Shown here one piece after another: positions 1 to 64,000 of a DNA stretch of 64,000 nucleotides. This stretch comes from Escherichia phage vB_EcoM_D4. Where the stretch lies: the sequence record PP886228. One strand, written 5' to 3'. The notes beneath the pieces were generated by a model. That model was not told the origin of the DNA and ran no database searches. It saw only the letters and a program-made list of their open reading frames with translations. The position numbers and the translations under genes are program-made. Within the stretch, counting starts at the first letter, position 1. Each line of letters opens with the position of its first letter.

Positions 1-257
1 GAGATTTAATTCTTGAAGAGACAGGAGCTACAGTTCTAGATACTGGAGCTATCCCAAATGACTACACTTATCTTAATACAGATTTCGAAAATTCTGCACC
101 TCTTGTTGTAACTCTTGTAAAAAATTCAGTCCTGAAAGATGAACGTGGAGGTATTATTGAACGTGTCATTGTTGATGGTGAATTGGTTTACGAAGAAGGA
201 CAAGAGCCACCAGAATATACTATCCATCTAGATGTAGACTCCAAAGGGGTAAAATAA
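1..257 (+). CDS. C-terminal fragment of an upstream protein (5' end outside window)
   Basis: Frame open from window edge to TAA at 255-257, directly upstream of the sheath gene; no motif recognised. Confidence 0.35.
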   Translation, partial: DLILEETGATVLDTGAIPNDYTYLNTDFENSAPLVVTLVKNSVLKDERGGIIERVIVDGELVYEEGQEPPEYTIHLDVDSKGVK

Positions 258-1610
258 ATGTGGAATCCAATTGTTAATGTAGATATTACATTGAACACCG
301 CAGGAACTACAAGAGAAGGTTTTGGGCTACCACTATTTTTAGCTTCAACAGATAACTTTGAAGAAAGAGTCCGTGGTTACACTTCCTTAACTGAAGTTGC
401 TGAAGATTTCGATGAAAACTCTGCTGCATATAAGGCTGCTAAACAACTTTGGAGTCAGACTCCTAAAGTAACCCAGCTTTATATTGGTAGACGTGCTATG
501 CAGTACACTGTATCAATTCCTGATGAGGTTACTGAGAGCACCGACTATTCTTTAACTGTAGCTGTTGGCGGTGGAGTTTCTCAACCATTCCAGTATACAG
601 CACAGACATCAGATACCGCTGAGAAAGTGCTACAGCAGTTCAAAACACAGATTGAAGCAGAACCTTCTGTAAAAGACCTTGTTACTGTCAATGTAACTGG
701 TGCTGGCGGTTCAGCAACAATGGTAATCACCAAAGCTGGCGACAATGACTTCGTGAAGGTTACTACTACAGCACAAACAGTGTCAATTGCAAGCACAACT
801 GCTGACACAGCATCGACTGCTCTGGCAGCTATTGAAGCTTATTCAACTGACTGGTATTTCATTGCAGCAGAAGACAGAACTCAACAGTTTGTCTTAGCAA
901 TGGCTTCTGAGATTCAAGCTCGTAAGAAGATTTTCTTTACAGCTAACTCTGATGTAGCAGCACTGCAAGGTACAGAATTAGCCAGTGCAAATGACGTTCC
1001 AGCACAACTTGCTAAGAATAAGTACACTCGTACAGTTTGCTTGTGGCATCACACAGCAGCAGAAGATTATCCAGAAATGGCATACATCGCTTATGGTGCT
1101 CCATATGATGCAGGTTCAATTGCTTGGGGTAACGCACAGTTAACTGGTGTAGCTGCTTCTCTACAGCCATCTAATCAGAGACCTCTGACAAGTATTCAGA
1201 AGTCAGCTTTAGATGCACGTCACTGTAACTTTATTGACCTTGATGGTGGTGTTCCAGTGGTTCGTAGAGGGATTACTTCTGGTGGGGAATGGATTGATAT
1301 CATCCGTGGTGTTGACTGGTTAGAATCAGACCTGAAAACTTCTCTGAGAGACTTGCTAATTAACCAGAAGGGTGGTAAGATTACTTATGATGATACTGGT
1401 ATTACCCGTATTCGTCAAGTCATTGAAACCTCTCTGCAAAGAGCAGTCAACAGAAACTTCCTGTCATCTTACACAGTTAATGTTCCTAAAGCCTCTCAAG
1501 TTGCTTTGGCAGACAAGAAAGCTCGCATCCTGAAAGATGTTACCTTCGCAGGTATCTTAGCAGGGGCTATCTTGGATGTTGACTTGAAAGGTACAGTGGC
1601 TTACGAATAA
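258..1610 (+). CDS. tail sheath protein
   Basis: 450-aa ORF heading a sheath-tube-chaperone-tape measure-baseplate gene order; call by size and synteny. Confidence 0.6.
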   Translation: MWNPIVNVDITLNTAGTTREGFGLPLFLASTDNFEERVRGYTSLTEVAEDFDENSAAYKAAKQLWSQTPKVTQLYIGRRAMQYTVSIPDEVTESTDYSLTVAVGGGVSQPFQYTAQTSDTAEKVLQQFKTQIEAEPSVKDLVTVNVTGAGGSATMVITKAGDNDFVKVTTTAQTVSIASTTADTASTALAAIEAYSTDWYFIAAEDRTQQFVLAMASEIQARKKIFFTANSDVAALQGTELASANDVPAQLAKNKYTRTVCLWHHTAAEDYPEMAYIAYGAPYDAGSIAWGNAQLTGVAASLQPSNQRPLTSIQKSALDARHCNFIDLDGGVPVVRRGITSGGEWIDIIRGVDWLESDLKTSLRDLLINQKGGKITYDDTGITRIRQVIETSLQRAVNRNFLSSYTVNVPKASQVALADKKARILKDVTFAGILAGAILDVDLKGTVAYE

Positions 1611-1625
1611 TAGAGGTAAATTGGA

Positions 1626-2072
1626 ATGGCTATGTATCAGCAATATTCCCCTAAAGACGTTGTGTGTAGCTGGAATGGTATTGCCATTGAAGGCTTTGCC
1701 CCAGACTCATTCTTACGTCTACAGAGAACATCACCACTTGTGACACCAGTTGTAGGTGCAGGTGGTCAAGTTGCTCTGACAAGAAATGCAGACAAGACAG
1801 GTACTATTGAGATTGAGCTAATGCAGACTTCTCTCTCTAATCAGATGCTTTCTGCAATTCAAGCTAAACAAGACAATATGGAACTTGAAGAAGATATCTC
1901 TTCTAACTTCGTAATCTACGACCCATCAGGCTCTGTTCTGGCAACTGGTATTAATGCTTGGTTGCAGGAACTACCACAGATTGAACTTGGTCGTGACCAG
2001 AACTCTAAAACTTGGATTTTTGGTTGTGAGAAGCTAGACTACACTTCTACAATTCCAGCGTCAAGTGTTTAA
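1626..2072 (+). CDS. tail tube protein
   Basis: 148-aa ORF immediately after sheath and followed by a terminator hairpin, typical for the tube gene. Confidence 0.55.
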   Translation: MAMYQQYSPKDVVCSWNGIAIEGFAPDSFLRLQRTSPLVTPVVGAGGQVALTRNADKTGTIEIELMQTSLSNQMLSAIQAKQDNMELEEDISSNFVIYDPSGSVLATGINAWLQELPQIELGRDQNSKTWIFGCEKLDYTSTIPASSV

Positions 2073-2083
2073 TAAATCCTATA

Positions 2084-2118
2084 AGGGGGAGACTTTAAAA
2101 GGTCTTCCCCTTTTTTGT
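2084..2118 (+). terminator. rho-independent terminator after tube gene
   Basis: GC hairpin gggggagac...gtcttcccc followed by TTTTTTG. Confidence 0.5.
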
Positions 2119-2145
2119 TTCTTTTAAAAGTATTAAGGAATCACA

Positions 2146-2544
2146 ATGAAAACAGAATCTAGAGTAATTAATGGTAAGAAAGTAAACATCATTCTGCTTG
2201 GGGCAAGAGATGGTATTAAGATGTCTATGAAGTTGGGTAAAATTGTTGTTCCAACATTTGCACAGATGCTGTCAAGCCTGACTGATAAAGATAAGAAAGA
2301 AGCTCCGATGGTTCCGTTTAAAGAACTTGTTGAAGCTTGTTTTGACAGAATTGAAGAAATTAACCTTGAAGAAATGGCTACCCTGTTATTTCAAGGGGCA
2401 ACTGTTGATGACTTCCCACTTAATATTGATACATACTTCCAAGCAAACTATGGTGAATTTATTGATTACTTAGCATTTGCGCTGGAGGCAAACTTCGGAA
2501 GTTTTTTCGAAGCAAGCATTTTCAAAAGCCTAACTTCTCAGTAA
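2146..2544 (+). CDS. tail assembly chaperone (gpG-like)
   Basis: 132-aa ORF between tube and tape measure; slippery T TTT TTC near its 3' end. Confidence 0.5.
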   Translation: MKTESRVINGKKVNIILLGARDGIKMSMKLGKIVVPTFAQMLSSLTDKDKKEAPMVPFKELVEACFDRIEEINLEEMATLLFQGATVDDFPLNIDTYFQANYGEFIDYLAFALEANFGSFFEASIFKSLTSQ

Positions 2545-2546
2545 AC

Positions 2547-2785
2547 ATGGGTAATACTCTACAGACACCACTGACTGATGCTGCTGTAGAGGCAACCTAT
2601 GAAGAAGCAGACGAGATGAAATTTGTGCTTGCTATTTATGGTATGGAAGGGTGTAAAGAAACACTTGACCAACTCTTTGCTATGACATTCTCTGATTTAT
2701 TATCATTGAGACAATTTCTTGAGATTCAGAGGTCGTATAAAGAGGAAATTGCTTACAACGAACTTAGAAGAGCAGGAAAAATGTA

Positions 2786-2786
<1 letters not shown>
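2547..2786 (+). CDS. chaperone extension ORF (gpGT-like -1 frame)
   Basis: -1 frame is open from 2466 to 2786 and overlaps the end of the chaperone ORF; standard G/GT arrangement. Confidence 0.45.
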
Positions 2787-8170
<5,384 letters not shown>

Positions 8171-8171
<1 letters not shown>

Positions 8172-9640
8172 TGGCAGGACTAACTACAACAGGATTACAA
8201 ACTCTAAGATATCAGGAGATTTTTGATAATATCAAATCAAGACTTCTTAGAGATATTTCACCAAACCTTGACGTTTCTGAAGATAGTCAATTAGGACTCT
8301 TCCTAGCTTCAATTGCAAGGTCTTTAGCAGATACTCATGAGATTCTATCAGAAGTCTACGATGGGGGTACAATTGATAAGGCTGAAGGCTTTAACCTTGA
8401 TGATATTACAGCTTTAAATGCGGTATACAGATATGTTGCTCAGGCAACAAGAGGTCAAGTTGAGTTTACTGGAACGACTGGTGCTACCATTCCTTCAACA
8501 ACAAGATTAAGAAGTACTGCCGGAAACATCTTTTATCCAGTTAATAATATTACCCTTACTCCATCATATTGTGTTGAAGCTGTCCTTGAAGTTAACTCTT
8601 TACGAACTGATGCAGATTATGTTATTATTATTGATAACGTCATTTTCTCATATAAACCAACCTCATCAGACACAATCACCACGCTTCTAACAAAATTGGC
8701 AGAGGCTATTAATGGTGGTATTGTAGCAAAAGCAGAAGTCATTAATGATGGAGCCGCATTAAGAGTCTATAAAGATGAGGGCGATATCATTGCAAGAACA
8801 AACCCTATGGTTGTCACTGCAACAACGTTTCTGACCTTTACAAAAATTACAACTATTTCAGATGTAGTAGCTGAAGAGGTGGGTGCTACCCCTGCTTTGG
8901 CTGGTACACTTATTGAGATTGAGACAACTGTTGATGGTCTTGACAGTATTTATAACAGGTATGACTTAACAACTGGTAGAAACGAAGAAACTGACACAGA
9001 ACTTAGACAGAGATATTTAGAATCTTTAGCAGTTACTGGTGTAGGGACTTTGGATGCAATTGTAGCTGCTGTTAAAAGAGTTCAAGGTGTCTCAGATGCT
9101 TCAGGTGTTGAGAATGATACTGAAGAGACAAGCTCAGAAGGTCTTCCACCAAAATCTTTTAAGATTGTTGTAGTTGGTGGTCAAAATGATAATGTTGCTC
9201 AAGCAATCTGGGATACAAAACCTGCTGGTATTAGGGCTTATGGCTCAATTTTTGGTACAGCCCATGATTTAGGTGGTTTGGCACATAATATTTATTTTAG
9301 CAGACCAACACCAAAATACGCATTTGTTAAAGTCTCTTACTCTTTATATGATGAAGAAAGCTTGACAATCCCTGAAGAGGATATCAGAGACAGCATTGTA
9401 CAAGGTATTAATGCCTACGGAAGAACTCTTAAGGTTGGTAATGATGTTATCCCTAACAGAATCTATGGACATATCTATGACGTAATTAAAGGTATTGAGA
9501 TTAATGAAGTTAAAGTAGCATTATCAAATAGCCAATCAGTTCCACCTAGTGACGGGCAGTATACTACAGCAAGAATTACTGTTGACGGTGACCAATATAC
9601 TGTTTGGGAAAGCAGTCAGTATACCATCACTAAGGAGTAA
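8171..9640 (+). CDS. baseplate J-like protein
   Basis: 489-aa ORF after W-like gene, coupled starts; synteny with baseplate J/gp6 family. Confidence 0.5.
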
Positions 9641-9642
9641 TA

Positions 9643-10497
9643 ATGTTTGAAAAGATTGATAGTGTTTATTACAAAACACTTGATGAAAGGACTGTAACAC
9701 AGTTTAAAGATAAATTTATCTATACAAGTATCTTGAAAGCAATCACTGATGAGTTACAAACTCTAGAGGATGTTTGCTGGCAGATGCACACAGAGAGAAA
9801 TATCAGGACGTCAGTAGGACAACAACTGGATAATATTGGCTCACTGATTAAAGTTCCTAGACCTTTAGGTGCAGATGATGAAACATATAGAGCTATGCTT
9901 TATATCCAAATCTTCCTAAGACGCTCTGACACCACCCCAACATTCTTGCAAAAAGCAATTATGACACTATATGGTGCAACTTTCTCTCAGATTTTTGAGC
10001 ATATTACTCCTAAGACTGGTGGTATCGTTATCCGTATCAACACTAGGAAAAGCGTTCTAGATGCTGCATATACACTGTCAAAGATTTCTGCAACAACTAC
10101 TGGCTCCGCTGTTATCTTAAGAGATGTTACTTTAAAAGGAACTGCTTGGACTCCTGTAGAGGTTGCTGATTCATCACTTGCTATTGTTGATGATAAAGAG
10201 AACTGGTTTGTAACTGACGCTAACAGAGGTCTTGTCACAAATAACACTGGTGGCTCTCTGGAGTCCAACCTAGTAGGGAGCCTTGCAGATGCTGGTGTTA
10301 TTGATGGTTACTTTAAGGTTGACAGAACAGCAAACTCACAGAGTGATGATTATATGACTGTAGATAGGTCTAATAACAGTGGATATTTCATCGTTGGTAA
10401 AGAAGCTATCGCAGGTGGTGCATACGGAATCATGGCTGAGGTTGCACAAATTGTCAAAGGCAGAAAAGATAAATCACAACAAGAAGGAAATTCTTAA
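9643..10497 (+). CDS. baseplate/tail-fibre-associated protein (gpI-like)
   Basis: 284-aa ORF after J-like gene; position only. Confidence 0.35.
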
Positions 10498-10799
10498 TGG
10501 CAGTTTTAAATTGGTCTACAAATGAAGTAGATACTGATGGTAACCAGTTAAAAGTTTTACCACCACCGGAAGTTCAAGAGACAGGTCTTTTAAAGGGTGA
10601 ACCTATGGGTAGACAGTGGTTCAACTATATTATCAACTACCTGCTTAATAAAGTAAACGGCACTGTTGGTGAAGTTCGCTCATATGCAACTGAGCAACCA
10701 GATTTAGTGGCTAATGGCTGGAATCTGATTAAGTCTGAGACAGGGACTGCATCAACAAGTACAAGAAACCTTTACACATATGAATATGTAGGAGCTTAA
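10497..10799 (+). CDS. tail fibre-associated small protein
   Basis: 100-aa ORF coupled upstream of fibre gene. Confidence 0.3.
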
Positions 10800-10801
10800 T
10801 A

Positions 10802-11977
10802 ATGGCAGTAGGTGAAATTCAAATTAGTGCCTTGCCACAAGCGGCCTTACCAGTTGATTTAAGTGATATCTTCCATCTCAAGCAAGGTGTTGAGGATAAA
10901 AGATGTACGCTTGAACAGTTGTTAGCACCTCACGCATCTCTGAGGAATAACCCTCATGGTGTAACTAAATCACAAGTTGGTCTTGATAATGTTATTAACT
11001 CTCTTCAATTAGTTGCAGCTAATAACTTGTCAGATATTGTAAGTGTTGCTGAGGCAAGAGCAAATCTACAAATTATGTCGTCAGAGGAAGTGAATAACTT
11101 AATTCAGCAACATATTGACGACAAAAGTAACCCACACAATACAACGAAAGCACAGGTTGGTTTAAGTAATGTTCAGAACTGGACAACATCTAATCTGTAC
11201 AATGAAGATGCTGATAAGTATGCTACCGCGAAAGCAGTTAATAATTTATATAAAGCTATCCAAGCGTCATATCCAGTAGGGACTATTCATCTATCTGTTA
11301 ACTCTGCTAACCCATCCACTTACTTGCTTTGTGGAGGTACTTGGGAGTTAGTTTCTAAAGGTAGAGCATTAGTTGGTTATGATACAGATTCTAGACCTGT
11401 TGGTTCAACGTTTGGTTCTCAGACTGTAGCATTAACAAATAATAATTTACCAGCACATACTCACTCTATCTATCTAACAGGTGGTGGTCATACACACTCT
11501 GCAAGTGTATCTATCTCTAGTTTTGATTATGGTTCAAAAAGTACATCAACTTTTGATTACGGTACAAAAACGACTAATAGTGCTGGTGCTCACACTCACA
11601 CGTTTAGTGGCACAACAAGTAATGCTGGTAACCACAACCATAGAGTCCCTATGAGGGGTAATGATAGGGGTGGCACAAACGCTATTACTGCATCTGCTGA
11701 TGCTGGTGTTGGTAATGCTATGTATACTGATTTAGCTGGTGCTCACACCCATAGCTTCTCAGGTACAACTGCATCATCTGGTGCTCATAGCCATACTGTC
11801 GCAATTGGTGCTCACAGCCACACTGTTAATATTGGTTCGCACAGTCATACAGGCACTGTTACTGTTTCTAGCTCTGAGCATACACACTCAGGGACATCTG
11901 GTTCTGTTGGTGGTGGTCAAGCTTTCAGTGTTGAGCAGCCATCTTTTGTAGTGTATGTGTGGCAGAGAACAGCTTAA
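10802..11977 (+). CDS. tail fibre protein with His-rich C-terminal tip
   Basis: Two NPH..TK.QVGL.NV repeats; C-terminal array of HTHS/HSHT motifs; C-terminus related to that of the next gene. Confidence 0.6.
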   Translation: MAVGEIQISALPQAALPVDLSDIFHLKQGVEDKRCTLEQLLAPHASLRNNPHGVTKSQVGLDNVINSLQLVAANNLSDIVSVAEARANLQIMSSEEVNNLIQQHIDDKSNPHNTTKAQVGLSNVQNWTTSNLYNEDADKYATAKAVNNLYKAIQASYPVGTIHLSVNSANPSTYLLCGGTWELVSKGRALVGYDTDSRPVGSTFGSQTVALTNNNLPAHTHSIYLTGGGHTHSASVSISSFDYGSKSTSTFDYGTKTTNSAGAHTHTFSGTTSNAGNHNHRVPMRGNDRGGTNAITASADAGVGNAMYTDLAGAHTHSFSGTTASSGAHSHTVAIGAHSHTVNIGSHSHTGTVTVSSSEHTHSGTSGSVGGGQAFSVEQPSFVVYVWQRTA

Positions 11978-11987
11978 TTTCTTTACA

Positions 11988-12008
11988 GGGGCTATAAAGC
12001 CCCTTTTA
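11988..12008 (+). terminator. hairpin ggggctataaagcccc plus T-run between fibre genes
   Basis: Perfect 6-bp stem followed by TTTT; preceded by TTTACA, same architecture as the class-B modules in the 57-60 kb array. Confidence 0.4.
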
Positions 12009-12023
12009 AGAGGAAAATTCATA

Positions 12024-14561
12024 ATGGCAGATTACAAATTGAGTCAGTTAAACTCAATCGACACAATTCGTTCAGAAGACCTATTGCACATCAGAGTTAA
12101 GAAAAGACCTGAAATGTTGGGTGACGAAGACCGTAGAATGACCTATCAAGACTTCTTAGCATCTTTTAAACTTGAAAGATTTGTTCAGATTGCTGGTAGT
12201 ACTATGACAGGTGACTTAGGGATTGTTAAGTTACTTTATGGTGGTAAGGCAGTATTTGACCCAACAGGCTCTTCTGAGGTTACTATTGGGGATATTTTAA
12301 AGACTTTTAAAATTAATTCAAATGGGCTTAAACTCACTATTGCAGATGCCACAAGGTCGGCAACTGTTTATCATACTTTGAACAAACCAAGCCCTAATGA
12401 ACTTGGCATGAGAACTAATGAAGAGAATGATGCAAGATATGCAAGGCTTGCTGTTACAAACACATTCTCTGGAACTCAGAACATTCAAGGTGATGCTAAC
12501 TTACTTCGCCTTAGAAACCGAAATGCAAACAATGCACAATACATTGAAGGTGTAAACCTAGATGGTTCAGCTAGATGGTGGGTTGGTATTGGTAGCAATG
12601 GTTCTGACGAAGTAAAACTGTACAATAACAAATACAACTCAGTCTTGACTGTTGCAAGTAATATCTCTGTTAATAAATCTTTAGCAATCACTGGACAAGT
12701 TCAACCTTCAGATTTCTCTAACTTAGATGCTAGATACTTCACTCAGACAGTTGCTAATCAGAGATTTGCACAGTTAGCTGGCAATAATACTTTTACAGGT
12801 GCTAACACTTTCACTAGCCTTGTTGTTAAGAAGAATGCTAATGCTATTACTTTGCAGAATACTGATACAAGTACAGCACTTTACATTCTCGGTAAGAAGT
12901 CTGATGGAACAAATAAATGGTATGTTGGTACAGATTCTGACGAGACACGTCTGAACATTTATAACTACCTTACAGGTTCACAGGTTTCACTAGGTACTAC
13001 TATTGGTATCAATAAGACTGTGCAAATCACTGGACAAGTTCAACCTTCGGATTGGGCTAATATCGATTCTAGATATATTCCGGCAGCAACATTAAGTACG
13101 ATTGCAAGAACTAATGCTGCTAATACATTCTCTGCACAACAGGTTATCAACGCTGATGGTGAAGCTCTTGCGTTAAAAGCAAAAACTGCAACGTCATTAT
13201 TTATTAGAGGTAAGGATGTTGATGGAACCAGCAAGTGGTATGTTGGTAATGGTGATGCCAGTGATATCTTAAACCTGTATAACTACAAGACAGGTAAAGG
13301 GCTTAACATTGGTTCAGTATTTGAAATGAATGCAACTTTAGCAATCACTGGACAAGTTCAACCTTCTGATTGGGCTAATATTGATGCAAGATACTTTACG
13401 CAAAGTGCTAGTGATGGTAGATACCTGAGAGTCAGAAGTACTGGCTTCAATAATGGAAACGTTGAAAAGTGGGCTAAAATTGCTACTGTCGTTATGCCGC
13501 AATCCGCATCTACTGCGGTGATTGAAGTGTTTGGTGGGTCTGGTTTTAATGTTAACGCACCACACCAAGCAGGTAAGTGTGAGATTATTTTACGAACATC
13601 AAACAATAACCCAAAGGGTTTAAATGTTGTAGCTTGGAGAACCGCAGAGAATACCATTGTCACAGATATTGGTTATGTTAACACATCTGGCGACACTTAT
13701 GATATTTACTGTAGGGTCGGTACGTACCAAAATGGTACAACATCAAGAGTTCAATCTTCTAGCAATGCAAGTGTGCAGCTATTTGAAGTCCCACAAACGT
13801 TTGATGATGCCCCACAAGGTATTGTGAAGGGTACAATTGCAAAATACTACACAAGTTTGCAAAAGCCAACCCCTTCAGATATCGGTGCATATACTAAAGC
13901 TGAAACTGACCAGAAAATTGCAGAAGCAATCAGTGACTCTACAGACCTGAATAAAATCTATCCAGTCGGTATTGTGACGTGGTTTAACAGTAATGTTAAC
14001 CCTAATACAGCACTTCCTGGTCTAACTTGGACGTACCTGAACAATGGTGTTGGCAGAACTATTAGAATTGCAGCAGCAAATGGCTCAGATGTTGCTACAA
14101 CTGGTGGTTCAGACTCTGTAACGTTATCTGTTGGTAACTTACCTTCACACACGCATAGTTTCTCTGCTACCACTTCATCATTTGATTATGGTACTAAGAC
14201 TTCTAGCACAACTGGTAACCATAACCACAACAGGGGGACTATGGAGATTACTGGTACAGTAGGTTACTTCAGAAGTGATTCTAGCAGCTTCTACACAGCA
14301 AGTGGTGCATTCACACTTGGTAGTTCAACTGCTTCTAAAGGTTTTACTGGTTCTAACTTCACTTATGGTATCCCTGCTAACTTCAATGCGTCAAGAACTT
14401 GGTCTGGTGTAACGAATACAACAGGTAACCACAGCCACACTGTTGGTATTGGTGCTCACAGCCACACAGTTAGCGGTAACACAGGTGGTACTGGTTCTGG
14501 TTCAGCATTTAGTGTTACTAACCAGTTCTACAAGTTAATGGCTTGGGTAAGAACTGCTTAA
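12024..14561 (+). CDS. long tail fibre protein
   Basis: Start moved to ATG 12024 (MADYKLSQ); three tandem repeats of about 115 aa each ending ITGQVQPSDWANIDARYFTQ; C-terminal HxH-rich domain ending AWVRTA like previous gene. Confidence 0.6.
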   Translation: MADYKLSQLNSIDTIRSEDLLHIRVKKRPEMLGDEDRRMTYQDFLASFKLERFVQIAGSTMTGDLGIVKLLYGGKAVFDPTGSSEVTIGDILKTFKINSNGLKLTIADATRSATVYHTLNKPSPNELGMRTNEENDARYARLAVTNTFSGTQNIQGDANLLRLRNRNANNAQYIEGVNLDGSARWWVGIGSNGSDEVKLYNNKYNSVLTVASNISVNKSLAITGQVQPSDFSNLDARYFTQTVANQRFAQLAGNNTFTGANTFTSLVVKKNANAITLQNTDTSTALYILGKKSDGTNKWYVGTDSDETRLNIYNYLTGSQVSLGTTIGINKTVQITGQVQPSDWANIDSRYIPAATLSTIARTNAANTFSAQQVINADGEALALKAKTATSLFIRGKDVDGTSKWYVGNGDASDILNLYNYKTGKGLNIGSVFEMNATLAITGQVQPSDWANIDARYFTQSASDGRYLRVRSTGFNNGNVEKWAKIATVVMPQSASTAVIEVFGGSGFNVNAPHQAGKCEIILRTSNNNPKGLNVVAWRTAENTIVTDIGYVNTSGDTYDIYCRVGTYQNGTTSRVQSSSNASVQLFEVPQTFDDAPQGIVKGTIAKYYTSLQKPTPSDIGAYTKAETDQKIAEAISDSTDLNKIYPVGIVTWFNSNVNPNTALPGLTWTYLNNGVGRTIRIAAANGSDVATTGGSDSVTLSVGNLPSHTHSFSATTSSFDYGTKTSSTTGNHNHNRGTMEITGTVGYFRSDSSSFYTASGAFTLGSSTASKGFTGSNFTYGIPANFNASRTWSGVTNTTGNHSHTVGIGAHSHTVSGNTGGTGSGSAFSVTNQFYKLMAWVRTA

Positions 14562-14640
14562 TCACTTGTTGACTGATTGTTAAGATGGTGTTAATATTCT
14601 TTATGGGTATTCTCACCATCTTGGCTGATGAGGTGATTAA

Positions 14641-14838
14641 ATGCCTACAATCCTAGCAATTCTTCTAAAAAATCTAGGTAGCTTCTTCTGGAAACTCATT
14701 TTATCCCTTCTAAGTGAATACATGATTGAGAAAGTGTTCTTTAGGCTTGCAAGATACCTTGCGAGTAAAACAGACACACCTATTGATGATGAGTTCGTAG
14801 ATAACTTAGAAAAAGCTTTTAAGGGGGAAAATAAATGA
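14641..14838 (+). CDS. small membrane protein
   Basis: 65 aa, one N-terminal hydrophobic helix, charged C-terminus; function unassigned. Confidence 0.3.
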   Translation: MPTILAILLKNLGSFFWKLILSLLSEYMIEKVFFRLARYLASKTDTPIDDEFVDNLEKAFKGENK

Positions 14839-15206
14839 AGTGGCTAGAGGAAGCTTTTAAAAATAATATTGGTGCAATTGTAGTTGGTATTTTTAGTGTT
14901 ATTGGGATGTATACCACCATGCAAGTTTCAAGTGGTAAACAAGAAGTGTCTGTCACAACAAAGTTACAGCAGCTAGATAACTATTCCAAAAGTAATTATT
15001 CAGCTATTCGTGATTTACAGTCTGACATGAGATTGATTCAGCTAGGGATGGAGAACCAGAAAGTTCAGTTAGAGAATGTTAAGGGTGAGAATGCAAAACT
15101 TACCAAAACTCTTGATAAGTTCTCTGATAGTGTGAACAATCTGGCTCAGTCAGTATCAGCCTTGCAAGCTATTACTGAAAAGAACACAAAGAATACTGAA
15201 AAGTAA
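14835..15206 (+). CDS. membrane-anchored coiled-coil protein
   Basis: 123 aa, N-terminal TM segment (IGAIVVGIFSVIGMY) then heptad-like region. Confidence 0.3.
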   Translation: MKWLEEAFKNNIGAIVVGIFSVIGMYTTMQVSSGKQEVSVTTKLQQLDNYSKSNYSAIRDLQSDMRLIQLGMENQKVQLENVKGENAKLTKTLDKFSDSVNNLAQSVSALQAITEKNTKNTEK

Positions 15207-15213
15207 AGTTTAA

Positions 15214-15239
15214 GGCTCCTTTTTACGGGAGCCTTTTTT
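15214..15239. terminator. bidirectional rho-independent terminator between convergent blocks
   Basis: ggctcc tttttac gggagcc hairpin flanked by A-run upstream and TTTTTT downstream; sits between + late block and - strand thyA. Confidence 0.6.
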
Positions 15240-15242
15240 GTT

Positions 15243-16142
15243 TTATTTACCTACTGACAAAGGTGCTTCAATCTTTCCTGCATGTTGGTAGTTGTTAATT
15301 CCACCGATAAAGTCACTTGCAGTGAGATGTTTTAGGTCACTTAAAGTATTAAGTTGTAAACCAATCTCAAAAGTAGGTGCATGGAACTCTTCATTGTTCA
15401 GTAGTTCATAAACCTGTTTCATGTGGTTCTGATAAATCTGGGTATCTCCAAAGACACCTATCAAGTACCGTGGAGTGTATCCAGTCATCTTACAAAGAAC
15501 TTCCAGAATAAAGCCATAAGATGCAATATTAAACGGAAGTCCTAAAAAGGTGTCTACAGAACGCTGATACCATTGTAAGTCAACTTCACCCTCGTTAGTG
15601 ATATAAATCTGAAACAGAACATGACAAGGTGCTAAAGCCATTGAGTTTGCTGCAATATCTGCTGCATTCCAAGCATTAACAAGCATGTAACGGTCTGTGA
15701 TATCACCCTTCATCTTTGTTACTAAGGTCTCTAACTGGTCTACAACACAACCATTATGACCTTCAAAGTTTCTCCACTGAACCCCGTAGATTCTTCCACC
15801 TGCATCTTCTAACCAATCTTGTTCAGAAGAGTAATTAGAGCTTAACCAGCGTTTAAAATCATCTGACCAGATTGTCCAACGTTCTCCATCATTTTCACCC
15901 CAAGTACGGTAACGGAGTTCACCCAACTTATTCTCACCATTCAGGAACCATAAAGCTTCCCCAATAACTTGCCGTGTGAACACCTGTTTAGATGTTAAGA
16001 GCGGGAAACCAGTTCGCATATCAAAACGAAACTGAGGTGGAGCAAAAGCAGAGATAACATCTCCAGTTCGTGTGGTACGCAGTTCACCAACGGATAAAAC
16101 ATGGTTCAGGATATTTTTGTAACTTGAATCTGCTTGTGACAT
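15243..16142 (-). CDS. thyA: thymidylate synthase
   Basis: Motifs LPFNIASYGF, LAPCHVLFQIY, GDTQIYQNH match ThyA signatures. Confidence 0.85.
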   Translation of the reverse strand: MSQADSSYKNILNHVLSVGELRTTRTGDVISAFAPPQFRFDMRTGFPLLTSKQVFTRQVIGEALWFLNGENKLGELRYRTWGENDGERWTIWSDDFKRWLSSNYSSEQDWLEDAGGRIYGVQWRNFEGHNGCVVDQLETLVTKMKGDITDRYMLVNAWNAADIAANSMALAPCHVLFQIYITNEGEVDLQWYQRSVDTFLGLPFNIASYGFILEVLCKMTGYTPRYLIGVFGDTQIYQNHMKQVYELLNNEEFHAPTFEIGLQLNTLSDLKHLTASDFIGGINNYQHAGKIEAPLSVGK

Positions 16143-16143
16143 A

Positions 16144-16689
16144 TCAAAGGTGTCCTTTTACTTGTGGTGTATAGATATCAAAAGTTGCTTTTCCATCTGC
16201 TGATGGTCTTGACTGAATCTTAGCAAAAATTTTACGGTCATGCAACTTGTCAAAGAAGTTCTCAAAAGGTAGATACACAGTTGCCTCTTCAGTCACTTCA
16301 TGGAAAACTGTATGAAACACTACATCAGCATACGGTAAAGCACTGACAAGGATACCTGCACCACCAATTACGAAAACATCTTCTTCAATATTACTGTCAA
16401 GATACTTTAAAAATGCTCCAAAAGAGTCTTGATGAGATTTAGCAAACATAACGTCATCTTTACTAAAATCTATACCGTAATAAGGCACAGAGTTTGTTAA
16501 GATAAGGTTTTCACGTTCAGGTAAAGGATTACTTCCCAGAGTCTTGAAAGTCTCGTTACCCATTACTACTAAGTTGTCTTTAGTGAGTCTCTTAAACTCT
16601 TGCATATCCTCTTTATGTCGAGGCCACGGCATACCAGTTGGAGTACCAAACTCACCATTTCCACCACTTGCAAAGATTAATTTAATCAT
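16144..16689 (-). CDS. dihydrofolate reductase
   Basis: N-terminus MIKLIFA...MPWP and VIGGAGI Gly motif as in DHFR; adjacent to thyA. Confidence 0.75.
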   Translation of the reverse strand: MIKLIFASGGNGEFGTPTGMPWPRHKEDMQEFKRLTKDNLVVMGNETFKTLGSNPLPERENLILTNSVPYYGIDFSKDDVMFAKSHQDSFGAFLKYLDSNIEEDVFVIGGAGILVSALPYADVVFHTVFHEVTEEATVYLPFENFFDKLHDRKIFAKIQSRPSADGKATFDIYTPQVKGHL

Positions 16690-16946
16690 TTTGTAAATCC
16701 TTTCTTAATGAACCAGTTGATAACAGTCTTCACAGCTTTATTGCTATGGTAGATTAAGTGCGGTGTAGGTTGGTATGAACCATAAGCCCAGAAAGCAATA
16801 ATTTCACTACACCCTGTACATCTTGTACTCTCTTCAGCAATATGACCGTTGACTATTTCACTTACCTCGCCTTGTAAGTCTGTACATCCACAATGTGGAC
16901 AACGAATAGGTGCTCCGTCAGACTCATAGCAGTGTTCAATTTTCAT
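16686..16946 (-). CDS. zinc-ribbon protein
   Basis: CPHCGC...CTGC, two CxxC pairs, 86 aa. Confidence 0.35.
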   Translation of the reverse strand: MKIEHCYESDGAPIRCPHCGCTDLQGEVSEIVNGHIAEESTRCTGCSEIIAFWAYGSYQPTPHLIYHSNKAVKTVINWFIKKGFTK

Positions 16947-17462
16947 TTATTTAACCTCAAAAACTGGCTCAAGAACCAATATAAAGTCTACACAGTCATC
17001 TTCTTCATCCAGAATACCATCAAAGTTCTTAGGAACGAAGTCGAAGAGGCTCATAACAAAGCAGTCAGAAGTAACTCTAATAGTGCCTCCCATATTCTCT
17101 ACAGTCAACACTGTACGGCTTTCTTTTACCTCTCTCAGAAGATTACTCACAAAGTCATCTAAGAAGTACTTCATCAGTGACTTAAAGCCTTTAGGGTAAT
17201 CTGTACCAGAGTATGTTTCAATCTGAGGTACAAGCTTAACATTTATGCTAGTCTTTGTTAAGAATGTGCTAGAGAACATACTATCAGGTAACTTACAAAC
17301 AGTCTTTCCAGTACCTTCATGCTCAATCTCAACAAAACCAGCTTCGTCGCCACATGTAACTATTTTAAAAGATGCTTCATTCTCATACTGTGAAGCCATA
17401 AACTTTTTAAGCATTTCCTTAAGGAAATCTGCATGAGCATCTTGTAAGTAGATATCAATCAT
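16947..17462 (-). CDS. hypothetical protein
   Basis: 171-aa ORF packed in the - strand operon. Confidence 0.4.
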   Translation of the reverse strand: MIDIYLQDAHADFLKEMLKKFMASQYENEASFKIVTCGDEAGFVEIEHEGTGKTVCKLPDSMFSSTFLTKTSINVKLVPQIETYSGTDYPKGFKSLMKYFLDDFVSNLLREVKESRTVLTVENMGGTIRVTSDCFVMSLFDFVPKNFDGILDEEDDCVDFILVLEPVFEVK

Positions 17463-17475
17463 AGTTAATCACCTA

Positions 17476-17835
17476 TTATGGGAACAGACACTTGATGTCA
17501 TCGTTTTTGAAAACGAAACTTGTGTAATTGTGACCATCAACATCCAGCCAAACAGCCTGAACATCTACACCATCAAGATTGTGGTAAAGCTCTTTGATGA
17601 AGTGGTCTTTCACAATCTGGCTGCTAGTTGTTTCCAGCTTAATATTTGAGATTGCTGAACCTACAGCCATATAACCCATGACACGTTTCTTCTCAGTATG
17701 CTTAATCTTACCATCTTTGTAAGCCATAATGAGATTGGAAAGAATCTTCACACCATAATACTTTTCAAGGTGAGTAGGTACACCATAAAAGCCTAATGCG
17801 AAGTTTTCAGAGTGGATAATGTTTTCACGTTTCAT
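17476..17835 (-). CDS. hypothetical protein
   Basis: 119-aa ORF. Confidence 0.4.
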   Translation of the reverse strand: MKRENIIHSENFALGFYGVPTHLEKYYGVKILSNLIMAYKDGKIKHTEKKRVMGYMAVGSAISNIKLETTSSQIVKDHFIKELYHNLDGVDVQAVWLDVDGHNYTSFVFKNDDIKCLFP

Positions 17836-17836
17836 A

Positions 17837-18136
17837 TTAATCTGCCAACCTTAAATTAAAATTAACACCAAATTTTTCACATACTTCCAACATAAACTTA
17901 AGAGAAACATTACCAGTGAGATTGATTATGTTGGATACACGAGACTGAGAGATACCACAAATTTTAGCAACTTGCTCTTGAGAAAGGCCTCTGGATTTAA
18001 TCTCTCTCTTAAAACGATGTGCAACGAAGTCTCTCATTTCGTCTACATCCATTGGACAAATATAACTCTCCATTTCAGCCTCTCTGTCAGCCTCCCAATC
18101 ATCTTGTGGAGCATAAGGGTCAAAAACCTCATTCAT
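17837..18136 (-). CDS. helix-turn-helix DNA-binding protein
   Basis: QEQVAKICGISQSRVSNI resembles XRE-type HTH; start set to internal ATG 18136 with RBS. Confidence 0.4.
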   Translation of the reverse strand: MNEVFDPYAPQDDWEADREAEMESYICPMDVDEMRDFVAHRFKREIKSRGLSQEQVAKICGISQSRVSNIINLTGNVSLKFMLEVCEKFGVNFNLRLAD

Positions 18137-18341
18137 CTTTCTTCTTCCGTTTGCGTGAAGTGTCAATCAATGAATCTATGTTTGTAGCTCTGACCTTTTC
18201 ACGTTCATCGTTAAGATAATCATCAAGAGCCTTTTCAATCTGTGAATCATCTTGACAGATAACTGTAAAGACTGTAAAGCCGTCTATATCATCAATTATC
18301 TTACCATAACCGCTTCTGGGATGTAACTTTTTCAGAGCCAT
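18129..18341 (-). CDS. hypothetical protein
   Basis: 70-aa ORF. Confidence 0.3.
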   Translation of the reverse strand: MALKKLHPRSGYGKIIDDIDGFTVFTVICQDDSQIEKALDDYLNDEREKVRATNIDSLIDTSRKRKKKDE

Positions 18342-18342
18342 A

Positions 18343-18726
18343 TCAAATACCTGTGCAGCTTCTGTTTTCTAAGAAATACTCAACACCATACATAGCTTTT
18401 TGCATCAAATCTTCTTTAAACTGAATACGATGATTAAGCATAGCCTGTACATCAATATCATCATGGTGCTTCTCTTTAATATTTGCAGATTGCAGGAAAT
18501 ACTCTGCAAGAACACGATACTGATAGTCAGTTACCTTGTCAGTCATCTCTGTTAAAGATTCTTCAGAGATTGGTTTAAGTAACTCACCATTAGCCAAAGC
18601 AACACCTTTAACAATCTGGCAAGTATCTTCTGGAACACCTGATAAGTCCACATTTGGAAGTTCTGTTGCATTGACTGGTAAATTCATTGCCATAACCATT
18701 GCAGCAGCTAATAAAATCTTTTTCAT
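18343..18726 (-). CDS. secreted/periplasmic protein
   Basis: N-terminal signal peptide MKKILLAAAMVMAMNLPVNA. Confidence 0.45.
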   Translation of the reverse strand: MKKILLAAAMVMAMNLPVNATELPNVDLSGVPEDTCQIVKGVALANGELLKPISEESLTEMTDKVTDYQYRVLAEYFLQSANIKEKHHDDIDVQAMLNHRIQFKEDLMQKAMYGVEYFLENRSCTGI

Positions 18727-18787
18727 AATGACCTCAAAGTTATATTAAATTTTGTATTACATTGAGTATAAAAATAAGCTATAACAC

Positions 18788-19380
18788 CTGACTTGTCAAC
18801 AGATTTTATAGCTTATTTGGCAGATTTTTTATAAGGCTACTGCCATCCTTCCATACCTTACCACACCAAACCACACCATACCGAGCCACACCCTACCAGA
18901 CCCTACCAAACCCGACCGAGCATCACTTAAAAATCCTCTTAGAAGACTCTTAAGTGATGTAATCGAATTTTAATGTAGCTCCGATTAACTACCCATACCT
19001 CACCTTACTTAACCGTACCGCACAGAACCACACCAAACCTAACACCACTTCTCATCACCTTATTAAAAACCCTGTTTAAAGACCTTTTAAAAAGATGAGT
19101 CTCATTTTAATGTAGATGAGACTAACTACCCGCACCGAACCTCACCTGACCTGACAGCACCCGACCTCACCGCGCCATACCATACCATACTTCACTTAAA
19201 AATCCTCTTAGAAGGCTCTTAAGTGATGTAATCGAATTTTTATGTAGCTCCGATTAACTACCCGCACTTTACCAAACCTCACCCTACCCTACCAGACCTT
19301 ACCTAACCGCGCCGTACCTCATTAAAAGACCCTCTTAAAGACCTTTTAAAAAGGAGCCTCCGAAGAGGCTACCTAGTCAA
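18788..19380. repeat. four tandem-like copies of a composite module: period-5 CC tract plus conserved hairpins
   Basis: CC at exact 5-bp spacing 18851-18917 (14 units), 19262-19318, 19130-19186 and a degenerate copy 18992-19059; conserved palindromes catcacttaa...ttaagtgatg and taatcg...cgatta. Confidence 0.7.
19345..19372 (-). terminator. rho-independent terminator (minus strand)
   Basis: Minus-strand reading agcctc ttcg gaggct followed by TTTTT, directly after stop of ORF 19382-19822. Confidence 0.5.
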
Positions 19381-19381
19381 C

Positions 19382-19822
19382 TTAGAAAGGTTTTCTACGT
19401 TGCTTATTAATGTTAGCTTTCATAGCAGCTAAATGGTTTTGCTGTTCAATCAGTCGTGAGCGTTCTTGATGGCTAAGTGCCATAGTGTTCACATTCTCAA
19501 TCGCTTGAGTGGCTTGCTTTAAAGCTCGACCAATCTTGCCAGACATTTTACGTTTTGCAATAGTTGCTTGATGCTTAGGTTCAACCACACGATAACCAAC
19601 ACCCATTGAAGCAACCAGATAAATCTTCTCTTCTTTAAGAAGCTTCTCAATAAACTTCTCAAGTCGGTTTAGACGTGTAAGCGCATAAGCCTTCATTTCA
19701 TCTTCGTACTTAACAATGTCACCTTGATAAGTTGGCTTCACAATACCTAAGAATGTGTCCATCTCAGAATGTGATACAGTGTCACCGTAACTAAACTTTG
19801 CTGCTAATGCTTTTGTATTCAT
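19382..19822 (-). CDS. hypothetical protein
   Basis: 146-aa ORF flanked on both sides by repeat modules. Confidence 0.4.
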   Translation of the reverse strand: MNTKALAAKFSYGDTVSHSEMDTFLGIVKPTYQGDIVKYEDEMKAYALTRLNRLEKFIEKLLKEEKIYLVASMGVGYRVVEPKHQATIAKRKMSGKIGRALKQATQAIENVNTMALSHQERSRLIEQQNHLAAMKANINKQRRKPF

Positions 19823-19824
19823 AA

Positions 19825-20430
<606 letters not shown>

Positions 20431-20489
20431 TTAGTTGATTGTTAAGTTGTTTGTAAAGAACCCTCAACAGAAGACTCTTTAGAAACTTG

Positions 20490-20620
20490 GTAGATTTTTA
20501 ACGTGGCTACTACCATCCACCCAGACTTTACCATACCTCACCAGACCATACCTCACCTGGCCGCGCCTTGCCTTGCCAAACATCACTTAAAAACCCTTTT
20601 AAAAGACTCTTAAGTGATGC
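20490..20620. repeat. fifth copy of the period-5 CC / hairpin module
   Basis: ggtagatttttaacgtggctactacc hairpin, CC every 5 bp 20531-20577, then catcacttaa...ttaagtgatg palindrome. Confidence 0.65.
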
Positions 20621-20684
20621 TGGTGAGTACCCGTTGGTTTATGCTGCTCAGTATACTCACCAAATTTTCTATGTCAACAACTTT

Positions 20685-21821
20685 TTATTCGTAGTCTCGA
20701 ATAACGAGGCCAACAGGAAACTGTAAAGAACCCTTACGAGTCATCTTCTGGAACTGAACCGTTAAAGGCTTCCCAATAAACTCTTCAGGATGTTCAGCAA
20801 GATACTGTTTCTTCTCATGAGTAGTCTTCCATGAGACATCTACAAAGACGTTAGGAAGAGTCTCTACAACGAACTTGCCATGACCACGCTTATCAGTCTT
20901 TACACCAGTCACTTTAAATTCTTCAGTGTGCATCTTCTTGTGCTTAATCAAGAAGTACGAACGGTGACAACACTCATAGAAGGAGTCTTCAGAGATTGAA
21001 CGGTACATTGCACCTTCAAACTTAGCTTCAACCCACTTATCATGAGCTTCATCAAACTCTTCCCAAGAATTTACACGACGAGACTTAACAGGAACAACTT
21101 TACAGCCATCTCTGAAGTCATTCAATGGTGAAGTCTCAATGATATCTCTACGCTCAGGCCACGTCTTAGTGCTGTCACAGATGTCGTACCAGTAAAACTG
21201 GAGTAGATGTCGGTCTGGATTGTCAGCATTCTTAATCATAGACACAATATCTTCTAAGTCCCAACCATGAGCATAAATCTCACCATCAAAGTCTTCGACT
21301 TGTGGATGCAATTTAAGCAACAAAAGCAAATCTGGGATTAGTTCTGCTGGGACGTTGTAAACAGCATTCTCACGAGAATAAGCCGTGAAGCTAACTGAAT
21401 CAGCATCTCTTGAAATTCTACAACGTACACCATCAAGTTTTGGTTGAGCATCAGCAGGGAATATCAAATACTTTGCATGACTCACCTTTGCAGCATCATG
21501 AGCAAGCTGTACACCTACCTTCTCAGTATTCTGTGCAGACTCTTTTGTGTAAGCATAGCCTTTGCGGTCAATTTGCTTTTTATACTTAGCAGCAACTTCA
21601 AAGAGAGCTTGCTGTTCAGCGTTACGCTCATTCTTTTTACCGATGTTTTTCGGTTCTGCTGTGTACTCTTCAAACATCATCTTGCCATTTTCTTTACCGT
21701 AGGTTGTAATAACTTTGTCGCCTACAGCAACGCATGACCATACGTTGAAAGAGCCATCTTTATTTTGTTTGTACAGTATTGTCATTTTATTCCTCTGAGT
21801 GATACCAAGTGTTGCAAGCAT
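20685..21821 (-). CDS. ATP-dependent DNA ligase
   Basis: Ligase motif I KLDGVR, motif III FDGEIY, EGAMYR and LIKHKK downstream in correct order. Confidence 0.7.
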   Translation of the reverse strand: MLATLGITQRNKMTILYKQNKDGSFNVWSCVAVGDKVITTYGKENGKMMFEEYTAEPKNIGKKNERNAEQQALFEVAAKYKKQIDRKGYAYTKESAQNTEKVGVQLAHDAAKVSHAKYLIFPADAQPKLDGVRCRISRDADSVSFTAYSRENAVYNVPAELIPDLLLLLKLHPQVEDFDGEIYAHGWDLEDIVSMIKNADNPDRHLLQFYWYDICDSTKTWPERRDIIETSPLNDFRDGCKVVPVKSRRVNSWEEFDEAHDKWVEAKFEGAMYRSISEDSFYECCHRSYFLIKHKKMHTEEFKVTGVKTDKRGHGKFVVETLPNVFVDVSWKTTHEKKQYLAEHPEEFIGKPLTVQFQKMTRKGSLQFPVGLVIRDYE

Positions 21822-21978
21822 TACATGCGTAAAGCTCTAAGTCATTTTTATCTGGTTTATGAAAACAGTTTGCTCCGCAGTGGCAACGAAACGGCTTTCC
21901 ACCAACTGTCAGGATGAAAGATTGAACCTTTCCATCAGGAGTTCGTACAGCATTTTTATGCTTATCTTCTTTGTTCAT
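21787..21978 (-). CDS. zinc-finger small protein
   Basis: CHCGANC...CNACN four Cys. Confidence 0.3.
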   Translation of the reverse strand: MNKEDKHKNAVRTPDGKVQSFILTVGGKPFRCHCGANCFHKPDKNDLELYACNACNTWYHSEE

Positions 21979-22280
21979 TTTCTCTTACCACCAATCTCTA
22001 CGTCAATAACCTGAACATCACCAGCAACATCAAACTTGTGAATGATGCTTTCCACAGTGTAAGTCCAACCATCGATGCGAACCAATTCACCTTCTCGTGG
22101 GACTATTGGGTTACGTTGAGCTACGGTTGTAGTGGAGTGAACAACATCATAACAATAGATATAGTTTACTAGGACTTCCATCGTGAAAACCTCACTCAAT
22201 AACCGTAGTATGTGATTGACCATTTTTGCCATAGCTATAAGATGTTGTTGTTTGAGAGTTTGGACATCTGACAACAACAA
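21975..22280 (-). CDS. hypothetical protein
   Basis: ORF from track; real start may be internal ATG at 22181. Confidence 0.3.
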   Translation of the reverse strand: MLLSDVQTLKQQHLIAMAKMVNHILRLLSEVFTMEVLVNYIYCYDVVHSTTTVAQRNPIVPREGELVRIDGWTYTVESIIHKFDVAGDVQVIDVEIGGKRK

Positions 22281-22428
22281 TATCTCTGCTTATGGCATCG
22301 CCATGTAACTTGTAGACTTTGCAATCTTGCATCTCTGGTGGGAGGCTATAAGAAGCATTTTTATCCTCGTAAGAGGGATTGCAGCCAGCTAGAAAAATAA
22401 CACCAAGCACAATTACTGCTTTCCACAT
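22192..22428 (-). CDS. lipoprotein
   Basis: Signal peptide with lipobox LAGC. Confidence 0.45.
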   Translation of the reverse strand: MWKAVIVLGVIFLAGCNPSYEDKNASYSLPPEMQDCKVYKLHGDAISRDIVVVRCPNSQTTTSYSYGKNGQSHTTVIE

Positions 22429-22430
22429 AG

Positions 22431-22598
22431 CACTTCTCCTATTTACTGTTCACGATGTTCTACTTCTCTATATGTACGCCGGTAGTATATGATGAGCTGT
22501 GCTAAGTCGCTACTTTTAACATCTGAGCGTAACAGTTGCCAATCAAAACCTTTACCGACCCTTCCATATAAACTAAAGAATTTTACTTTGCGTTTCAT
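22431..22598 (-). CDS. small basic ORF (55 aa)
   Basis: Hand-translated MKRKVKFFSLYGRVGKGFDW...; below ORF-track cutoff. Confidence 0.2.
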
Positions 22599-22615
22599 TT
22601 TGGTGTTCCCAATAC

Positions 22616-22843
22616 TCAGAGGTCAATGCTAATACGTTCACCCTTAAGGACTCCTGTACGGTCTCTTGCAATCTTACCGTCAACAATAAGGATATGCGCA
22701 GACTTTAAAGATTCACTATTAAAACCTTTTACGAACTTACTAGGCATCACCACAATAAGCATCTCTTGAATCAACTCTGGAGTATAGCAATTGTCGTGAA
22801 GTTGCTGAATAACATCTGCAAGTGTCATTTTTGGTGTCTCCAA
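22616..22843 (-). CDS. small protein, paralogue family A
   Basis: Shares MTL...EMLIV...GKIA.D.TG.LKGER..I pattern with ORF 23031-23240. Confidence 0.4.
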   Translation of the reverse strand: METPKMTLADVIQQLHDNCYTPELIQEMLIVVMPSKFVKGFNSESLKSAHILIVDGKIARDRTGVLKGERISIDL

Positions 22844-23034
22844 TACTCAATGTCAATAAGTTCTTGTGCAATGCTTTTCAGATTACCTTTCAAGAAAACC
22901 TTCTCAGAACCTGAAAGAGATGAATTGTCAATTAACCTGTTCATTCTCTCAAACAACTTCTGTTTACGATTCTTGATAGTTTCCTTTGAAGCACCTTTCA
23001 TCATCGCTGCATGGGTTCTTCCACGGTGGCTCAT
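22825..23034 (-). CDS. small basic protein
   Basis: 69-aa ORF between the two paralogues. Confidence 0.3.
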   Translation of the reverse strand: MSHRGRTHAAMMKGASKETIKNRKQKLFERMNRLIDNSSLSGSEKVFLKGNLKSIAQELIDIEYWRHQK

Positions 23035-23240
23035 AGTAAACTCTCAATATTTACACGCTCACCTTTTAAGTAGCCTGTCTTATCTTTTGCGATTTTACCT
23101 CCAGCAATAAAGATATCTACTCTACGTAGAACTTCAGGGTTTACCCTAGAACTACTGCAAATGACAATAAGCATACTTTCAATCTCTTTTTGAGAATACC
23201 CAGCACATTGCAACTGTACTTCAATCTCTGAAAGTGTCAT
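23031..23240 (-). CDS. small protein, paralogue family A
   Basis: Paralogue of ORF 22616-22843. Confidence 0.4.
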   Translation of the reverse strand: MTLSEIEVQLQCAGYSQKEIESMLIVICSSSRVNPEVLRRVDIFIAGGKIAKDKTGYLKGERVNIESLL

Positions 23241-23301
23241 GTGACCTCCTATACAAGATACAGTATAAGGTACTCTTCCATGAGCACCTTGTCAATATTA
23301 A

Positions 23302-26001
23302 TTAGTGTACTTCAAGCCAGCTTTTACCAACCTTACCAGTACCTGTTACAAGTGTTTCTTTCTTAAGACCTAAGTTCTTAGAAGCTTGCCCATAATACCA
23401 GTCAGTAACTGCTTTCACTTCTGCCGTCATACTTTCTGGACATTCCCAACTCGTTTCATCGTGATATGCGCAGAGCAAGCGAGCACCAATAGCTGGTTGA
23501 CGACCATTCAACTTCATCAAACCTTCGTCAATCATACGACGACAAGCAAGGTTAATTGCCTCATTTTGAATCTGAGCCTCTGAACCCATCAAAAGATAGT
23601 TCAACAGTTTGTGTGGAGATTTACACCACAACCAAGCTCCAGCAACCTTTACAAAACCCCCTTTAGAGATTGCAGCAGTCTTACCAAACACCTCTTCAAG
23701 TGCTTTTTTAGTCGCTTTGTAGTCAGCTTCCAAGTCATCAAGCAGCTTCTTAATTTTAGGCAAACGAATAAAGTAAGTCTGTTTAGTCAGTGCACCTTCC
23801 TGAGTAGTTGCAGCTTTAATCGTCTTAGCAAACTTCTCATCACCTGCACCGAACAGCAGTGCATAGATACCATTCTTAGCTTTCTTACGACCCTTACTAA
23901 TCTCATGAAGAAGATTCTCATCCTGAGTAGCTCGGCAAGTCAAGATATCCTGCTCATCATTCAAGCTAAAGTAAATACTGTTCAGTGTGTGTGCATCAGT
24001 CCCTGAATAGACAACGTAAAGGTCATTCTCAGAGTCATAGCGTAGGTACTTATCAATCTCTGGATTGAGGTACTCATCAAAGTGTTTGCAGTAATAGCGT
24101 CCATCTTCTTGACGAATAAACTCAATCTCTTCTTTACCTTGCGTTACCGCTTTGGTGAAGTCTTTGTCACCCATAAAGTTACAAAGAAGAACTAGCTGGG
24201 CTGAGTTCATGTCTACAGAGACAACGTTAGTACCTTCTTCACAAATCCACACTGCCCTCATTGGTTCCCCATAGACAGCAGCACCAGACGGTACGTTTAC
24301 AATACCATACTGTGTCATACGCCCAGTTGAAGTACCAAATACCATTGCACCAGCACTAAGGCGACCATCAGGACGAATCTGGTTCAGCCAACCTTTTTCA
24401 TCATCCTTTGAGTTCTCAATAGTTCTGCGTCGGTGCATCAAAGTATAGTACTTAGCAATCTTCTGTCCAAGCTCACCTTCAATCGTATCATAAGATGATT
24501 CAGTAAGCTTTGGTGAAGTCCTAATCAGACAAGGTTCAAGTAAATCTGTGTACTTCTTCACAGACCAGTTATGCTCAATGTACTGGACACCTTCATGTTC
24601 AACATAACTCAACCCACACCGTTCAACCATCTCCTGCCACTTAGGATGCTTTGTAATCATCTTTTTGTTGTCTTTGAAACGACAAACTTTGACAGGGCGA
24701 CCGTCTGAATCTTTCTTGTAGTTCCAGTCATCTGGAATCCAACCAACTGATTTCAAATAGTCTTTAACAACTGCTACCTGAGTCATACGAGAAACTTCGA
24801 ACTCAATTGGTGTATATGGTGCATCAATCAAACCTGTGTAGCGACTTGACTCAAGCTCAAAGTGGTTAACAACATGGCTGTTATAGTACTTCACAGTTTT
24901 AACTGTTTTTACTGGCTTCCAATCTTTGCATTTCTTACCAATCTTTGCATTCAACTCATTGCAAATTGCACGAGCATCCTTCATTGCTACAAAACCTTCC
25001 TTGTACTCTTCACCAGTTACAGAGTTGGTTGGTGTATAGCAATTCCGCTTTTCAATGTTAAAAATCTTTGTAGTTGGCTTACCAAATGGCTTGATTTCAT
25101 ATGTCTGCATCTCACCGTTACGTACCTGCTGACGATACTTTGTCTTAGGGTACTTGGTAATTCTCTTCAATCCATCTGCATGCCCGAATGCTTCAACATA
25201 CTCATTCCAAGCTTTTGCAAACTCTTCTCCAGTGACTTTACCTTTGGTCTTAATAGTTGGTGGAAGGTGTGGTTCAACTTCTGAAGCAAGCTCATTAGTC
25301 AACTTGTCAAGTTCCTTTACATGAAACTCCATAAGTTCTTTATCAGCTTTCCAACCATTGATAGCTTGTTGACTCATCCAGAAAGATGTTTCTTTAGCTC
25401 GCATGTAGGTTTCATAAGTATCTACGCCACACTTCTTCAGCTTGAGATATTCATTATCCAGTGCGCGTTTAGTTTTGGCGTTAATACGGATATCTTCTAC
25501 AACACGAGTGAAGATTTCTGCATTCCACACACCCCAATGTTCAATCTCTGGTTTACGTACACCAACACGAGCACCCCATGCTGCCAAGCCATGAGCGCCT
25601 TTATAGCCTTTTGGAGTTGGTCTATCCATCCACTGAACACGAGACTGGATAAGAGAATCCTGAAAGAAATTACTCCACGGCTTACACTTTGGATTATCAA
25701 AGTTCCACAAATCAGGTGCAATGTGATTGAAAACCCACCAGTCATATCCCAGACCATTATGGATGCAAAGTCGTTTTGCCTTTAACGCAAACTCAACACC
25801 TTCACGCAAGCCACCCTTAATGTACTTGGTATACTTGTGACCGAGGATAGGTTCATCTGTAAAGACCCATACAGGCGGCTCTTCATCGTCAGATTTATAG
25901 TCTGCGAAAGCCATTACGTGCACTTTAGTGAACTCAAGGAGTAAACCATCAGTTTCTGTATCACCAACTAAATGTAAGTTTTTAAAATCTACGTTTTCCA
26001 T
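23302..26001 (-). CDS. DNA polymerase, family A (Pol I-like) with 3'-5' exonuclease
   Basis: Exo motif DTETDGL; polymerase motifs RKKAKNGIYALLFG (motif B-like) and YHDE (motif C); start set at ATG 26001 (MENVDF) with SD gagggag. Confidence 0.8.
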   Translation of the reverse strand: MENVDFKNLHLVGDTETDGLLLEFTKVHVMAFADYKSDDEEPPVWVFTDEPILGHKYTKYIKGGLREGVEFALKAKRLCIHNGLGYDWWVFNHIAPDLWNFDNPKCKPWSNFFQDSLIQSRVQWMDRPTPKGYKGAHGLAAWGARVGVRKPEIEHWGVWNAEIFTRVVEDIRINAKTKRALDNEYLKLKKCGVDTYETYMRAKETSFWMSQQAINGWKADKELMEFHVKELDKLTNELASEVEPHLPPTIKTKGKVTGEEFAKAWNEYVEAFGHADGLKRITKYPKTKYRQQVRNGEMQTYEIKPFGKPTTKIFNIEKRNCYTPTNSVTGEEYKEGFVAMKDARAICNELNAKIGKKCKDWKPVKTVKTVKYYNSHVVNHFELESSRYTGLIDAPYTPIEFEVSRMTQVAVVKDYLKSVGWIPDDWNYKKDSDGRPVKVCRFKDNKKMITKHPKWQEMVERCGLSYVEHEGVQYIEHNWSVKKYTDLLEPCLIRTSPKLTESSYDTIEGELGQKIAKYYTLMHRRRTIENSKDDEKGWLNQIRPDGRLSAGAMVFGTSTGRMTQYGIVNVPSGAAVYGEPMRAVWICEEGTNVVSVDMNSAQLVLLCNFMGDKDFTKAVTQGKEEIEFIRQEDGRYYCKHFDEYLNPEIDKYLRYDSENDLYVVYSGTDAHTLNSIYFSLNDEQDILTCRATQDENLLHEISKGRKKAKNGIYALLFGAGDEKFAKTIKAATTQEGALTKQTYFIRLPKIKKLLDDLEADYKATKKALEEVFGKTAAISKGGFVKVAGAWLWCKSPHKLLNYLLMGSEAQIQNEAINLACRRMIDEGLMKLNGRQPAIGARLLCAYHDETSWECPESMTAEVKAVTDWYYGQASKNLGLKKETLVTGTGKVGKSWLEVH

Positions 26002-26061
26002 TTTTACTCCCTCTAAAATCATTAACCTCATACATTACTGCAAAAAATTATAAAAAGCAAG

Positions 26062-26130
26062 TTGACAATGTACTTGACAAGGTGTTAATCTTTGCGAAGT
26101 GGGTTTTTACTTAAAAGGTTACTTAACAGT
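26062..26130 (+). promoter_or_regulatory. conserved element with tandem TTGACA boxes
   Basis: TTGACAatgtacTTGACAaggtg...; near-identical element at 61513-61580. Confidence 0.4.
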
Positions 26131-26197
26131 TTAACTATACAGATACTTTAAAACTCTTAAAAGATTATTTAATAGCTTTTAAAAAGCTTTAAAGTAT

Positions 26198-26214
26198 AAC
26201 GTATAGAATACGTT
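26198..26214. promoter_or_regulatory. perfect palindrome AACGTAT-aga-ATACGTT (operator-like)
   Basis: 7-bp inverted arms separated by 3 bp in the divergent region between polymerase and + block. Confidence 0.35.
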
Positions 26215-26258
26215 AAGATAAAAGATTAAAACTTAATAGTTACTTAAAAGAGGCTTAC

Positions 26259-26681
26259 ATGCAGAAAATGTTTGTTCACCCAGACATAGCTAACTTTGTT
26301 AGGGCTTTGCAGAAGTTGGAAGAACTTGACATTGCTGCTCAACGGGAATATGCTCACCATCACAGGAGAATGGTTGATATACAACATGAAATAGAGTTGT
26401 CTGAAAACTATGAAGATGACTTAAAATGCTCTGTATTTGAGCATATGAAAGATGTTGCTACAGCGAGACGTAAAGCTAAAGACACAGTTGCTTTACTAGA
26501 TTCTCTTAAAAAGAGGTTGCAAAGTGGTACAGACCTGTGTAATCTAGCGTCACTGATTAACGATGTTGAAACTTCTTGGGATAGACATTACTATCCACGT
26601 TCTGAAAAGACACTTGACTTTTCTTCATCAGAAAACTTAAAATGTTCTAGAAAGAAACTTAACCAACTGAGAGAGAAATAA
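26259..26681 (+). CDS. hypothetical protein
   Basis: 140-aa ORF, first gene of + block. Confidence 0.4.
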   Translation: MQKMFVHPDIANFVRALQKLEELDIAAQREYAHHHRRMVDIQHEIELSENYEDDLKCSVFEHMKDVATARRKAKDTVALLDSLKKRLQSGTDLCNLASLINDVETSWDRHYYPRSEKTLDFSSSENLKCSRKKLNQLREK

Positions 26682-26682
26682 T

Positions 26683-27495
26683 ATGAATACTACTGTAGAC
26701 CAGATGCTTGAAGAAAAAGGTATTGACGAAGCATTCTTAATCAATGCCGTAGAAAGCATGGCTATGATTCTTCGTGGAAACAACTACACAGAACAGTTTA
26801 TGCCTGCAAGCTATAACTTGCCTAAAGACAAGTCTGATAACGGTGCTTTTGCAGAACAGGTTAATATGATGCTGTGTGACAAAACACTTGCTTTAGCATC
26901 TATCGTTGTAGGTGTTGATGCTCTTGCAGAGTTCATTTTTTATGAGATGCAGAAAAATGACTATATTGCCATGACCTCTGAAGAAAAAGACTCGCTACTG
27001 CTCTTAGGTAATAATGAGCTAGTTGACCTGTTAATTTCGTCAACGAGTGCTGTTATGGCTGCTCTTGAGAAGCGCATGGTAGAGAAGCTGTCACGATATG
27101 AAAAACTTGATTGGGGTGTAGAAGAGTTAAACCCACGAATCAAAGAGATTATCCAGCAAACTAAAGACTCTTTAGCAGAAGCTGTGAAAGATGATTCTGT
27201 AGCTGATGTAGAACCACTACAGGTGAAGGTCGCTCTGATGATTCCAGCTATCTCTACAATGATGAATATCGTTGCACTAATCCAACTTTCTCAGATGTTG
27301 GGTGTAACCATTGAGTTCGTTGAGGAGATGACTGGTGGTGTCAGTATGCAAGCAATCAATGATGTTTTGGTAAACATTGGTGCTTCAATCATTGAAGAGA
27401 AGCTACGTATTAACTTCGGTGATGATTTTGTGAAACAAATCTCAGCTATGGCTGAAAAAGAGCAATCACAGATTACTAGTGACCAACTGCACTAA
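26683..27495 (+). CDS. hypothetical protein
   Basis: 270-aa ORF. Confidence 0.4.
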   Translation: MNTTVDQMLEEKGIDEAFLINAVESMAMILRGNNYTEQFMPASYNLPKDKSDNGAFAEQVNMMLCDKTLALASIVVGVDALAEFIFYEMQKNDYIAMTSEEKDSLLLLGNNELVDLLISSTSAVMAALEKRMVEKLSRYEKLDWGVEELNPRIKEIIQQTKDSLAEAVKDDSVADVEPLQVKVALMIPAISTMMNIVALIQLSQMLGVTIEFVEEMTGGVSMQAINDVLVNIGASIIEEKLRINFGDDFVKQISAMAEKEQSQITSDQLH

Positions 27496-27512
27496 GTCTT
27501 TATAAATCTTAC

Positions 27513-27537
27513 AAGCCTCCTTAGTTGGGGGCTTTTT
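27513..27537 (+). terminator. rho-independent terminator
   Basis: aagcctcc ttagtt gggggctt followed by TTTT. Confidence 0.45.
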
Positions 27538-27556
27538 AGTAATTAAGGGAGACAAA

Positions 27557-28300
27557 ATGAGTAATATTATTGCATTTACTGGAAAGGCACGTTCTGGAAA
27601 AGACACCTCATGTTCGATTGTTAAGAATATCTTAGAAGATGAGTATGGCTACAATGTTGCAGTAATGGCATATGCAGACAACCTTAAGCTTTCTGCATCA
27701 AAGATATTTGACCTGACTTGGAATGACCTATACGGTGAAACTAAAGAGACTCCACAGGTTTTTGATTTATCATACTCTGAACTGATGTTCAAAGTTACAG
27801 AAGCTATGGAGTTCACCTTCAGAGATGAACGTTACCATATGGACTTTAAGCTTATGTCGGAGTTAACCGGACGATTAATCATGGAACTTAAGAAGGTCGC
27901 TAAACCGACTCTATTGACACGTCTGGGGTTTAGTAAAAAGTATAAATTCTCATCAAGGCAAATTCAACAGATTTGGGGCACTGAAGTTATCCGTAAAGTT
28001 ATGGGTGACAAATTCTGGGCTAAAGACCTCGAAACACGGATGGTTCGCTTCTTTGAATCTTGTTCACTAAGGAATCAAGAGGGTGTTGTTTTAATCAGTG
28101 ACTTAAGGTTTGACTCTGAAGCTGAGTGGCTGAGTAGATTTGCACACCAAACTATTGAAGTAAAAAGAGACAATGTGGATAAGGTTTCATCACATGTTTC
28201 AGAAAATGGGATTTCTACCAAATATGCGCGTGACATTATCCATAATAATGGTACTCTTGAAGACCTTGAAAGCAAGCTAAGAGCTATCCTGAAAATTTAA
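27557..28300 (+). CDS. deoxynucleoside monophosphate kinase-like P-loop protein
   Basis: N-terminal IIAFTGKARSGKDT resembles T4 gp1 dNMP kinase Walker A region. Confidence 0.55.
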   Translation: MSNIIAFTGKARSGKDTSCSIVKNILEDEYGYNVAVMAYADNLKLSASKIFDLTWNDLYGETKETPQVFDLSYSELMFKVTEAMEFTFRDERYHMDFKLMSELTGRLIMELKKVAKPTLLTRLGFSKKYKFSSRQIQQIWGTEVIRKVMGDKFWAKDLETRMVRFFESCSLRNQEGVVLISDLRFDSEAEWLSRFAHQTIEVKRDNVDKVSSHVSENGISTKYARDIIHNNGTLEDLESKLRAILKI

Positions 28301-28308
28301 AATGGAGA

Positions 28309-28509
28309 ATGAAGATGAGAGTAAAAGATAATTTCAAGGTTATTGACCATCGTTTAGTGGAACTCTCATCTCTTTCCAATGAGGTAATGATTGAACGTCT
28401 TAAGAGAGTTGAATCACGAAGGAAAGAGATTGCAGATGAAATTCATGAACTGGACAAGATTGAAAATGGATTGAAGGCAGAACTACAACGAAGAGGTGCT
28501 AATGTCTAA
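28309..28509 (+). CDS. small coiled-coil protein
   Basis: 66-aa ORF. Confidence 0.3.
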   Translation: MKMRVKDNFKVIDHRLVELSSLSNEVMIERLKRVESRRKEIADEIHELDKIENGLKAELQRRGANV

Positions 28510-30487
28510 AGGTCGTAAATTGAAAGAGGCTGGTCAGTTTATTGGTCATTGTGCATGTCCACGTTGTGGTTCATCCGATGCTGGTTCAATCTACCATCAT
28601 GACGATGATTCTTATTCGATGACTTGCTTTAGCTGTAACAAAGGTTTCCCAGAGTGGGATTTTGATAAAGGACAAATCGTGAGCACTTATTCTACTGGTT
28701 CAGATAATAAAAACCGTACTTTCCGTGGAATGGATTTAGACGATGTAAAAGAAAACCTAGAAGCAATGGACTTGAAAGACAGGAAAATTCCTGCAAAAGT
28801 CCTTGAACGTTTAGGTATCAAGGTTGATATTGATAGTGACGGCGAAATTGATGCGCATTTCTATCCAACTTACAAACGTAATGAAGATGGCAAGCTAGAA
28901 CATGTTGGTTATCGTGTTCGTCACCGTTACCCAGAAGACCACCCAAAAGAACACCTACGTGGTAAGCTAAAAGACTTTTCAGGTGGTGTTGGAGATATTA
29001 AAGGCGAACTGGCAATGTTCGGTTCATGGATTGCTCCAGAAGGTGGGAACCGACTGTTCATCTGGGAAGGTGAGATGGAATGTGCGACAGCTATCTACAT
29101 GACTTCTTTGGCGATTAAAGATAAGTCTCGTCGTAAGAATTACTGTCACGTATCTGTTCCATCAGGTGCAAACATTAAGTCTATTAAGGACAACTATCAG
29201 TACATCACATCATTTGATGAGATTTACTTGTGCTTTGATAATGATGAAGCAGGTGCTAAAGCTACCAAAGAGGCTGCTGGTATCCTACCTATTGAGAAGG
29301 TTCGTTTGTTCCAGTATCCAGAAGGTGTAAAAGACCTTAACGAATGGTGGACAAAGTTCTATAAAGAGAAAGACACAGTTCTGGAAGGATTTAAACAGCG
29401 TATCTACAACGCACCTCGTTACTGCCCTGCTGGTATCAAGAACTTCGCAGATGGTTTTGAGGCAATGAAGAATCGTGGTCAGATTCCATTGATTCCTTTC
29501 CCAGAATCTTTCGGGGATTTGAATAGGTTGACTTATGGTGGTTACGGTTTAGGTGAGATTACAACTCTGGCAGCACCATCTTCAGTAGGTAAATCAGCAT
29601 ACACCCGTGAAATGATTTACACTGCTTGGAAGGAAACCGATTACAATATTGGTGTAATTCCAGTTGAAGATACCTATGAAGAGTTGATGGAGATGCTCTG
29701 TGCAATCCACCTGAGCAAGCAGATTTCTGAGATTCCTTATGACGAACGTGATTGGGATGAATTAAAGGAAGCACACGCAGAACTATCTAAAGGTCGTCGT
29801 ATCCACATCGTAGACCATCAAGGGGCAATTGACCAAGATAACCTGCTGGAATTTGTTGACTATCTTGTTAACAGTTTAGACTGTAAGATTATTATTCTTG
29901 ACCCTATTACGTTGGCTCTGTCACGTTCAGATACGGATGAAGAGGAAGTTTTGTCTGAACTATTGCGTCGTTGCAAACGCTACCAGTATGCACAGGTTAA
30001 CGTCTGTCACGTTCGTAAGAGTGCAGGTGGTCAGAAAGCCAACTCTGAAGGTGGAGATATCTCTGAAGAGGATATTAAGGGTTCTGGTGCATACTTCCAG
30101 ATTTCCATGAACAACATTCTGTTAATGCGTAACAAGGTTGACCCAGACCCTGTTAAGAAAAACTTGACAAAAATCAAGTTAACTAAGTGTCGTCGTCATG
30201 GTAAGTCAACAGGTATTGCTGGTCATACTTGGTACAATCCAGACACAGGACGTCTTATCAAAGCTTCTGGGTGTGGTGTTGACATTGATGGTGCAGCAGA
30301 AAATATTCGTCAACAGTTTGGTATTGGTGAAGCTGAAGACCATTATGACGACTCTTTACCTCATTATGAAGATGAAGTGTTTGACCGTGAGACTGGTGAA
30401 GTCTATACTGAAGAACAGCGTCAAAGCTCAACGATTCCACCTGTATTAAGTGAGGATGCAGATGACTGTCCGTTTGAAACTGAGTGA
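28496..30487 (+). CDS. primase-helicase (T7 gp4-like)
   Basis: N-terminal zinc ribbon CPRCGSSD...CFSCN, TOPRIM-like acidic region, Walker A AAPSSVGKS in DnaB-like C-terminal half. Confidence 0.75.
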   Translation: MLMSKGRKLKEAGQFIGHCACPRCGSSDAGSIYHHDDDSYSMTCFSCNKGFPEWDFDKGQIVSTYSTGSDNKNRTFRGMDLDDVKENLEAMDLKDRKIPAKVLERLGIKVDIDSDGEIDAHFYPTYKRNEDGKLEHVGYRVRHRYPEDHPKEHLRGKLKDFSGGVGDIKGELAMFGSWIAPEGGNRLFIWEGEMECATAIYMTSLAIKDKSRRKNYCHVSVPSGANIKSIKDNYQYITSFDEIYLCFDNDEAGAKATKEAAGILPIEKVRLFQYPEGVKDLNEWWTKFYKEKDTVLEGFKQRIYNAPRYCPAGIKNFADGFEAMKNRGQIPLIPFPESFGDLNRLTYGGYGLGEITTLAAPSSVGKSAYTREMIYTAWKETDYNIGVIPVEDTYEELMEMLCAIHLSKQISEIPYDERDWDELKEAHAELSKGRRIHIVDHQGAIDQDNLLEFVDYLVNSLDCKIIILDPITLALSRSDTDEEEVLSELLRRCKRYQYAQVNVCHVRKSAGGQKANSEGGDISEEDIKGSGAYFQISMNNILLMRNKVDPDPVKKNLTKIKLTKCRRHGKSTGIAGHTWYNPDTGRLIKASGCGVDIDGAAENIRQQFGIGEAEDHYDDSLPHYEDEVFDRETGEVYTEEQRQSSTIPPVLSEDADDCPFETE

Positions 30488-30743
30488 TAGTTATAAAAGA
30501 GAGGGGTTCATACCCTTCTTTGAAGAAAAAAGTTTAAATAAATTTCAGGAAGAGTGTTTGACAAAGATTGATAGGTTCTATAGAATGCTCTACATGAAAT
30601 GTGATGGAGGCGTTGAGGTAGAAGAAAAGTTCCATCACAGTATGATAACAGTCACTATTACTATACCTCGACATAATATTGGTTGGTTGTTTATAATTAA
30701 AGAAAATGTGTTTGAATATCAAGTATATCGGAGAATATCATGA
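30450..30743 (+). CDS. hypothetical protein
   Basis: 97-aa ORF overlapping primase 3' end; uncertain. Confidence 0.2.
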   Translation: MRMQMTVRLKLSDSYKREGFIPFFEEKSLNKFQEECLTKIDRFYRMLYMKCDGGVEVEEKFHHSMITVTITIPRHNIGWLFIIKENVFEYQVYRRIS

Positions 30744-30889
30744 AACACTCTAAAGCATTTGAAAAAGTTTTTGGGGATTCCTTAAAAGCCACTGCTGGCA
30801 AACCAGCAAAATACTATGAAGAGAAGCGTGTAAGAACTGGAAAAACTGCACGTAAAGCAGCTTCTAAAGATAAGCACAACTTCCAGTAA
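30740..30889 (+). CDS. small basic ORF (49 aa)
   Basis: Hand-translated MKHSKAFEKVFGDSLKATAGKPAKYYEEKRV...; not in ORF track. Confidence 0.2.
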   Translation: MKHSKAFEKVFGDSLKATAGKPAKYYEEKRVRTGKTARKAASKDKHNFQ

Positions 30890-30896
30890 TTAATGT

Positions 30897-30925
30897 TTGA
30901 CAATAGAGTATCAACAAATTAGAAT
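30897..30925 (+). promoter_or_regulatory. sigma70-type promoter
   Basis: TTGACA (30897-30902), 17-bp spacer, TAGAAT (30920-30925). Confidence 0.55.
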
Positions 30926-30961
30926 TGGTACTCTTCATAAATTGAGATAGAGGTTTAAATA

Positions 30962-31819
30962 ATGTCTAAAGTTGTTAAAATGAAAGCTCCGGTAGAGAAG
31001 TACAATGGTACTGAACGTCAAACTCTGCGTTACCTGCTGAAAGATGTCTGGTTTTATTACCTGAACACTTCACCACGTCCGGGAAAAGGTAAATCAATTG
31101 ATAAGAAATTCCCAGGAAAAGACTGCAACTACAGTGTTTCAATTCTGGCAGAAGATGGTAACAAGCTGTTTAAAGAGTTCACTAAGTCTAAGAAAAACCC
31201 AGAAGGTTGGGATAAAGTTACTACTGAAGCAGTTGATGCAGATGATTTCGAAGAGAAGTTTGGTTGCAAACCACCATTTGAAGCAGACACTTACTACATC
31301 TTGAAAGTAAGTCGTGCAGCAGCTTATAAGGATGGTGCTGTGTGGACAGCTAAACAGTCATTCCCTGTAATGCTGATTGAAGAAGTAAACGGTAAGCGTG
31401 TAGCTGTTAAGCAGCCGATGAAGAAAATCAAAGCTCAAGCATCTGATAAGCATGAAGATGACAAGAACTATGATGTAATTCATCCAGATATTGCAGTTGG
31501 TAACGGTTCTTTTGGTAGTGTGATTCTTTCTACTCACTTCTACACCTTTGAGAACAATGTTCTGACAAAACCTATTCAGGAACAGTTTATCATTGATACT
31601 CTTGTGCCTTACACTGGTGGTAACGGTGCTAATGGCGAACCTGAACTGGATGAAGACGAACTTGCTATGCTTGGTCTTGATGGTGTTGAAGATAACGGTG
31701 AAATCACTGAAGAAGATGCAAAAGACCACAAACCTTCGAATGATTCTGATGATGGTGACGATGAAGACTTGCCAGACCCAGATGACGAAGAAGATGAAGA
31801 CTTCGATACAGAAGACTAA
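30962..31819 (+). CDS. single-stranded DNA-binding protein with acidic C-terminal tail
   Basis: 285 aa, extreme acidic C-terminus (DDGDDEDLPDPDDEEDEDFDTED) as in T7 gp2.5-type SSBs; sits in replication cluster. Confidence 0.5.
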   Translation: MSKVVKMKAPVEKYNGTERQTLRYLLKDVWFYYLNTSPRPGKGKSIDKKFPGKDCNYSVSILAEDGNKLFKEFTKSKKNPEGWDKVTTEAVDADDFEEKFGCKPPFEADTYYILKVSRAAAYKDGAVWTAKQSFPVMLIEEVNGKRVAVKQPMKKIKAQASDKHEDDKNYDVIHPDIAVGNGSFGSVILSTHFYTFENNVLTKPIQEQFIIDTLVPYTGGNGANGEPELDEDELAMLGLDGVEDNGEITEEDAKDHKPSNDSDDGDDEDLPDPDDEEDEDFDTED

Positions 31820-31837
31820 TCTCTAAAAGTTACTTTA

Positions 31838-31865
31838 AAGCCCTGTACTTAGTATGGGGCTTTTT
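31838..31865 (+). terminator. rho-independent terminator
   Basis: aagccc ...gggctt hairpin followed by TTT. Confidence 0.45.
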
Positions 31866-31881
31866 CATATGGAGAGTCACA

Positions 31882-32922
31882 ATGGAGAAGTATACGCTAA
31901 CAAAACTTCCCGATTCAGTTACACATGTCTTTATCGACTCTGACAGTATTGCCTATAAAGGTGCTTGTGTAGTTGAGAAAGCAAAATATAAATATGTCAA
32001 TAAACTCACAGCAGAAGAATCTGAACCATTTGATAATGCAAAAGATGCAGCAAGATGGTTAGCAGACCAGAGAATCCTTGTAGAAGAGCTTGGCCTAGCA
32101 TTTGATGAAGATGAATGGGAAAGACAGACTTGGAAAGAAGCTAAGAGTGAAAAAGAAGCTATCATGGCTACTCAGCAGGTTCTTCAGGAATGGCTTAAGG
32201 TTGTTGGTAAAGAAAGAACTTGGGTAGGTTACTTAACAGAGAAGGGTGTACATAAACATAAAGACATTAAAGGTCTTGAGCACCAATATCAAGGTAACCG
32301 TAAAGAGGCTGTCACACCAACACACTTAGTTGCTTGTCGTGAATATCTTTTATCCAGACCAGAGTTCAAACTCTTAAAGGGTGGCTTCGAAGCCGACTCA
32401 ATCGTTATTGCTAAAGCTGAAAAGATGGGTAAGAAAGCTGCTCTTATGAGTATTGACAAAGACCTTCGACAAGCTGAAGGGACTTATTGTATTGATATGA
32501 CTTATGAAAAGTCACCACTAATTTTTATTGCTGATAATAATGTTGGTGATATCTGGGATTGCCCTATCAAATCAAAACCAAAAGCTGCAAAAACAGTTGG
32601 TGTAGGTTTTAAATTCTTGTGTTATCAGGCTGTTGCTGGAGATAATGCAGACAACTACTTCGGCCTTAAAGGTGCTGGCAAAGTAGCTGTGATGAATGCT
32701 TTAGATGGTAAAGAGACCTATAAAGAGTGTCTTGACGCTATCTATGAACTCTATGCTAAAAAAGACTCTTATACCTATGTGTCATGGGATGGACAGACTG
32801 TCACAAAGACACCATTAGAGTTAATGGAACAGCATTTCTGGATAGCATATCAAGAGAGAAATCCAAAAGATAATTTCTCTTTTAAGAAATATAATTGGGA
32901 GCCGTGTATGAATGAAGATTAA
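31882..32922 (+). CDS. 5'-3' exonuclease / flap endonuclease
   Basis: GFEADSIVIA (GxEADD-like) and SIDKDLRQ motifs characteristic of FEN/T5-exonuclease family. Confidence 0.6.
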   Translation: MEKYTLTKLPDSVTHVFIDSDSIAYKGACVVEKAKYKYVNKLTAEESEPFDNAKDAARWLADQRILVEELGLAFDEDEWERQTWKEAKSEKEAIMATQQVLQEWLKVVGKERTWVGYLTEKGVHKHKDIKGLEHQYQGNRKEAVTPTHLVACREYLLSRPEFKLLKGGFEADSIVIAKAEKMGKKAALMSIDKDLRQAEGTYCIDMTYEKSPLIFIADNNVGDIWDCPIKSKPKAAKTVGVGFKFLCYQAVAGDNADNYFGLKGAGKVAVMNALDGKETYKECLDAIYELYAKKDSYTYVSWDGQTVTKTPLELMEQHFWIAYQERNPKDNFSFKKYNWEPCMNED

Positions 32923-33409
32923 AGGATTTGGCAATTGTCCTACCTATGGTCATTGGGTATCTTTATGTGGGGAAGTTGACCCCACTAAACATTTTGGTTT
33001 TGTCTATTTAGTACACTGTAAGAAAACCGGACAATATTATATTGGAAAGAAACAGCTTAATAGCGTGACCAAAAGAAAAGTTGCTGGCAAGACTCGGAAG
33101 AAGGTAGTCACTAAGGAGAGTGATTGGATGACTTACGAGACTTCTTCTGAGTATATTAAAAAAGATATTGAGAGCTTTGGAAAAGAATTTTTTGACTTTT
33201 ACATTATCCAAACCTACTACACGAAAGGTGGCCTAGTTTATGGTGAAGCAAACCTCCAACATAAATTCGATGTAATGACAAAAAGGATTGACTCTAAGCT
33301 CAGACTCTTCTACAATGCCAATATTGCAGCAATTAAGTTTATCACTAAAGAAACTTATGAAGATGCTGAAAAAAGAATCCATAAGGTAATGAAAGCAAAT
33401 TGTGCTTGA
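32912..33409 (+). CDS. GIY-YIG-like endonuclease
   Basis: FVYLV...GQYYIGK near N-terminus resembles GIY-YIG motif. Confidence 0.35.
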   Translation: MKIKGFGNCPTYGHWVSLCGEVDPTKHFGFVYLVHCKKTGQYYIGKKQLNSVTKRKVAGKTRKKVVTKESDWMTYETSSEYIKKDIESFGKEFFDFYIIQTYYTKGGLVYGEANLQHKFDVMTKRIDSKLRLFYNANIAAIKFITKETYEDAEKRIHKVMKANCA

Positions 33410-33415
33410 TAACTA

Positions 33416-33661
33416 TTGAGAGAGAATAAAATGTTTAACAAAAGTAAAGCTGTGAGTCATGTAGCAAAGGTTGACAGCAAGATTGAAGAACTTGAGCGCA
33501 TTCTTGCAAATGCCAGAGAGTCAATAATTAAAGAAGTTGAAGCTGTTGAATCTCAAATGCAGCACCTAATGCTTAAACGTCAAGAGTTACGTGAGCATCT
33601 GGAATATATTGAAACACGAGAGCTAAAAGTTAACAGGTTTTTAAGGAGTCCAAATGTTTAA
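33416..33661 (+). CDS. small coiled-coil protein
   Basis: 81-aa ORF. Confidence 0.3.
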   Translation: MRENKMFNKSKAVSHVAKVDSKIEELERILANARESIIKEVEAVESQMQHLMLKRQELREHLEYIETRELKVNRFLRSPNV

Positions 33662-34409
33662 CTCAAGAGAATCAGTAAAAAACTGGAATCTTCGTTGCGG
33701 AAACACACAAAAACAACCTTACAGTGATGAGTATTGGGAATCTTTGAAATCCCAGTCTCTGTGTATGCTTGAAGAAGCAAAAGAGCTTGTAAAAGCAATT
33801 GAAGAGAAAGACCCCATTGAGACACTGGATGCTCAGGCAGATTTGCAATATGTTCTTGACGGTCTAATTTATCTGTCACAACATGACCACAATGGCGCTA
33901 TGGAAGCTGTTTGCCATAATAATGACCTGAAGTACACAGATGACTATGAAGAAGCTTTAAAACGTCTTGCAGATATTGAGAAGCGTACCGGTCAAGAGTG
34001 TATTATCAGAATGTCAGTGGTTGATGGTAAAGAGTGGTATGCGATTGTCCGTGCAGCCGATGGGAAGATTATGAAGCAATCAAATCTCCCTAAAGTTCAA
34101 CTTGGTGAATACATTGTAGAGCTTGAAAGCCAAGAACTTTTTGTGGTAGTATCTGAGACATGCGTTATCTGCAAAGGTATTGTAGGTAGCTTAAAGGATT
34201 TGGGTGTAGATGGTTTTGTAGAAGTTAATCCAATTACCTCTAAAGCAGACAAAGATTTCTGTAAAGAGAATGGACTATGGATTGCAGATATTGTCTACTA
34301 CGATGGTGAGCAGTTCCATGTAACCTCATACCCGAAACTGAATTATGATGCTAATAACCTGAAGTGCTGGTTGAAAGGGGTTGGTTATAATGGATTCACA
34401 GAACATTAA
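33654..34409 (+). CDS. MazG-like nucleotide pyrophosphohydrolase domain protein
   Basis: EEAKELVKAIEEKD...LDAQADLQYVLDGLIYL resembles MazG EExxE...D helix pair. Confidence 0.35.
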   Translation: MFNSRESVKNWNLRCGNTQKQPYSDEYWESLKSQSLCMLEEAKELVKAIEEKDPIETLDAQADLQYVLDGLIYLSQHDHNGAMEAVCHNNDLKYTDDYEEALKRLADIEKRTGQECIIRMSVVDGKEWYAIVRAADGKIMKQSNLPKVQLGEYIVELESQELFVVVSETCVICKGIVGSLKDLGVDGFVEVNPITSKADKDFCKENGLWIADIVYYDGEQFHVTSYPKLNYDANNLKCWLKGVGYNGFTEH

Positions 34410-34713
34410 TAAAGAAGGTGTGGCTCAGAAGAGCCACTTCTCAAACTACAATATCTCTATGACGGTGTTTATGAATGACCCGTTACTTGAGAAGTATGGT
34501 GAGACTCCAGATACACTTCTGGACAATGAACAAGTTTTAAAAGCAGTCCTGTACAAATATGGGATTGATATTGAGAAAGAGTATTCCTTTGAAATCTGCC
34601 AACACAGAAATACTTTTGGTAAAGTTGTGATGGCTCCACTCTTCATGGGTGTAGAAAGAACCGACTATGGTTGGTTATATCTAAAAAGAAACTTGGAGAA
34701 GTACCGTGTCTAA
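34390..34713 (+). CDS. hypothetical protein
   Basis: ORF; start set to second ATG. Confidence 0.3.
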   Translation: MDSQNINKEGVAQKSHFSNYNISMTVFMNDPLLEKYGETPDTLLDNEQVLKAVLYKYGIDIEKEYSFEICQHRNTFGKVVMAPLFMGVERTDYGWLYLKRNLEKYRV

Positions 34714-35047
34714 AGCAAAAAAGTTATCTTATGATGACATTATCTCAGGTGCTAAGTTAGGTGTTGACAGTATCGGACAAGACGTTAAGCACGGAGACAC
34801 AGTTATGTACTGTGATGACCGAAGAGGGAGAAGTGCAATCTTGTTTGGAAGAATTGTTTGCAAGATGCGAGGTAATTACGTTGTTGCAGACATGGATGTG
34901 AACGTTACACAAAAACTTGAAACACTTATGGATGATAATACATCATCATCATGGTTCTTCCTGAATTGTATGCACACTTCTTCAGTCACAAAAGTAAGTG
35001 ATAAGTTTTACGATATGTGGCAGAATGAGCAAATTTTCAAGATTTAA
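34706..35047 (+). CDS. hypothetical protein
   Basis: 113-aa ORF. Confidence 0.3.
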   Translation: MSKAKKLSYDDIISGAKLGVDSIGQDVKHGDTVMYCDDRRGRSAILFGRIVCKMRGNYVVADMDVNVTQKLETLMDDNTSSSWFFLNCMHTSSVTKVSDKFYDMWQNEQIFKI

Positions 35048-35051
35048 ACTA

Positions 35052-35076
35052 GGGAGCCTCTTCGGAGGCTCTTTTC
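35052..35076 (+). terminator. rho-independent terminator
   Basis: gagcctc ttcg gaggctc then TTTT. Confidence 0.6.
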
Positions 35077-35093
35077 ATCTGTAGGATTTAAAA

Positions 35094-37328
35094 ATGATTA
35101 AGACAATTAAAAAATCAAACGGTACAGTAGTAAACTTTGACCCAGAAAGACTGAATAAGTGGGCATCATGGGCAGATAAGCGTGGTATTATCTGGTCAGA
35201 AGTCACTATGGAAGCTATGAAACGTGTCTATGAAGGTTGCACTACAAAAGAGATGCACCAAGCCATGATTGATGTTTGTGTTGATAAACAAACTCAAGAG
35301 TACTCAGATATGGCTGGACGGCTACTGCTGGGAATTATCTACAAAGAAGCCTTTGGAGGCTTTACTAAGGTTCCTACGCTGATTACCTTCGTTAAAAATA
35401 TGGAGAGAGCAGGACTTTGGGAGAAGATGGACTATTCTCAGGAAGAGCTTGAATATCTGCAAGGGTACATTGTGCACTCAAAAGATATCTCTTACGGTTA
35501 TGCAGTCCTGAAACAGTTTAGAGATAAGTATGGTATCCGTGATATTAAAACGGGAAGACTTTTTGAGTCACCACAGTTTATGTTTATGGGTATGGCTATG
35601 AAAGCCTTTGAGAAGCAACCAAAGCACCGTAGACTGCAAGATGTTATCAAGCTGTACACTTACCTATCTGACCTGAAGATTAATGCTCCTACGCCTTATC
35701 TGAATGGTTTAAGAGCTACTAAATCAGGTTATGCGTCATGCTGTTTGATTAAGGCGAATGATACCGCTGAATCACTTGGTATTGCTGCAAAGGTTGCTTA
35801 TGATATGACTACAAAGCAAGCTGGTATTGGGATGCTGATGGAGACTCGTACTATTGGTGATGGTATCCGTCAAAATACTATTGAGCACATGGGTAAGCTG
35901 CCTTATTACAAGCTTGTACGTTCATCTGTAGAGGCAAATAAACAGAAGAGTCGTGGTGGTTCAGCTAACAACTTCTACACTGCTCTAGACCCGCAGATTG
36001 AAGATTTACTACGCTTGAAGCACCCTACAACGGTTCCTTCTAAACGTATTAACGAGATGGACTACTCATTTGGTACAAATGATTATTTCTGGCAGTGTGT
36101 TCAGTATGATACAGATTGGTTACTATTCTCTTACAAGGATGCACCAAAACTTTATGATATGTTCTACACCGCATCTGCTGATGAGTTTGCTATGGCAGTT
36201 GGTCACGCAGTACATTCTGGTGTTAAGCACAGACGAGTAAAGGCTCGTGAAATTGCTAAACTGTTTATCCAGCAGCGTTATGCAACAGGTCGTGTGTATC
36301 CATTCTTCACAAATAATGCAAACACACATACACCATTTAAAGAACCTTTGAAGATGTCAAATCTTTGTATGGAAATTGTGTTGCCAGTGTACGGTTTTGA
36401 GAAAGAGACAGACCTTTACAGAGATGATGCTGTGAAAGAGGATGGTGAGGTAGCTCTTTGCTTCCTAGCTAGTTTGGTTGCAGGGAGAATTTCAGAAGAT
36501 GAATACGCTGACGTTGCTTATTATGCTCTTGCAATGGTTGACTCCGTTATTGACCTTATGGATTATCCGTATCCGTCGATGCGCAACCATGTTCAGAAGC
36601 GTCGTTCTGTTGGGATTGGCCTTACAAATGTGGCTCATTACCTTGCGAAAAACTACGTGAACTATTCTTCAAGAGCAGGTAAGACGAAGCTTCATGAGCT
36701 TGCTGAAATGCACTCTTACTACTTACATGAAGCTTCTTTAAGACTTGCTAAAGAACGTGGTGTACCTGAGTATATGCAGTTCACTAAGTATCCTGAAGGT
36801 TGGGTTCCTCCGAAGACAGCTAACAAGAAGATTGATGAGAAGCATGATGCAAAACTAAGATATGATTGGGATGACTTAGCACAACGTATTAAAGAAAATG
36901 GTGGAATCCGCAACTCCGTATTAGAAGCTTACATGCCTAATGAGAGTTCTTCACTGGCAACTAATACGACAAATGGCTTGTATCCAATTCGTGACTTTAT
37001 TTTAACTAAAAAGTCTGCAACTGGTAACGTACTGTTTATTGTTCCAGATTACGAAGAGTTGAAGTATGTCTATGAAATTGCTTGGGATATTGACACCTTT
37101 GACCTGATTGATTGTTATGCAATTGTTCAAAAGTTCACTGGTCAAGCTATCTCTTCAGATTTCTATGTTGACTACGCAAAAGCTAAGAAGGTATCATTAG
37201 CTCAAGCTTTGAAGTACATGATTTATGCCAACTCAGTAGGTATGAAAACCATGTACTACCTTAACAGTCGCATTGGTGTAGGTAAATCTGCACTGCAAGA
37301 TGCTTATTGCGAGGGTTGTGGTGTTTAG
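35094..37328 (+). CDS. nrdA: ribonucleotide reductase class I large subunit
   Basis: N-terminal ATP-cone-like region, NLCMEI active-site motif, C-terminal CEGCG redox cysteines, 744 aa. Confidence 0.85.
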   Translation: MIKTIKKSNGTVVNFDPERLNKWASWADKRGIIWSEVTMEAMKRVYEGCTTKEMHQAMIDVCVDKQTQEYSDMAGRLLLGIIYKEAFGGFTKVPTLITFVKNMERAGLWEKMDYSQEELEYLQGYIVHSKDISYGYAVLKQFRDKYGIRDIKTGRLFESPQFMFMGMAMKAFEKQPKHRRLQDVIKLYTYLSDLKINAPTPYLNGLRATKSGYASCCLIKANDTAESLGIAAKVAYDMTTKQAGIGMLMETRTIGDGIRQNTIEHMGKLPYYKLVRSSVEANKQKSRGGSANNFYTALDPQIEDLLRLKHPTTVPSKRINEMDYSFGTNDYFWQCVQYDTDWLLFSYKDAPKLYDMFYTASADEFAMAVGHAVHSGVKHRRVKAREIAKLFIQQRYATGRVYPFFTNNANTHTPFKEPLKMSNLCMEIVLPVYGFEKETDLYRDDAVKEDGEVALCFLASLVAGRISEDEYADVAYYALAMVDSVIDLMDYPYPSMRNHVQKRRSVGIGLTNVAHYLAKNYVNYSSRAGKTKLHELAEMHSYYLHEASLRLAKERGVPEYMQFTKYPEGWVPPKTANKKIDEKHDAKLRYDWDDLAQRIKENGGIRNSVLEAYMPNESSSLATNTTNGLYPIRDFILTKKSATGNVLFIVPDYEELKYVYEIAWDIDTFDLIDCYAIVQKFTGQAISSDFYVDYAKAKKVSLAQALKYMIYANSVGMKTMYYLNSRIGVGKSALQDAYCEGCGV

Positions 37329-37383
37329 TTTTAATAACTATGAGGGTCGTAAAAGACCCTCTAAAATTAACTTTGGAGGAACT

Positions 37384-37641
37384 ATGAAAGACCTAATAGA
37401 AAAACATGAGAGACCCATATACTTGCTCCACAAACCTCGGAAAACGCTGTACTATGTAAGTAGCACAGATATGATGATAAAACAAAATGATGACTCATGG
37501 GTCGATGGTGTCTCTTACATCTCTACAGCAGATGGTAAAATCTATGCAAGACCTTATGACATGTTTAACAAAGAAAATTGGGAAGTTTTAGACAGAAAAC
37601 AAGCCTTAGAGATGATAAAGAAAGGAGAAATCACGCTATGA
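37384..37641 (+). CDS. hypothetical small protein
   Basis: Start at ATG 37384 behind ggagga RBS; between nrdA and nrdB. Confidence 0.3.
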   Translation: MKDLIEKHERPIYLLHKPRKTLYYVSSTDMMIKQNDDSWVDGVSYISTADGKIYARPYDMFNKENWEVLDRKQALEMIKKGEITL

Positions 37642-38711
37642 TTAACCAACACCCAATCTTTTTAGGTGGTGAGAGAAAAACATTCGACTCACTTAATAAG
37701 CACTACCCAAAAATCTTTGAGCTATATAAACAACAAAAAGCACAAGACTGGTCAGAAGATGAGTTCCCTTTTGAACAATCACGTCTTGATTTTGAGAGTG
37801 TACCAGCATCAATGTCAGGTGTAATGCTTGAGATTCTTAAGTGGCAGTGGGAAGCAGATACCCAAGTTGCTAAGAGTTTAGCATTTTCCTTTGCACCATT
37901 CATCTCTGATGACATTTATGCAACTGCAATTGTGAAGCAGACTGAGATTGAAAACCTACACGCTCTCACTTACTCGGAGATTGTAAGACAATGTATTAAA
38001 AATCCTGAAACAATCTTAGATGAGATTAACCAGAACATTGCTGTACAAGACCGATTAAAAACTGTGAACCGTGTTCTTGAAGAATTGCTGGACGAAGGTA
38101 TAAACTATCGGCTGAGTTATGTCCGTGACTCACTTCTGGATAAAGACCCTTTACACTTCCATAAAGTGATTCTAAAAGGTCTATTTGCAGTTACTGCACT
38201 TGAAGGTATTTCTTTTATGGCATCCTTTGCATGTACTTTTGCACTTGATGCTCAAGATAAATTTCAAGGTATTGCTCAAGCTGTCCAGAAAATTATGCTT
38301 GACGAAATCCTTCACACTAAAATTGATATTGAAGTTTTAAAAGAAACTTTAAGAGATGATGAGTGGCAAAAAGCTTTCCAACAAATTCTTCCAGAGATTA
38401 AAGTAATCTTAGATGAAGTAGTTGAAAGTGAAGAGAAATGGTCGTATTATATCTTCTCCGAAGGACGTGCTGTAGTTGGGTTAAATACAAAGCTTCTTCA
38501 TGAGTGGGTTTACTATAATGCTGCCCCACTGTATGATATGTTTGGCATTCCCAGAGATTTTGTAGCTCCTAAAGAACCACCTTTGAAGTATATGATTAAG
38601 AAGATGGAAATTGATAAAGAGCAGAATGCTAATCAGGAGCAACAGAACGGTGCGTATTTATTAAATACTGTTGTAGACGATTTGAATAGTGGATTTTTAG
38701 AGGTTCCTTAA
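37638..38711 (+). CDS. nrdB: ribonucleotide reductase class I small subunit
   Basis: Position after nrdA, ferritin-like helices with E/H ligand spacing; start set to ATG 37638 with aaaggag RBS. Confidence 0.7.
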   Translation: MINQHPIFLGGERKTFDSLNKHYPKIFELYKQQKAQDWSEDEFPFEQSRLDFESVPASMSGVMLEILKWQWEADTQVAKSLAFSFAPFISDDIYATAIVKQTEIENLHALTYSEIVRQCIKNPETILDEINQNIAVQDRLKTVNRVLEELLDEGINYRLSYVRDSLLDKDPLHFHKVILKGLFAVTALEGISFMASFACTFALDAQDKFQGIAQAVQKIMLDEILHTKIDIEVLKETLRDDEWQKAFQQILPEIKVILDEVVESEEKWSYYIFSEGRAVVGLNTKLLHEWVYYNAAPLYDMFGIPRDFVAPKEPPLKYMIKKMEIDKEQNANQEQQNGAYLLNTVVDDLNSGFLEVP

Positions 38712-38953
38712 TGACTTATGTAATTTACTCCAAAACTGGATGCCCTCAGTGTGAGACTGCAAAGAATTTTGCGAAAGCTCGTGGTATTGACCATGTTGTG
38801 AGAATGTTAGGGCAGGATTATGAACTGTCAGACCTGATGGATATTGCACAGATGCCAGTTCGTCAGATGCCATTCATCATGAAAACTGATGGTCAAAATC
38901 TAAAACCTGTTGGAACGCTACAGAATTTTATGGCAGAGGTGAATAATGCTTAA
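38711..38953 (+). CDS. nrdH: glutaredoxin-like protein (NrdH/NrdC-type)
   Basis: 80 aa with CPQC redox motif after N-terminal beta strand. Confidence 0.65.
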   Translation: MTYVIYSKTGCPQCETAKNFAKARGIDHVVRMLGQDYELSDLMDIAQMPVRQMPFIMKTDGQNLKPVGTLQNFMAEVNNA

Positions 38954-39152
38954 ACGCCTTTGGGAAGGTTTGGTTGTTGATGCACCAGCCATTGTGATTG
39001 GTATGCTTGTTGTTAACCTATTTACTGATTTTGAACAAGGTTCATTGTTTGGAGCCATGTTACTATGGGTTATCTTTGAAATATTAGAGATACAGTTAGG
39101 CATCACGGAAAAACTAAGAAAACTCGTTTCGAAGTTTTCTAAAAAGATTTAA
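38946..39152 (+). CDS. small membrane protein
   Basis: 68 aa, two hydrophobic segments. Confidence 0.3.
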   Translation: MLKRLWEGLVVDAPAIVIGMLVVNLFTDFEQGSLFGAMLLWVIFEILEIQLGITEKLRKLVSKFSKKI

Positions 39153-39158
39153 AATGAA

Positions 39159-39181
39159 AGGGTCTCTTCGGAGACCTTTTT
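39159..39181 (+). terminator. rho-independent terminator
   Basis: ggtctc ttcg gagacc then TTTTT. Confidence 0.6.
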
Positions 39182-39200
39182 AGCATGTAAAGGGGTAATA

Positions 39201-41345
39201 ATGAACAAAGTACAGATTATTAAAAAGAATGGCTCACTTGAAGAACCTGATATCAAAAAAGTTTTAGCAGCAGTAACTAAGTCAGCTAACAGGGTTGGGT
39301 ATAAAGAACTTCCACCAGATGTTACCCAAGCTCTTGAGTCAGCATTTATGAGGATTCTGGTAAAGTCCACTAAGCAGAATAATTTGCTCATCTCGGTAAA
39401 TGACATTCACAGTATTGTTGAGGGTGCTTTGGCAGAAGTCAATCACGAGATTTATGAGTCTTACTCAACATACAGAAATTACCGTAAAGAGGTTGCTCAA
39501 AATTGGGATGAGCTTTACCAAAAGACTAAAGACACACTCTTCTTAGGTGACCGTGAAAATGCTAACTTTGACAGCAGTTTAATTTCTACAAAAGGTTCAA
39601 TTATTCGTGGCTATCTGACTAAAGAAATCTTTAAACAATACCATTTAACACCAGAGGAACTCGAAGCCATTGAAAAAGGGTTTATCTACATCCATGACTT
39701 AAGAGACCTAATTTTTGGTGGTATCAACTGTTGCCTGTTTGACATCGGTAAAGTACTGAAAGGTGGCTTTGAAATGTCTGGCATCGAATACTGTGAACCG
39801 AAGTCTGTACTGTCAGCCTTACAAGTTATCGGTGATGTAGTTCTTTCAGCAACTGCACAGCAATTTGGTGGATTTACTTTAGCAGAGATTGATAAGGTAC
39901 TTGTACCATATGCTAAGAAGTCTCTACGCTATCATGCTGAGAAAGCAGCATCTTACGGTATTCCTAAAGAACATTACCATAACTATGTCATGGAGCAGTT
40001 ACAGATTGAATTAACTCAAGGCTTCCAGTCACTAGAGATGAAGCTAAATACTGTACCTTGTAGCCGTGGTGATTTCGCATTCACAACTTTAACATTTGGT
40101 TTACTTGACTCAGACATGTCTAATGAAGACAACCGACTACAATACATGATTGCAAACACTATTCTTGATGTTCGCATGAATGGACAAGGTAAGAGCAAGA
40201 AGCCTGTTGTATTCCCTAAACTGGTTTATATTCATGACCAGAAGAGACACGATGAGAATATCTGTCAAGGTCAACTGTACAGTAAAGCTATTGAGTGTTG
40301 CTCTAAAGCTATGTATCCAGATTTCTTAAGTGTATCTGGTCATGGTGCTGTAGCAGAGGCTTTTGAGCGTTCTGGCAAGGTAATTTCACCGATGGGTTGC
40401 AGAGCTTTCTTATCCCCATATCTTAACGAGAATGGAGAAGAGTTCTACGTTGGTCGTGCTAACATTGGTGCTGTATCTTTGAACTTACCAATGCTTTACC
40501 AGTATTCTAAAGAGAACGGTTTAGATTTCTGGAAAGAGCTTGATAAGTACCTAGAGATGATTCGCAGCTTCCACAAGAAACGCTACGAAATGATTGCTAA
40601 TATGCCAGCAAGTTCTAACCCTCTTGCATTCACACAAGGTGGTCTGTACAAAGGGACTAAGAAACCTACTGACAAGGTTGGTTGGGATATCGTGAAGTCT
40701 TTCACAGCTTCTTTTGGGGTTACTGCTCTTGATGAGCTGTCTGTTCTTGCTGAAGGTAAACGACTTCATGAAGTTGGAAGCTATAGTTTTGCATATGATG
40801 TTCTGGCATACATCAACATGAAAACTGAAGAGTTTAAAAATGAAGATGGCTTCTTATATGCCGTCTATGGGACTCCAGCAGAATCACTTTGTGGAACTCA
40901 ACTAAAACAGTTCAGAGATATGTTTGGCGTTATCAAAGGTGTTTCTGACAAGGAATACTTTACAAACAGCTTCCACATGAATGTTGCAGCAGACATCTCA
41001 CCATTTGAGAAGCAGGACTTAGAAGAGCCATTCTTCCATATCTGTAGAGGCGGTAGAATCCAGTATGTTAGAGTAGCTAACCCAGAAAACTTACCAGCAC
41101 TTAAAAGTTGTATTACAAGAGGGATGTTGAAAGGTTTTTATCAGGGACTTAACTTTGACTTAGCAATCTGTGAACATTGTGGCAACAGGCCAAAGGCTGA
41201 TGTTGAAGAATGTGAGGTTTGCCATTCACATGACATCTCTGTGATTAACAGAGTGTGTGGGTATCTTGGGTGGACTAAGATTAAAGGCGAATCCCGAATG
41301 AATGATGCAAAAATTGCTGAGATTCGTGACAGGGTTTCTATGTAA
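39201..41345 (+). CDS. nrdD: anaerobic ribonucleoside-triphosphate reductase
   Basis: Glycyl-radical motif RVCGYLG at C-terminus preceded by zinc ribbon CEHCG...CEVCHS; N-terminal ATP-cone. Confidence 0.85.
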   Translation: MNKVQIIKKNGSLEEPDIKKVLAAVTKSANRVGYKELPPDVTQALESAFMRILVKSTKQNNLLISVNDIHSIVEGALAEVNHEIYESYSTYRNYRKEVAQNWDELYQKTKDTLFLGDRENANFDSSLISTKGSIIRGYLTKEIFKQYHLTPEELEAIEKGFIYIHDLRDLIFGGINCCLFDIGKVLKGGFEMSGIEYCEPKSVLSALQVIGDVVLSATAQQFGGFTLAEIDKVLVPYAKKSLRYHAEKAASYGIPKEHYHNYVMEQLQIELTQGFQSLEMKLNTVPCSRGDFAFTTLTFGLLDSDMSNEDNRLQYMIANTILDVRMNGQGKSKKPVVFPKLVYIHDQKRHDENICQGQLYSKAIECCSKAMYPDFLSVSGHGAVAEAFERSGKVISPMGCRAFLSPYLNENGEEFYVGRANIGAVSLNLPMLYQYSKENGLDFWKELDKYLEMIRSFHKKRYEMIANMPASSNPLAFTQGGLYKGTKKPTDKVGWDIVKSFTASFGVTALDELSVLAEGKRLHEVGSYSFAYDVLAYINMKTEEFKNEDGFLYAVYGTPAESLCGTQLKQFRDMFGVIKGVSDKEYFTNSFHMNVAADISPFEKQDLEEPFFHICRGGRIQYVRVANPENLPALKSCITRGMLKGFYQGLNFDLAICEHCGNRPKADVEECEVCHSHDISVINRVCGYLGWTKIKGESRMNDAKIAEIRDRVSM

Positions 41346-41354
41346 AACTTGACA

Positions 41355-41393
41355 AGGTGGTGTGAGTCTTGATAGGCTTACATCACCTTTTTT
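41355..41393 (+). terminator. terminator hairpin with T-run
   Basis: aggtggtgt ... acatcacct stem then TTTTTT; preceded by TTGACA. Confidence 0.4.
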
Positions 41394-41499
41394 ATTGGAT
41401 GTTAGACATGGCAGAGAGTATTATTGGGTTGTTCATAGGTTCTGTCTTACTAGGGTTCTTTTTAGGACTTTCTTATTGTGAATTAAGAGGCAAGTTAAA

Positions 41500-41691
41500 A
41501 TGCTTAAAACATTGATACCCATACTCCACATACTAGTCTTCTTCTTTGGGGTTAGCGTCATGGTATGGGGTTTTTCAGACCCACAATGGAGTTTCGCATA
41601 TCATGGTCAGATGGATTTATGGTCATGCTTCAAACCATTTTTAGGGTTAGCTATAGCATTCAGTGCATTACCAACTAAGGTGAAATTATGA
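41500..41691 (+). CDS. small membrane protein
   Basis: 63 aa, two hydrophobic helices. Confidence 0.3.
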   Translation: MLKTLIPILHILVFFFGVSVMVWGFSDPQWSFAYHGQMDLWSCFKPFLGLAIAFSALPTKVKL

Positions 41692-42083
41692 TTAAGTTGA
41701 ACAAAAAACAGTTAGAGTGGATTAAAGATTACGCCTCAGAGTGTGGCTCTTGCGAAAAGAATCACGTAAGATACTCAACATTTCATACGGTCTTCACATT
41801 GTATGTTGGCGACAACGTTCTAAGTGATTCCGTAGAAGACGGTGTAGCGTTACCTAATGAGTTACTTGATAAACTAGCTGTAGTCACTGGAACTTGGTCT
41901 GAAGAAGACGGTCATGAATTATCTGATGATGTTGTCTTCTACACTCTTGAAAACATCATGAATCCAGAGTACATTATGCTAATGACTTGTGCACAAGACT
42001 GTGTGCCATTACAAAACTTCATTAAAGAACACTGTGAAGAATTTATTACTAAACAGGTTCCTTGTCAGGTAGTGTTTGAATAA
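41688..42083 (+). CDS. hypothetical protein
   Basis: 131-aa ORF. Confidence 0.35.
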   Translation: MIKLNKKQLEWIKDYASECGSCEKNHVRYSTFHTVFTLYVGDNVLSDSVEDGVALPNELLDKLAVVTGTWSEEDGHELSDDVVFYTLENIMNPEYIMLMTCAQDCVPLQNFIKEHCEEFITKQVPCQVVFE

Positions 42084-42118
42084 GTAAAACAATTAAATAA
42101 TATTGGTGAGGTAACTAG

Positions 42119-42604
42119 ATGAATTACATGGAGATTCGACCATTTGACACAGCTAATGGTGAAGGGGTTCGTGTGAGCCTCTTCGTAGCTGGCTGCAAAC
42201 ATCACTGTGAAGGCTGCTTTAACAGGGAGTCTTGGAAATTTAATGCTGGTAAAGAGTTTACTTATGCAAACCTCTACGGCATCATTAAGTTAATGGATGA
42301 TAATGCTATCAGTGGGCTGTCAATACTTGGTGGGGAGCCTCTGGATGACAGAAACATTCAAGAAGTCACCAACATATGCAAGCGTATTAAAACTGTTTAT
42401 CCAGAAAAGTCTATATGGCTTTGGACAGGTTTTCAGTTACACGAAAAAATTCACCTAGATGTGATGAAATATGTTGATGTGGTGATTGATGGTAAGTATG
42501 ATTCTTCTAAACCAACAGTTAAACCATATCGTGGTTCTGATAACCAAAACCTCTGGAGAAAAGAGTATGGATGGCAAGGCGATTGTCAATGGCGAGCAGA
42601 ATGA
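42119..42604 (+). CDS. nrdG: anaerobic RNR activating enzyme (radical SAM)
   Basis: CKHHCEGCFN = CxxxCxxC radical-SAM cluster near N-terminus, about 160 aa, downstream of nrdD. Confidence 0.75.
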   Translation: MNYMEIRPFDTANGEGVRVSLFVAGCKHHCEGCFNRESWKFNAGKEFTYANLYGIIKLMDDNAISGLSILGGEPLDDRNIQEVTNICKRIKTVYPEKSIWLWTGFQLHEKIHLDVMKYVDVVIDGKYDSSKPTVKPYRGSDNQNLWRKEYGWQGDCQWRAE

Positions 42605-42842
42605 TTATTCTGGTAAGTGGACTTACGACATTAACAAGTTAGATGCTTGGATGATTTATACGAGAGAAAAATTTGGTTCACGTTCATTATGCGCTCTTGC
42701 AACGATTGTAAAGAATGTCACGTTTGTCATTCATGAATCAGATAAGTTTGGAGACTTCTACAGGGTTCAAAATATCAGAGAAGGTATCACTCCAATAGGT
42801 ATCACTGAAGAAGAACTTCATAAGTTCTGTATTAAACTTTAA
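42567..42842 (+). CDS. hypothetical protein
   Basis: Start set to ATG 42567 with ggagaaaag RBS. Confidence 0.3.
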   Translation: MDGKAIVNGEQNDYSGKWTYDINKLDAWMIYTREKFGSRSLCALATIVKNVTFVIHESDKFGDFYRVQNIREGITPIGITEEELHKFCIKL

Positions 42843-42857
42843 TGAGAGAGACTAAAA

Positions 42858-43124
42858 ATGGGAATTTTAGGTAATATGAAAGCTGGCTTCTTGAAGGCAC
42901 TGGCAAAAGCAGCAGCAATCATTTCTATGACTGGAAAGCAGGTTGGTGTAGATGCTTCAGCAGTTGCACAAGTTCTTGCAAGCCAAATTGAACAGCAGCC
43001 TTACATCCACGTCGGACGTGGTAAAGGTGGTAAAAAACAAGCACATCGACCAACTGGTGCAGCAGCAATTAAACGTGCAGCTAAGAAAGCTCGTAACCGT
43101 AAACGTAACAAGAAGGCTAAATAA
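42858..43124 (+). CDS. small basic protein
   Basis: Lys/Arg-rich C-terminus KKARNRKRNKKAK. Confidence 0.35.
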   Translation: MGILGNMKAGFLKALAKAAAIISMTGKQVGVDASAVAQVLASQIEQQPYIHVGRGKGGKKQAHRPTGAAAIKRAAKKARNRKRNKKAK

Positions 43125-43126
43125 TC

Positions 43127-43447
43127 ATGAGTAAAGTTTATAACACTCATAAATTACAGATTTTCGTACTGTGCCAGTTTATGGCTAAAGAGTATAACTA
43201 CTACTATTGTGGTACAGGGTTCATCAGTGATAATGACGGCTCATATCTACCATTCAAAGAGGCTGTAAAACTCTTCAATGAAGAGAAAAGCTCTAAGAAA
43301 GATATTGAAAAGGTTAAGCTAACCTACAGCAAGAAAGATAAGAAGATTATCTGCCTAGATAACTTTGTAAAAGTTACTGGAGAAGCAAAAGAGTTTATGG
43401 ATGAGAGTGAAATCTCATTCACAAGCATCTTGAAAGTAGCTCAGTAA
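43127..43447 (+). CDS. hypothetical protein
   Basis: 106-aa ORF. Confidence 0.35.
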   Translation: MSKVYNTHKLQIFVLCQFMAKEYNYYYCGTGFISDNDGSYLPFKEAVKLFNEEKSSKKDIEKVKLTYSKKDKKIICLDNFVKVTGEAKEFMDESEISFTSILKVAQ

Positions 43448-43502
43448 AAAGATACTATAAGGGGACTGTAAAGGTTCCCTTTTTATTTTTTGTGGAGATA
43501 CT

Positions 43503-44018
43503 ATGTACCTGTCAAACCTGAAACGTTCTGCTGCAATGTCTGTTCTGAGACTAAGCTTTGAAGAGCGTCAAGAGTTCATTGATTCCCACCAATATGACCC
43601 TTCCAATTCCAATCACATGATTCTCTGGAACCGTGATAACTTCCGTGAAAGAGCACTTGTCCGTTATTACCCACACTACACAATAGATAACCTGTATGAA
43701 TGGTGTGTTGTGAAGAACACTATTGCAACACTTAACAATCTTTGCAGGTATACAGGCAAGCAAACATTTACACTAGGTCACCACAAGCCTGTTACAAAAG
43801 GTGGTGAACATCACTGTGCAAACTGGTTTATTCAAACTAAAGCTGATAACCAGAGGCAAGGCGATAACCTTCTAAGTACTCCTAAGATGACCTATGAAGA
43901 GCAAGAGAAATATATCAAAAATAATATGCCAGATGTGCTTGACAACAACTATACAGATTTGGCAATATCTCTCCTGTTGAAGTTCGAGACAGTTTATAGG
44001 GCAACTTACAATGGCTAA
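43503..44018 (+). CDS. HNH endonuclease-like protein
   Basis: GHHKPVTKGGEHHCANW...N pattern resembles HNH core. Confidence 0.4.
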   Translation: MYLSNLKRSAAMSVLRLSFEERQEFIDSHQYDPSNSNHMILWNRDNFRERALVRYYPHYTIDNLYEWCVVKNTIATLNNLCRYTGKQTFTLGHHKPVTKGGEHHCANWFIQTKADNQRQGDNLLSTPKMTYEEQEKYIKNNMPDVLDNNYTDLAISLLLKFETVYRATYNG

Positions 44019-44289
44019 AGAGAAGTGGGAAATTTTACCATTAGTGAGTGAAGGCGGTAACGGTTGTGAGATGTACATGATACGTGGTCATGTCCCAGAA
44101 CCAATTGCACTTGAGATGGTAAACAACTTTACAGATGGCTCTTACAAAGACTTAGGAGAACCAACTGTCAAGCAACAATGGGTTAAACCTGTACCAGACA
44201 GCACAGGTAACTGTAGTGTACTTTATCACGTTGTAGACCCTGCAAAATGCAAATCTGCAATGGCAGTAACAAACGTAACTTTTGACTGA
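44011..44289 (+). CDS. hypothetical protein
   Basis: 92-aa ORF. Confidence 0.3.
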   Translation: MAKEKWEILPLVSEGGNGCEMYMIRGHVPEPIALEMVNNFTDGSYKDLGEPTVKQQWVKPVPDSTGNCSVLYHVVDPAKCKSAMAVTNVTFD

Positions 44290-45181
44290 GAGAGAAACTA
44301 TGAAAACATCTATCCGTGTTACAGTTCATTCACCGACTAAAGGGACTCATGAAGAAGAGTTTAACATCATTCAATTCCCTTCTGGTGAGATTGGTGGACA
44401 CTTTTCACAAGAGCTTGTTGATTTTACTGCTTATGCAGCATCATCTATCAACAATGTGATTATGATTGTGAAAGGTTATGATAAGGACACATTGTTTGCT
44501 GTGGCACTTGCTAAAGAAGCAATTGATGATTTAGTCCCTCATGACTATGCCTTAAAGACTGTCATTTTTTACTACTTACCAAATGCACGATATGACCGTC
44601 ACATGTTTAAAGGTGATGCAGCAGCTTTAAAGGTTTTTGCTAAACAGGTCAATGCAATGGGGTTTGGTGCAGTCTGTGCAGTTGACCCTCACAGTTATGT
44701 ACCAGATAACCTGTTTAACTGCTTCCAGAGTATTCCTCAAAAGGAAATTGCAGTCCACTATGCAAATGACCCACTGGTTGATTACTTAGTAGCCCCAGAT
44801 GCAGGTGCTGCTAAGAAGATTGCAGAGACTGCTAAAGAGGTGGATAAGCCATACATCACAATGTCTAAAGTGCGTAACCTTAAAACTGGTGAAATTACTG
44901 GTATGCGAATCCTTGATGATGTTGATTTGACAGATAAAACCGTCATGATTCTGGATGATATTTGTGATGGAGGACGAACCTTCATAGAAGCAGCTAAACA
45001 TCTTCGTGAAGCAGGTGCAAAACGTGTGGAACTCTATGTAACACATGGTATCTTCTCTAAAGGTGTTGAAAACTTACTTGACAATGGTATTGACCACATC
45101 TACACTACAAACTCTTTAGGGGAAGCTAAAGACCGTGGCTTAACACATTATGGTCAAGTTACTGTAGCAAATTTGGATTAG
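44282..45181 (+). CDS. ribose-phosphate pyrophosphokinase-like protein (PRPP synthetase family)
   Basis: PRPP-binding loop VMILDDICDGGRT and overall about 300 aa Prs-like layout. Confidence 0.65.
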   Translation: MTERETMKTSIRVTVHSPTKGTHEEEFNIIQFPSGEIGGHFSQELVDFTAYAASSINNVIMIVKGYDKDTLFAVALAKEAIDDLVPHDYALKTVIFYYLPNARYDRHMFKGDAAALKVFAKQVNAMGFGAVCAVDPHSYVPDNLFNCFQSIPQKEIAVHYANDPLVDYLVAPDAGAAKKIAETAKEVDKPYITMSKVRNLKTGEITGMRILDDVDLTDKTVMILDDICDGGRTFIEAAKHLREAGAKRVELYVTHGIFSKGVENLLDNGIDHIYTTNSLGEAKDRGLTHYGQVTVANLD

Positions 45182-45189
45182 GTATTAAA

Positions 45190-45681
45190 ATGGATAAGGG
45201 TTACTTCGAAAAATACCTAATATACGAACCGGAGACAGGTTTACTAATTTGGAAAGTAACCCTTTGCAATACCGCTATTGCTGGTAATGTTGCTGGCACA
45301 AGGTCTAAGAAGGGTTATATCCAAGTCCAGATAAATAAGAAGAGGTACTATGCACATAATATTGCATGGATTATGTCTGGAGGTGAGATACCAAGTGGAT
45401 ATGAGATAGACCACATAGACCTTGATAAATCTAATAATAAGTTGGAGAATTTAAGACTTAGCACAAAGTCACAAAATCAGAGGAATAGGGGTATATACAA
45501 GAATAATAAAACTGGTGTGAAGGGTGTAAGTTTTTGTAAACAAACAGGTCTTTACAAAGCAAGAGTCATGCTTTACCATAAAGAATACTTTTGTGGAAGA
45601 TTTAAAACGGTAGAAGAAGCAAAAGAAGCTGTAATTAAAAAGCGAATAGAACTTCATGGTGAGTTTGCAAGACATAACTAA
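45190..45681 (+). mobile_element. free-standing HNH homing endonuclease with AP2 domain
   Basis: IDHIDLDKSNNKLENLRL...QNQRN HNH_3 motif plus C-terminal TGVKGVSF...YKARV AP2-like segment; inserted between two metabolically linked genes. Confidence 0.6.
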
Positions 45682-45695
45682 GAGAGAGATAAAAT

Positions 45696-47477
45696 ATGAG
45701 TAAGTCACTTTACGCAGTACCAGCAGGTCTTAATGCAGATGCTTACAAGGCATCACATATATATCAGTATCCAGATGCTACGCAATATCTTATGTTGAAC
45801 CTGACACCACGTAGTGACAAATGGTTTAACAGCCCCTTAGCAATTGATGGTGTAGTTGCTTTTGGTATTCAACGTTTCGTTAAAGATTACTTGATAGACC
45901 ATTGGAATGCCACCTTCTTTGAACGTGATAAAAAAGAAGCAATTGACGAAATCTTAGAAGTCATGAACGGTGTTCTGGGTAAAGATGCTATTGGTCGAGA
46001 ACATTGGGAAGCACTCCACGATTTAGGTTATCTACCAGTTGAAGTATACGCTGTAGAAGAAGGCACAGTTGTTCCTATGCGTGTACCAATGATTGTCTTC
46101 CAGAACACTGTTTCAGGTTTCCATTGGGTAGCTGGGTATCTGGAAGATGCTTTCTCTGCTGAGATTTGGAAGGCTTGTACCATTGCAACTATTGCATTGC
46201 ACTATAAACGTATCTGTAAGAAGTGGTCTGACCTTACTTGTGATAACGACTTACATTTGCCTTATCAGTGCCATGACTTTGCTATGCGTGGTATGTCTGG
46301 CTTTACTGATGACGCATTTAACGCTGTAGGTCACTTAACCAGCTTTAAAGGAACTGACAGCTTCCCTGCTGTGTATACAGCTAAACGCATCTATGGACAG
46401 TCCTACCCAATCTCTGATATTGGTAGTTCTGTACCAGCCACTGAACACTCTGTAATGTGTGCAAACATTGCTTGGGAAGGTGGTAATGAGTTGATTGAAG
46501 AAGAAAGACGCTTTAAAGGTGAGTTACAAACCTTCCGTCGTTTCTTAACAGAAACTTACCCAACTGGCATTGCAAGTGTTGTTTCAGATACTTATAACTT
46601 CTGGAGAACTGTATCAGTTATATTACCAGAACTTCGTAAAGAGATTATGGAACGTGATGGCAAACTGGTAATTCGTCCTGACTCTGGAGACCCTGTACAT
46701 ATTGTCACAGGCTATAAAGCAATCCACTTAGAGTGTGCTAAAAAGGCTTATTACGAACACCTAAGCAAGCTGGAAGCCAGCGACACAATGTTGAATGCTG
46801 TTCTGAACATGAAGCTTGAAAACATCAATTATGGTATTGCTGGATGGCTATTGTCAGAAGGCTACGAAATGGTTGTTGACAGAGAAGACTTTGAAGTTGC
46901 TGATACAGTGCTGTTGAAAAATGCTTATATGGTTGGTTCTGCAAACGTTGTAACACGTCCTGTAGCGGAGATTGATGGAGCTATCAAGACACTGTATAAC
47001 ATCTTTGGAGGAACTATCAACTCTAAAGGTTTTAAAGTACTGGATGAGCATATCGGACTGATTTATGGCGACTCTATCACGTTGGAACGTGCAAACGAAA
47101 TACTGAAGCGTTTGTATGAAATGGGTTTTGCAAGCTCTAACGTAGTGTTTGGTGTAGGTTCTTATACTTACCAGTACATGACTCGTGATACCTTTGCATT
47201 TGCTGTCAAAGCAACTCTTGCAAGCATTGGTGGTAAAGAGATTATGCTTGCAAAAGACCCTAAAACAGATAGCGGTGTTAAGAAGTCTGCTTTTGGTGGT
47301 GTAGCACCTATGTGGGATGGTGATAATCTGAAAGCTGTAGATGGCTATGGATTCCAGAGCTTTGCAGATGTGCTAGAGCATCCAGCTTGTGCTTTACGTT
47401 TAGTCTTTAGCGACTCTGAGCAGTTCGGTTACACAACTCTTGGTGATATTCGAAATAATATTGACAAGCAGCTTTAA
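45696..47477 (+). CDS. nicotinamide phosphoribosyltransferase-like protein (NAMPT family)
   Basis: 593 aa, N-terminus ...DAYKASHIYQYP... typical of NAMPT/NadV family. Confidence 0.7.
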   Translation: MSKSLYAVPAGLNADAYKASHIYQYPDATQYLMLNLTPRSDKWFNSPLAIDGVVAFGIQRFVKDYLIDHWNATFFERDKKEAIDEILEVMNGVLGKDAIGREHWEALHDLGYLPVEVYAVEEGTVVPMRVPMIVFQNTVSGFHWVAGYLEDAFSAEIWKACTIATIALHYKRICKKWSDLTCDNDLHLPYQCHDFAMRGMSGFTDDAFNAVGHLTSFKGTDSFPAVYTAKRIYGQSYPISDIGSSVPATEHSVMCANIAWEGGNELIEEERRFKGELQTFRRFLTETYPTGIASVVSDTYNFWRTVSVILPELRKEIMERDGKLVIRPDSGDPVHIVTGYKAIHLECAKKAYYEHLSKLEASDTMLNAVLNMKLENINYGIAGWLLSEGYEMVVDREDFEVADTVLLKNAYMVGSANVVTRPVAEIDGAIKTLYNIFGGTINSKGFKVLDEHIGLIYGDSITLERANEILKRLYEMGFASSNVVFGVGSYTYQYMTRDTFAFAVKATLASIGGKEIMLAKDPKTDSGVKKSAFGGVAPMWDGDNLKAVDGYGFQSFADVLEHPACALRLVFSDSEQFGYTTLGDIRNNIDKQL

Positions 47478-47491
47478 AAGTATATGATAAG

Positions 47492-47514
47492 AGGCTCCTA
47501 CGGGAGCCTTTTTA
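47492..47514 (+). terminator. rho-independent terminator
   Basis: aggctcc tacg ggagcct then TTTTT. Confidence 0.6.
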
Positions 47515-47530
47515 ATTTCTGGAGAATGCT

Positions 47531-47875
47531 ATGGACAACCTTTCCATATGGTTTAACAAGAAACCTGTACAACCGAAATACTTACAAGTTGCCTATACAG
47601 ACATCCTTGAAGTTCTCGGTAAAGAAAAGTTTGAAAAGTTTTGTGAAGGTATCTACAATCACCACTGCCAATTTGCTACAAAAGAAGGTATGTTTGTCAT
47701 AGAACAGTTCTTTGGCAGAGACCCAGATGATTATGAAGAGATTAGTTTTGTAATGAAATACATGATAGAGTATATTGAAAATCGTGGATTCGAAGTTAAT
47801 CCTGAATTTTATGAGCATGAGGGTGTACCTTTAGCAAAAGGTTTTGATGGTATACTCGTTAACTGGACTTGGTGA
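47531..47875 (+). CDS. hypothetical protein
   Basis: 114-aa ORF. Confidence 0.35.
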   Translation: MDNLSIWFNKKPVQPKYLQVAYTDILEVLGKEKFEKFCEGIYNHHCQFATKEGMFVIEQFFGRDPDDYEEISFVMKYMIEYIENRGFEVNPEFYEHEGVPLAKGFDGILVNWTW

Positions 47876-48216
47876 AAATTATGAAAATCAAAGAAATGAA
47901 CATCAACATTGTCTTAGAAGAACGCTGGGAGAACATCAAGAAGCCTGAAAATGGTCATAAGTTCCTCAACAAAATCTTAGTAGCAGCTAAAGAAGAACTG
48001 ACTGGCAAGGTTGCAGCAGCAATCACAATAAAGGTGTGTGTAAAAGGTCTTCCAGACAATCACCAATTTGCACTTGACGAGTTTAAAGAGAGCTTCTACA
48101 ATCCAAACAAACAGATGCTTGAAAGTAACTTTGCAGTGTCTACAAGTATCGTCCATGACAGAAGCTTTATCCTTTACAAGAATATGAGAGGTGAGTCATG
48201 CAAGCATATTGGATAG
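47869..48216 (+). CDS. hypothetical protein
   Basis: 115-aa ORF. Confidence 0.35.
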   Translation: MVKIMKIKEMNINIVLEERWENIKKPENGHKFLNKILVAAKEELTGKVAAAITIKVCVKGLPDNHQFALDEFKESFYNPNKQMLESNFAVSTSIVHDRSFILYKNMRGESCKHIG

Positions 48217-48374
48217 AAATTTTACTGTCACTTGGTAGTGTAGCAGTATTTGTTTACCTTCTTTGCAAGTACTATGCAGAGCACAAAAAATGTGACTTCT
48301 GTGACGGAGAAGGCTATACAAGAGCAGGTTGTTGCCCTATGTGTGGTGGTTCTGGTAAAATGTTTAATAAGTAA
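48198..48374 (+). CDS. membrane-anchored zinc-ribbon miniprotein (58 aa)
   Basis: Hand-translated: TM helix ILLSLGSVAVFVYLL then CDFCDGEGY...CCPMCGGSGK; below ORF-track cutoff. Confidence 0.3.
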   Translation: MQAYWIEILLSLGSVAVFVYLLCKYYAEHKKCDFCDGEGYTRAGCCPMCGGSGKMFNK

Positions 48375-48402
48375 TTTAACAGTAAACTAAGAGGAAAGTA
48401 TT

Positions 48403-50769
48403 ATGCGCATGGTAAATGACCACGCAGAAGTGATTAAGAGTTCAACTTCTTTGGAGACGTCTCAAGCACAGATTACGATGACACCTGAAATGTTCAGCCT
48501 TTTGAGTTCTGGTGTATATACCTTTAAAGAAAGGGCAGTGATTCGTGAACTGTCATGTAACGCAGTAGATGCTCAGAAAGAAGCTGGAAAAGAGAACATC
48601 CCATTCCATGTGCATTTACCTACTCGTTTTGAGCCTTATTTTGAAGTTCGTGATTTTGGAACTGGATTGACTCATGATAAAGTTATGAGTTTGTATCTAA
48701 ATTACGGGGCTTCTACGAAGAATGACTCTAATGATTACATTGGTGCAATGGGTATCGGTTCAAAATCTCCATTTGCAATCGCTCAGTCATTCACAGTATC
48801 TAGCTATGTTGATGGTGTTGTTAATAAGTACTCTGTTTACCTTGAGAATGGTATCCCTCAAGTAACTAAGCTGACCACCAACCCAACAAAAGAACCTAAT
48901 GGTTTAGCTGTACGTGTAGCAGTTGCTGACCATCGTATTTCAAAGTTCTTTGAAGAAGCTGGTCATGTATACTCATACTTTGCTGTAAAACCAGAAAGTA
49001 ACATCGAGTATGACGATGTATTAGTAGATATGAATGTCATTGCCCGTGAAGAAGGTGTTTATGATGCCATGATTCACAAACAAAGCTGGCGTTCTAGTGG
49101 TAACAGGACAGAGTTTAATGTAGTGATGGGTAACATTGCCTACCCTGTTAATATGGAAGCATTACTTGGTGATGATTTCTTCAAAGTATTGCCAGAATTT
49201 TTCCGTAGGAGCGTAGACCTTGTAAACATCTACATGCCTATTGGTTCAGTTGCTATTGCAGCTTCTCGTGAAGCATTGCAGATGAATGACACGACAAAAA
49301 ATGTTATCATCGAAGCTACTAAAAAGATAACTGAAGCAATTACAAAGGATGTTATCAAGAAAGTTAATAGCCAACCTACACTCATGGATGCTGCACAGGC
49401 TTATGCTGAGTTGCGTTTGAACTCACGAGAGATGTTTAATGCTGTGTGTCCAAAGCTAGAGTGGGGAGGCGTTAAGCTTGATTCTCTGGAAGAAGAATTA
49501 CTAAACATTCGTCGTGGAATTATCTACGCAGAAGATGGCTCAGTCATCTATGAACGTGATGGTAAAGGTAATATTAAAGTTGATAGGAATGGAAACAACA
49601 TCCCTAAAGTAGATTATCTTTATAATCCTGTTGCTTATGTTAAGTTCAACTCTTTAGAGAGTAAGATTCGTGCAACATCGCTTTCCTACACTCAAGAGGC
49701 AAGTATGTTCAATATCTTTGGCGCAATGCGTAAAAGCCAAATTGAACAGTTTTTGTTTGTTATCAATGACCGTCGCAATAAAAACGGTACTGAGAAAACT
49801 GTAGGACGCAACCAGATTCTGCGTGGTGCATGTCGAGACTATGCCAGCGAGTCAAGTCTGTTTCACAGATACAATGGTATTGTCTTTGTATTCTCTACTG
49901 AGAAAGAGCTAGATGATTTAATCAATCTGCACAAACTTGATAAAAGCTTGTTAAAGATTGTGAAGATGTCTGATAAGGAACATCATTATCAGCGTAAAGA
50001 AGCTGTGAGAGGTGTTGTAAAACTCTGGAAAGCTGTTCCAGCAGAAGGTGTAGCTTCATACAAAGAGGTGTCAGAAGACTTTGATACAATTGAAGAGCCT
50101 CAGCTTTACATTAAGGCAGTCGGTGACACAGTTGATGGTGAATGTTTTTGCTCATCTCCAGAAGATGTAGCTAAGTCAGTTGCTAATGTTACAGGTAAGA
50201 CAATCTATGTTTTCCGAAAAGCAAATTGGAAAAAGATACCAGAAGACTGGATTGAAGTAGATGAGAAGCTCTTGAACGACAGCTTAACTGATGTTCACTG
50301 GATTAATTACAACAGGTATATGACACGTATCTATATGAATGGTGTCCTTGACCTTACAAGCAGTTGGATTATTGCCAGAAACTTTACGTTCAATAACAGG
50401 AAGATTTCTCGTGGTTATTGCTATTCACGAGACACAAATAAAACTATCTTCTTAGAAGGCAATGAAGATGCTGTTGAGGCAATGTTTGGTAAAATCCAAT
50501 ACGTTGCTGCACCGTTTGCATACACTTACACCGTTAGTCGGTTGCAAACTTTGAAAGAATGCCTTGACAACGATACAAAGCTGTACAAGAAAATTAAGAA
50601 AGCTGGTGACCGTATGGTTATTAAGGTGACAAACTATCTTTTAAAAAGAAAACAAGAAAACTTCTTGCTTTCTCATTTAGATTGGAATAAAGTGTCACCT
50701 ATCGAAGTGAGTAAGTTCTTAGGCTTTGATGTGAAGTGTGTTCCAGAAGGGACTACAATTTACGATTAA
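48403..50769 (+). CDS. rIIA: rIIA-like protein with GHKL ATPase fold
   Basis: Bergerat-fold motifs IRELSCNAVDA and DFGTGL...GAMGIGSKSPF near N-terminus; 788 aa. Confidence 0.5.
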   Translation: MRMVNDHAEVIKSSTSLETSQAQITMTPEMFSLLSSGVYTFKERAVIRELSCNAVDAQKEAGKENIPFHVHLPTRFEPYFEVRDFGTGLTHDKVMSLYLNYGASTKNDSNDYIGAMGIGSKSPFAIAQSFTVSSYVDGVVNKYSVYLENGIPQVTKLTTNPTKEPNGLAVRVAVADHRISKFFEEAGHVYSYFAVKPESNIEYDDVLVDMNVIAREEGVYDAMIHKQSWRSSGNRTEFNVVMGNIAYPVNMEALLGDDFFKVLPEFFRRSVDLVNIYMPIGSVAIAASREALQMNDTTKNVIIEATKKITEAITKDVIKKVNSQPTLMDAAQAYAELRLNSREMFNAVCPKLEWGGVKLDSLEEELLNIRRGIIYAEDGSVIYERDGKGNIKVDRNGNNIPKVDYLYNPVAYVKFNSLESKIRATSLSYTQEASMFNIFGAMRKSQIEQFLFVINDRRNKNGTEKTVGRNQILRGACRDYASESSLFHRYNGIVFVFSTEKELDDLINLHKLDKSLLKIVKMSDKEHHYQRKEAVRGVVKLWKAVPAEGVASYKEVSEDFDTIEEPQLYIKAVGDTVDGECFCSSPEDVAKSVANVTGKTIYVFRKANWKKIPEDWIEVDEKLLNDSLTDVHWINYNRYMTRIYMNGVLDLTSSWIIARNFTFNNRKISRGYCYSRDTNKTIFLEGNEDAVEAMFGKIQYVAAPFAYTYTVSRLQTLKECLDNDTKLYKKIKKAGDRMVIKVTNYLLKRKQENFLLSHLDWNKVSPIEVSKFLGFDVKCVPEGTTIYD

Positions 50770-50774
50770 AGTGT

Positions 50775-50804
50775 TTGACAAGGGGCTTCAAAGCCCCTTA
50801 GAAT
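50775..50804 (+). promoter_or_regulatory. promoter with hairpin-forming spacer
   Basis: TTGACA, 18-bp spacer containing ggggcttcaaagcccc palindrome, TAGAAT. Confidence 0.45.
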
Positions 50805-50849
50805 AACCTCACAAAAATGATTTATTAACTAACAAGAGAGAGCAATAAG

Positions 50850-51959
50850 ATGACTACTAAAACTAAAGCACAGATTGACGCAGAAATCTACAAACTGGTT
50901 AAAGAAGGTAAGCTGACTAAAACAGCTATTGCACAGAAGTTCAATACTTCAACCCGTTCAGTTGGTCGTGCTGTAGAGCGTCATGAAGCAACCTTAAAAG
51001 GGAAGAAAAAGGCAGCTTCGACACCAGCCAAGAAGACTTTGAAGCAAGTTGCTAAGTCAGTTAAAAAGAAAGCTGGAAAACCAGTTGAAAAGGTTGTTAA
51101 AGACACTGTACAGAAAGTTCCAGTAAATAAACTGCACGAAGCTATGCAGAAAGATGACAAGATTGAGTACATGATTACTGGTGACTCTGTAATTATGACT
51201 TATGGTTCAGAATCTGAAATTGTTGAGTCTACTCATCCGAACTATCAAGAAATTGTAGTTCATGTTGTGAAAGGTGAGTTCAAGAAAGCATTTGAACTGA
51301 TGAACATTCGTAAGTCTATCGAAAACTTCACTCAGGGTGCTATCACAATCAAAGGTGACAAGTTATTCTACGGTGCTGTTGAGATGCGTTCTACTCTGGT
51401 TGACCGTATTCTTCACATGATGAAGACTGGTGATAAAGGTTTTGAACGACTTGTAATGTTCTTCGAAAAACTGATGGAAAACCCATCTAAAGATTCTGTA
51501 GAACAACTTTGGGGATTCGTATCTCACCTTGATGTTGAAATTGATGAAGAAGGTTACATCATTGGTTGGAAGAAAGTCTCTACTCGTGAAGGCAAGTTGG
51601 TTGACTCCCACACCTACAAAGTACCTAATGATTTGGGTAACATTGTAGAAATGCCACGTTGGATGGTTGATAACAACCGTAACGTAACTTGCTCTCAGGG
51701 TCTTCATGTTGGTGCTTGGGATTATGTTCGTTACTTCTCAGGTGATACAATCCTGAAGGTTCGTGTCCATCCACGAGATGTTGTATCTGTTCCGACTGAT
51801 TACAACGATATGAAGATGCGTTCATCCCGTTATGAAGTTGCAGCAATAGTTGATAATCAACGTAAAGTGTTGAAAGCATGGGACGGTAAGACTGAAGCTT
51901 TGCATGTCATCGTTGGCACTGCTGGTGAACTCATCTCCCAACGTAAACGTGAAATCTAA
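50850..51959 (+). CDS. rIIB: rIIB-like protein
   Basis: 369-aa ORF directly downstream of rIIA-like gene; assignment by synteny only. Confidence 0.3.
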   Translation: MTTKTKAQIDAEIYKLVKEGKLTKTAIAQKFNTSTRSVGRAVERHEATLKGKKKAASTPAKKTLKQVAKSVKKKAGKPVEKVVKDTVQKVPVNKLHEAMQKDDKIEYMITGDSVIMTYGSESEIVESTHPNYQEIVVHVVKGEFKKAFELMNIRKSIENFTQGAITIKGDKLFYGAVEMRSTLVDRILHMMKTGDKGFERLVMFFEKLMENPSKDSVEQLWGFVSHLDVEIDEEGYIIGWKKVSTREGKLVDSHTYKVPNDLGNIVEMPRWMVDNNRNVTCSQGLHVGAWDYVRYFSGDTILKVRVHPRDVVSVPTDYNDMKMRSSRYEVAAIVDNQRKVLKAWDGKTEALHVIVGTAGELISQRKREI

Positions 51960-51976
51960 TAAGTAATTTCTTAAAA

Positions 51977-51998
51977 GGCTGCTTCGGCGGCCTTTTTT
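51977..51998 (+). terminator. rho-independent terminator
   Basis: ggctgc ttcg gcggcc then TTTTTT. Confidence 0.55.
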
Positions 51999-52000
51999 AT

Positions 52001-52028
52001 TTGTATTTTGTGCAGAGTGCTGTATAAT
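52001..52028 (+). promoter_or_regulatory. promoter with consensus -10
   Basis: TATAAT at 52023-52028 with TG just upstream; weak -35 TTGTAT at 52001-52006. Confidence 0.35.
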
Positions 52029-52059
52029 TGTTGTCACGATAAACTAAACAGGAGAACCA

Positions 52060-52608
52060 ATGAAGAAGTTGATTCTAGGTTTGTGCTTAATGTTTACAGC
52101 ACACTTATCTTATGCAGTTGACTGCCCAGAGCTATCAATTAGCCAAAAAGTTAACATGTTAAAAGCTTACCAGTATGGTGAGAATAATATGGGGAAGGGC
52201 TGGGGTATTACTCTAGCAGCTATAGCCTTACAAGAGTCAGAGTTAGGTCTGAAGGTAGAGAATAAAAAGACCCATGACTATGGTATTTTCCAGAATCACT
52301 TGAAGACTGTTGTAAAGCGTAACAAAATTAGTCCTAATGTGGCTAAAAAGAAACTCTTAAAAGATTTTGACTATGCAGCAAAAGAGACGCATAAAGAGCT
52401 TGAGTTTTGGACGAAGGTACATGGTCAACCAAAGTCAAAGAAGACTTTACAAAAAGTTTTAGCATCATATAATGCTGGGTATTCGTACAAAATTCCTAAA
52501 GCTAAGAAATACTCTCAAGATGTCTACAACAATATGAAAGTTATTGCTCAATGTGAATTTGCAACAAACATTTCTAAGGTAAATCATGAAAAAATTAAGA
52601 AAGTCTGA
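52060..52608 (+). CDS. lytic transglycosylase-like cell-wall hydrolase with signal peptide
   Basis: Signal peptide MKKLILGLCLMFTAHLSYA; ALQESELG ... YGIFQN resembles SLT catalytic ES motif. Confidence 0.45.
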   Translation: MKKLILGLCLMFTAHLSYAVDCPELSISQKVNMLKAYQYGENNMGKGWGITLAAIALQESELGLKVENKKTHDYGIFQNHLKTVVKRNKISPNVAKKKLLKDFDYAAKETHKELEFWTKVHGQPKSKKTLQKVLASYNAGYSYKIPKAKKYSQDVYNNMKVIAQCEFATNISKVNHEKIKKV

Positions 52609-53281
52609 TGAAGTCCTGTGCCATGCTTACGACCTACATCCTCATGAGTTAGGTCTTGATTCCTGTGTATGGACCTCAGAACAGTGCAGAGATTTTGAAG
52701 ATACTGCAAGAGAAGTTGTATGTTCACTTGAAGAGTTCCACACATCAGAATCAATTGTGAACGTTGTGGACAAAGAGACTGGACAGCCTATAGGTGTAAG
52801 ACGTGACAGTTTAGTCATAGTCAATAAAGACCTTGTAGAAAAAGGTAACCTCATCTTAGCAGATATTGATGGTGTTCTTACAAATTTTAATCACGAAGAT
52901 TGCTCAACGGAACTGACTGATGGGTCATTCTCACAGTACACTAATCTTCTTGACTCTGTAAGAGCAAAACCAACGTATGTTTTTAGTATTATTGATGCAA
53001 TCGCTAATCATGCTGCCATTGGACTCTTGACAGCAAGAGGTGAATCTCAGAGAATACCTACTGAGATGTTTTTAAGGCATAACATAGAGCATGATTACAT
53101 GCTTTTTATGCGTGGTTTTGGAACTAACTCTATAAGTGCAGAAAGTTTAAAAGCTAGGATGATTCAGTCTTGCATTCTGCCTTACTTTAATATAGTATGT
53201 TTTATAGAAGATACAGAGAAGAATGTTCAGAAGGTAAACAGAATCCTTCCACACATTAAAACCATGTTAGTTAAACATTGA
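52586..53281 (+). CDS. HAD-like hydrolase
   Basis: LADIDGVLT resembles HAD motif I DxDGT. Confidence 0.3.
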   Translation: MKKLRKSDEVLCHAYDLHPHELGLDSCVWTSEQCRDFEDTAREVVCSLEEFHTSESIVNVVDKETGQPIGVRRDSLVIVNKDLVEKGNLILADIDGVLTNFNHEDCSTELTDGSFSQYTNLLDSVRAKPTYVFSIIDAIANHAAIGLLTARGESQRIPTEMFLRHNIEHDYMLFMRGFGTNSISAESLKARMIQSCILPYFNIVCFIEDTEKNVQKVNRILPHIKTMLVKH

Positions 53282-53757
53282 GAGAAAAACTTATGAACAA
53301 TATCATTACGGTAGCACTGGACGATACGACAAACAAATCTGTAGTAGTTCGTAAATTGATTCAAGGTAACTTTGAAGGTAAAATTTTTCGTGCTGTCAAT
53401 GTAAAAACTGATGGCAGCATTCGTGAATATCGTGCATTGTTGAACGTTAAGAAGCACGTAAAAGGTGTTGGTTCAACGACTGCACACAAAGAAAACCTGA
53501 TGACTATCTATGATATGGGTAAGGCTTCAGAGTTAGGTGCTGAAGGTATCGTTAAAGAAGGTGCTCCGTATCGCTCTTTCAATCTGGAAACTACTCTTAT
53601 GCTTTCCTTTACAAGTGGTTCTAAAACAATCACTTACCTCTTTACTGATGCTGCAACGGTATCTGCTATTAAGGATGGCACTGTCAAAGCTGGCGTAGTT
53701 GCTGCTGCAAAAGCTTCTTCGATGGCTGCGAATATCCTTGCTAAAGTCCTCAGTTAA
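53278..53757 (+). CDS. hypothetical protein
   Basis: 159-aa ORF. Confidence 0.35.
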   Translation: MREKLMNNIITVALDDTTNKSVVVRKLIQGNFEGKIFRAVNVKTDGSIREYRALLNVKKHVKGVGSTTAHKENLMTIYDMGKASELGAEGIVKEGAPYRSFNLETTLMLSFTSGSKTITYLFTDAATVSAIKDGTVKAGVVAAAKASSMAANILAKVLS

Positions 53758-53768
53758 GGTTAAGATAC

Positions 53769-53791
53769 AGGCTCCTTCGGGAGCCTTTTTC
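53769..53791 (+). terminator. rho-independent terminator
   Basis: ggctcc ttcg ggagcc then TTTTT. Confidence 0.6.
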
Positions 53792-53809
53792 ATTTCAGGA
53801 GATTGTTAA

Positions 53810-54157
53810 ATGACATTTAAAGAGTTCTGTCAAGCTACTTTCATAATTGTTTTCTTAGTTGGGGCAGGTGTCTGGGGAGGATACTCTTACAGAGACTACC
53901 AAGTTGCTGAAGCTGAGTTAAGCAATGAGAAACTAATAAGTGTTGCTAAAGATGCTTATCAGGAAGGTTTAGCCACACTCAGCACCAATTACAAAAATGA
54001 TTTGAAAGATGTGCTTGCTAAGAATAAGCACACAAAAGAGGTACTAACATATGAAAAGACTAAGCCAGAGTTTTATAATGTTTGTGTTACTGATAATTAT
54101 GTCAGGGTGTTCAACGAACAAAGTGAACAGTACATTCAAAAACTCCCAAGTAAGTGA
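53810..54157 (+). CDS. inner-membrane spanin-like protein
   Basis: N-terminal TM helix then charged helical periplasmic region; overlaps lipoprotein ORF in another frame. Confidence 0.4.
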   Translation: MTFKEFCQATFIIVFLVGAGVWGGYSYRDYQVAEAELSNEKLISVAKDAYQEGLATLSTNYKNDLKDVLAKNKHTKEVLTYEKTKPEFYNVCVTDNYVRVFNEQSEQYIQKLPSK

Positions 54158-54320
54158 GAGTGACAAGTACACTCAAGAAGAGTCAAGATTCACTGTCAAA
54201 GGTAATACTGGTAGTGATGTGGCAGCAGCCCTTGAGTTTTATCGTGATGGTTTTTACCAGTGCACAATCAAAGCTAATAACCTTATTGATATGATTTTAT
54301 TAGGGAATAAACAGCAATGA
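54051..54320 (+). CDS. outer-membrane lipoprotein spanin-like protein
   Basis: Lipobox LIIMSGC; embedded/overlapping in +2 frame of preceding gene (Rz/Rz1-like architecture). Confidence 0.4.
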   Translation: MKRLSQSFIMFVLLIIMSGCSTNKVNSTFKNSQVSESDKYTQEESRFTVKGNTGSDVAAALEFYRDGFYQCTIKANNLIDMILLGNKQQ

Positions 54321-54586
54321 CAGAGAATGAAGATACTTTTTACGTAGAAGGTTACTTACTGTTACCACGACCAAAAGAAACTTATATGCGGATTGATTTC
54401 TCACCAACCATTATGGATAATGTGATGTGTCATATCTTTATGCAAGGTGTCACAGCACAGCTTAAGCACGTTGGTAAAGAGTGCAAAATAAAGGTTGACA
54501 CTCATCCAGAAATCAAAGAGAATCACTACACATGGTTCTTACCGGACTCTAAAGAAATCTTAGCAGTTCTTAAAACGAGGAAATGA
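54317..54586 (+). CDS. hypothetical protein
   Basis: 89-aa ORF. Confidence 0.3.
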   Translation: MTENEDTFYVEGYLLLPRPKETYMRIDFSPTIMDNVMCHIFMQGVTAQLKHVGKECKIKVDTHPEIKENHYTWFLPDSKEILAVLKTRK

Positions 54587-54897
54587 TTATGCAATTCCAG
54601 CCAACAAATCGTGGATTTTCTTATGCAGAATTTAAAGATGCTAAAGGAGAGATTTGTACTTTACAAGAAAGTTCATCATATGAACCATGTATCTGGTTAG
54701 GTGCTAAAGAGGTCTCTGTTCAGTACCTAGATGGTGGCTGGAAAACACTTGATATCCCAGCATTAGTAGGCAAAGATTTTGTAGGTAACCAAAGAATGAA
54801 GCTCAACCAAGAACAGGTGAAAGAGTTATTACCATACCTTCAGTACTTTGCTGAAAATGGTGAATTACCAACAGAGGAACTTACAAATGCAGATTAA
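54583..54897 (+). CDS. hypothetical protein
   Basis: 104-aa ORF. Confidence 0.3.
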   Translation: MIMQFQPTNRGFSYAEFKDAKGEICTLQESSSYEPCIWLGAKEVSVQYLDGGWKTLDIPALVGKDFVGNQRMKLNQEQVKELLPYLQYFAENGELPTEELTNAD

Positions 54898-55213
54898 TGG
54901 AAGAGACTTTGTAGCCGTTTACTACGAGAAAGATAAAGAAGTTGGCGTAGCACAAGTATCTTATGGTAATGGTAAGTGGTTGTATGGGACAATCGCAGTA
55001 GTCGGAACAAGAAGTGATACAAAAACTTTTAAAGACTGTGTTGACCTTCTTGAAGAATCCATCCATAATCATTGGTGTCTGATATGGATGACTGACAACG
55101 AAGTGATAGAACGCTTCAAAAAGATTGGTATCAACATTGATAGCATTGAGCATGTTGACTTGTATGAGCTAACTGAGAAGGTAAACTATGAAAGTAATAC
55201 TAGCCAGAGATAA
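54887..55213 (+). CDS. hypothetical protein
   Basis: Start set to ATG 54887 overlapping upstream stop. Confidence 0.3.
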   Translation: MQINGRDFVAVYYEKDKEVGVAQVSYGNGKWLYGTIAVVGTRSDTKTFKDCVDLLEESIHNHWCLIWMTDNEVIERFKKIGINIDSIEHVDLYELTEKVNYESNTSQR

Positions 55214-55421
55214 AAAGACCCGTAAGATTGTACGTTCAGCAGTATTCAAAGGGAGACATGAAGTCGTCCCGTTTGCAGGAGAAGATGTGTTAACTTACAA
55301 GAAGGTGATGAAACGTGAGTCCAGTAACCATTTCCGTGACTTCTTCTCTGAACCATTAGAAGATTTTAAAAGTCGTTGTGGTAAAGGTATCATCACTCAA
55401 GAGGTAATTATTCATGGCTGA
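55188..55421 (+). CDS. hypothetical protein
   Basis: 77-aa ORF. Confidence 0.3.
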   Translation: MKVILARDKKTRKIVRSAVFKGRHEVVPFAGEDVLTYKKVMKRESSNHFRDFFSEPLEDFKSRCGKGIITQEVIIHG

Positions 55422-55614
55422 CTTCTGCAAAGACTGCTCTATCGAAATGTTCGGACGTGATACAGGTGACTTAAAAGGTCTTATCACTGAAGATGACTTT
55501 AAAGCTGGCTATGCAATGCCAGTAATATGTGAAGGTTGTGGATGTATCTGGGTAGACCATGAAGGACAACGTGTAAAACCTTCAGAAGATAAAGAATCTT
55601 GGGAGAGATGCTAA
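55414..55614 (+). CDS. small Cys-rich protein
   Basis: CKDCS...CEGCGC. Confidence 0.3.
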   Translation: MADFCKDCSIEMFGRDTGDLKGLITEDDFKAGYAMPVICEGCGCIWVDHEGQRVKPSEDKESWERC

Positions 55615-56400
55615 ATGGGTATTGTAAAAATCATCAATGGGGATATCTTCTCCGCATTTGATAAAGGTAAGTTTGATATCATTGGTCACGGTTGCAACTG
55701 TATGAACTTAATGGGTGCAGGTATCGCTGCCAAGATTTCTAAACTTTACCCAAAAGCATATGAGACCGATACAGAAGTTTATCTGTATGCAGGTGGTATA
55801 GGCCACAAACCCTGTGAAAATTTACTAGGTAATTTCTCTGTAGCACGTTTAGAACAAGGCCGTATAGCTAACCTTTACACTCAGCTTAAGACTGGTAAAG
55901 ATGCCCGATACAGTGCTTTAGAGTCATCTTTGAAACAGCTTAACAGATACTGTGAAGTCAATCAGTTGAAGAAAGTTGGGTTACCTATGATTGGTGCAGG
56001 TATCGGTGGACTAGACCCTCAAGCCGTCGCAGTTATCATTAATCAGGTGATGAAGAGTGTAGATGTGTATCTGTATGTCTACGAAGGCGAGATGTACCAC
56101 AAGTTACGCTCAGGTTGGAAGAACTACTGTGAACCAGAATACTTTGCAGGTGTAGTAATGTTCACAGATGATACAGTTACCCTCTTCAGACGAAGAAAAG
56201 GTAAGATACATCAAAGTAACCCTCCGGTTGAGAAGATGTCTCTAAGTAACGCTCTAGTTACCCACCTGTCGAAGAGCAATCACAGAATTGCAGTAACATT
56301 TGGCAGTGATGCAGATACATATATCTATGCAAGAACTGATGAGGATGTTGAGGAAATTTTCTCTTCACCGGAAGTTACCTTCTTAGACGCAAAGAACTAA
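55615..56400 (+). CDS. macro-domain (ADP-ribose binding/hydrolysing) protein
   Basis: N-terminus IINGDIFSAF...DIIGHGCNCMNLMGAGIAAKI matches macro-domain NGDIT / G-rich loop layout. Confidence 0.5.
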   Translation: MGIVKIINGDIFSAFDKGKFDIIGHGCNCMNLMGAGIAAKISKLYPKAYETDTEVYLYAGGIGHKPCENLLGNFSVARLEQGRIANLYTQLKTGKDARYSALESSLKQLNRYCEVNQLKKVGLPMIGAGIGGLDPQAVAVIINQVMKSVDVYLYVYEGEMYHKLRSGWKNYCEPEYFAGVVMFTDDTVTLFRRRKGKIHQSNPPVEKMSLSNALVTHLSKSNHRIAVTFGSDADTYIYARTDEDVEEIFSSPEVTFLDAKN

Positions 56401-56469
56401 GAAACTCTGTAGAATATTCACAATAGACTAAGCCTTTCTTATCTGGTAAATTTTTCAGGTAAGGAGGGC

Positions 56470-56660
56470 TTTTTCATTTCAGGATTGTGCAGGCAGAGTT
56501 CTGTAGAGAAATCTGTAGAGAAAATTTTGAACTCCAAAGAGAAAATTCATTTTCAAACTGTGCAGGTAATCTCCAAAGAGCTTTTTCATTTTCAAAACGT
56601 GCAGACCCCGCTCAGGTCGGGCAAGAAAAATCATTTTAGAATTGTGCAGGTAGGTGGGTG
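56470..56660 (+). repeat. direct repeat array of about 40-45 bp units ending in GTGCAGG
   Basis: ttcatttcaggattgtgcagg, ttcattttcaaactgtgcagg, ttcattttcaaaacgtgcaga, tcattttagaattgtgcagg, plus ctccaaagag x2 and tctgtagagaaa x2. Confidence 0.6.
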
Positions 56661-56828
56661 CAGGTGGGGATGTCGCCATTTCTCACAAGGCTACCACATC
56701 TGGAAATAAAAGTCAACAGAAAAATTTGTAGCGGATTGAAAAATAATTCTTGATTATAGTTCTGTTTTGTGGTAGTCGCGTGCGCCCGTTTCATTACAGT
56801 TTTTGCAAAAATATTTTTAAAATTTTTC

Positions 56829-56857
56829 TTGACTCTCTGACTATGGTTATTTAATAT
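56829..56857 (+). promoter_or_regulatory. sigma70-type promoter heading the small-gene array
   Basis: TTGACT, 17-bp spacer, TAATAT; followed by ATCAACGGGG leader hairpin and conserved RBS. Confidence 0.55.
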
Positions 56858-56917
56858 TTGCATCAACGGGGGGCGATGACCTCCCAGCTAACTAACCTTA
56901 AACTAGGAGATTCAAAA

Positions 56918-57298
56918 ATGGCTTATCGTGCACCTAAATTCATCAACAAAGACAACTTTCGCAACGTACTGGAGAAGGCACTTGATGAAAAATTTAACGG
57001 TAAAATAATTGTTGTTCATGCGTTCAATTTCAAGTATGATATCAACGGGAATAAAATCAACCATTACACGGCAACCATGTTAGATGGTACGCTATCAAGT
57101 GAAAAAGCCGTACTGAATGCACTGGCAGGACGTGGTAAAAACCTGATAAAATGCGATAAGAGACGTTATCAGGGCGGCGCATATGGTTACGATGATGCTG
57201 TTTACCATCTTGAAAATATGGGCTATTCAGTGGAAAAAGCTGGAATATCTCAAATAATCGGCAGTGACGGCTATGTGACAATTTTCAAAATTAACTGA
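56918..57298 (+). CDS. array gene 1, hypothetical
   Basis: Start at ATG following conserved ctaggagattcaaaaATG; 126 aa. Confidence 0.45.
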   Translation: MAYRAPKFINKDNFRNVLEKALDEKFNGKIIVVHAFNFKYDINGNKINHYTATMLDGTLSSEKAVLNALAGRGKNLIKCDKRRYQGGAYGYDDAVYHLENMGYSVEKAGISQIIGSDGYVTIFKIN

Positions 57299-57306
57299 TA
57301 AAGTAC

Positions 57307-57341
57307 TTTACAAGGGGCTTATAGTTCGATAAAGTAAGCCC
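57307..57341 (+). promoter_or_regulatory. class-B promoter/hairpin module
   Basis: TTTACA, 17-bp spacer, TAAAGT; palindrome ggggctta...taagcccc spans spacer and -10. Confidence 0.45.
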
Positions 57342-57386
57342 CAGATAAAGAGCTTTACCACTAAATCCTAAATTGGAGATTCTAAA

Positions 57387-57644
57387 ATGGCTATTATCAA
57401 AAACGTTGTAATTACTGCAAAAACTCGTGATGACGCTCGCATTATGGCTAAAAAGTTATGCGGGAAAGTGATTGACAACGGAAAAAAATCTGCTGTAAGA
57501 TGGGGCGTGAAAGCTGATAAGCAACTAACCTTAAAACGTAATTCAAGCAACCTTTTTAAAGGTGTGGAAACACTTGGTAAAGTGAACGTATTCACTAAGC
57601 AAGGTTATAAAATGCACTTATCATTAACTGGTAAATTAATCTGA
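57387..57644 (+). CDS. array gene 2, small basic protein
   Basis: 85 aa after conserved RBS. Confidence 0.45.
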   Translation: MAIIKNVVITAKTRDDARIMAKKLCGKVIDNGKKSAVRWGVKADKQLTLKRNSSNLFKGVETLGKVNVFTKQGYKMHLSLTGKLI

Positions 57645-57652
57645 TAAAGTAC

Positions 57653-57687
57653 TTTACAAGGGGCTTAAAAGCTGATATCTTAAGCCC
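57653..57687 (+). promoter_or_regulatory. class-B promoter/hairpin module
   Basis: TTTACA, 17 bp, TATCTT; palindrome ggggcttaa...ttaagcccc. Confidence 0.45.
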
Positions 57688-57734
57688 CAGATAAAGAGCT
57701 TTACTACATTAACCTTAAACTAGGAGATTCAAAA

Positions 57735-58247
57735 ATGAAAACTGTAGACGCTACCTTTGAAGTTGTAAAAGAAAAATTTTCCATCATTTACGAAGCTGTT
57801 AACTGCTACGAAGCAAGCCATAGCCTTGATAATTGGAAATTTACAGATAATCATCAAGGTGGCGTGACTATTAAAAACCCCAACTATCGTTATAATGCTT
57901 TTAAATATGCAATCCCTTTACATTACAGCCTTAAACAGCTTTCGAGTGACTATGCAAAACAAGGCCGGGAAAACCCTTCAAAAGAGGCTTATATCAGCTT
58001 ACAAAGAGAACTAGAAAGGGATTTAGAGGCTTCAGCATATAATATTGCCGCGAAAGTTGTGGATGCAAACGGTAAAACGGTTTTAGAAAGTTTTTATACT
58101 GGTTACGCTTTTGATTGGGCATACAGTGACGGCGAAGATTTAGAGGATAGACTAAAAGAGGAGGTGAGCAATTCAGGCGCAGAATCTGAAGTATTAGAAC
58201 GCTTGGAAGCATTAAAAGATTCAGTGATGAATATCTTTAAGAACTAA
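57735..58247 (+). CDS. array gene 3, hypothetical
   Basis: 170 aa. Confidence 0.45.
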   Translation: MKTVDATFEVVKEKFSIIYEAVNCYEASHSLDNWKFTDNHQGGVTIKNPNYRYNAFKYAIPLHYSLKQLSSDYAKQGRENPSKEAYISLQRELERDLEASAYNIAAKVVDANGKTVLESFYTGYAFDWAYSDGEDLEDRLKEEVSNSGAESEVLERLEALKDSVMNIFKN

Positions 58248-58256
58248 ATAGATTTC

Positions 58257-58290
58257 TTTACACGGGGCTATCAAGCTGATAAGATAGCCC
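58257..58290 (+). promoter_or_regulatory. class-B promoter/hairpin module
   Basis: TTTACA, 17 bp, TAAGAT; palindrome ggggctatc...gatagcccc (compensatory arm changes). Confidence 0.45.
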
Positions 58291-58336
58291 CAGATAAAGA
58301 GCTTTATTAACTAACCTTAAACTAGGAGACTCAAAA

Positions 58337-58633
58337 ATGAAATTATCAAATAAAGTTAGGGAAAATCTAAGCAAGTTACTCAACAAAATTGATTTTATCG
58401 AGACATCAAGGAATAGTCATGATGTTATGGAATGGTTACACGGAAAAATCAAAGGCCGTCGTGTAGTGATTTGCTTATGGAATAGTTGCAGGGAATATAA
58501 AAAACCTGTATTACAAGTCAATATCTATGATGATACTTTTAAAAGCCATGTAAAGTCTAAAAGTGATTTATTAGAATCCTATGAGATAACTGTAAATGGC
58601 AAAGTATCACGTAAAGAGGAAACACCATGTTAA
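58337..58633 (+). CDS. array gene 4, hypothetical
   Basis: 98 aa. Confidence 0.45.
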   Translation: MKLSNKVRENLSKLLNKIDFIETSRNSHDVMEWLHGKIKGRRVVICLWNSCREYKKPVLQVNIYDDTFKSHVKSKSDLLESYEITVNGKVSRKEETPC

Positions 58634-58959
58634 TGACTGGTATCACTGCAATCATTGCCATTTTCGCGCTATATAAGGCATATAAAGCCTATAATCTAGC
58701 AAATAAGGCAATCACACAGCAGGTTAGCAATAGCCTTGTAGAAAGCTTTCTAGGGCGTCTCAGTGATGAGCAAATAAAGCGGTTAGAAATGAGCTTCAGA
58801 TTTCAATCGAGAACTTATCAAATCAGCGACATTTTCAAAGATGATTTTCAGCTTGTCGATGATTATAACTCCCTGATAAATGCTTTAAATATCAGTGACT
58901 TAAAAGACTATTACGCTGTAATTGTCCAAGAATTGAGCAAACGAAAAAATTTATCTTGA
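58627..58959 (+). CDS. array gene 5, membrane-anchored protein
   Basis: N-terminal TM helix GITAIIAIFALY; overlaps previous gene, no own promoter. Confidence 0.4.
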   Translation: MLMTGITAIIAIFALYKAYKAYNLANKAITQQVSNSLVESFLGRLSDEQIKRLEMSFRFQSRTYQISDIFKDDFQLVDDYNSLINALNISDLKDYYAVIVQELSKRKNLS

Positions 58960-59012
58960 TTTTGGTTTTTAAAACAAGTAAATTACTAATCAACGGGGAG
59001 GGAATGACCTTC
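58956..59012 (+). promoter_or_regulatory. class-A promoter plus leader hairpin
   Basis: TTGATT, 17 bp, TAAATT, then atcaacggggaggg aatgac cttcccc. Confidence 0.5.
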
Positions 59013-59050
59013 CCCCACTAAATAAAGTCCTTAAACTAGGAGATTCAAAA

Positions 59051-59323
59051 ATGTATACTACTAACAATGGTCGCACTTTAAACGTAACCCTGCGCCACTA
59101 TGTGAACGGTGTAATGCACTTCGAGGATTTACAAGCTGAACAACATATACTAGATTGGCAACTTGCAGGACTCCAAAAAACTGCTACCGGATACGGGAAA
59201 AAGATTCCAACTAGCTGGAAAGTATACTACGAAGGACGTTTGCGCAGAATTTATCAAGATGTATGCAGCAATAGCGCATCAAGTTACATCATGGTAAAAG
59301 GTGAAAAATTACACTTAGCATAA
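59051..59323 (+). CDS. array gene 6, hypothetical
   Basis: 90 aa. Confidence 0.45.
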   Translation: MYTTNNGRTLNVTLRHYVNGVMHFEDLQAEQHILDWQLAGLQKTATGYGKKIPTSWKVYYEGRLRRIYQDVCSNSASSYIMVKGEKLHLA

Positions 59324-59328
59324 AGTAC

Positions 59329-59363
59329 TTTACAAGGGGCTTATAGTTCGATAAAGTAAGCCC
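59329..59363 (+). promoter_or_regulatory. class-B promoter/hairpin module
   Basis: Identical to module at 57307. Confidence 0.45.
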
Positions 59364-59408
59364 CAGATAAAGAGCTTTATCACTCAATCCTAAATTGGAG
59401 ATTCTAAA

Positions 59409-59813
59409 ATGGCTATTAATAATCGTGAGTTATCAATCTTAAAAGCACGTTTGACCGTTAACCGGATTAATGTTATTACATCATCAGCACCTGATGAGAC
59501 ATTGCACAACATTATCGGGAAGATTCAAAGTGTTATCTTAGACGTTGAAAGCGTAAAAAACTCACTGGCTGACGTTGCAGCAGGTATCACGCTAGACGGT
59601 GCACAATATGAAATGGCTGACATGTTAGGCAAATCTAAGGTAATGAATAAAGAGCTTGATTTAAAAATGTTCCGCTTTGCCGTGAAAGTGTGGCTATCTG
59701 TCGAGTATGACGCAAATTTTGCAATCGCTGACTTTTTCGCAACATGGTTGCAACGTAATTTAACAAATCATGATTTTCGTGATATCTGCGACGTAATTTA
59801 CGCAGAACTTTAA
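59409..59813 (+). CDS. array gene 7, hypothetical
   Basis: 134 aa. Confidence 0.45.
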   Translation: MAINNRELSILKARLTVNRINVITSSAPDETLHNIIGKIQSVILDVESVKNSLADVAAGITLDGAQYEMADMLGKSKVMNKELDLKMFRFAVKVWLSVEYDANFAIADFFATWLQRNLTNHDFRDICDVIYAEL

Positions 59814-59824
59814 AAATTTCTCTT

Positions 59825-59881
59825 GATTTTGGTTTTTAAAACAAGTAAATTATTAATCAACGGGGAGGGAATGACCTTCCC
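59825..59881 (+). promoter_or_regulatory. class-A promoter plus leader hairpin
   Basis: Identical to module at 58956. Confidence 0.5.
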
Positions 59882-59916
59882 CACTAAGTAAAGTCCTTAA
59901 ACTAGGAGATTCAAAA

Positions 59917-60120
59917 ATGGCTATTATTAACGGCTTAAACATTGAAACTACTCACATCAAAGATATCAAAGTTGGTGATATAGTCCTTTTTCACGGCGTA
60001 GAAAAAACCGTCACTGAAAAGGATATCAAGGAGGATTCATTCATGGGCCGGACTCTCTTCGGTGATTCCTATTGCTTAGGTTACCTTGCAGTTTTAAAAG
60101 TTGTCAAAAATAACCGTTAA
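59917..60120 (+). CDS. array gene 8, hypothetical
   Basis: 67 aa. Confidence 0.4.
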   Translation: MAIINGLNIETTHIKDIKVGDIVLFHGVEKTVTEKDIKEDSFMGRTLFGDSYCLGYLAVLKVVKNNR

Positions 60121-60124
60121 AGTA

Positions 60125-60159
60125 CTTTACAAGGGGCTTATAGTTCGATAAAGTAAGCC
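60125..60159 (+). promoter_or_regulatory. class-B promoter/hairpin module
   Basis: Identical to module at 57307. Confidence 0.45.
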
Positions 60160-60206
60160 CCAGATAAAGAGCTTTACCACATTAATCCTAAACTGGAGAT
60201 TCAAAA

Positions 60207-60749
60207 ATGAAATGCTTTCACGGTACTACTCAAGAAAACTTCGTCAACCTGATTAATAACGGTGATAAACCATCAGGCGCATGGAATTGTTCGGATATGG
60301 ATGGCAATTTTTACGTTTATCCAGAAAATAAAATCTATGGCGACGATGAGGAAGAAATAATCTCTGAAGGCATTCAACAAGCTTTAGGTAATGCCACTAT
60401 AACGGCAGCTTTTCAGATGAAAACTCAAAACATTGTTATCTTGGAACTTGATATTCCAGAAGATGAGTTGAATGATGATTATTCTTGTGATAATATGTCG
60501 AGTGTGGCAAGTTTTACAGAGTATTTTGATATAAGCTGGATTAAAAAGGTTTATATCACTGAATTTAATGCTATGTTTTCACCTTTTTGTCTTCCTTCAC
60601 TGGATAACCCGAACTTAAACTATCTTGATGAGTCTCTGGAACTTCTCGCTAAAAGTGTTCAGCAATCGGACAGTATTCAGGTTTTTTGTGACATCATGGA
60701 TACACTAACAGGAAACATTGCAGAAGAGGATTTGAAGAGTTTTTTCTAA
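60207..60749 (+). CDS. array gene 9, acidic protein
   Basis: 180 aa, Asp/Glu-rich throughout. Confidence 0.45.
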   Translation: MKCFHGTTQENFVNLINNGDKPSGAWNCSDMDGNFYVYPENKIYGDDEEEIISEGIQQALGNATITAAFQMKTQNIVILELDIPEDELNDDYSCDNMSSVASFTEYFDISWIKKVYITEFNAMFSPFCLPSLDNPNLNYLDESLELLAKSVQQSDSIQVFCDIMDTLTGNIAEEDLKSFF

Positions 60750-60781
60750 AAACCTATGCAATCACCTTATAAACACTGATT

Positions 60782-60801
60782 AGCCCCTCACAGGGGCTTT
60801 T
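60782..60801 (+). terminator. terminator-like hairpin
   Basis: agcccctc acaggggct then TTT, followed by aggagg RBS. Confidence 0.4.
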
Positions 60802-60815
60802 AGGAGGCTTTAATC

Positions 60816-61049
60816 ATGCTTACAACCATTTACCTCATCCTTTCTATCTGTAATGGTCATTCGTGTGACTTTAAAGGGCTTGAAGAGTTTACAGGAAGTA
60901 AAGAAAATGCTATTCAAGTGTGCCAGATAGCAAGGCAAGACTATCCCGCCAGTGATGATATACAATGTTACTTTAAGACAGAAGATGAAGACGGTGTCTA
61001 TTTTGACAGCGTAGACGGTCAATATGAAATTATCATTGAAAAAGACTAG
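60816..61049 (+). CDS. array gene 10, hypothetical
   Basis: 77 aa, hydrophobic N-terminus. Confidence 0.4.
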   Translation: MLTTIYLILSICNGHSCDFKGLEEFTGSKENAIQVCQIARQDYPASDDIQCYFKTEDEDGVYFDSVDGQYEIIIEKD

Positions 61050-61067
61050 ACAAGCCTGATAAAAGTC

Positions 61068-61100
61068 TGTAAATTGTCAATCAACGGGAGGTAATAACCT
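61068..61100 (+). promoter_or_regulatory. class-A -10 and leader hairpin
   Basis: TAAATT then atcaacgggagg taataa cctcccc; -35 weak. Confidence 0.4.
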
Positions 61101-61138
61101 CCCCACTAAGTAAAGTCCTTAAACTAGGAGATTCAAAA

Positions 61139-61480
61139 ATGGCTTATGTAACCGTAATTACCGACAAAGCTGGCTCATCTTGGTCAACTCAAGTAAGCGA
61201 TAAGATGTCACCTATGAAGTGCCTAAAATACTTTGAGCAATGGAACAAAGGCGAGGATGTCAGCCCCTTTCAAGTGATGCAGATTATCCATACAGATAAC
61301 GAAGGGAATAAAACTGTTTTGAATAGTGAGTACTACGCAACCCGATTTGAAACGAGATGTAAAGCAATGAAGCTTTTGCGTGAGTCTGGTTATTCTCATA
61401 TTGCCTCACTAATCTGGGATGACCTGCTAAAAAATCAGCGTATCAGCTATGTAAAACCTGAAAAAATATTCATCAGTTAA
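61139..61480 (+). CDS. array gene 11, hypothetical
   Basis: 113 aa. Confidence 0.45.
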   Translation: MAYVTVITDKAGSSWSTQVSDKMSPMKCLKYFEQWNKGEDVSPFQVMQIIHTDNEGNKTVLNSEYYATRFETRCKAMKLLRESGYSHIASLIWDDLLKNQRISYVKPEKIFIS

Positions 61481-61512
61481 TCAACAACTTACAAAAAACT
61501 TTTAAAAAGATG

Positions 61513-61580
61513 TTGACAATCCCTCTTGACATTGGTAACTTTGTTCGAGGGGGTTTATCTAAAAGGGATTAACTTAAAAG
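61513..61580 (+). promoter_or_regulatory. conserved element with tandem TTGACA boxes (second copy)
   Basis: TTGACAatccctcTTGACAttggtaactttgttcgaggggg; aligns with 26062-26130. Confidence 0.4.
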
Positions 61581-61608
61581 ATTCTTTATAGATAAACTTA
61601 AAAAATTG

Positions 61609-61668
61609 CTTGCAATCAACTATCAAAACAAGTAAATTACTAATCAACGGGAGGGATAACCCCCCCCC
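61609..61668 (+). promoter_or_regulatory. class-A promoter plus leader hairpin with poly-C
   Basis: TTGCAA, 17 bp, TAAATT, atcaacgggaggg ataa cccccccc. Confidence 0.5.
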
Positions 61669-61815
61669 ACTAAATAAAGTCCTTAAACTAGGAGATTCAA
61701 AAAATGAACAAGTTCAAAGCTATCAACTTCATTCGTTCCCCCCCCACTAAATAAAGTCCTTAAACTAGGAGATTCAAAAAATGAACAAGTTCAAAGCTAT
61801 CAACTTCATTCGTTC
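61661..61815 (+). repeat. tandem duplication (78 + 77 bp) of leader-RBS-start codon segment
   Basis: Segment from poly-C tract through ...atgaacaagttcaaagctatcaacttcattcgttc occurs twice back to back; copies differ by one C. Confidence 0.8.
61704..61754 (+). pseudogene. truncated 16-codon duplicate of array gene 12 start
   Basis: MNKFKAINFIRSPPTK then stop; created by the duplication. Confidence 0.5.
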
Positions 61816-62311
61816 AAATAGTGTTATGTCAAAGCCTGTTAAAGATACCTATGAATTTCGTTGCAATGGGGTGCATTTTGCAACCATTACCAAATCAGAA
61901 AACGGAGCTTATTACATCCATCGCCGTAATGTTGCAACCGTTGTTGTCTCTCACTTTATGCAAGCTGTCGCGGAACTTCTCCCGATGTTTTTAGGGCTTT
62001 ACTTGGATGAGTGTAAAAACGTTCACAATCACGTTAAAAACCTTTTAAACAGTTATAAAATGGCTTATGAACGTTCTATCAAGTCCTTAAACAAGTTTTA
62101 CAACGCACCTAAAAATACTGTATCAATGGCCTACGATGTAAATGGTGAGGCGGTGAGTCTCTTTGAAGTGGAAGAAATCAAGCTGCATGATTTACGCCCT
62201 AGCGGTGACTCTAAGACTCTCGGTGAAGGTTTAACGTTCAATATCAAGAACTTAGAGAAAACTTTAAAAGATATTGAAAAAGATATTGACGAGACAACCA
62301 AAAATCTGTAA
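61781..62311 (+). CDS. array gene 12, hypothetical
   Basis: 176 aa. Confidence 0.45.
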   Translation: MNKFKAINFIRSNSVMSKPVKDTYEFRCNGVHFATITKSENGAYYIHRRNVATVVVSHFMQAVAELLPMFLGLYLDECKNVHNHVKNLLNSYKMAYERSIKSLNKFYNAPKNTVSMAYDVNGEAVSLFEVEEIKLHDLRPSGDSKTLGEGLTFNIKNLEKTLKDIEKDIDETTKNL

Positions 62312-62345
62312 ATTGTCAATCAACGGGAGGGAATGACCTTCCCCA
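62286..62345 (+). promoter_or_regulatory. class-A promoter plus leader hairpin
   Basis: TTGACG, 17 bp, TAAATT inside the 3' end of gene 12, then atcaacgggaggg aatgac cttcccc. Confidence 0.45.
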
Positions 62346-62376
62346 CTAAGTAAAGTCCTAAACTGGAGTTATCAAG

Positions 62377-62640
62377 ATGGAAAACGTAGAATTAACCGCA
62401 CTATTGCAGATTGCAACTGATAAAGAGGATGTAGCACTGTTCCACCGCATTGAAAGCGATTTGTTCAATGGTGAAATCATTAAAGAATCTTACGAAGTTG
62501 TCGGATTCAAAGATGGTAAATCATTTGGATTCTTTGACCTCGACAAAGGCAAAGCGGTTACAAAATATGATGTTTTATCTTGTGAGATTCTGACAAAATA
62601 CAACGAAAAAAGGCTTGCAACATACGACAACATGCAGTAA
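62377..62640 (+). CDS. array gene 13, hypothetical
   Basis: 87 aa. Confidence 0.45.
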   Translation: MENVELTALLQIATDKEDVALFHRIESDLFNGEIIKESYEVVGFKDGKSFGFFDLDKGKAVTKYDVLSCEILTKYNEKRLATYDNMQ

Positions 62641-62672
62641 ATTACTAATCAACGGGGAGGGATAACCTCCCC
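62615..62672 (+). promoter_or_regulatory. class-A promoter plus leader hairpin
   Basis: TTGCAA, 17 bp, TAAATT, atcaacggggaggg ataa cctcccc. Confidence 0.5.
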
Positions 62673-62706
62673 ACTAAGTAAAGTCCTTAAACTAGGAGAT
62701 TCAAAA

Positions 62707-62955
62707 ATGGCAACTATCCGCGCAACTGTCAATGCTTATGGCTGTTATACTCTGGACGTTAAATTTGATATTGGTGGAACTGATGAGTGTTTTTCATTAG
62801 TGAAGACAGTTATCAAGCAAGTTATCCCAGATTATAACCCTACTGATGACTTCTGGAAAGATGCTGTAAAAGAGGCATTAAACGACGAGCATCACTATCA
62901 TTACTGGGGTGACTTGATTATCTCACTGTACTACAATAAACAAGGTTACAACTAA
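62707..62955 (+). CDS. array gene 14, hypothetical
   Basis: 82 aa. Confidence 0.45.
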   Translation: MATIRATVNAYGCYTLDVKFDIGGTDECFSLVKTVIKQVIPDYNPTDDFWKDAVKEALNDEHHYHYWGDLIISLYYNKQGYN

Positions 62956-62965
62956 TCGCCGCAAC

Positions 62966-63017
62966 GGGGCTAAATAGCCCCAGATACCTTCACAGCCCCA
63001 TTTAAGGGGCTTTTTTA
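62966..63017 (+). terminator. double hairpin terminator closing the array
   Basis: ggggctaaatagcccc then agcccca ttt aaggggct followed by TTTTTT. Confidence 0.6.
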
Positions 63018-63369
63018 CGTCTATGTAATAGCCTCTATACAATCCCTTTCCTTTCCTTTCCAGAATCTTACTAGACCTTAAAAGCAATAACTCTATAGTC
63101 TACTCTATAATCTCTTATCAAATCAACTTAAATAAAAGCCCATAACCCGAAAGGGAAGGGTAACCGTTTAAACGCTCTATAAAGCTCTATAACAGCCTTA
63201 TCAACCTAACTTAAGGGATTGCATTAACTCACCCTAAAAAGCCCTTTATAAAGCTTCCTAGAGCCTTAAAAGAATCTTATAAGGGTGTAAGCTTTATTAT
63301 CTCGTTAGTTCCTTGTGAATAACTAGAAAGGGCTTGTTAGTGTCTTAAAAGTATGTTATAGGGGCTATA

Positions 63370-63413
63370 AAGTTACTTCAAAGTTACGTAAAAGTGGTTT
63401 AAAAGTTACGTAA
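63370..63413. repeat. repeated palindromic GTTACGTAA motif
   Basis: aagttac x3, with two full copies of aagttacgtaaa 22 bp apart. Confidence 0.5.
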
Positions 63414-63433
63414 ATGCTAGCCCCCTTAACATT

Positions 63434-63515
63434 TTCTTAACAATTTCTTAACAACCCCTACATAGTTATGCTTGTTAGCAACTTGTTAGCCCCTTGTTAA
63501 ATCTCTGTTAAAACC
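63434..63515. repeat. convergent TGTTAAG-family iterons
   Basis: ttcttaaca x2 (inverted orientation) facing cttgttagc, cttgttagc, cttgttaaa, ctgttaaaa. Confidence 0.55.
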
Positions 63516-63715
63516 ACGTAAAAGCCTTGTAAGAGTCTTTAGCATAGCCTTTAAAGCCCCTGTAAAGCCCTATAAATAGCTTTCTGTATAGTTGGGGTGT
63601 AATTACTAGGGAGAGACTAAAAAGAGCTTATAAGGAGCTATAGAAAGCTTTTAAGAGGGCTATTTAAAAGGTCACTAAGAAAGGAAAGGGAACGATAAGA
63701 AAAGAGATAGTGACC

Positions 63716-64000
63716 ATGTTAATAGCTTGTTAAAAAGATTAAACACTTGTTAGGAACTTGTTAATTATCTTAACAAAATAACTCTTTAAAATTAACTTGT
63801 TAGCTCTTGTTAGTCATCTGTTAAGATTCTATAAAGACCATGTAGCAACTGTTAAGAAACTGTTACACCCTTGTTAGTTCTGTTAAGAATCTGTTAAGAC
63901 CTCTGAAGAGATGTTAAGAGGTTGTAAGAACTGTTAAGAGATTGTTAAGGATATTTTAAAATTCTGCAAAGGGGATGTTACAGGGATGTTAAGGGCTACC
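63716..64000 (+). repeat. direct iteron array, consensus YTGTTAAG at about 10-11 bp spacing (runs to window end)
   Basis: About 20 copies: cttgttag, cttgttaat, tctgttaag, actgttaag, gatgttaag, attgttaag, gatgttac ... Confidence 0.7.

What the first reader, a model, noticed from the sequence alone, without database searches (positions are those of the whole stretch)
44282..47477. PRPP-synthetase-like and NAMPT-like genes as a pair, split by a homing endonuclease: candidate NAD+ reconstitution anti-defence pathway
A Prs-family protein (44282-45181) and an NAMPT-family protein (45696-47477) sit together, separated only by a free-standing HNH-AP2 endonuclease (45190-45681). Phage-encoded Prs-like plus NAMPT-like pairs have been reported to rebuild NAD+ from ADP-ribose and nicotinamide (ADPR-PP synthetase plus nicotinamide ADPR transferase), countering NAD+-depleting defence systems. 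From sequence alone this cannot be distinguished from ordinary PRPP/NMN salvage, so it is a hypothesis. The endonuclease insertion suggests the pair is a target of mobile-element traffic.
Basis: partly seen in the sequence, partly recalled or inferred. Interest (0 to 1): 0.65.

Follow-up and report, generated by a model that had tools for sequence, protein, structure and literature searches.

The report
Known phage NAD+-rebuilding operon (NARP1)
These genes are the FelixO1-like phage version of NARP1, an already characterised two-enzyme pathway that rebuilds NAD+ from ADP-ribose and nicotinamide to defeat NAD+-depleting bacterial immunity, here with a selfish homing-endonuclease gene inserted between the two enzymes.

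Summary
Three same-strand genes lie at 44300-45181 (Prs-like), 45190-45681 (HNH endonuclease) and 45696-47477 (NAMPT-like). The only correction is the first gene's start: ATG 44300, not TTG 44282.

The window is a Felixounavirus, 100% identical to phage vB_EcoM_I14.1. NARP1 was discovered in a phage of this genus: Bas63 genes 79-80, whose deletion makes the phage sensitive to SIR2-HerA.
- **Namat:** 97% identical to Bas63 gp80, with the adenine-clamp signature GSYTYQYMTRD and K42/W43.
- **Adps:** 79% identical to Bas63 gp79, with the catalytic Lys, the acceptor residues and the PP loop defined in the ICP1 Adps structures.

It is already known.

The HNH gene is a free-standing homing endonuclease, present in about 25% of related genomes and always at the same site. 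It replaces a conserved intergenic hairpin and comes with linked flanking substitutions.

Minor undiscussed features:
- two deeply diverged alleles of the Adps N-terminal domain;
- an Ounavirinae-only 85-aa subdomain inserted in Namat;
- a Poa1p-like Macro "phosphatase" 8 kb downstream that might act as a distal Adpp.

Interest is low.

The parts
43459..43481 (+). Terminator-like hairpin followed by a T-run; upstream boundary of the transcription unit that contains the NARP1 genes.
   Evidence: The same element sits at the same relative place in Bas63. This is a consensus match only, not shown to function.
43503..44018 (+). Conserved 171-aa ORF of unknown function (orthologue of bas63_0077), inside the same terminator-bounded unit. 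It has a weak HNH-like motif.
   Evidence: phrog_3500 at 3e-93; weak phrog_2214 HNH at 2.7e-6. Annotated hypothetical. No evidence links it to NAD+ metabolism.
44011..44289 (+). Conserved 92-aa ORF of unknown function (orthologue of bas63_0078), immediately upstream of adps.
   Evidence: phrog_4726 at 3.7e-60; no Pfam hit.
44300..45181 (+). adps: ADP-ribose pyrophosphokinase (ADPR + ATP -> ADPR-PP + AMP), 293 aa, Prs-like fold. Catalytic Lys190 is at nt 44867-44869 and the PP loop C222-F228 at nt 44963-44983.
   Evidence: 79% identical to Bas63 gp79. R97, H131, D167, K190, D219, D220 and C222-D223...T227-F228 align with ICP1 Adps R87, H121, D161, K185, D212, D213 and the PP loop. The Prs C-terminal alpha11-12 segment is absent. 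The ATG start is supported.
44270..44800 (+). Divergent cassette covering the Adps N-terminal domain: 60-79% nucleotide identity to Bas63, inside flanks that are 90-99% identical.
   Evidence: Sliding-window comparison. N-terminal residues 1-180 are 68% identical and C-terminal residues 181-293 are 96.5% identical. Two allele groups exist among Felixounaviruses, about 154 records against about 98, independent of HNH presence.
45190..45681 (+). Free-standing HNH homing endonuclease gene (163 aa; HNH_3 core with H75, N87 and N96; sub-threshold AP2-like C-terminal DNA-binding part), inserted in the adps-namat spacer.
   Evidence: Present in 60 records against about 238-258 that have the locus. 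Same insertion site and linked flank markers in window, FelixO1, radambza and Mijalis (Mooglevirus). No paralogue in the window.
45182..45695 (+). The whole insertion-bearing spacer (514 bp). It replaces the 45-bp spacer of HNH-less genomes and its GGGGCTTGAAAGCCCC-ATTTT hairpin. The GAGAGAGA tract upstream of namat is retained. The adps stop codon TAG plus the next G forms a likely Shine-Dalgarno sequence (TAGG) for the HNH gene.
   Evidence: Alignment and junction table. The hairpin folds at -11.5 kcal/mol in Bas63 and REP11 and is absent in the window.
45696..47477 (+). namat: nicotinamide ADP-ribose transferase (ADPR-PP + nicotinamide -> NAD+ + PPi), 593 aa, NAMPT fold. SCL K42/W43 is at nt 45819-45824 and the SCH motif G488-D498 (GSYTYQYMTRD) at nt 47157-47189.
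   Evidence: 97% identical to Bas63 gp80. The best PDB sequence hit is SPbetaL1 Namat 9W5W at E=1e-128. The best fold hits are 9W5X and 9W5W with TM 0.95 on the target. All NAM, NMN and adenine-contact residues were mapped.
46719..46976 (+). Lineage-specific insertion of about 85 aa in Namat (residues about 342-427), predicted to form a compact alpha/beta subdomain. Function unknown.
   Evidence: Absent from SPbetaL1 Namat and human NAMPT. Found only in Ounavirinae among phage records, and only 42-52% identical between genera. pLDDT is about 94-97 in the full-length model. Other lineages carry unrelated inserts at the same spot.
47489..47512 (+). Terminator-like hairpin (10-bp stem plus T-run) 12 nt after the namat stop; downstream boundary of the unit.
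   Evidence: identical element in Bas63. Consensus match only.

Best explanation
The locus is the Felixounavirus copy of NARP1 (NAD+ reconstitution pathway 1).

When an NAD+-depleting defence (SIR2-HerA/Nezha, type I Thoeris, DSR1/2, SEFIR and similar) cleaves NAD+ into ADP-ribose and nicotinamide, two enzymes rebuild it. Adps (44300-45181) transfers the beta,gamma-pyrophosphate of ATP onto the 1'' hydroxyl of ADP-ribose to give ADPR-PP. Namat (45696-47477) joins ADPR-PP to nicotinamide to regenerate NAD+. This cancels the metabolic effect of the defence.

The gene between them (45190-45681) is not part of the pathway. It is a free-standing HNH homing endonuclease that has settled in the intergenic spacer. 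It most probably spreads by cutting HNH-less relatives during co-infection and being copied in by repair.

What is shown: the orthology, the residue conservation and the population pattern were shown here, and the chemistry and the anti-defence phenotype were shown in the literature for Bas63, SPbetaL1 and ICP1. What is inferred: activity of this particular allele pair, and cleavage by this HNH.
For: The window is a Felixounavirus, 100% identical to PP892526.1 over 3.6 kb, with 258 related records.

NARP1 was discovered as Bas63 genes 79-80. Deleting them gave about 20-fold fewer plaques on SIR2-HerA cells and loss of NAD+ restoration. The phenotype did not depend on host pncC or nadR. ADPR-PP was detected only with the wild-type phage plus the defence system.

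Bas63 genes 79 and 80 are collinear with the window genes. Namat is 575/593 identical and Adps 231/293 identical.

Namat carries the family signature GSX-phi-X-phi-X-phi-TRD as GSYTYQYMTRD, and the SCL Lys followed by an aromatic residue (K42/W43), exactly as in Bas63. It also has the catalytic core D15, Y17, F195, R198, D221, H251, R327, D329. Its top sequence and fold matches in the PDB are the SPbetaL1 Namat structures.

Adps keeps the catalytic Lys (K190, equivalent to ICP1 K185 and SPbetaL1 K162), the acceptor residues R97, H131, D167, D219 and D220, and a CD-G-x-x-T/S-F PP loop. It lacks the Prs alpha11-12 regulatory tail.

For the HNH gene: the HNH_3 domain is intact. It is present in 60 of about 238-258 loci. 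The insertion point and linked markers are identical across two genera: adps stop TAG against TGA/TAA, hairpin lost, namat codon 2 AGT against ACT.
Against: No experiment exists for this phage. The Adps N-terminal 180 residues are only 68% identical to the genetically tested Bas63 protein, and the biochemically tested enzymes (SPbetaL1, ICP1) are only about 30% identical.

Two adenine-contacting residues of ICP1 Adps (F18, F92) are not conserved position for position in my alignment, which is unreliable in that region. This is equally true of Bas63 at F92.

Namat retains PRPP-dependent NMN synthesis in vitro, so some classical salvage activity cannot be excluded.

The HNH insertion removes a conserved hairpin and adds 0.5 kb between the genes, which might change their relative expression. 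Homing activity is inferred from distribution only.
Confidence: 0.93

Rival explanations
1. Classical nucleotide and NAD salvage. The Prs-like enzyme makes PRPP from ribose-5-phosphate, the NAMPT-like enzyme makes NMN from PRPP and nicotinamide, and host NadR or PncC finish NAD+. This is the database annotation before 2024.
For: Pfam, PHROG and GenBank labels say ribose-phosphate pyrophosphokinase and nicotinamide phosphoribosyltransferase. Namat can still make NMN from PRPP in vitro at about half the rate of human NAMPT.
Against: Bas63 still overcame SIR2-HerA in a pncC nadR double-deletion host. The SPbetaL1 homologue had no Prs activity but made ADPR-PP from ADPR. The window Namat has the full adenine-clamp signature, which is dispensable for NMN synthesis but needed for ADPR-PP use. 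The window Adps lacks the Prs regulatory C-terminus.
Confidence: 0.04
2. NARP2- or NARP3-type reconstitution. The NAMPT-like enzyme works with an NMN adenylyltransferase (the KVP40 type), or the phage relies on a PnuC/NadR pair.
For: The second-best PDB sequence match is a canonical NadV (9ke8, E=3e-105). One ORF in the window is annotated 'NAD synthetase'.
Against: No NMNAT, Nudix, PnuC or NadR gene is annotated in the identical record across window positions 1-50000 or in the Bas63 record over its collinear region. The 'NAD synthetase' ORF is a SegE-like GIY-YIG protein (Pfam 9e-28). NARP2-type Nampt enzymes occur in phages that lack Adps, and Adps is adjacent here. NARP3 is a PnuC plus NadR pair.
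Confidence: 0.01
3. The HNH protein is a functional third component of the pathway, as Adpp or RyDEP are when they sit between Adps and Namat, rather than a selfish element.
For: Known NARP1 operons do carry accessory enzymes inserted at this same junction. The HNH gene is on the same strand, tightly packed, and conserved at 90-100% identity.
Against: It is an HNH_3 nuclease with a DNA-binding-type C-terminus and has no Macro or RyR domain. About 75% of close relatives lack it, including Bas63, whose NARP1 is functional. Its distribution cuts across both Adps alleles, and it carries linked flanking substitutions of the kind expected for a homing element.
Confidence: 0.02

Closest known systems
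NARP1 of Escherichia phage JohannRWettstein (Bas63), genes 79-80 (Osterman et al., bioRxiv 10.1101/2024.02.11.579819)
   Same: Same genus, collinear locus, and the same terminator-bounded unit with the same two upstream small ORFs. Namat is 97% identical, including both lineage-specific insertions and every clamp and catalytic residue. The Adps C-terminal domain is 96.5% identical.
   Different: The window has the 492-bp HNH gene in place of the 45-bp hairpin spacer. The Adps N-terminal domain is a different allele (68% aa and 60-79% nt identity).
SPbetaL1 NARP1 (biochemically characterised Adps and Namat; Namat structures 9W5W and 9W5X, PMC12774641)
   Same: Same two-enzyme chemistry is expected. 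The Namat fold matches at TM 0.95, with the same SCH motif and catalytic core. The Adps catalytic Lys aligns.
   Different: Only about 38% (Namat) and about 31% (Adps) identical. SPbetaL1 uses Arg40 in the SCL where the window uses K42/W43. SPbetaL1 Namat lacks the 85-aa and 15-aa insertions. The two genes abut or overlap there.
Vibrio phage ICP1 Adps (apo, substrate-bound and product-bound structures, PMC13586617)
   Same: R87, H121, D161, K185, D212, D213, I214, C215, D216 and F221 all have identical counterparts in the window protein. The alpha11-12 tail is lost in both.
   Different: About 30% identity. PP-loop residues 218-220 are GRT rather than AAS. F18 and F92 are not conserved position for position in the alignment.
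NARP1-AP (Adps-Adpp-Namat, Vibrio phage Gary; also seen here in Vibrio phage K408) and RyDEP-containing NARP1 (phage DyoEdafos)
   Same: A third gene occupies the Adps|Namat junction.
   Different: There the third gene is an ADPR-processing enzyme (Macro phosphatase or RyR-domain glycosidase). Here it is an HNH nuclease. The window's only Macro-domain gene lies 8 kb away.
Free-standing homing endonuclease genes of T-even phages (Seg and Mob families, 'intronless homing'); this comparison rests on my own knowledge, not on a tool result
   Same: An intergenic endonuclease gene between conserved metabolic genes, with presence/absence polymorphism among close relatives, one fixed site, and linked flanking substitutions.
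   Different: Cleavage site, co-conversion and marker exclusion have not been demonstrated for this HNH.
Canonical Prs plus NadV/NAMPT salvage (for example H. ducreyi NadV 9ke8, human NAMPT, B. subtilis or human PRPS)
   Same: Same folds and the same catalytic chemistry at the ribose C1.
   Different: The acceptor and donor are extended by an AMP moiety. Namat has aromatic clamp residues where NAMPT has Gly/Leu/Lys. Adps lacks the allosteric and filament elements.

Membership tests
NARP1 (Adps + Namat) | An Adps homologue and a Namat homologue encoded close together on the same strand. | tested here: met
   44300-45181 and 45696-47477, both on the + strand, 514 bp apart, inside one terminator-bounded unit.
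NARP1 (Adps + Namat) | Orthology to a genetically validated NARP1 operon. | tested here: met
   Collinear with Bas63 genes 79-80; 79% and 97% amino-acid identity.
Namat | SCH consensus GSX-phi1-X-phi2-X-phi3-TRD with aromatic X at motif positions 3 and 7. | tested here: met
   G488-S-Y-T-Y-Q-Y-M-T-R-D498. Y490 and Y494 correspond to SPbetaL1 F392 and Y396. Phi3 is Met rather than the commoner Asn or Val, as in Bas63.
Namat | SCL (beta1-beta2 loop) that supplies a stacking residue: the third residue is Arg, Lys or Tyr, and with Lys or Tyr the next residue stacks. | tested here: met
   K42 aligns with SPbetaL1 R40 and is followed by W43. The loop is identical to Bas63.
Namat | NAMPT-like catalytic core, including the phosphorylatable His and the Arg equivalent to SPbetaL1 R306. 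| tested here: met
   D15, Y17, F195, R198, D221, H251, R327, D329, G458-D459. The fold matches 9W5X at TM 0.95.
Namat | Preference for ADPR-PP over PRPP, producing NAD+ directly. | not testable with these tools
   Shown for the SPbetaL1 enzyme only.
Adps | Catalytic beta-hairpin Lys (ICP1 K185, SPbetaL1 K162). | tested here: met
   K190 in 'MSKVRNLKTGEI' aligns with both.
Adps | Conserved acceptor groove (R87, H121, D161, D212, D213) and the remodelled PP loop with a following Phe lid. | tested here: met
   R97, H131, D167, D219, D220, and C222-D223-G-G-R-T227-F228 against ICP1 C-D-G-A-A-S-F.
Adps | Adenine contacts F18 (from the neighbouring protomer) and F92. | tested here: inconclusive
   The alignment gives T16 and M102 in the window, with F103 adjacent. 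Bas63 has F16 and M102. The N-terminal alignment at about 30% identity is unreliable.
Adps | Loss of the Prs C-terminal alpha11-alpha12 filament and allosteric module. | tested here: met
   The window protein ends about 18 residues before the B. subtilis Prs C-terminus, like the ICP1, SPbetaL1 and Bas63 proteins.
Adps | ADPR + ATP -> ADPR-PP, with no PRPP synthesis. | not testable with these tools
   Shown for the SPbetaL1 and ICP1 enzymes.
NARP1-AP | A Macro-domain ADPR-1''-phosphate phosphatase (Adpp) within two genes of the operon. | tested here: not met
   No Macro hit for the two genes on either side or for the intervening gene. A Poa1p-like Macro protein exists, but 8.1 kb downstream.
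NARP2 | A Nampt clade found without Adps, plus an NMN adenylyltransferase. | tested here: not met
   Adps is adjacent. No NMNAT is annotated in the identical record or in Bas63.
Free-standing homing endonuclease | Intact nuclease motif. | tested here: met
   HNH_3 at 1.6e-19 with full-length profile match 1-46 of 46. H75, N87 and N96 are conserved in all four homologues compared.
Free-standing homing endonuclease | Presence/absence polymorphism at one precise site among otherwise collinear genomes, with linked flanking changes. | tested here: met
   60 of about 238-258 records. Identical boundaries in 4 HNH-carrying genomes from two genera, against 5 HNH-less genomes. Linked markers: TAG against TGA/TAA stop, hairpin absent against present, AGT against ACT.
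Free-standing homing endonuclease | Cleavage of the endonuclease-less allele and super-Mendelian inheritance. | not testable with these tools
   No experiment is available.

The most novel reading that the evidence does not exclude
Felixounaviruses may run a 'split' NARP1-AP. The conserved 261-aa Poa1p-like Macro-domain protein at window 55615-56400 (Bas63 gp95) lies 8 kb from the operon, so the published two-gene-proximity screen would have missed it. It could dephosphorylate ADPR-1''-phosphate and let this NARP1 also overcome aRES-type defences.

Two subsidiary readings are not excluded. The deep dimorphism of the Adps N-terminal domain and the fast-evolving Ounavirinae-only subdomain inserted in Namat may mark a further, undescribed layer of host-phage conflict directed at the NARP1 enzymes themselves.
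Probability: 0.2. Interest if true: 0.5.

Novelty: already known. Interest (0 to 1): 0.15.

Why it matters
NARP1 lets a phage cancel a whole class of NAD+-depleting defences, whatever sensor triggers them. It therefore matters for predicting host range and for choosing therapeutic phages. FelixO1-like phages are widely used against Salmonella and E. coli.

For this window the practical value is correct annotation. The genes are still labelled 'ribose-phosphate pyrophosphokinase' and 'nicotinamide phosphoribosyltransferase' in the identical GenBank record, and should read Adps and Namat. No new biology follows from the finding itself.

The side observations give small testable questions about how a selfish element and allelic variation affect an anti-defence operon.

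Tried and rejected
- **NARP2 and NARP3.** Rejected. No NMNAT, Nudix, PnuC or NadR gene is annotated. The ORF annotated 'NAD synthetase' (32912-33409) is a SegE-like GIY-YIG protein.
- **In-operon accessory enzymes (Adpp Macro, RyDEP RyR).** None found among the intervening gene or the two neighbours on each side.
- **HNH as a pathway component.** Rejected on domain content and population distribution.
- **Solved Adps structure.** The PDB copy held only canonical Prs enzymes (best hit 4twb, 8e-18). Residue mapping therefore used the ICP1 sequence fetched from GenBank plus the paper's residue list.
- **Namat insertion modelled alone.** Without an alignment the model reached only pLDDT 69, with the C-terminal half below 50, so I ran no fold search on it. 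Because model coordinates are not returned, I could not place the insertion relative to the active site or the dimer interface.
- **Accession guesses for Bas63.** MZ501111, MZ501084 and MZ501085 were wrong before MZ501086. One search failed on a range error.
- **Spacer hairpin as a terminator.** The consensus scan did not call it (only 4 T in the tail), so its role is open.
- **HNH paralogues.** tblastn found none in the window.

Full report
**1. Observation**

- ORF1 matches Pfam Pribosyltran and Pribosyl_synth, and phrog_619 at 2e-97.
- ORF2 matches Pfam HNH_3 (1.6e-19), a sub-threshold AP2 (20.8 bits against a cutoff of 33.3), and phrog_99 at 3.5e-69.
- ORF3 matches Pfam NAPRTase plus NAMPT_N, and phrog_448 at 8e-201.

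The TTG at 44282 is only the mechanical longest-ORF start. The sequence reads ...TGA GAGAGAAACT ATG, with the ATG at 44300. The same GAGAGAGA tract precedes namat. GenBank annotates the 293-aa form both in the identical record and in Bas63.

**2. What genome this is**

Megablast of 44000-47600 gives 100% identity to Escherichia phage vB_EcoM_I14.1 and 258 matching records. Almost all are FelixO1-like phages of Escherichia, Salmonella, Shigella and Citrobacter. The window is collinear with Bas63 (JohannRWettstein, MZ501086) at 84-95% nucleotide identity, differing by a few small indels.

**3. The system is already characterised, in this lineage**

The paper that defined NARP1 started from a two-gene operon in four BASEL phages and did its genetics in Bas63, genes 79-80.
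- Deleting them cut plating about 20-fold on SIR2-HerA cells and abolished NAD+ recovery.
- The effect did not need host pncC or nadR.
- ADPR-PP (m/z 720.01) appeared only with wild-type phage plus the defence.

The Bas63 protein purified poorly, so the enzymology was done with SPbetaL1 homologues. Adps used ADPR plus ATP and not the Prs substrate. Namat made NAD+ from ADPR-PP plus nicotinamide.

Bas63 gene 79 (293 aa) and gene 80 (593 aa) lie at the position equivalent to the window genes. BLASTP gives 231/293 (79%) for Adps and 575/593 (97%) for Namat, with no gaps.

**4. Residue-level tests: Namat**

Structures 9W5W and 9W5X (PMC12774641) define two elements:
- a NAMPT-like core;
- an adenine 'selectivity clamp', made of the SCH motif GSX-phi-X-phi-X-phi-TRD with aromatic X, and an SCL loop whose third residue is Arg, Lys or Tyr.

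Aligned with SPbetaL1, the window protein has D15, Y17, F195, R198, D221, H251, R327, D329 and G458-D459 in the core. Its SCH is G488-S-Y-T-Y-Q-Y-M-T-R-D498, and its SCL is K42 followed by W43. All of these are identical to Bas63.

Its best PDB sequence hit is SPbetaL1 Namat (E=1e-128), ahead of H. ducreyi NadV and mammalian NAMPT. An AlphaFold2 model (pLDDT 93, pTM 0.91) matches 9W5X and 9W5W best, with TM 0.95 on the target.

**5. Residue-level tests: Adps**

The ICP1 Adps structures (PMC13586617) identify the following:
- the acceptor groove R87, H121, D161, D212, D213;
- the catalytic K185;
- a remodelled PP loop C215-S220 with an F221 lid;
- loss of the Prs alpha11-12 tail.

I fetched ICP1, SPbetaL1 and Bas63 sequences and aligned them. 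The window has R97, H131, D167, K190, D219, D220, I221 and C222-D223-G-G-R-T227-F228, and no alpha11-12.

Two adenine contacts, F18 and F92, are not conserved position for position. The alignment is weak there, and Bas63 shares the window's M102/F103 arrangement. I score that feature inconclusive.

**6. Alternatives excluded**
- **NARP2** needs an NMNAT, and its Nampt clade occurs in phages without Adps.
- **NARP3** is a PnuC plus NadR pair. Neither is annotated in the identical record or in Bas63.
- An ORF labelled **'NAD synthetase'** (32912-33409) is a SegE-like GIY-YIG protein.
- The known in-operon accessories, Macro-domain **Adpp** and RyR-domain **RyDEP**, are not among the intervening gene or the neighbours.

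**7. The HNH gene**

Megablast with the HNH gene alone finds 60 records, all full length at 90-100% identity. An artificial 'empty-site' junction query finds 238 records. It spans 1,314 bp where the gene is present and 845 bp where it is absent.

I aligned four HNH-carrying loci (window, FelixO1, radambza, and Mijalis from the genus Mooglevirus) with five HNH-less loci (Bas63, REP11, Alf5, humlepung, KhF3). This shows one fixed insertion point.

| Feature | HNH-less genomes | HNH-carrying genomes |
|---|---|---|
| Spacer | 45 bp, RAxTTTATAGGGGCTTGAAAGCCCCATTTTGAGAGAGAYTAAAAG | left 30 nt of that spacer, including the hairpin, replaced by GTATTAAA (GTAACAAG in Mijalis) plus the 492-bp gene |
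| Hairpin | 6-bp G+C stem, -11.5 kcal/mol; stem invariant, loop variable | absent |
| adps stop codon | TGA or TAA | TAG (TAGG then forms a plausible ribosome-binding site for the HNH gene) |
| namat codon 2 | ACT | AGT |

HNH presence is independent of the Adps allele type, and the window holds no paralogue.

This is the pattern expected of a free-standing homing endonuclease. Cleavage and homing themselves are inferred. Bas63, whose NARP1 works, has no such gene, so the HNH is not needed for the pathway.

**8. Operon context**

Terminator-like hairpins at 43459-43481 and 47489-47512 bracket a unit with two conserved small ORFs (43503-44018 and 44011-44289), adps, HNH and namat. The same elements bracket genes 77-80 in Bas63. 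These are consensus matches only.

**9. Features not discussed in the literature I read**

(a) **Adps mosaicism.** Nucleotide identity to Bas63 is 90-99% across the region. It falls to 60-79% from the adps start to about 44800. Amino-acid identity is 68% for residues 1-180 and 96.5% for residues 181-293. Among Felixounaviruses, about 154 records carry the window-type allele and about 98 the Bas63/FelixO1 type. In the ICP1 structure the N-terminal domains form the hexamer core and contribute adenine contacts. The dimorphism could therefore affect assembly or substrate binding, or be neutral.

(b) **Namat insertions.** There is a 15-aa insertion (residues about 258-272) and an 85-aa insertion (residues about 342-427) relative to SPbetaL1 Namat and NAMPT.
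- The large one is found only in Ounavirinae among phage records, and is only 42-52% identical between genera.
- In metagenomic proteins the long form extends down to about 45% overall identity.
- It is predicted as a compact alpha/beta subdomain at pLDDT about 95.
- It sits at a hotspot where other lineages carry unrelated inserts.
- Bas63 has it too, so it is compatible with function.

(c) **A distal Macro protein.** A 261-aa protein at 55615-56400 (Bas63 gp95, annotated 'putative phosphatase') has a Macro domain (Pfam 4e-8; phrog_335 at 4.5e-113).
- It carries the Poa1p-type motif and a C-terminal extension of about 100 aa.
- It is 27% identical (E=1e-11) to the operon-embedded Adpp of Vibrio phage K408.
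- It is 35% identical (E=4e-24) to T4 Tk.4.
- The aRES study screened only two genes on each side of NARP1, and tested NARP1 by co-expression with phage T7. A distal Adpp role in Felixounaviruses is therefore untested.
- The family is very widespread (2,852 records) and occurs in phages without NARP1, so I give this low probability.

**10. Verdict**

The system is an orthologue of the founding NARP1 operon, so it is already known. The HNH gene is an ordinary, already annotated homing endonuclease. Interest is low. The side observations are modest leads only.

Noticed in passing
window 55615-56400 (+): A 261-aa Poa1p-like Macro-domain 'phosphatase' (orthologue of Bas63 gp95) with a C-terminal extension of about 100 aa, 8.1 kb downstream of namat. 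It is in the same family as the NARP1-AP enzyme Adpp (27% identical to K408 Adpp) and as T4 Tk.4 (35%). It could act as a distal Adpp, which the published +/-2-gene screen would have missed.
   Followed up: partly
window 44270-44800 (Adps residues 1-180): A sharply bounded divergent cassette (60-79% nt identity to Bas63 inside 90-99% flanks). Two deep alleles of the Adps N-terminal domain circulate in Felixounaviruses (about 154 against about 98 records), independent of HNH presence.
   Followed up: partly
window 46719-46976 (Namat residues about 342-427), also 46467-46511 (residues about 258-272): Ounavirinae-specific insertions in Namat. The large one is confidently predicted as a compact alpha/beta subdomain and evolves much faster than the enzyme core. 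Other Namat lineages carry unrelated inserts at the same position.
   Followed up: partly
L006:15629-15673 (Bas63) and the equivalent spacer in REP11, Alf5, humlepung and KhF3; absent at window 45182-45695: A conserved GGGGCTTGAAAGCCCC hairpin followed by ATTTT between adps and namat in all HNH-less genomes. The stem is invariant and the loop variable. It may be an attenuator, an RNA-stability element or the endonuclease target. The HNH insertion deletes it.
   Followed up: partly
window 32912-33409 (+): An ORF annotated 'NAD synthetase' (a label inherited from phrog_447) is a SegE-like GIY-YIG endonuclease-domain protein (Pfam PF19835, 9e-28). The label is misleading for anyone looking for NAD pathways.
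   Followed up: yes
window 39201-41345 compared with L006:8631-11517: Bas63 NrdD is interrupted by a 742-bp intron carrying its own homing endonuclease (bas63_0068). The window's NrdD is uninterrupted. The two phages thus carry different sets of selfish endonucleases.
   Followed up: partly
PHROG profile phrog_12872 (matches window Adps residues 50-232 and Namat residues 243-587): A 547-position PHROG profile matches part of Adps with its N-terminal half and part of Namat with its C-terminal half. This suggests that fused or chimeric Adps-Namat proteins, or mis-clustered ones, exist in some phages.
   Followed up: no
proteins P0065-P0104: Chromosomal 'nicotinate phosphoribosyltransferases' of about 496 aa from Klebsiella, Cronobacter, Kosakonia and other Enterobacteriaceae carry the Namat-type GS[FY]TYQYNTRD motif. 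This agrees with the reported existence of bacterial NARP1 modules.
   Followed up: no
window 43503-44018 (+): A conserved 171-aa ORF in the same terminator-bounded unit as NARP1 has a weak HNH-like signature (phrog_2214 at 2.7e-6; sequence ...GHHKPVTKGGEHHCANW...). Function unknown.
   Followed up: no
GenBank PP892526.1 (identical to the window): The record's taxonomy line places the phage in Demerecviridae/Tequintavirus, although the sequence is plainly a Felixounavirus (Ounavirinae).
   Followed up: no

Follow-up and report, generated by a model that had tools for sequence, protein, structure and literature searches.

A two-domain macro protein of Felixounaviruses, encoded away from the NARP1 operon, probably helps the phage to undo NAD-based bacterial immunity

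The NAD+ reconstitution pathway NARP1, which consists of the enzymes Adps and Namat, was discovered in the g79/g80 genes of phage Bas63. One of its intermediates, ADPR-PP, decays spontaneously to ADPR cyclic phosphate, and NARP1 operons are also known to recruit enzymes that turn immune signals into ADP-ribose (ADPR), as in the RyDEP case. The RES-domain defence proteins (aRES) convert NAD+ into nicotinamide and ADPR-1''-phosphate (ADPR-1''P), a compound that NARP1 alone cannot use (bioRxiv 10.64898/2026.01.28.702374). About 15% of the NARP1 operons contain in addition a Poa1p-like macro protein named Adpp. The Adpp of Vibrio phage Gary (KNV71_gp137) transforms ADPR-1''P into ADPR in vitro, as determined by LC-MS, its three-gene operon overcomes aRES, and the mutations H24A and N27A abolished the anti-aRES activity; in the same preprint, yeast Poa1p is cited as catalyzing the dephosphorylation of ADPR-1''P (bioRxiv 10.64898/2026.01.28.702374). 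The extended pathway, NARP1-AP, is operationally defined by an Adpp located within two genes of Adps or Namat, and phages of Escherichia or Salmonella are missing from the Adpp Table S1, a survey that covered two genes on either side of NARP1 (bioRxiv 10.64898/2026.01.28.702374).

A second line of work concerns the Poa1p-like protein Tk.4 of phage T4. A tk.4 knockout makes T4 sensitive to DarTG2, and the gene was named adfM in the HIDEN-SEQ preprint; this evidence is a genetic phenotype, from which the de-ADP-ribosylation of DNA was inferred without biochemistry (bioRxiv 10.1101/2025.11.20.689424). The name AdfM has also been given to an unrelated, DarG-like phage macro protein, gp104 of PhiKZ, which removes DarT2 adducts from DNA in vitro, and transferring the annotation between both proteins would be misleading. 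More generally, ADPr signals and toxins of low molecular weight have been put forward as targets of the macro domains of phages, and the macro superfamily includes protein and RNA de-ADP-ribosylases as well as pure readers.

The window, i.e., the whole stretch of 64,000 nucleotides that was analysed, belongs to a Felixounavirus (Felix-O1-type phage): it matches Escherichia phage vB_EcoM_I14.1 (PP892526.1) at 100% identity and many Felixounavirus isolates at 93-97%. The GenBank taxonomy of PP892526.1 reads Demerecviridae; Tequintavirus, and this record is probably mislabelled, since both by sequence and by gene order the phage is a Felixounavirus (Ounavirinae). The features discussed here are collected in Table 1.

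Table 1. Features of the macro+CTD gene and of its surroundings in the window.
Feature	Position	Strand	Evidence or remark
Adps, Prs-like ADP-ribose pyrophosphokinase, first NARP1 enzyme	44300..45181	+	79% to Bas63 gp79; Pfam and NCBIfam Prs-like
Namat, NAMPT-like nicotinamide ADP-ribose transferase, second NARP1 enzyme	45696..47477	+	97% to Bas63 gp80
Upstream abutting ORF, 66 aa, CxxC...CxxC zinc-ribbon-like, PHROG_2210	55414..55614	+	Abuts the macro start codon
Complete ORF, 261 aa plus stop	55615..56400	+	Macro+CTD two-domain protein, Bas63 gp95 orthologue
Macro domain, aa 1-157, Poa1p-like	55615..56085	+	PF01661; AF2 model; Foldseek TARG1/Poa1p/DarG
His25-Gly-Cys-Asn28 motif	55687..55698	+	Equivalent to H24 and N27 of Gary Adpp by alignment
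Gln90 codon at the position of the TARG1 catalytic Lys (K84)	55882..55884	+	HMMER alignment to TARG1; multiple alignment
Linker helix, aa 158-167	56086..56115	+	AF2 secondary structure
C-terminal beta-rich domain (CTD), aa 168-261, lineage-specific	56116..56397	+	No relatives found outside the macro+CTD family
Terminator-like hairpin and T-run	56430..56481 (hairpin 56430-56471)	+	Directly 3' of the macro+CTD gene

The start codon of the macro+CTD gene directly abuts the TAA of the preceding ORF, with a GGAG sequence located 9 nt 5' of the ATG. Its product shares 96% identity with gp95 ('putative phosphatase') of Bas63/JohannRWettstein and 100% with CDS0131 ('phosphatase') of PP892526.1. This gene is already annotated across hundreds of phage genomes, with public annotations such as 'phosphatase', 'putative macro domain protein', 'O-acetyl-ADP-ribose deacetylase', and 'hypothetical protein'. 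By tblastn, the N-terminal ~155 aa were matched in 2,803 phage records, including the T4-like Tk.4 'phosphatase' genes, of which only 257 were covered over the full length, all of them Felix-O1-like phages and their relatives.

The N-terminal ~157 aa of the protein are a genuine macro domain. The Pfam profile PF01661 matches aa 25-141 along positions 2-117 of its 118 with 33.6 bits (gathering cut-off 22; E=4.1e-8), PHROG_335 ('phosphatase') matches the full length with E=4.5e-113, and a PDB sequence search retrieved TARG1/OARD1, TTHA0132, DarG macrodomains, the coronavirus Mac1, and yeast Poa1p. The AlphaFold2 (AF2) model of the protein, built from 31 homologues, reached a pLDDT of 90.6 and a pTM of 0.88, and it predicts a three-layer alpha/beta/alpha macro fold in the N-terminal domain. 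When this model was used in Foldseek, TARG1 was the top match (E=4.6e-11, TM on target 0.83-0.87), and Poa1p (E=2.7e-10, TM on target 0.77) and the DarG macrodomains (8e-10) were both found with a probability of 1.00. The original prediction had located the ORF and an N-terminal macro signature from the sequence and had proposed structure prediction as a check: coordinates, strand, and motifs (NGDIF at aa 8-12 and GHGCNCMNLMGAGIA at aa 24-38) are as described, and Pfam, AF2, and Foldseek all agree with the macro fold.

The residues of the putative active site were analysed in an alignment of 31 relatives (A1). The protein contains two Gly-rich phosphate-binding loops, MGAGIA (aa 33-38) and IGAGIGG (aa 126-132), in which G36, G127, and G129 are invariant and G34 is nearly so. 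H25 and N28, whose counterparts are essential in Adpp, are invariant in 31/31 aligned relatives. The catalytic lysine that follows the central strand in DarG and TARG1 is absent from the window protein: TARG1 K84 corresponds to Q90, which is invariant in A1, and TARG1 D125 corresponds to G131. PhiKZ gp104 has a Lys ('PTK') at the position of Q90, and Tk.4 has a Gln there.

These residues bear on the possibility that the protein removes ADP-ribose from proteins or RNA, e.g., in a CmdT-type mRNA modification or after the action of a host ART, or that it works as a non-catalytic ADP-ribose binder or sponge. The macro superfamily holds precedents for each of these roles, and the closest solved structure, TARG1, is a protein and nucleic-acid ADP-ribosyl hydrolase. 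However, both K84 and D125 of TARG1 are replaced, the invariant H25/N28 pair argues for a Poa1p/Adpp-type catalysis over mere binding, and nothing in the gene context points to an ART partner, so that we consider this reading very improbable.

Among the characterized phage macro proteins, the best-scoring homologue is Tk.4 (35% identity, 82 bits, E=3e-24 over aa 3-157), ahead of Gary Adpp (27% identity, 53 bits), and Tk.4 and Adpp share 35% identity with each other. Over 148 trimmed columns, the window macro domain shares 36% identity with the NARP1-embedded macro domains of phiPsa374 and VCM, 34% with that of PAK_P1, and 34% with Tk.4, i.e., it is as similar to the embedded domains as to Tk.4. 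In a neighbour-joining tree the macro+CTD proteins form one clade (97% bootstrap) that is joined with some macro-only metagenomic proteins (100%), and the nodes joining this clade to the Tk.4 or Adpp groups have a bootstrap of 7%, so that the tree does not decide between the two subfamilies. One related Poa1p-like macro domain, in the metagenomic protein P0025 (339 aa), occurs as a fusion with a cREC_REC 'cyclic-phosphate processing receiver' (PF20274), which hints at a role of some clade members in the chemistry of ADPR cyclic phosphate or ADPR-1''P.

The DarG HMM was the only PADLOC match to the window protein (48.7 bits); the same model gave 132.9 bits for PhiKZ gp104, 44.6 for Adpp, and 37.2 for Tk.4. 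This match is uninformative, because the Adpp phosphatase scores as well. With NCBIfam NF048014 (DarG), the window protein reached 48.8 bits against an equivalog cut-off of 250 bits, and only the macro half was matched by the DarG models. The window protein is thus a phage macro enzyme of the Poa1p-like kind rather than an equivalent of DarG, since H25 and N28 are kept, the lysine is replaced, and the DarG HMM scores are low.

The comparison with Tk.4 raises the main alternative, a serious one although we hold it less likely than not, namely that the macro domain removes the ADP-ribose attached by DarT2 to ssDNA thymidines, restoring replication, and that the CTD helps to find DNA or DarT2. 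It agrees with the phenotype of the tk.4 knockout, with the exact conservation of the HGCNC and NLYTQ motifs in the best-scoring characterized homologue, with the DarG HMM match, and with the macro-then-CTD order, which mimics that of DarG. Nevertheless, the support from Tk.4 itself is genetic, the position that is Lys in TARG1 and in PhiKZ gp104 is Gln in both the window protein and Tk.4, the DarG score stays far from the cut-off and from that of the biochemically proven PhiKZ AdfM, and the Adpp phosphatase scores alike. The CTD argues in the same direction, as it does not align to the C-terminal half of DarG, lacks a structural match, and has a net charge among homologues that speaks against a conserved DNA-binding surface. 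It should be noticed that anti-DarTG2 and phosphatase roles are not mutually exclusive, because the bond that is broken lies at C1'' of the distal ribose in either reaction.

The C-terminal ~95 aa (~168-261) had originally been described as a region of about 100 aa without a recognizable fold. In the AF2 model, this region is predicted with good confidence to be a compact domain that is beta-rich, ends in a helix, and is linked to the macro domain through another short helix. A fold search in BFVD with the CTD matched only the orthologue of phage SUSP2. A profile built from 15 C-terminal domains and run against 1.84 billion representative proteins gave four matches below 1e-10, three of them macro+CTD proteins and the fourth, P0033 (114 aa), a fragment of one that begins inside the macro domain. 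The weaker matches, a retroelement polyprotein and PQQ beta-propeller repeats, were discarded as spurious. Thus, neither the sequence search in the 1.84 billion representatives nor the structure search in BFVD found a relative of the CTD outside the macro+CTD family, and a CTD standing alone or combined with other partners was rejected, since the profile search retrieved only macro+CTD proteins.

In every pairwise comparison, the conservation of the CTD is roughly half that of the macro domain (e.g., 24% versus 53% and 55% versus 79%), and the CTD evolves about twice as fast. Its net charge ranges among homologues from -5 to +4 and its pI from 4.6 to 9.6, which makes a nucleic-acid-binding domain unlikely. 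Given this fast divergence and the lack of charge conservation, our guess is that the CTD could be a fast-evolving protein-contact, targeting, or structural module, rather than a catalytic or nucleic-acid-binding one.

A run of small genes that all point in the same direction, found downstream of rIIA, rIIB, and the gene for a polynucleotide kinase (PNK), ends with the macro+CTD gene, and the hairpin and T-run that follow it are likely to mark the end of the transcription unit. Just past this terminator-like hairpin there are four direct repeats with the core TCATTTTCAAAnnGTGCAG and a spacing of 39-73 bp (56465-56649, intergenic in the window) that could be repeated regulatory or promoter elements; in PP892526.1, small ORFs have been annotated across this region. 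The zinc-ribbon-like ORF that abuts the macro+CTD gene is possibly translationally coupled to it. A comparable ORF with four Cys lies next to the distant homologue in the metagenomic locus L005 and is missing next to the one in L004, so that the zinc-ribbon-like ORF is at most a possible partner of the macro gene.

A Prs-like/NAMPT-like pair encoded upstream had been suggested as a possible partner of the macro protein. This pair is the already known NARP1, since both proteins are close to Bas63 gp79 and gp80 (Table 1), in which the pathway was discovered. The window Namat matches the Namat crystal structures 9W5W/9W5X with E=1e-128 and canonical NAMPT with ~1e-41. The proposed cooperation is plausible, and Adps is the candidate consumer of the product of the macro enzyme, but the macro+CTD gene lies outside the NARP1 operon, on the same strand, 8.1 kb and 18 genes downstream of Namat, and hence outside the two-gene neighbourhood that defines NARP1-AP.

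The NARP1 genes of the window show some peculiarities. An HNH homing-endonuclease gene (HNH_3 and AP2-like; 45190-45681) splits the operon between Adps and Namat; neither Bas63 nor the metagenomic locus L006 has it at this position, and in L005 an HNH gene is found after Namat. The window Namat has 593 aa versus the 491-496 aa of the crystallized chains, and its HMMER match falls into two stretches, which implies, from the alignment, an insertion of ~90 aa around residues 343-428 that is conserved in Bas63 and in L004-L006. The differences between Adps and Bas63 gp79 are concentrated in the N-terminal ~180 aa, next to a nearly identical Namat, suggesting that mosaic exchange also takes place within NARP1.

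Macro genes do occur inside NARP1 operons of other phages: in Vibrio phage K460 the macro gene is located between Adps and Namat, in addition to the roughly 15% of NARP1 phages mentioned above. In three metagenomic lineages whose macro+CTD proteins are 35-41% identical to that of the window, the order Namat, rIIA, rIIB, several small genes, and macro+CTD is kept. All that this conserved order shows is that the genes are stably inherited together within the virus family. For the macro-only relatives that are nearest (P0020, P0024, and P0026), no NARP1 was found within 10 kb, and an adjacency to NARP1 was accordingly rejected for them.

Taking these data together, the reading that we favour, to which we give somewhat less than an even chance, is that the macro+CTD protein acts in trans as a phosphatase of the Adpp type, turning ADPR-1''P into free ADPR from which the NARP1 of the phage regenerates NAD+, conferring resistance to RES-type defence in enterobacterial hosts. 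A Poa1p-like macrodomain hydrolase would be made early in infection and would cleave the C1'' substituent on the distal ribose of an immunity-derived ADP-ribose derivative, releasing ADP-ribose. The most likely substrate would be ADPR-1''-phosphate, the product of the phosphorolysis of NAD+ by aRES-type RES-domain proteins. The free ADPR would then be used for rebuilding NAD+ by Adps and subsequently by Namat, whose genes lie 8-11 kb upstream on the same strand, and the Felixounaviruses would thus have a 'split' NARP1-AP pathway.

Several observations point to this Adpp-like function. The dephosphorylation of ADPR-1''P is the only biochemically defined activity in the Poa1p-like clade, the two residues essential in Adpp are kept in the 31 relatives, and the similarity to the NARP1-embedded macro domains equals that to Tk.4. 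NARP1, which by itself is unable to use ADPR-1''P, is encoded in the same genome, and the enterobacterial hosts carry aRES, since it was cloned from E. coli, Klebsiella, and Enterobacter. The macro genes found inside NARP1 operons, the gene order kept in three lineages, and the cREC fusion of P0025 also agree with it. On the other side, the gene is 18 genes away from NARP1, beyond the Adpp neighbourhood, Escherichia and Salmonella phages are missing from the Adpp table, the tested Adpp is less similar to the window protein than Tk.4 is, and the deep nodes of the tree are weak. Moreover, macro-only relatives occur without a nearby NARP1, synteny inside a single virus family argues only weakly for a functional coupling, and the additional CTD is not explained. 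The function of the clade does not seem to be limited to feeding NARP1, because T4 has Tk.4 and we know of no NARP1 in T4.

Instead, the protein could hydrolyse or scavenge other soluble ADPR derivatives, such as O-acetyl-ADPR, the cADPR isomers or His-ADPR of Thoeris-type systems, the ADPR cyclic phosphate formed from ADPR-PP, or ADPR-1''P arising from RNA repair, and we consider this quite unlikely. The proposal that phage macro domains act on small ADPr signals and toxins, the RyDEP precedent, and the decay of ADPR-PP together with the cREC fusion of P0025 are consistent with it, as are the PNK gene located 2.3 kb upstream and the record that annotates the gene as an O-acetyl-ADP-ribose deacetylase. 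Yet this annotation is automatic, no member of the clade has been reported to cleave cADPR isomers or OAADPr, and opening a 1''-2'' cyclic phosphate would take more than a macro domain. To our knowledge, T4-type RNA repair does not need a 2'-phosphotransferase (KptA/Tpt1), the source of Appr>p. Returning to the Adpp-like phosphatase and its anti-DarTG2 alternative, the reversal of ADP-ribosylation-based immunity and the processing of ADP-ribose signals that were first suggested for this gene have experimental precedents in the homologues of the clade, i.e., Tk.4 with DarTG2 and Gary Adpp in a NARP1 operon, but they are weakened by the replacement of the DarG-type catalytic lysine by Q90 and by the location of the gene outside the NARP1 operon.

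The PhageMaP knockouts of Bas63 provide genetic data on the orthologous gene. In the sheets for the laboratory host and the defence panel, the fitness values of g95 are positive (~+0.6 to +1.1), those of terminase and portal being negative, and in the portion of PhageMaP that we consulted g79/g80 counter Sir2-HerA strongly, whereas g95 does not feature among the genes listed as counters. The positive fitness within these sheets indicates that g95 is accessory and is not needed for NARP1 to handle plain ADPR. Since Sir2-HerA yields plain ADPR, a dispensable g95 is what would be expected of an Adpp-like helper. Nevertheless, the defence systems in the consulted PhageMaP text and tables include neither DarTG nor aRES, and these data, as far as the consulted sheets go, fit both the Adpp-like and the anti-DarTG2 models and favour neither of them.

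The macro+CTD gene exists as two alleles. Over 11 kb of flanking sequence, the metagenomic locus L006 shares ~95% identity with the window, and the protein of the upstream ORF is 100% identical, but the identity collapses between ~55757, inside the gene, and ~56586 (the L006 counterpart is located at 10143-10934), and the macro+CTD proteins of both are only about 41-42% identical. This second allele was found at 96-100% identity in 13 cultured Felixounavirus records, e.g., the Salmonella phages BPS17L1 and Si3 and the Escherichia phages finno and ECML-1, and no intermediates between the alleles were found in the collection of cultured records. Even phages with similar names differ, as VpaE1_ev035 has the second allele and vB_EcoM-VpaE1 the window-type allele. 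The swap is a cassette-like replacement, which is common at anti-defence loci and is no proof by itself. It could reflect a more speculative scenario, improbable in our opinion, in which a DarG-like build has arisen from unrelated parts: the macro domain would erase the product of an NAD-consuming defence, the CTD would dock on an aRES/DarT-type enzyme or on Adps/Namat, and selection would keep two alleles to match the variants of the host defence.

The macro domain, its annotation, and the upstream NARP1 were already known, and we have found no description of the two-domain architecture with an orphan, fast-evolving CTD, of its dispersal from NARP1, or of the dimorphic alleles. The protein probably helps the phage to undo NAD-based bacterial immunity, its exact role being suggested by analogy with its homologues. 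This is relevant because Felixounaviruses, the group of the genetically tractable Bas63 in which NARP1 was discovered, are in wide use against E. coli and Salmonella for therapy and biocontrol. If the gp95-type proteins are Adpp-like, the extended NARP1 pathway would be present in these phages in a dispersed form, resistance to RES-type NAD+ phosphorolysis would be expected, and the searches based on operon proximity would have under-counted the pathway. If the protein reverses DarT2 instead, this would add to the evidence that lysine-less Poa1p-like macrodomains are able to de-ADP-ribosylate DNA.

Compared with the known systems, the window protein has the same ALC1/TARG1-like macro subfold as DarG, TARG1, and PhiKZ gp104, with TARG1 as the top PDB match, and it shares with DarG the arrangement of a macro domain followed by a C-terminal domain, but these enzymes have a catalytic Lys in place of Gln90, TARG1 has D125 in place of Gly131, and the DarT-binding C-terminal domain of DarG is unrelated to the window CTD. 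Yeast Poa1p (PDB 6LFQ/6LFR) is a fold match that shares the H-x-C-N-C motif and the G-x-G-I-A loop, but it is only ~27% identical, has a eukaryotic housekeeping role in tRNA splicing, and lacks a C-terminal domain. T4 Tk.4, with its identical HGCNC and NLYTQ motifs, is likewise annotated as a 'phosphatase' and is also an early accessory gene of a lytic myovirus, differing by its length of 155 aa without a C-terminal domain. Finally, Gary Adpp is a Poa1p-like phage macro protein with the equivalent pair H24/N27, the same Gly-rich loops, and a genome that likewise encodes Adps and Namat; its motifs read HQCNC and NVYGQ instead of HGCNC and NLYTQ, and it is a single domain of 158 aa encoded inside the operon, whereas the window protein has 261 aa, carries the CTD, and is encoded outside it.

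Follow-up and report, generated by a model that had tools for sequence, protein, structure and literature searches.

The nearest described counterparts of the locus reported here are iteron origins, phage operator arrays, the marbox and the injection stop signal of phage T5. Iterons are direct, asymmetric repeats of about 20 bp in theta-type plasmid and phage origins such as P1 oriR, RK2 oriV and pPS10. Arrays of operators are found, for example, in lambda (OL/OR) and in phi29 (p4 sites). The marbox, whose consensus serves here as a lead, is a 20-bp asymmetric site bound by monomers of MarA, SoxS or Rob. The T5 injection stop region contains inverted repeats, palindromes and eight paired DnaA boxes in a ~10 kb terminal repeat; the first-step-transfer DNA of this phage amounts to 7.9%, and its end is marked by a large untranslated repeat region that is conserved (Davison, bioRxiv 10.1101/866236).

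Our locus is an array of direct repeats, no description of which was found in the literature searched; the Felix O1 genome paper, whose repeat list is confined to 24 bp and longer, does not mention it. The window, that is, the whole stretch analysed, is the right 64 kb of an 89.4-kb Felixounavirus genome. It contains four direct copies of TCATTTY-N6-GTGCAG, all on the + strand, upstream of a block of early-gene cassettes, as the original prediction had claimed. The copies match TCATTTYNRRANNGTGCAG with 0 mismatches at 56474-56492, 56547-56565, 56586-56604 and 56631-56649. The start of the third copy had been predicted exactly, those of the other three (given as 56473, 56546 and 56629) were 1-2 nt off, and the intervals are 73, 39 and 45 bp instead of the supposed 40-46 bp. 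All remaining matches to TCATTTYNRRANNGTGCAG within the window have 2 mismatches. At up to 2 mismatches, 6 matches were observed in the window against 0.43 expected, a test which is partly circular because the pattern was taken from these same copies. A weight-matrix scan of the entire genome provides a check independent of this count: the four sites attain 25.1-29.5 bits, and no other position exceeds 14.7 bits, a level that shuffled sequences reach as well. Further, a repeat search recovered the motif family as two direct-repeat groups (D1 and D2). The array is thus the sole array of its motif in the 89.4-kb genome. On its own, GTGCAGG shows only slight enrichment in the window (10 occurrences, 5.3 expected), so it is the full unit that matters and not the heptamer. 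The dispersed motif in the non-coding DNA of this genome is a different one, CTTAAAAG, with 24 copies against 4.9 expected. The array motif is not dispersed, which argues for a single-locus signal and not for a general promoter element; a general or phage-specific promoter class was ruled out, as there are no more strong sites in 89 kb.

Each site is composed of an A5 or T5 tract, TCATTTT, six variable bases and GTGCA(G/T). It is asymmetric and two-part, with the two conserved blocks ~11-12 bp apart, centre to centre. Unit 1, TTTTTCATTTCAGGATTGTGCAGG (56470-56493), was recognized by repeat search, pattern and weight matrix (25.1 bits). The 73-bp gap that follows it harbors TCTGTAGAGAAA as a tandem repeat of two copies (56500-56523, + strand, found by TRF), partly kept in relatives. 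Unit 2 with its leader, CTCCAAAGAG-AAAAT-TCATTTTCAAACTGTGCAGG, occupies 56532-56566 and scores 29.5 bits; unit 3 with its leader, CTCCAAAGAG-CTTTT-TCATTTTCAAAACGTGCAG, occupies 56571-56604 and scores 27.9 bits. Both interleaved pairs that had been noticed before, TCTGTAGAGAAA at 56500-56523 and CTCCAAAGAG at 56532 and 56571, are therefore real, and so is the GGTAGGTGGGTGCAGGTGGGG end of the array. Unit 4 with its leader, GTCGGGCAAG-AAAAA-TCATTTTAGAATTGTGCAGG, lies at 56616-56650 (28.3 bits). Its leader is of the type found in Kolesnikvirus units (GGTCTGGCAAGAAAAATCATTTT). A G-rich + strand tract, GTGCAGGTAGGTGGGTGCAGGTGGGG (56644-56668), holds a lone extra GTGCAGG without the TCATTTT half.

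More than 500 bp of this compact genome are non-coding here: the array stands behind the intrinsic terminator of a macro-domain gene and ahead of the first promoter in the block of early-gene cassettes. The macro-domain gene (55615-56400, + strand, 261 aa; Pfam Macro PF01661, E = 4e-8) is the last one of a rightward rII-to-macro transcription unit, and its homologue is always directly upstream of the array in Mordin, Roscha1, Felix O1 and two distant contigs, L033 and L247. Its terminator (56430-56471, + strand, terminator scan) has a 17-pair stem with G-U pairs, is annotated as rho-independent in phage ASO1A and has a 3' arm, CAGGTAAGGAGGGCTTTTT, that is invariant across 8 genomes. The T-tail of this terminator doubles as the T-tract of unit 1. 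Downstream of the array, an A/T-rich block, AAAAGTCAACAGAAAAATTTGTAGCGGATTGAAAAATAATTCTTGATT (56708-56755, + strand), is near-invariant in Felixounavirus and Mooglevirus. The first sigma-70-like promoter of the cassette block, TTGACT-17-TAATAT, was predicted by promoter scan at 56829-56857 (+ strand), preceded by an A/T-rich region, and ASO1A has a promoter annotated at the equivalent place. The 60 bp from 56799, which form the upstream part of this promoter, belong to the least stable 0.3% of the genome. The nearest predicted promoter is 170-350 bp downstream of the array, and the promoter scan predicted no promoter-like site within the array itself. The physical genome end is formed by a direct terminal repeat of 581 bp at 63420-64000; positions 1-581 of the record equal its last 581 bases. 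Direct terminal repeats were reported for this phage set by PhageTerm (PMC11737134), and a 581-bp repeat was reported for Felixounavirus Pr103Blw (PMC8303462). The array is 7.35-7.53 kb inside the right genome end, which corresponds to 8.2-8.4% of the 89.4-kb DNA, and a terminal-repeat or packaging site was ruled out because the terminal repeat is 6.8 kb away.

The original prediction had counted absence of the motif from related genomes as a point against its reading; the motif is found in related genomes. An array of 3-5 copies is present at the equivalent position, from macro-gene terminator to first early promoter, in the following lineages: Felixounavirus (I14.1-like phages, Felix O1, Si3 and others), Mooglevirus (Mordin, 3HA14), Kolesnikvirus (Roscha1, phi63_307, Coenus) and the two uncultivated contigs of 85-88 kb. 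The contigs are collinear in genes with our phage, their macro proteins are only 34-37% identical to its own, and blastn with L033 found nothing similar among Ounavirinae records. In Mordin, a motif scan of the first 45 kb shows the same picture, with no other array. The TCATTTT and GTGCA half-motifs are kept in at least five lineages, while spacers, spacing (73/39/45, 75/41/45 or 37/37/39 bp), copy number, leaders and flanks change. When 26 distinct Felixounavirus and Mooglevirus sequences are compared, invariant columns make up 38 of 76 in the cores and 29 of 108 in the spacers (odds ratio 2.7, p = 0.002, without correction for relatedness). When the inter-gene region was compared by blastn with Erwinia phages, the matches consisted of the array units alone (query bases 146-248). 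No other non-coding signal at the border of the early-gene block is as well conserved as the array. Individual units have been lost or mutated in some relatives (Si3, VpaE1, wV8 and L247). In Felix O1, Si3, Mooglevirus and Kolesnikvirus, a tract that is C-rich on the + strand replaces GTGCAGGTAGGTGGGTGCAGGTGGGG. Behind the array, the distant contigs have ~180 bp of DNA that is very rich in A/T and carries TTAACA-type repeats, some of them 15-22 bp apart.

A fifth, weaker site, TTATTTGTATTTTGTGCAG, is present at 51997-52015 on the + strand, where it merges with the T-tail of the rIIB terminator (51977-51992). It accounts for the tgtgcag that had been pointed out at 52009, upstream of a TATAAT, and it is kept in relatives; its Mordin orthologue scores 18.9 bits. 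The site ends 7 nt before the TATAAT at 52023-52028 and overlaps the -35/spacer region of the promoter that starts the rII-to-macro transcription unit, whose terminator adjoins the array. In 7 sequence variants, ATTTG, TGTGCAG and TATAAT are kept and the stretches between them vary, as is typical of an operator or activator site. The fifth site is absent from Kolesnikvirus Roscha1.

Several classes of elements were considered and rejected. The region was originally said to have no ORF, which holds in the sense that no ORF is conserved, whereas a mechanical search gives ORFs of 50-74 aa on either strand, and three hypothetical CDS are annotated across the region in one GenBank record. The longest ORFs of the window, Mordin, 3HA14 and Kolesnikvirus differ in strand and frame, and the motif falls in frames 1/2/2/2, 2/2/1/1, 0/0/2/2 and 1/2/0/0, respectively. 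A coding repeat or small ORF with a repeated peptide was ruled out by these shifts within and between genomes. Of the two possibilities raised originally, the regulator-site array gained from the conserved half-motifs and from the fifth site on a promoter; the small structured RNA did not. Folding was compared with shuffled sequence (z = -0.26 for the + strand, +0.01 for the - strand), the best Rfam matches reached 16-19 bits against gathering scores of 39-172, and many close relatives have lost the sole local hairpin, which forms between units 3 and 4. A structured small RNA or riboswitch-like element was rejected on these grounds. Serial weak terminators were also rejected: a real stem exists at unit 1 only, the CTC-CAAA-GAG stem has 3 bp, and the stem of units 3-4 is not conserved.

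No DnaA box (TTWTNCACA, up to 1 mismatch) was found inside the window units, and such boxes are not enriched. On the - strand, the units of the window (ACCTGCACA) differ from the box at 3 positions and those of Kolesnikvirus (CTATGCACA) at 1. A DnaA-box cluster was ruled out, as the supposedly free base is invariant and the final A variable. The array shows no 10-11-bp AA/TT periodicity (36th-55th percentile) that would indicate phased A-tracts or curvature. GTGCA-N8-TANNNT occurs at chance level, and inspection by hand for sigma-70 promoters inside the units, none of which were predicted, revealed weak, inconsistent -10-like hexamers. Palindromic operators of lambda type do not fit units that are asymmetric, in an array without promoter-like sites; the fifth site alone overlaps a promoter. 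A search of 185,579 species genomes for two adjacent units returned only unrelated tandem repeats in non-enterobacterial taxa, and no meaningful match to the array was found among PLSDB plasmids. These scans lend no support to the idea that the motif comes from a host or a plasmid. IMG/VR, scanned more loosely with a single unit, gave chance single matches only. In a comparison by eye only, the IHF, Fis, CRP, OmpR and Fur consensus sequences gave no convincing fit to the units.

We suggest that the array is probably a DNA-level element bound by protein. In the overall explanation which we tentatively prefer, its 3-5 units are same-orientation sites for one asymmetric, sequence-specific DNA-binding protein, of phage or host origin, that controls transcription at the junction to the early block. 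Transcription control as the actual job of the array is a somewhat more doubtful part of the proposal. The spacing of the two blocks and the asymmetry of the site would fit a monomer or two-domain protein in contact with two successive major grooves per site. The presumed complex would assemble at a fixed place, beginning on the T-tail of the terminator that closes the rII-to-macro unit, and would stand 170-350 bp ahead of the first strong promoter in the terminal block, which consists of small early genes. If the same protein also occupies the -35/spacer of the 52.0-kb promoter, then the rII-to-macro unit is bracketed by sites at its promoter and just beyond its terminator. The array might serve as polar roadblock or insulator, or offer the site at 52.0 kb a reservoir or looping partner, or do both. 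The conservation of the half-motifs in at least five lineages, together with the fifth site on a promoter, supports a binding array indirectly. The motif is missing from the other early-cassette promoters in the weight-matrix scan, which counts against the overall explanation; the distance to the nearest predicted promoter and the lack of the fifth site in Kolesnikvirus stand on the same side. Pfam and PHROGs recognized no DNA-binding domain in 30 proteins of the neighborhood, the cassettes and the replication region. Further, the spacings of 37-45 bp are out of helical phase, which argues against strictly cooperative binding on the same face.

The main rival is a replication origin, a less likely reading in which the units are iterons for an initiator that opens nearby DNA, while the GC-rich tract, the A/T-rich block and the promoter complete the origin. 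The array does consist of at least three direct, asymmetric repeats in one orientation, 17-22 bp long as iterons should be, at a single locus per genome. The large non-coding gap, the deep conservation of the array and the order of GC-rich tract, A/T-rich block and strong promoter agree with such a reading, as does the A/T-rich, repeat-bearing DNA behind the array in the distant contigs; and no origin for this phage group is described in the literature searched. However, the replisome is T7-like: a Toprim+DnaB_C primase-helicase adjoins a 909-aa ORF, taken as DNA polymerase from the Bas63 gene table. T7 replication starts from transcripts at promoter-plus-AT-rich origins and not from iterons. 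Neither an initiator/Rep nor a DNA-binding domain was recognized in the macro protein and the first nine to ten cassette proteins (Pfam, PHROGs), the units lack DnaA boxes, and their spacing is irregular and without regular helical phasing in all three patterns given above. In DNA stability the region does not stand out at the scale of 100-150 bp, and the 3' part of the array ranks near the top (99th percentile of the genome). The least stable 100-150 bp, with tandem TTGACA promoters, are at 26.0-26.26 kb; they separate the presumed polymerase gene from the primase-helicase operon and would make a better origin candidate. The + strand GC skew drops from ~0.13 to ~0.05 past the array, where an origin would raise it, although this is weak evidence.

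An element acting in RNA, with units and C-rich tract serving as binding, processing or Rho-loading sites on read-through transcripts, or as a small RNA, is improbable. It would explain why every unit is in sense orientation of the flanking genes, why the U/A-rich units begin at a terminator tail and why most lineages carry a C-rich, G-poor tract just downstream, which we take to resemble a Rho utilisation site. Nevertheless, folding no better than that of shuffled sequence on either strand, lack of an Rfam match and of a predicted promoter to drive a small RNA all speak against it. The C-rich tract is swapped for a G-rich one in the window's own subgroup, a Rho-loading site would leave the invariant GTGCA unexplained, and the fifth site is in promoter DNA, upstream of the likely transcription start. 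We consider it just as improbable that the units are a non-functional relic, decayed tandem duplications of a terminator tail with its flank, kept by descent. In this phage, terminator tails commonly read TTTTTYATTT (51993, 53786, 56470), so part of the motif could come from duplicated tails and not from selection for binding. Several unit leaders resemble orphan 3' arms of terminator stems, e.g. GGAGGGGTTTTT and GAGCTTTTT, and the loss of single units mentioned above would be expected of a relic. Yet GTGCA and TCATTTT survive where the DNA around them can no longer be aligned, conservation is higher in core than in spacer columns, and the array alone of the inter-gene region matched Kolesnikvirus genomes by blastn. 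It is rare for a compact phage genome to retain 200 bp of neutral DNA. Very improbable is a polar DNA-protein barrier that delimits the right-terminal 8%, either as a T5-like entry pause or as a one-way barrier to transcription or replication; if it were true, Felix O1-type phages would represent a second, independently built case of staged delivery or compartmentalised early expression. Its narrower form, a DNA-entry stop, we regard as the most improbable of all: the right-end 7.4 kb, with its small early genes and strong host-type promoters, would be the first DNA to enter and to be expressed, and the array would hold up further entry. By analogy to T5, the array bounds a terminal block of 8.2-8.4% of virion DNA and the small ORFs of this block, with its gains and losses of cassettes, are less conserved than the untranslated repeats; in Felix O1, expression of several genes of the block peaks at 5 min (PMC3185647). 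On the other hand, no two-step injection is reported for this group in the literature searched, no function, and hence no A1/A2 equivalent, was recognized among the first ten cassette proteins, the inverted repeats, palindromes and paired DnaA boxes of the ~10 kb T5 repeat contrast with direct repeats only, and the 8% figure may be a coincidence.

 Felix O1-type phages are widely used in Salmonella typing, biocontrol and therapy. The array offers a concrete 19-bp probe for the protein that reads the motif, and this protein, if identified, would expose an early/late switch or an origin of the whole phage subfamily. Engineers who swap the neighboring dispensable cassettes would then learn which 200 bp to leave undisturbed. 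On the origin, cis-regulatory sites, direct repeats and transcript maps of this phage group, nothing relevant was found in the literature searched, and the Felix O1 genome paper states that the means by which transcription is timed are not known. The PhageMaP essentiality data for Felixounavirus Bas63 are gene-level and not informative on an intergenic array.

With the T5 injection stop signal the array shares a large conserved region of untranslated repeats that bounds a terminal block of ~8%, small early genes with host-type promoters and repeats better conserved than ORFs; it differs in having four direct repeats without DnaA boxes, outside the 581-bp terminal repeat. Like iterons, its direct repeats are asymmetric, ~20 bp long and confined to one locus per replicon, their two-part conservation would fit a two-domain monomer, and GC-rich and A/T-rich stretches are close by. 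Classical iterons, however, are contiguous or spaced at ~22 bp, whereas here the spacing is 37-45 bp (with one gap of 73-75), unphased, and the array has neither DnaA boxes nor an adjacent initiator gene nor DNA similarity to any PLSDB plasmid, in a phage with a primase-helicase of T7 type. The marbox likewise combines a GCAC block, matching GTGC of the motif, with an A/T block about one helical turn away, and unit 3 has CAAAACGTG in common with the mar operon marbox. Nevertheless, the A/T block of the array is offset by ~1 bp, ~9 of 14 specified consensus positions fit, and the base after GTGC is invariant in the array and free in the marbox. Classical phage operators are palindromic and overlap their own promoters, unlike the asymmetric units of the array, 170-350 bp from the nearest one. 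Still, the array resembles operator arrays in its clustered sites within a non-coding control region between transcription units, the site at 51997-52015 does overlap a promoter, and array and fifth site together recall the long-range partner sites OL and OR of lambda.

No conserved gene lies in the 517 bp that run from the end of the macro-domain gene (55615-56400, Pfam Macro) to the first cassette gene, which starts at 56918. Here TCATTTYNRRANNGTGCAG occurs four times on the + strand (56474, 56547, 56586 and 56631), with spacings of 73, 39 and 45 bp. The original prediction had described four copies and interleaved repeats and was right in this; its first interval (actually 73 bp) and the starts of three of the four units, which were 1-2 nt off, are corrected here. 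An intrinsic terminator (56430-56471) leads into the array, its T-tail being the T run of unit 1, and an A or T run precedes every core. CTCCAAAGAG leads units 2 and 3, TCTGTAGAGAAA is found twice inside the long first gap, between units 1 and 2, and unit 4 is followed by G-rich sequence that includes a single orphan GTGCAGG.

Constant parts of the site are TCATTTT and GTGCA, with six variable bases between them and an A5 or T5 tract before. The two blocks lie approximately 11-12 bp apart (centre to centre), the site lacks dyad symmetry and all copies point in one direction. From this geometry we infer that one protein or a two-domain monomer might contact two successive major grooves. Units are not spaced by whole helical repeats, and no phased A-tract signal was found in the array. 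A weight matrix derived from 12 sites in three genera gave the four units 25.1-29.5 bits in a scan of the whole 89.4-kb genome; all other positions scored 14.7 bits or less, the level of shuffled genomes. A motif array at one place per genome suggests a job performed once per genome.

The original prediction implied that the motif should recur in related genomes, and it is indeed present at the same position in Felixounavirus, Mooglevirus, Kolesnikvirus and two uncultivated contigs; in several lineages this position is constantly after the macro-gene terminator. Felix O1 and most Felixounaviruses carry four copies spaced by 73/39/45 bp, Si3-type Felixounaviruses three (75/45 bp), and Mooglevirus (Mordin, 3HA14) four (75/41/45 bp). 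Kolesnikvirus (Roscha1, phi63_307, Coenus) has four good copies ending in GTGCAT and a degenerate one on the terminator tail, at 37/37/39 bp. The uncultivated contigs of 88 and 85 kb (L033, the same as L246, and L247) have four to five copies, some degenerate, at 36-38 bp within pairs. Macro proteins of these contigs share just 34-37% identity with that of the window, and blastn with L033 gave no similarity to Ounavirinae records; tblastx shows its genes in collinear order with those of the window genome. No array was found in T4-type phages with a homologous macro gene.

In an alignment of eight genomes, invariant columns cluster on the 3' arm of the terminator, on a downstream A/T-rich block and, within each unit, on TCATTTT and GTGCAGG. 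In a set of 26 distinct sequences, invariant positions make up 50% of core columns versus 27% of spacer columns (p = 0.002, relatedness ignored). Further, when the inter-gene region was compared with Erwinia phages by blastn, the array units were the sole match (query bases 146-248). No individual copy is indispensable: a few genomes (VpaE1, wV8, L049, L247) carry a mutated unit or have lost one.

On either strand the array is spanned by mechanical ORFs (50-74 aa), which some records annotate. Because the spacings (73, 41, 37) are not multiples of three, motif copies occupy different reading frames, within one genome and between genomes, and the longest ORFs vary in strand and frame from genus to genus; we thus rejected the array as a gene. 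The original prediction offered either a binding-site array for a regulator or a small structured RNA locus. The latter did not survive: folding of 56472-56700 gave z = -0.26 (+ strand) and +0.01 (- strand), an Rfam search of the array region returned no match near the gathering score, and the sole local hairpin (GACCCCGCTCAGGTCGGGC) is swapped for GATAAAAATCAGGTCGGGC in many close relatives. Judged from sequence, the array is likely to be a protein-binding element acting at the DNA level, which leaves the former proposal favoured.

A weaker fifth site, TTATTTGTATTTTGTGCAG (51997-52015), is fused to the rIIB terminator T-tail and separated by 7 nt from a perfect TATAAT downstream; its orthologue in Mordin scores 18.9 bits. 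Seven sequence variants (Felixounavirus and Mooglevirus) all keep ATTTG, TGTGCAG and TATAAT but differ in the five and seven bases that separate these; in Kolesnikvirus the site is absent. As this promoter starts the transcription unit that ends at the array, the unit has motif sites at either end, with 4.5 kb between them, and a protein on the fifth site would cover the -35/spacer part of the promoter. The TTTTTYATTT half is a frequent terminator tail in this phage, and the link between fifth site and array is therefore suggestive rather than strong. A third terminator tail, TTTTTCATTTCAGGAG (53786-53812), is near-identical to the start of unit 1 and is followed at once by the ribosome-binding site of the Rz-like spanin gene; terminator tails in this phage thus often have the form of the motif's left half.

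In most lineages the array is followed downstream by a C-rich + strand tract, replaced in the window's subgroup by a G-rich one of the same length. A conserved A/T-rich block (56708-56755) and a promoter, TTGACT-17-TAATAT (56829), follow. Four metagenomic records (L019, L027, L037 and L054; IMG/VR, metagenome 3300045988; three genomes of ~89 kb and one 52-kb contig) end in or just past the array region. Three of the four stop in the C-rich tract, and one continues into Nextera adapter sequence CTGTCTCTTA. Such ends probably arose where sequencing or assembly broke off at a poly-C tract prone to G-quadruplexes, though a true discontinuity in the DNA is conceivable.

From the first promoter to the terminal repeat there are small genes with no recognised function, several of which peak in expression at 5 min in Felix O1 (PMC3185647). 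Cassettes are gained and lost among close relatives; phage skuden, for example, has an extra 285-bp cassette directly after the first promoter. An unannotated 68-aa cassette gene (MMYSRELMVTT...; skuden, L002 2040-2330, versus window 56860-56918) is present in many relatives and missing from the window phage, a cassette gain or loss adjoining the array. Five cassette junctions (57300-57386, 57650-57734, 58250-58336, 59325-59408, 60125-60206) share one module: TTTACA, a GC-rich hairpin containing TAAAGT, AGATAAAGAGCTTTAC and a GGAG ribosome-binding site. It is similar to the promoter-stem-loop cassettes by which small genes are shuffled in T4-type phages. Its 10-mer AAAGAGCTTT is also found in array unit 3.

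The record opens and closes with the same 581 bases, which correspond to window 63420-64000; the window is thus the right 64 kb of virion DNA, ending at the right direct terminal repeat. Direct terminal repeats were reported by PhageTerm for the vB_EcoM_D4 phage set (PMC11737134), and a 581-bp repeat for another Felixounavirus (PMC8303462). Across 56300-57000, identity is 100% to Escherichia phage vB_EcoM_I14.1 (PP892526.1) and 92-97% to most other Felixounavirus records listed. The GenBank taxonomy line of PP892526.1 (Demerecviridae/Tequintavirus) is wrong, since its announcing paper and every relative, like the sequence, place the phage in Felixounavirus. A 76-nt tandem duplication (61669-61744) is missing from the otherwise identical PP892526.1. 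Within it lie a poly-C run, a ribosome-binding site and the opening 11 codons of a 176-aa gene at 61781; it could be genuine variation or else an assembly error arising at the poly-C run.

The Felix O1 genome paper lists repeats only from 24 bp upwards, does not mention the array and notes that it is not understood how transcription is timed. A literature search on Felix O1-type phages found no origin, repeats or transcript maps, curated records leave the region unannotated or mark the terminator and promoter alone, and the paired motif was not found in the bacterial genomes and plasmids scanned. Taken together, this suggests an undescribed instance of a familiar type of element, a clustered direct-repeat, putative protein-binding array in a phage control region.

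Having weighed the possible functions, we tentatively choose a protein-binding boundary or regulatory array with a role in transcription control, with origin iterons next. Such control is favoured by where the array lies, at a terminator/promoter junction, and by the overlap of the fifth site with a promoter; however, the nearest promoter is 170-350 bp away and other early promoters lack the motif. That the units are iterons of a replication origin is rather unlikely. An origin would fit the direct asymmetric repeats, the strong promoter, the flanks that are first GC-rich and then A/T-rich and, in the distant contigs, the very A/T-rich repeats beyond the array, but the phage primase-helicase is T7-like, no initiator gene was recognised near the array and the units contain no DnaA box. 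Moreover, the 3' half of the array is unusually stable DNA, GC skew changes across it in the wrong direction, and the genome's least stable stretch of 100-150 bp lies elsewhere, at 26.0-26.26 kb. This divergent non-coding region (26000-26260) is flanked by a 909-aa ORF (23302-26031), presumed from the Bas63 gene table to be the DNA polymerase, and by the primase-helicase operon. It carries tandem TTGACA promoters, along with three repeats that contain CTTAAAAG, and is a better candidate for the origin than the array. The octamer CTTAAAAG itself occurs 24 times window-wide (4.9 expected), with clusters at 26110-26250, 61573 and 63077-63655, and is concentrated in non-coding DNA, including that around the terminal repeat. 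It is a dispersed motif separate from that of the array, possibly a regulatory or promoter-associated signal.

A packaging site was ruled out by the distance from the array to the terminal repeat. By analogy with phage T5, the array might also mark a stop in DNA entry, which we consider very improbable. The T5 element is built quite differently, although the proportions invite comparison: the first-entering DNA of T5 amounts to 7.9% (10.1101/866236), and here 8.2-8.4% of the DNA lies beyond the array that bounds it.

Follow-up and report, generated by a model that had tools for sequence, protein, structure and literature searches.

Repeated promoter-like, hairpin and ribosome-binding cassettes in a putative hyperplastic early-gene region of a Felix O1-type phage

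The closest known system to the locus described here is that of the promoter-early stem-loop (PeSL) elements of T4-type phages (RB49/phi1, PST/T4, nt-1/KVP40; Arbiol et al., 2010, PMC2839356; Comeau et al., 2014, PMC4122927). Both share a motif composed of an upstream stop codon, an AT-rich stretch, a sigma-70-like promoter, a stem-loop rich in G-tracts and C-tracts, and an SD with a start codon; in both, these cassettes separate small genes with no known function in a plastic part of the genome, where indels between close relatives cross over within the motif. The PeSL stem-loop is positioned over the -10 box, like our class B, or 3' of it, like our class A, and a hairpin overlapping the -10 is among the commonest PeSL arrangements (Arbiol et al., 2010, PMC2839356). 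The initial annotation of the DNA studied here had pointed to this resemblance, which is upheld by the anatomy, the variable content and the hybrid junctions reported below. We consider it probable that the array is where a myovirus of the Felix O1 type (Ounavirinae) keeps its hyperplastic set of early genes, in which the cassettes would act as self-contained expression units exchanged by homologous recombination.

Organization of the array

The window, i.e., the whole 64-kb stretch of Escherichia phage vB_EcoM_D4 (PP886228) analysed here, is part of a Felixounavirus genome, in line with the initial view of a non-T4 genome. It shows ~90% identity to many Felixounavirus genomes and 100% identity to Escherichia phage vB_EcoM_I14.1, except for a 77-bp exact tandem duplication (61661-61814) missing from that otherwise identical GenBank record. 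Window positions 63420-64000 equal I14.1 1-581, a terminal repeat; the array occupies the right end of the linear genome, directly inside this repeat of ~580 bp. For UAB_Phi87, a 608-bp terminal repeat was demonstrated experimentally. Intrinsic terminators at 56.47 and 62.99 kb enclose 14 small genes (g1-g14), all on the + strand, like every feature listed below, and encoding proteins of 67-180 aa, as first described. The left terminator (56430..56471), a 17-bp stem followed by a T-run, ends the upstream unit and is identical in sequence to Felix O1 t13 (Whichard, 2010), while the right boundary (62994..63011) corresponds to Felix O1 t23.

A conserved 5' cassette precedes 12 of the 14 genes and is absent elsewhere in the ~89-kb genome. 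The cassettes had been thought to accompany every small ORF and to alternate between two classes; the former is true except for g5 and g10, whereas the actual order from g1 to g14 is A B B B - A B A B - A A A A. The seven class A cassettes (g1, g6, g8, g11, g12, g13, g14) comprise a TTGnnn -35, a 17-bp spacer, a TAAATT or TAATAT -10, ATCAAC, a G-tract/C-tract hairpin with a variable loop and the standard RBS, in agreement with the sigma70-like promoter and variable leader hairpin initially assigned to this class. The spacer is 17 bp throughout. The g1 cassette (56829..56920) contains TTGACT, TAATAT, ATCAAC, a hairpin at 56868-56885 and the RBS module, ending with the ATG at 56918 of g1 (56918..57298; 126 aa, phrog_4495). 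Those of g6 (58956..59053; TTGATT, TAAATT, hairpin 58995-59015) and g8 (59814..59919; TTGATT at 59823, TAAATT, hairpin 59862-59882) are followed by genes for 90 aa (59051..59323; phrog_3436) and 67 aa (59917..60120; phrog_3623, missing from Felix O1), respectively. Upstream of g11 (61139..61480; 113 aa, phrog_4318), the cassette (61047..61141) carries TAGACA, TAAATT and a hairpin at 61086-61103, and that of g12 (61610..61783; TTGCAA, TAAATT), which includes the duplication (61661-61737 and 61738-61814), leads into a gene for 176 aa (61781..62311; phrog_4725). The g13 cassette (62286..62379; TTGACG, TAAATT, hairpin 62325-62343, RBS variant CCTAAACTGGAGTTATCAAGATG) has its -35 and spacer within g12, the stop codon of which forms part of the -10; g13 itself (62377..62640; 87 aa, phrog_7022) is missing from Felix O1, UAB_Phi87, allfine, Bas63, pinkbiff and NBEco004. 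The last cassette (62615..62709; TTGCAA, TAAATT, hairpin 62654-62672) belongs to g14 (62707..62955; 82 aa, phrog_4559).

In turn, the five class B cassettes (g2, g3, g4, g7, g9) are built of TTTACA, 17 bp, TAnnnT and a GGGGCTTA…TAAGCCCC hairpin spanning the -10, and from this layout we read them as putative promoters too. The g2 cassette (57299..57389) holds TTTACA at 57307, TAAAGT at 57330, a hairpin at 57314-57342, AGATAAAGAGCTTTA and the RBS variant CCTAAATTGGAG, and is followed by a gene for 85 aa (57387..57644; phrog_5089). The g3 cassette (57645..57737; TATCTT, hairpin 57660-57688) precedes the equivalent of Felix O1 ORF16 (57735..58247; 170 aa, phrog_4190), which is missing from wV8 and SP116. 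In the g4 cassette (58248..58339; TAAGAT, hairpin 58264-58291), the arms are GGGGCTAT/ATAGCCCC. TAAAGT recurs in those of g7 (59324..59411; hairpin 59336-59364) and g9 (60121..60209; hairpin 60133-60161), whose genes encode 134 aa (59409..59813; phrog_4327) and 180 aa (60207..60749; phrog_3303). As for the cassette-free genes, g5 (110 aa, with a hydrophobic N-terminal segment) is translationally coupled to g4 (98 aa) through a ATGTTAATGA stop/start overlap (both within 58337..58959). The g10 gene (60816..61049; 77 aa, phrog_4640) has, as read from the sequence, a terminator-like hairpin, AGCCCC-TCAC-GGGGCT (60782-60798), with a short T-run and its own AGGAGG ahead of the ATG (60782..60818).

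At the 3' end of the cassette, the exact 25-mer CCTTAAACTAGGAGATTCAAAAATG lies upstream of six array genes and close variants (CCTAAAyTGGAGATTCwAAAATG, or AAAAAATG) upstream of six further ones. A fuzzy scan for this RBS module returned 13 copies, every one within 56.9-62.7 kb, and none in the other ~83 kb scanned (the genome being covered by the window together with I14.1 1-25.6 kb); four copies of a degenerate version were found against 0.01 expected by chance. One of the 13 copies is accounted for by the 77-bp duplication, which resembles an assembly artefact and probably is one. To extend this view to all repeats, as if they merely resulted from faulty assembly or from tandem duplication in the recent past, deserves almost no credence, being contradicted by the mutually unrelated array genes, by cassettes in 246-287 independent phage records from four genera and by their presence already in the Sanger-era sequences of Felix O1 and wV8.

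Comparison of the 14 proteins with each other revealed no relatedness (all E > 0.5), and all were assigned to PHROGs of unknown function. The statement that they contain no recognisable domains holds at the sequence level but not entirely at that of the fold: g9, in which H5-G-T and Y36 are conserved, has a weak resemblance to ADP-ribosyltransferases and may adopt an ART/Tpt1-like NAD-binding fold, the kind marked by an H-Y-E-type motif. The initial suggestion that such arrays usually hold host-takeover and anti-defence genes gives the proteins a hypothetical role. Its ortholog, Bas63 gp107, is covered by the PhageMaP preprint, in which the Bas63 interval matching the array is non-essential or of mixed essentiality.

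Conservation of promoter-like and hairpin elements

We counted conserved positions in 70 class A and 67 class B instances from 13 Ounavirinae phages. In class A, T1, A2 and T6 of the -10 are each present in 70/70, the -35 bases T, T and G in 68, 59 and 68 of the 70, and a recognisable -35 at 17-bp spacing in 68/70. Class B retains TTTACA in 65/67 and TAnnnT exactly 17 bp 3' of it in 65/67, with -10 positions 3-5 free to vary; even Erwinia phage Coenus keeps TTTACA, 17-18 bp and TAnnnT. A generic promoter scan of the window called all five class B and four of the seven class A promoters. As for the hairpins, all 51 distinct class A leader variants fold (-5 to -16.6 kcal/mol), their stems beginning 6 nt past ATCAAC and differing in sequence. 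The class B stem is 99% paired, while partners shifted by one column pair in 54-61%. It contains compensatory pairs at 19-31 (AU/UA/UG) and 13-37 (GC to UA in Coenus), a covariation limited by the invariance of most stem positions and by the relatedness of the copies through descent and gene conversion. One-sided changes are G-U wobbles, which preserve pairing in the sense strand only. Since the cassette hairpins have no U-tract, they are not canonical intrinsic terminators.

These wobbles, a sign of selection on the sense RNA, would also suit a single polycistronic operon transcribed from the first promoter (56829), with the hairpins serving to process or stabilise the RNA and the promoter-like hexamers being a chance feature of the hairpin sequence. 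Further points in its favor are that the genes are all co-directional, that only two strong intrinsic terminators flank the array, and that Felix O1 RT-PCR placed ORFs 16, 20, 21 and 22 at 5 min, ORFs 14, 17, 19 and 23 at 25 min and none late, so that for half of the array ORFs the peak comes at 25 min and not at 5 min, although this timing is crude. In the searched literature, we found no transcript 5'/3' end mapping for any Felixounavirus. Yet, the conserved bases are those which sigma-70 reads (T-12, A-11, T-7), whereas the -10 bases that fall within a loop or stem are variable; TTTACA and TTGnnn are kept at a fixed 17-bp distance despite not being part of the hairpins; and the class A promoter lies wholly upstream of the hairpin and varies in sequence between cassettes with consensus positions kept. 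We therefore regard a single operon as unlikely.

Instead, we infer promoter activity, early timing and an RNA-level role of the hairpins from the anatomy of the sequence; the absence of late ORFs in the Felix O1 RT-PCR speaks for the early timing. Felix O1 is not reported to encode an RNA polymerase of its own (Whichard, 2010), and each cassette has a predicted promoter of the host sigma-70 type; therefore, each gene could be transcribed alone soon after DNA entry. The class A hairpin starts ~5 nt past the predicted transcript start and would form a 5'-terminal stem-loop. Stem-loops in this position protect E. coli mRNAs against 5'-end-dependent decay. In contrast, the class B hairpin cannot form in the transcript of its own cassette because its arms span the -10. 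It would form only in read-through RNA from the upstream gene, where it may serve as an attenuator or stabilise the 3' end, insulating adjacent units, and the RBS module (SD, A-rich spacer, ATG) would provide the same translation start for every gene. That the modules are nearly identical might be due in part to concerted evolution and not to selection at each position.

The uniformity of that module also fits cassettes kept mainly as operators, through which a phage regulator would shut off all early genes together, by transcription or by translation. T4 RegA is a regulator of the latter, translation-level kind. Candidate sites are the near-palindrome TAAAG-AG-CTTTA directly 3' of the class B start and an RBS mini-hairpin pairing with the SD. 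In support, AGATAAAGAGCTTTA is invariant from enterobacterial through Erwinia phages, conservation exceeds the need of the SD alone, and the SD core pairs with an upstream (T)CC(T) in 91/99 distinct RBS modules compared with 4/44 control genes, a count that is not independent because the modules are homologous copies; three sequence variants retain the pairing. However, no candidate regulator was found and the mini-hairpin has just 3-4 bp. Conservation mainly as operators is thus improbable, and operators would in any case supplement the promoter and recombination reading rather than displace it.

Gene gain, loss and shuffling

Identical gene content and order in all relatives would have spoken against the initial proposal, but this is not what we found: content varies among 13 phages, giving the presence/absence polymorphism anticipated there, while order is mostly retained. 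Moreover, g1, g2, g9, g11 and g14 are preceded by class A in some phages and by class B in others, and gene x15 lies to one side of g11 in one genus and to the other side in a second genus. Breakpoints had been expected within the conserved modules, and this is where they lie: all three deletion junctions aligned, those of wV8 (g3), Felix O1 (g8-g10) and UAB_Phi87 (g13), are hybrid cassettes, and the cassettes, at 27% of the length, contain 23 of the 26 distinct homology breakpoints (p = 6e-11, the counts coming from 12 related genomes and not being independent events). Together with class switching, the three hybrid junctions and the 23/26 breakpoints agree with the crossover inside the motif that characterizes PeSLs. 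These comparisons argue that the relatives gained and lost genes through recombination inside the cassettes, as earlier proposed for T4-type phages. Every gene boundary offers 60-100 bp of near-identical sequence; therefore, recombination between cassettes can delete, insert or move whole genes with expression intact, and this may take place within one genome or between co-infecting relatives.

The crossovers in or beside hairpins and the tandem cassette duplications in SP116 and the studied window could also be ascribed to a dedicated, integron-like system recognising the GGGG…CCCC hairpin, as opposed to passive general homologous recombination; T4-type PeSLs share the G-tract/C-tract hairpin design, and their authors raised this possibility (Arbiol et al., 2010, PMC2839356). 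We consider it very unlikely, given that the array has no associated recombinase, that 60-100 bp of identity suffices for phage homologous recombination and that the crossover points are spread across hairpin, leader and RBS with no single fixed site. General homologous recombination between cassettes is the reading we retain.

Relation to known systems

Other gene arrays resemble the present one in part. The host-takeover module of Bacillus phage SPO1 reportedly consists of about two dozen small early genes, mostly of unknown function, at the genome terminus, and is said to be rich in strong promoters of the host type and in strong sites for ribosome binding, a layout that the array resembles; unlike the array, it reportedly lies inside a 13-kb terminal redundancy. 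We know of no uniform hairpin-containing cassette or cassette-mediated gene exchange described for it. Integron cassettes are likewise unrelated small genes with structured repeats between them, gained and lost at the repeats, but integrons possess an integrase, attC sites and one common promoter, whereas the array has a promoter-like element per gene and no evident recombinase. Lambdoid morons (Juhala et al., 2000; discussed in Arbiol et al., 2010) are also single accessory genes with their own promoter, and additionally their own terminator; yet, they are scattered, have no conserved flanks and are thought to be inserted by illegitimate recombination.

The similarity to PeSLs goes further. 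At the sequence level, the cassettes have the sigma-70-like promoter with a 16-18 bp spacer and a stable stem-loop that overlaps the promoter boxes, separates them or follows the -10 closely on its 3' side, and the PeSL junction layout fits 12/14 array junctions. The genome, in turn, is that of a member of the Ounavirinae and not T4-type, and the motifs are not homologous: blastn (word size 11) of both cassettes against 50,697 phage records gave no T4-type phage match. The matches bore Felix O1-like (Ounavirinae) names except for one Staphylococcus, one Campylobacter and two unnamed stray records, assignment being by record name for all of these, the stray ones included, with taxonomy checked for the opened records. 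Furthermore, the copies are gathered in one array at the genome terminus whereas PeSLs occupy several regions, and their 3' RBS modules differ far less from one another. Experiments on the PeSLs of RB49/phi1 showed promoter and terminator activity as well as mini-circles, which are circular molecules of a gene plus its cassette arising in infected cells. Judged by their sequence, the array cassettes appear to work like PeSLs with no homology to the T4-type motifs.

Position and gene content of the array

We found that window positions 56700-61738 are 100% identical to Escherichia phage vB_EcoM_I14.1, the closest GenBank record. The 56.7-63.1 kb region is matched by 258 phage records in total and shares ~90% identity with many genomes of Felixounavirus (Felix O1-like myoviruses of the subfamily Ounavirinae). 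The I14.1 record (PP892526.1) is classed as Demerecviridae/Tequintavirus (T5-like), while all its relatives are Felixounavirus; as its sequence is that of a Felixounavirus, the taxonomy of the record is wrong. The array is the counterpart of Felix O1 genes 14-23, bounded by the published terminators t13 and t23. Positions 63420-64000 are identical to I14.1 positions 1-581; thus, the I14.1 record carries a 581-bp direct terminal repeat, and a repeat of 608 bp was experimentally shown in phage UAB_Phi87. From the position of the repeat it follows that the array fills the ~6.5 kb adjoining the right terminal repeat, with transcription directed toward the genome end. Downstream of it lies a ~1.6-kb non-coding stretch (63000-64000 region) with dense short TGTTA(A/G) words, about 20 of them on the + strand within 63.3-64.0 kb, together with CTTAACA; these may be packaging or protein-binding sites. 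At the other end, between terminator t13 and the first promoter (56465-56660), there are four copies of a ~30-nt unit ending in TCATTT(T)CAnnAnnGTGCAG(G), which look like iterons or operators.

The array comprises 14 genes (g1 to g14), all on the + strand and encoding proteins of 67-180 aa. As the initial annotation had noticed, a near-identical 5' region recurs ahead of small genes. Its modules are confined to the array: none was detected outside 56.9-62.7 kb, either elsewhere in the window or in the other 25.6 kb of I14.1. The 25-mer CCTTAAACTAGGAGATTCAAAAATG occurs in six exact copies and six close variants, with one further copy within a duplication. The cassette was said to precede every small open reading frame, which holds for 12 of the 14 genes; g5 lacks it and is translationally coupled to g4, and g10 is preceded by a terminator-like hairpin and its own AGGAGG. 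Nor do the two cassette classes strictly alternate, as had been proposed, since they follow one another as A B B B - A B A B - A A A A. An origin of the array by gene duplication was rejected, the 14 proteins being mutually dissimilar (best E = 0.54). So was a g6 and g8 family: the link between these unrelated proteins was an artefact of reading frames extended through the common cassette. Six of the 14 genes (g1, g2, g7, g8, g11, and g14) start with ATGGC(T/A), encoding Met-Ala, and ATGGCTATTA is common to the starts of g2, g7, and g8; cassette similarity thus extends a few codons into unrelated genes.

A Pfam scan of all 14 proteins gave no match, and a PHROGs scan placed all of them in PHROGs of unknown function. 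The g9 protein (60207-60749) is an ortholog of Bas63 gp107, which according to the PhageMaP preprint slightly resembles the NAD-binding domain of RNA 2'-phosphotransferase and is conditionally essential in strain S17-1. The AlphaFold model of g9 (mean pLDDT 67.6) weakly indicates an ADP-ribosyltransferase (ART)-like fold, which the sequence echoes faintly; H5-G-T and Y36 are conserved over a family of 326 clusters. Such a fold is possible for g9 as modeled. Directly upstream of the array, a macro-domain gene (55615-56400; Pfam PF01661, E = 4e-8) encodes a protein annotated as 'phosphatase' or 'O-acetyl-ADP-ribose deacetylase', and the two proteins could be an ADP-ribosylation writer/eraser pair. 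According to the same preprint, ~46-66 kb of Bas63 is uniformly non-essential and ~66-80 kb contains small genes of mixed essentiality; the array is located at 64.6-70.5 kb in that genome. In Felix O1, RT-PCR assigned ORFs 16, 20, 21, and 22 to 5 min, ORFs 14, 17, 19, and 23 to 25 min, and none to late times. This crude timing is consistent with early to middle expression of the array.

Predicted promoters, hairpins and RBS modules of the two cassette classes

The seven class A cassettes (g1, g6, g8, and g11-g14) consist, from 5' to 3', of an AT-rich stretch, a -35 box (TTGACT, TTGATT, TTGCAA, TTGACG, or TAGACA), exactly 17 bp, a -10 box (TAAATT in six, TAATAT in one), four bases, ATCAAC, a G-tract/C-tract hairpin, ACTAAGTAAAGT, and the RBS module. 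The -35 boxes of the g11, g13, and g14 cassettes are inside the 3' end of the gene before, and the g12 stop codon forms part of the g13 -10 box. In turn, the five class B cassettes (g2, g3, g4, g7, and g9) are organized as stop codon, AAAGTAC, TTTACA, 17 bp, TAnnnT, AGATAAAGAGCTTTA, and RBS module. Their 5' hairpin arm GGGGCTTA lies within the 17-bp spacer and the 3' arm TAAGCCCC starts at the last base of the -10 box; class B is thus a predicted promoter with a hairpin straddling its -10 box.

From the window and 12 relatives (Felixounavirus, Mooglevirus, and Suspvirus), we compared 70 instances of class A and 67 of class B. In class A, positions T1, A2, and T6 of the -10 box are each conserved in 70/70 cassettes and the first three -35 bases are T in 68, T in 59, and G in 68 of the 70, with a recognizable -35 box at 17 bp in 68/70. 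Class B retains TTTACA in 65/67 and TAnnnT in 65/67, spaced by 17 bp, the exceptions being Ns in an unverified record. All four bases occur at -10 positions 3-5 of class B, and TTTACA is wholly outside the hairpin. As judged from these alignments, the conservation pattern is that of a sigma-70 -10 element and not that of the hairpin. Erwinia phage Coenus also preserves TTTACA, 17-18 bp, and TAnnnT. A generic consensus scan of the window called promoters in all five class B cassettes and in four of the seven of class A. Felix O1 has no reported RNA polymerase of its own (Whichard, 2010), and the host holoenzyme is therefore the expected reader. We infer promoter activity from sequence, as literature searches found no transcript-end mapping for any Felixounavirus. 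Promoter and G/C-hairpin composites were also observed outside the array, at 50775-50810 and 43461-43479 of the window and at 10714-10739 of I14.1, one of them composed of TTGACA, 18 bp, and TAGAAT, its spacer containing GGGGCTTCAAAGCCCC. None has the uniform RBS module. Combining a promoter with a hairpin seems to be a regulatory habit of this phage in general.

All 51 distinct class A leaders fold into a hairpin that begins exactly 6 nt after the A of ATCAAC, with stems of 4-9 bp and free energies of -5 to -16.6 kcal/mol. The stem sequences vary (GGGGAGGG/CCTTCCCC, GGGAGG/CCTCCC, GGGGG/CCCCC, GGGGT…GCCCC, GGGA…TCCC, and GGTGAGGGA…TTCCTCACT). For class B, 99.6% of stem cells are paired over 26 distinct sequences, compared with 57-61% when the partners are slid by one column. 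Pair 19-31 alternates between AU, UA, and UG, and adding the Erwinia phage reveals a second compensatory change at pair 13-37, from GC to UA (GGTG…CACC). In the g4-type cassette, CTTA/TAAG is exchanged for CTAT/ATAG, as read by eye; the 3' arm shifts by one base, so the two registers cannot be held in a single alignment and the swap was left out of the covariation count. Columns 15 and 38 show one-sided C to T changes. In the sense strand these produce G-U pairs, in the antisense strand A-C mismatches, indicating that selection acts on sense RNA or sense single-stranded DNA.

Neither class has a U-tract after its hairpin, and the only canonical terminators are the two bracketing the array (56430-56471 and 62994-63011). 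An Rfam scan of 55-64 kb found no known RNA family, its sole match being a chance miRNA (E = 0.43). The predicted class A transcript start falls within ATCAAC; the hairpin would thus be a 5'-terminal stem-loop with at most about 5 unpaired bases. Stem-loops of this kind reportedly protect E. coli mRNAs from 5'-end-dependent decay, as known from ompA and the work of Belasco, and the class A hairpin may play the same protective role. The class B hairpin, we infer, forms only in read-through RNA of the upstream gene, where it could serve as an attenuator or a 3'-end stabilizer.

The RBS module occurs in two variants, CCTTAAACTAGGAG and CCTAAACTGGAG, which are exchanged between orthologs. In the homologous region of Coenus, class B-like cassettes carry a different uniform module, CCCTTATAAAGGAATCAAGAAATG, which shows that the design is conserved and that concerted evolution within lineages is superimposed on it. 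In the modules (e.g., window 59027-59045 and 57365-57381; Coenus 2660-2680), conserved bases 5' of the Shine-Dalgarno (SD) sequence pair with its core in a mini-hairpin of 3-4 bp. Its two enterobacterial forms, TCCT-TAAACT-AGGA and TCC-TAAACT-GGA, differ by a T…A pair inserted in coordination, which lengthens the stem by one base pair; the Erwinia phage has CCTT-ATA-AAGG. The mini-hairpin is present in 91/99 distinct RBS modules vs. 4/44 other SD-bearing phage genes.

Gene turnover and recombination at the cassettes

Coverage of the 7.5-kb region by ~90%-identical genomes ranges from 96% down to about 30%. Among 13 phages the order of common genes is kept and single genes come and go, in line with the presence/absence polymorphism that had been predicted: g1, g2, g3, g8, g9-g10, and g13 are each missing from some phages, and relatives carry at least eight array genes without a copy in the window. 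Gene x15 has changed position, being located 3' of g11 in EcSzw_1 and 5' of g11 in 3HA14. Genes g1, g2, g9, g11, and g14 are each found with either class A or class B, depending on the phage; the cassette class is a property of position, not of the gene.

Breakpoints had likewise been expected within the modules. We determined that 23 of 26 distinct homology breakpoints are in or within 10 nt of cassettes, which make up 27% of the length (binomial p 6e-11, for events that are not independent); distinct breakpoints were counted, the raw 38/56 being inflated by a 77-bp duplication. Alignment of three deletions against the two flanking window cassettes yielded hybrid junctions. Phage wV8, devoid of g3, has a single cassette with the g3-type hairpin followed by the g4 gene. 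In Felix O1, devoid of g8-g10, the crossover is between hairpin and RBS. In UAB_Phi87, devoid of g13, the left promoter is joined to the right hairpin loop, which places the crossover within the hairpin.

Two tandem duplications involve cassettes. The exact 77-bp duplication at 61661-61814 reaches from the poly-C arm of the leader hairpin of g12 to 33 nt inside the gene and yields a 14-codon decoy ORF. The I14.1 record, identical in other respects, lacks it, and none of the 206 matching phage records contains the junction as a contiguous sequence. Since 77 is a common assembler k-mer length (SPAdes defaults), this is probably an artefact of circularizing the assembly. In Salmonella phage SP116 (8149-8324), an exact 88-bp duplicate of a class A cassette, from spacer to ATG, leaves an 'empty' cassette 5' of g8; it stems either from cassette recombination or, again, from an assembly artefact.

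Distribution of the cassettes and comparison with PeSLs

The class B cassette was matched by blastn in 287 phage records, nearly all Felix O1-like (Ounavirinae) and including 29 Erwinia phages, plus one Staphylococcus, one Campylobacter, and two unnamed records, assigned by name with taxonomy confirmed solely for the opened records. Class A was matched in 246 records, none of them from Erwinia phages. No T4-type phage was among the matches of either cassette. Earlier descriptions caught pieces of the system without connecting them: two of the repeats were given only as direct repeats of 57 bp and 39 bp in Felix O1 (Whichard, 2010), the wV8 record labels them DR_1 to DR_9, and class A appears in the ASO1A record as a promoter with a 'terminator'. 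We found no literature linking Felix O1-like repeats to promoter-early stem-loop (PeSL) cassettes or describing PeSL-type cassettes in Felix O1-like phages.

PeSLs have been proposed to drive gene turnover in plastic regions of T4-type genomes. A non-homologous equivalent with clean hybrid junctions in the Felix O1 subfamily suggests that a uniform promoter/hairpin/RBS linker at each accessory-gene boundary is a general solution among large virulent phages. Felixounaviruses are in wide use as biocontrol agents against Salmonella and E. coli, and Bas63 serves as a model phage. Sites where genes could be inserted or removed without disturbing expression are marked by the cassettes, which also offer 12 compact candidate early promoter and 5'UTR parts; the array itself is an obvious search ground for host-takeover and counter-defence genes. 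We consider it very improbable that the array is an integron-like gene-capture platform without an integrase, in which hairpins in replication single-stranded DNA would be recognized by a phage enzyme excising gene-plus-cassette circles, to be packaged or exchanged among co-infecting Ounavirinae. If this were true, counter-defence genes would spread as ready-to-express units, and a common mechanism, not coincidence, would explain why unrelated T4-type phages have the same hairpin design.

The PeSLs themselves were described in T4-type phages (Arbiol et al., 2010, PMC2839356; Comeau et al., 2014, PMC4122927). We searched for sequence homology between the array cassettes and the T4-type motifs and did not find it. 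At the sequence level, all elements of the PeSL composite are nevertheless present, i.e., the upstream stop codon, AT-rich stretch, sigma-70-like early promoter, G-tract/C-tract stem-loop, and SD with start codon, which bears out the suggestion of PeSL-like cassettes in a non-T4 phage, here a Felixounavirus. The PeSL stem-loop is placed between or over the promoter boxes or directly downstream of the -10 box, and both placements occur in the array. Like PeSLs of hyperplastic regions, the cassettes are located between small genes of unknown function, and indels between close relatives likewise result from crossover within the motif. We conclude that the array would work like a PeSL array, as an independent or unrecognizably diverged member in another phage family. 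The comparative evidence for thus extending a known concept to a new phage family is good.
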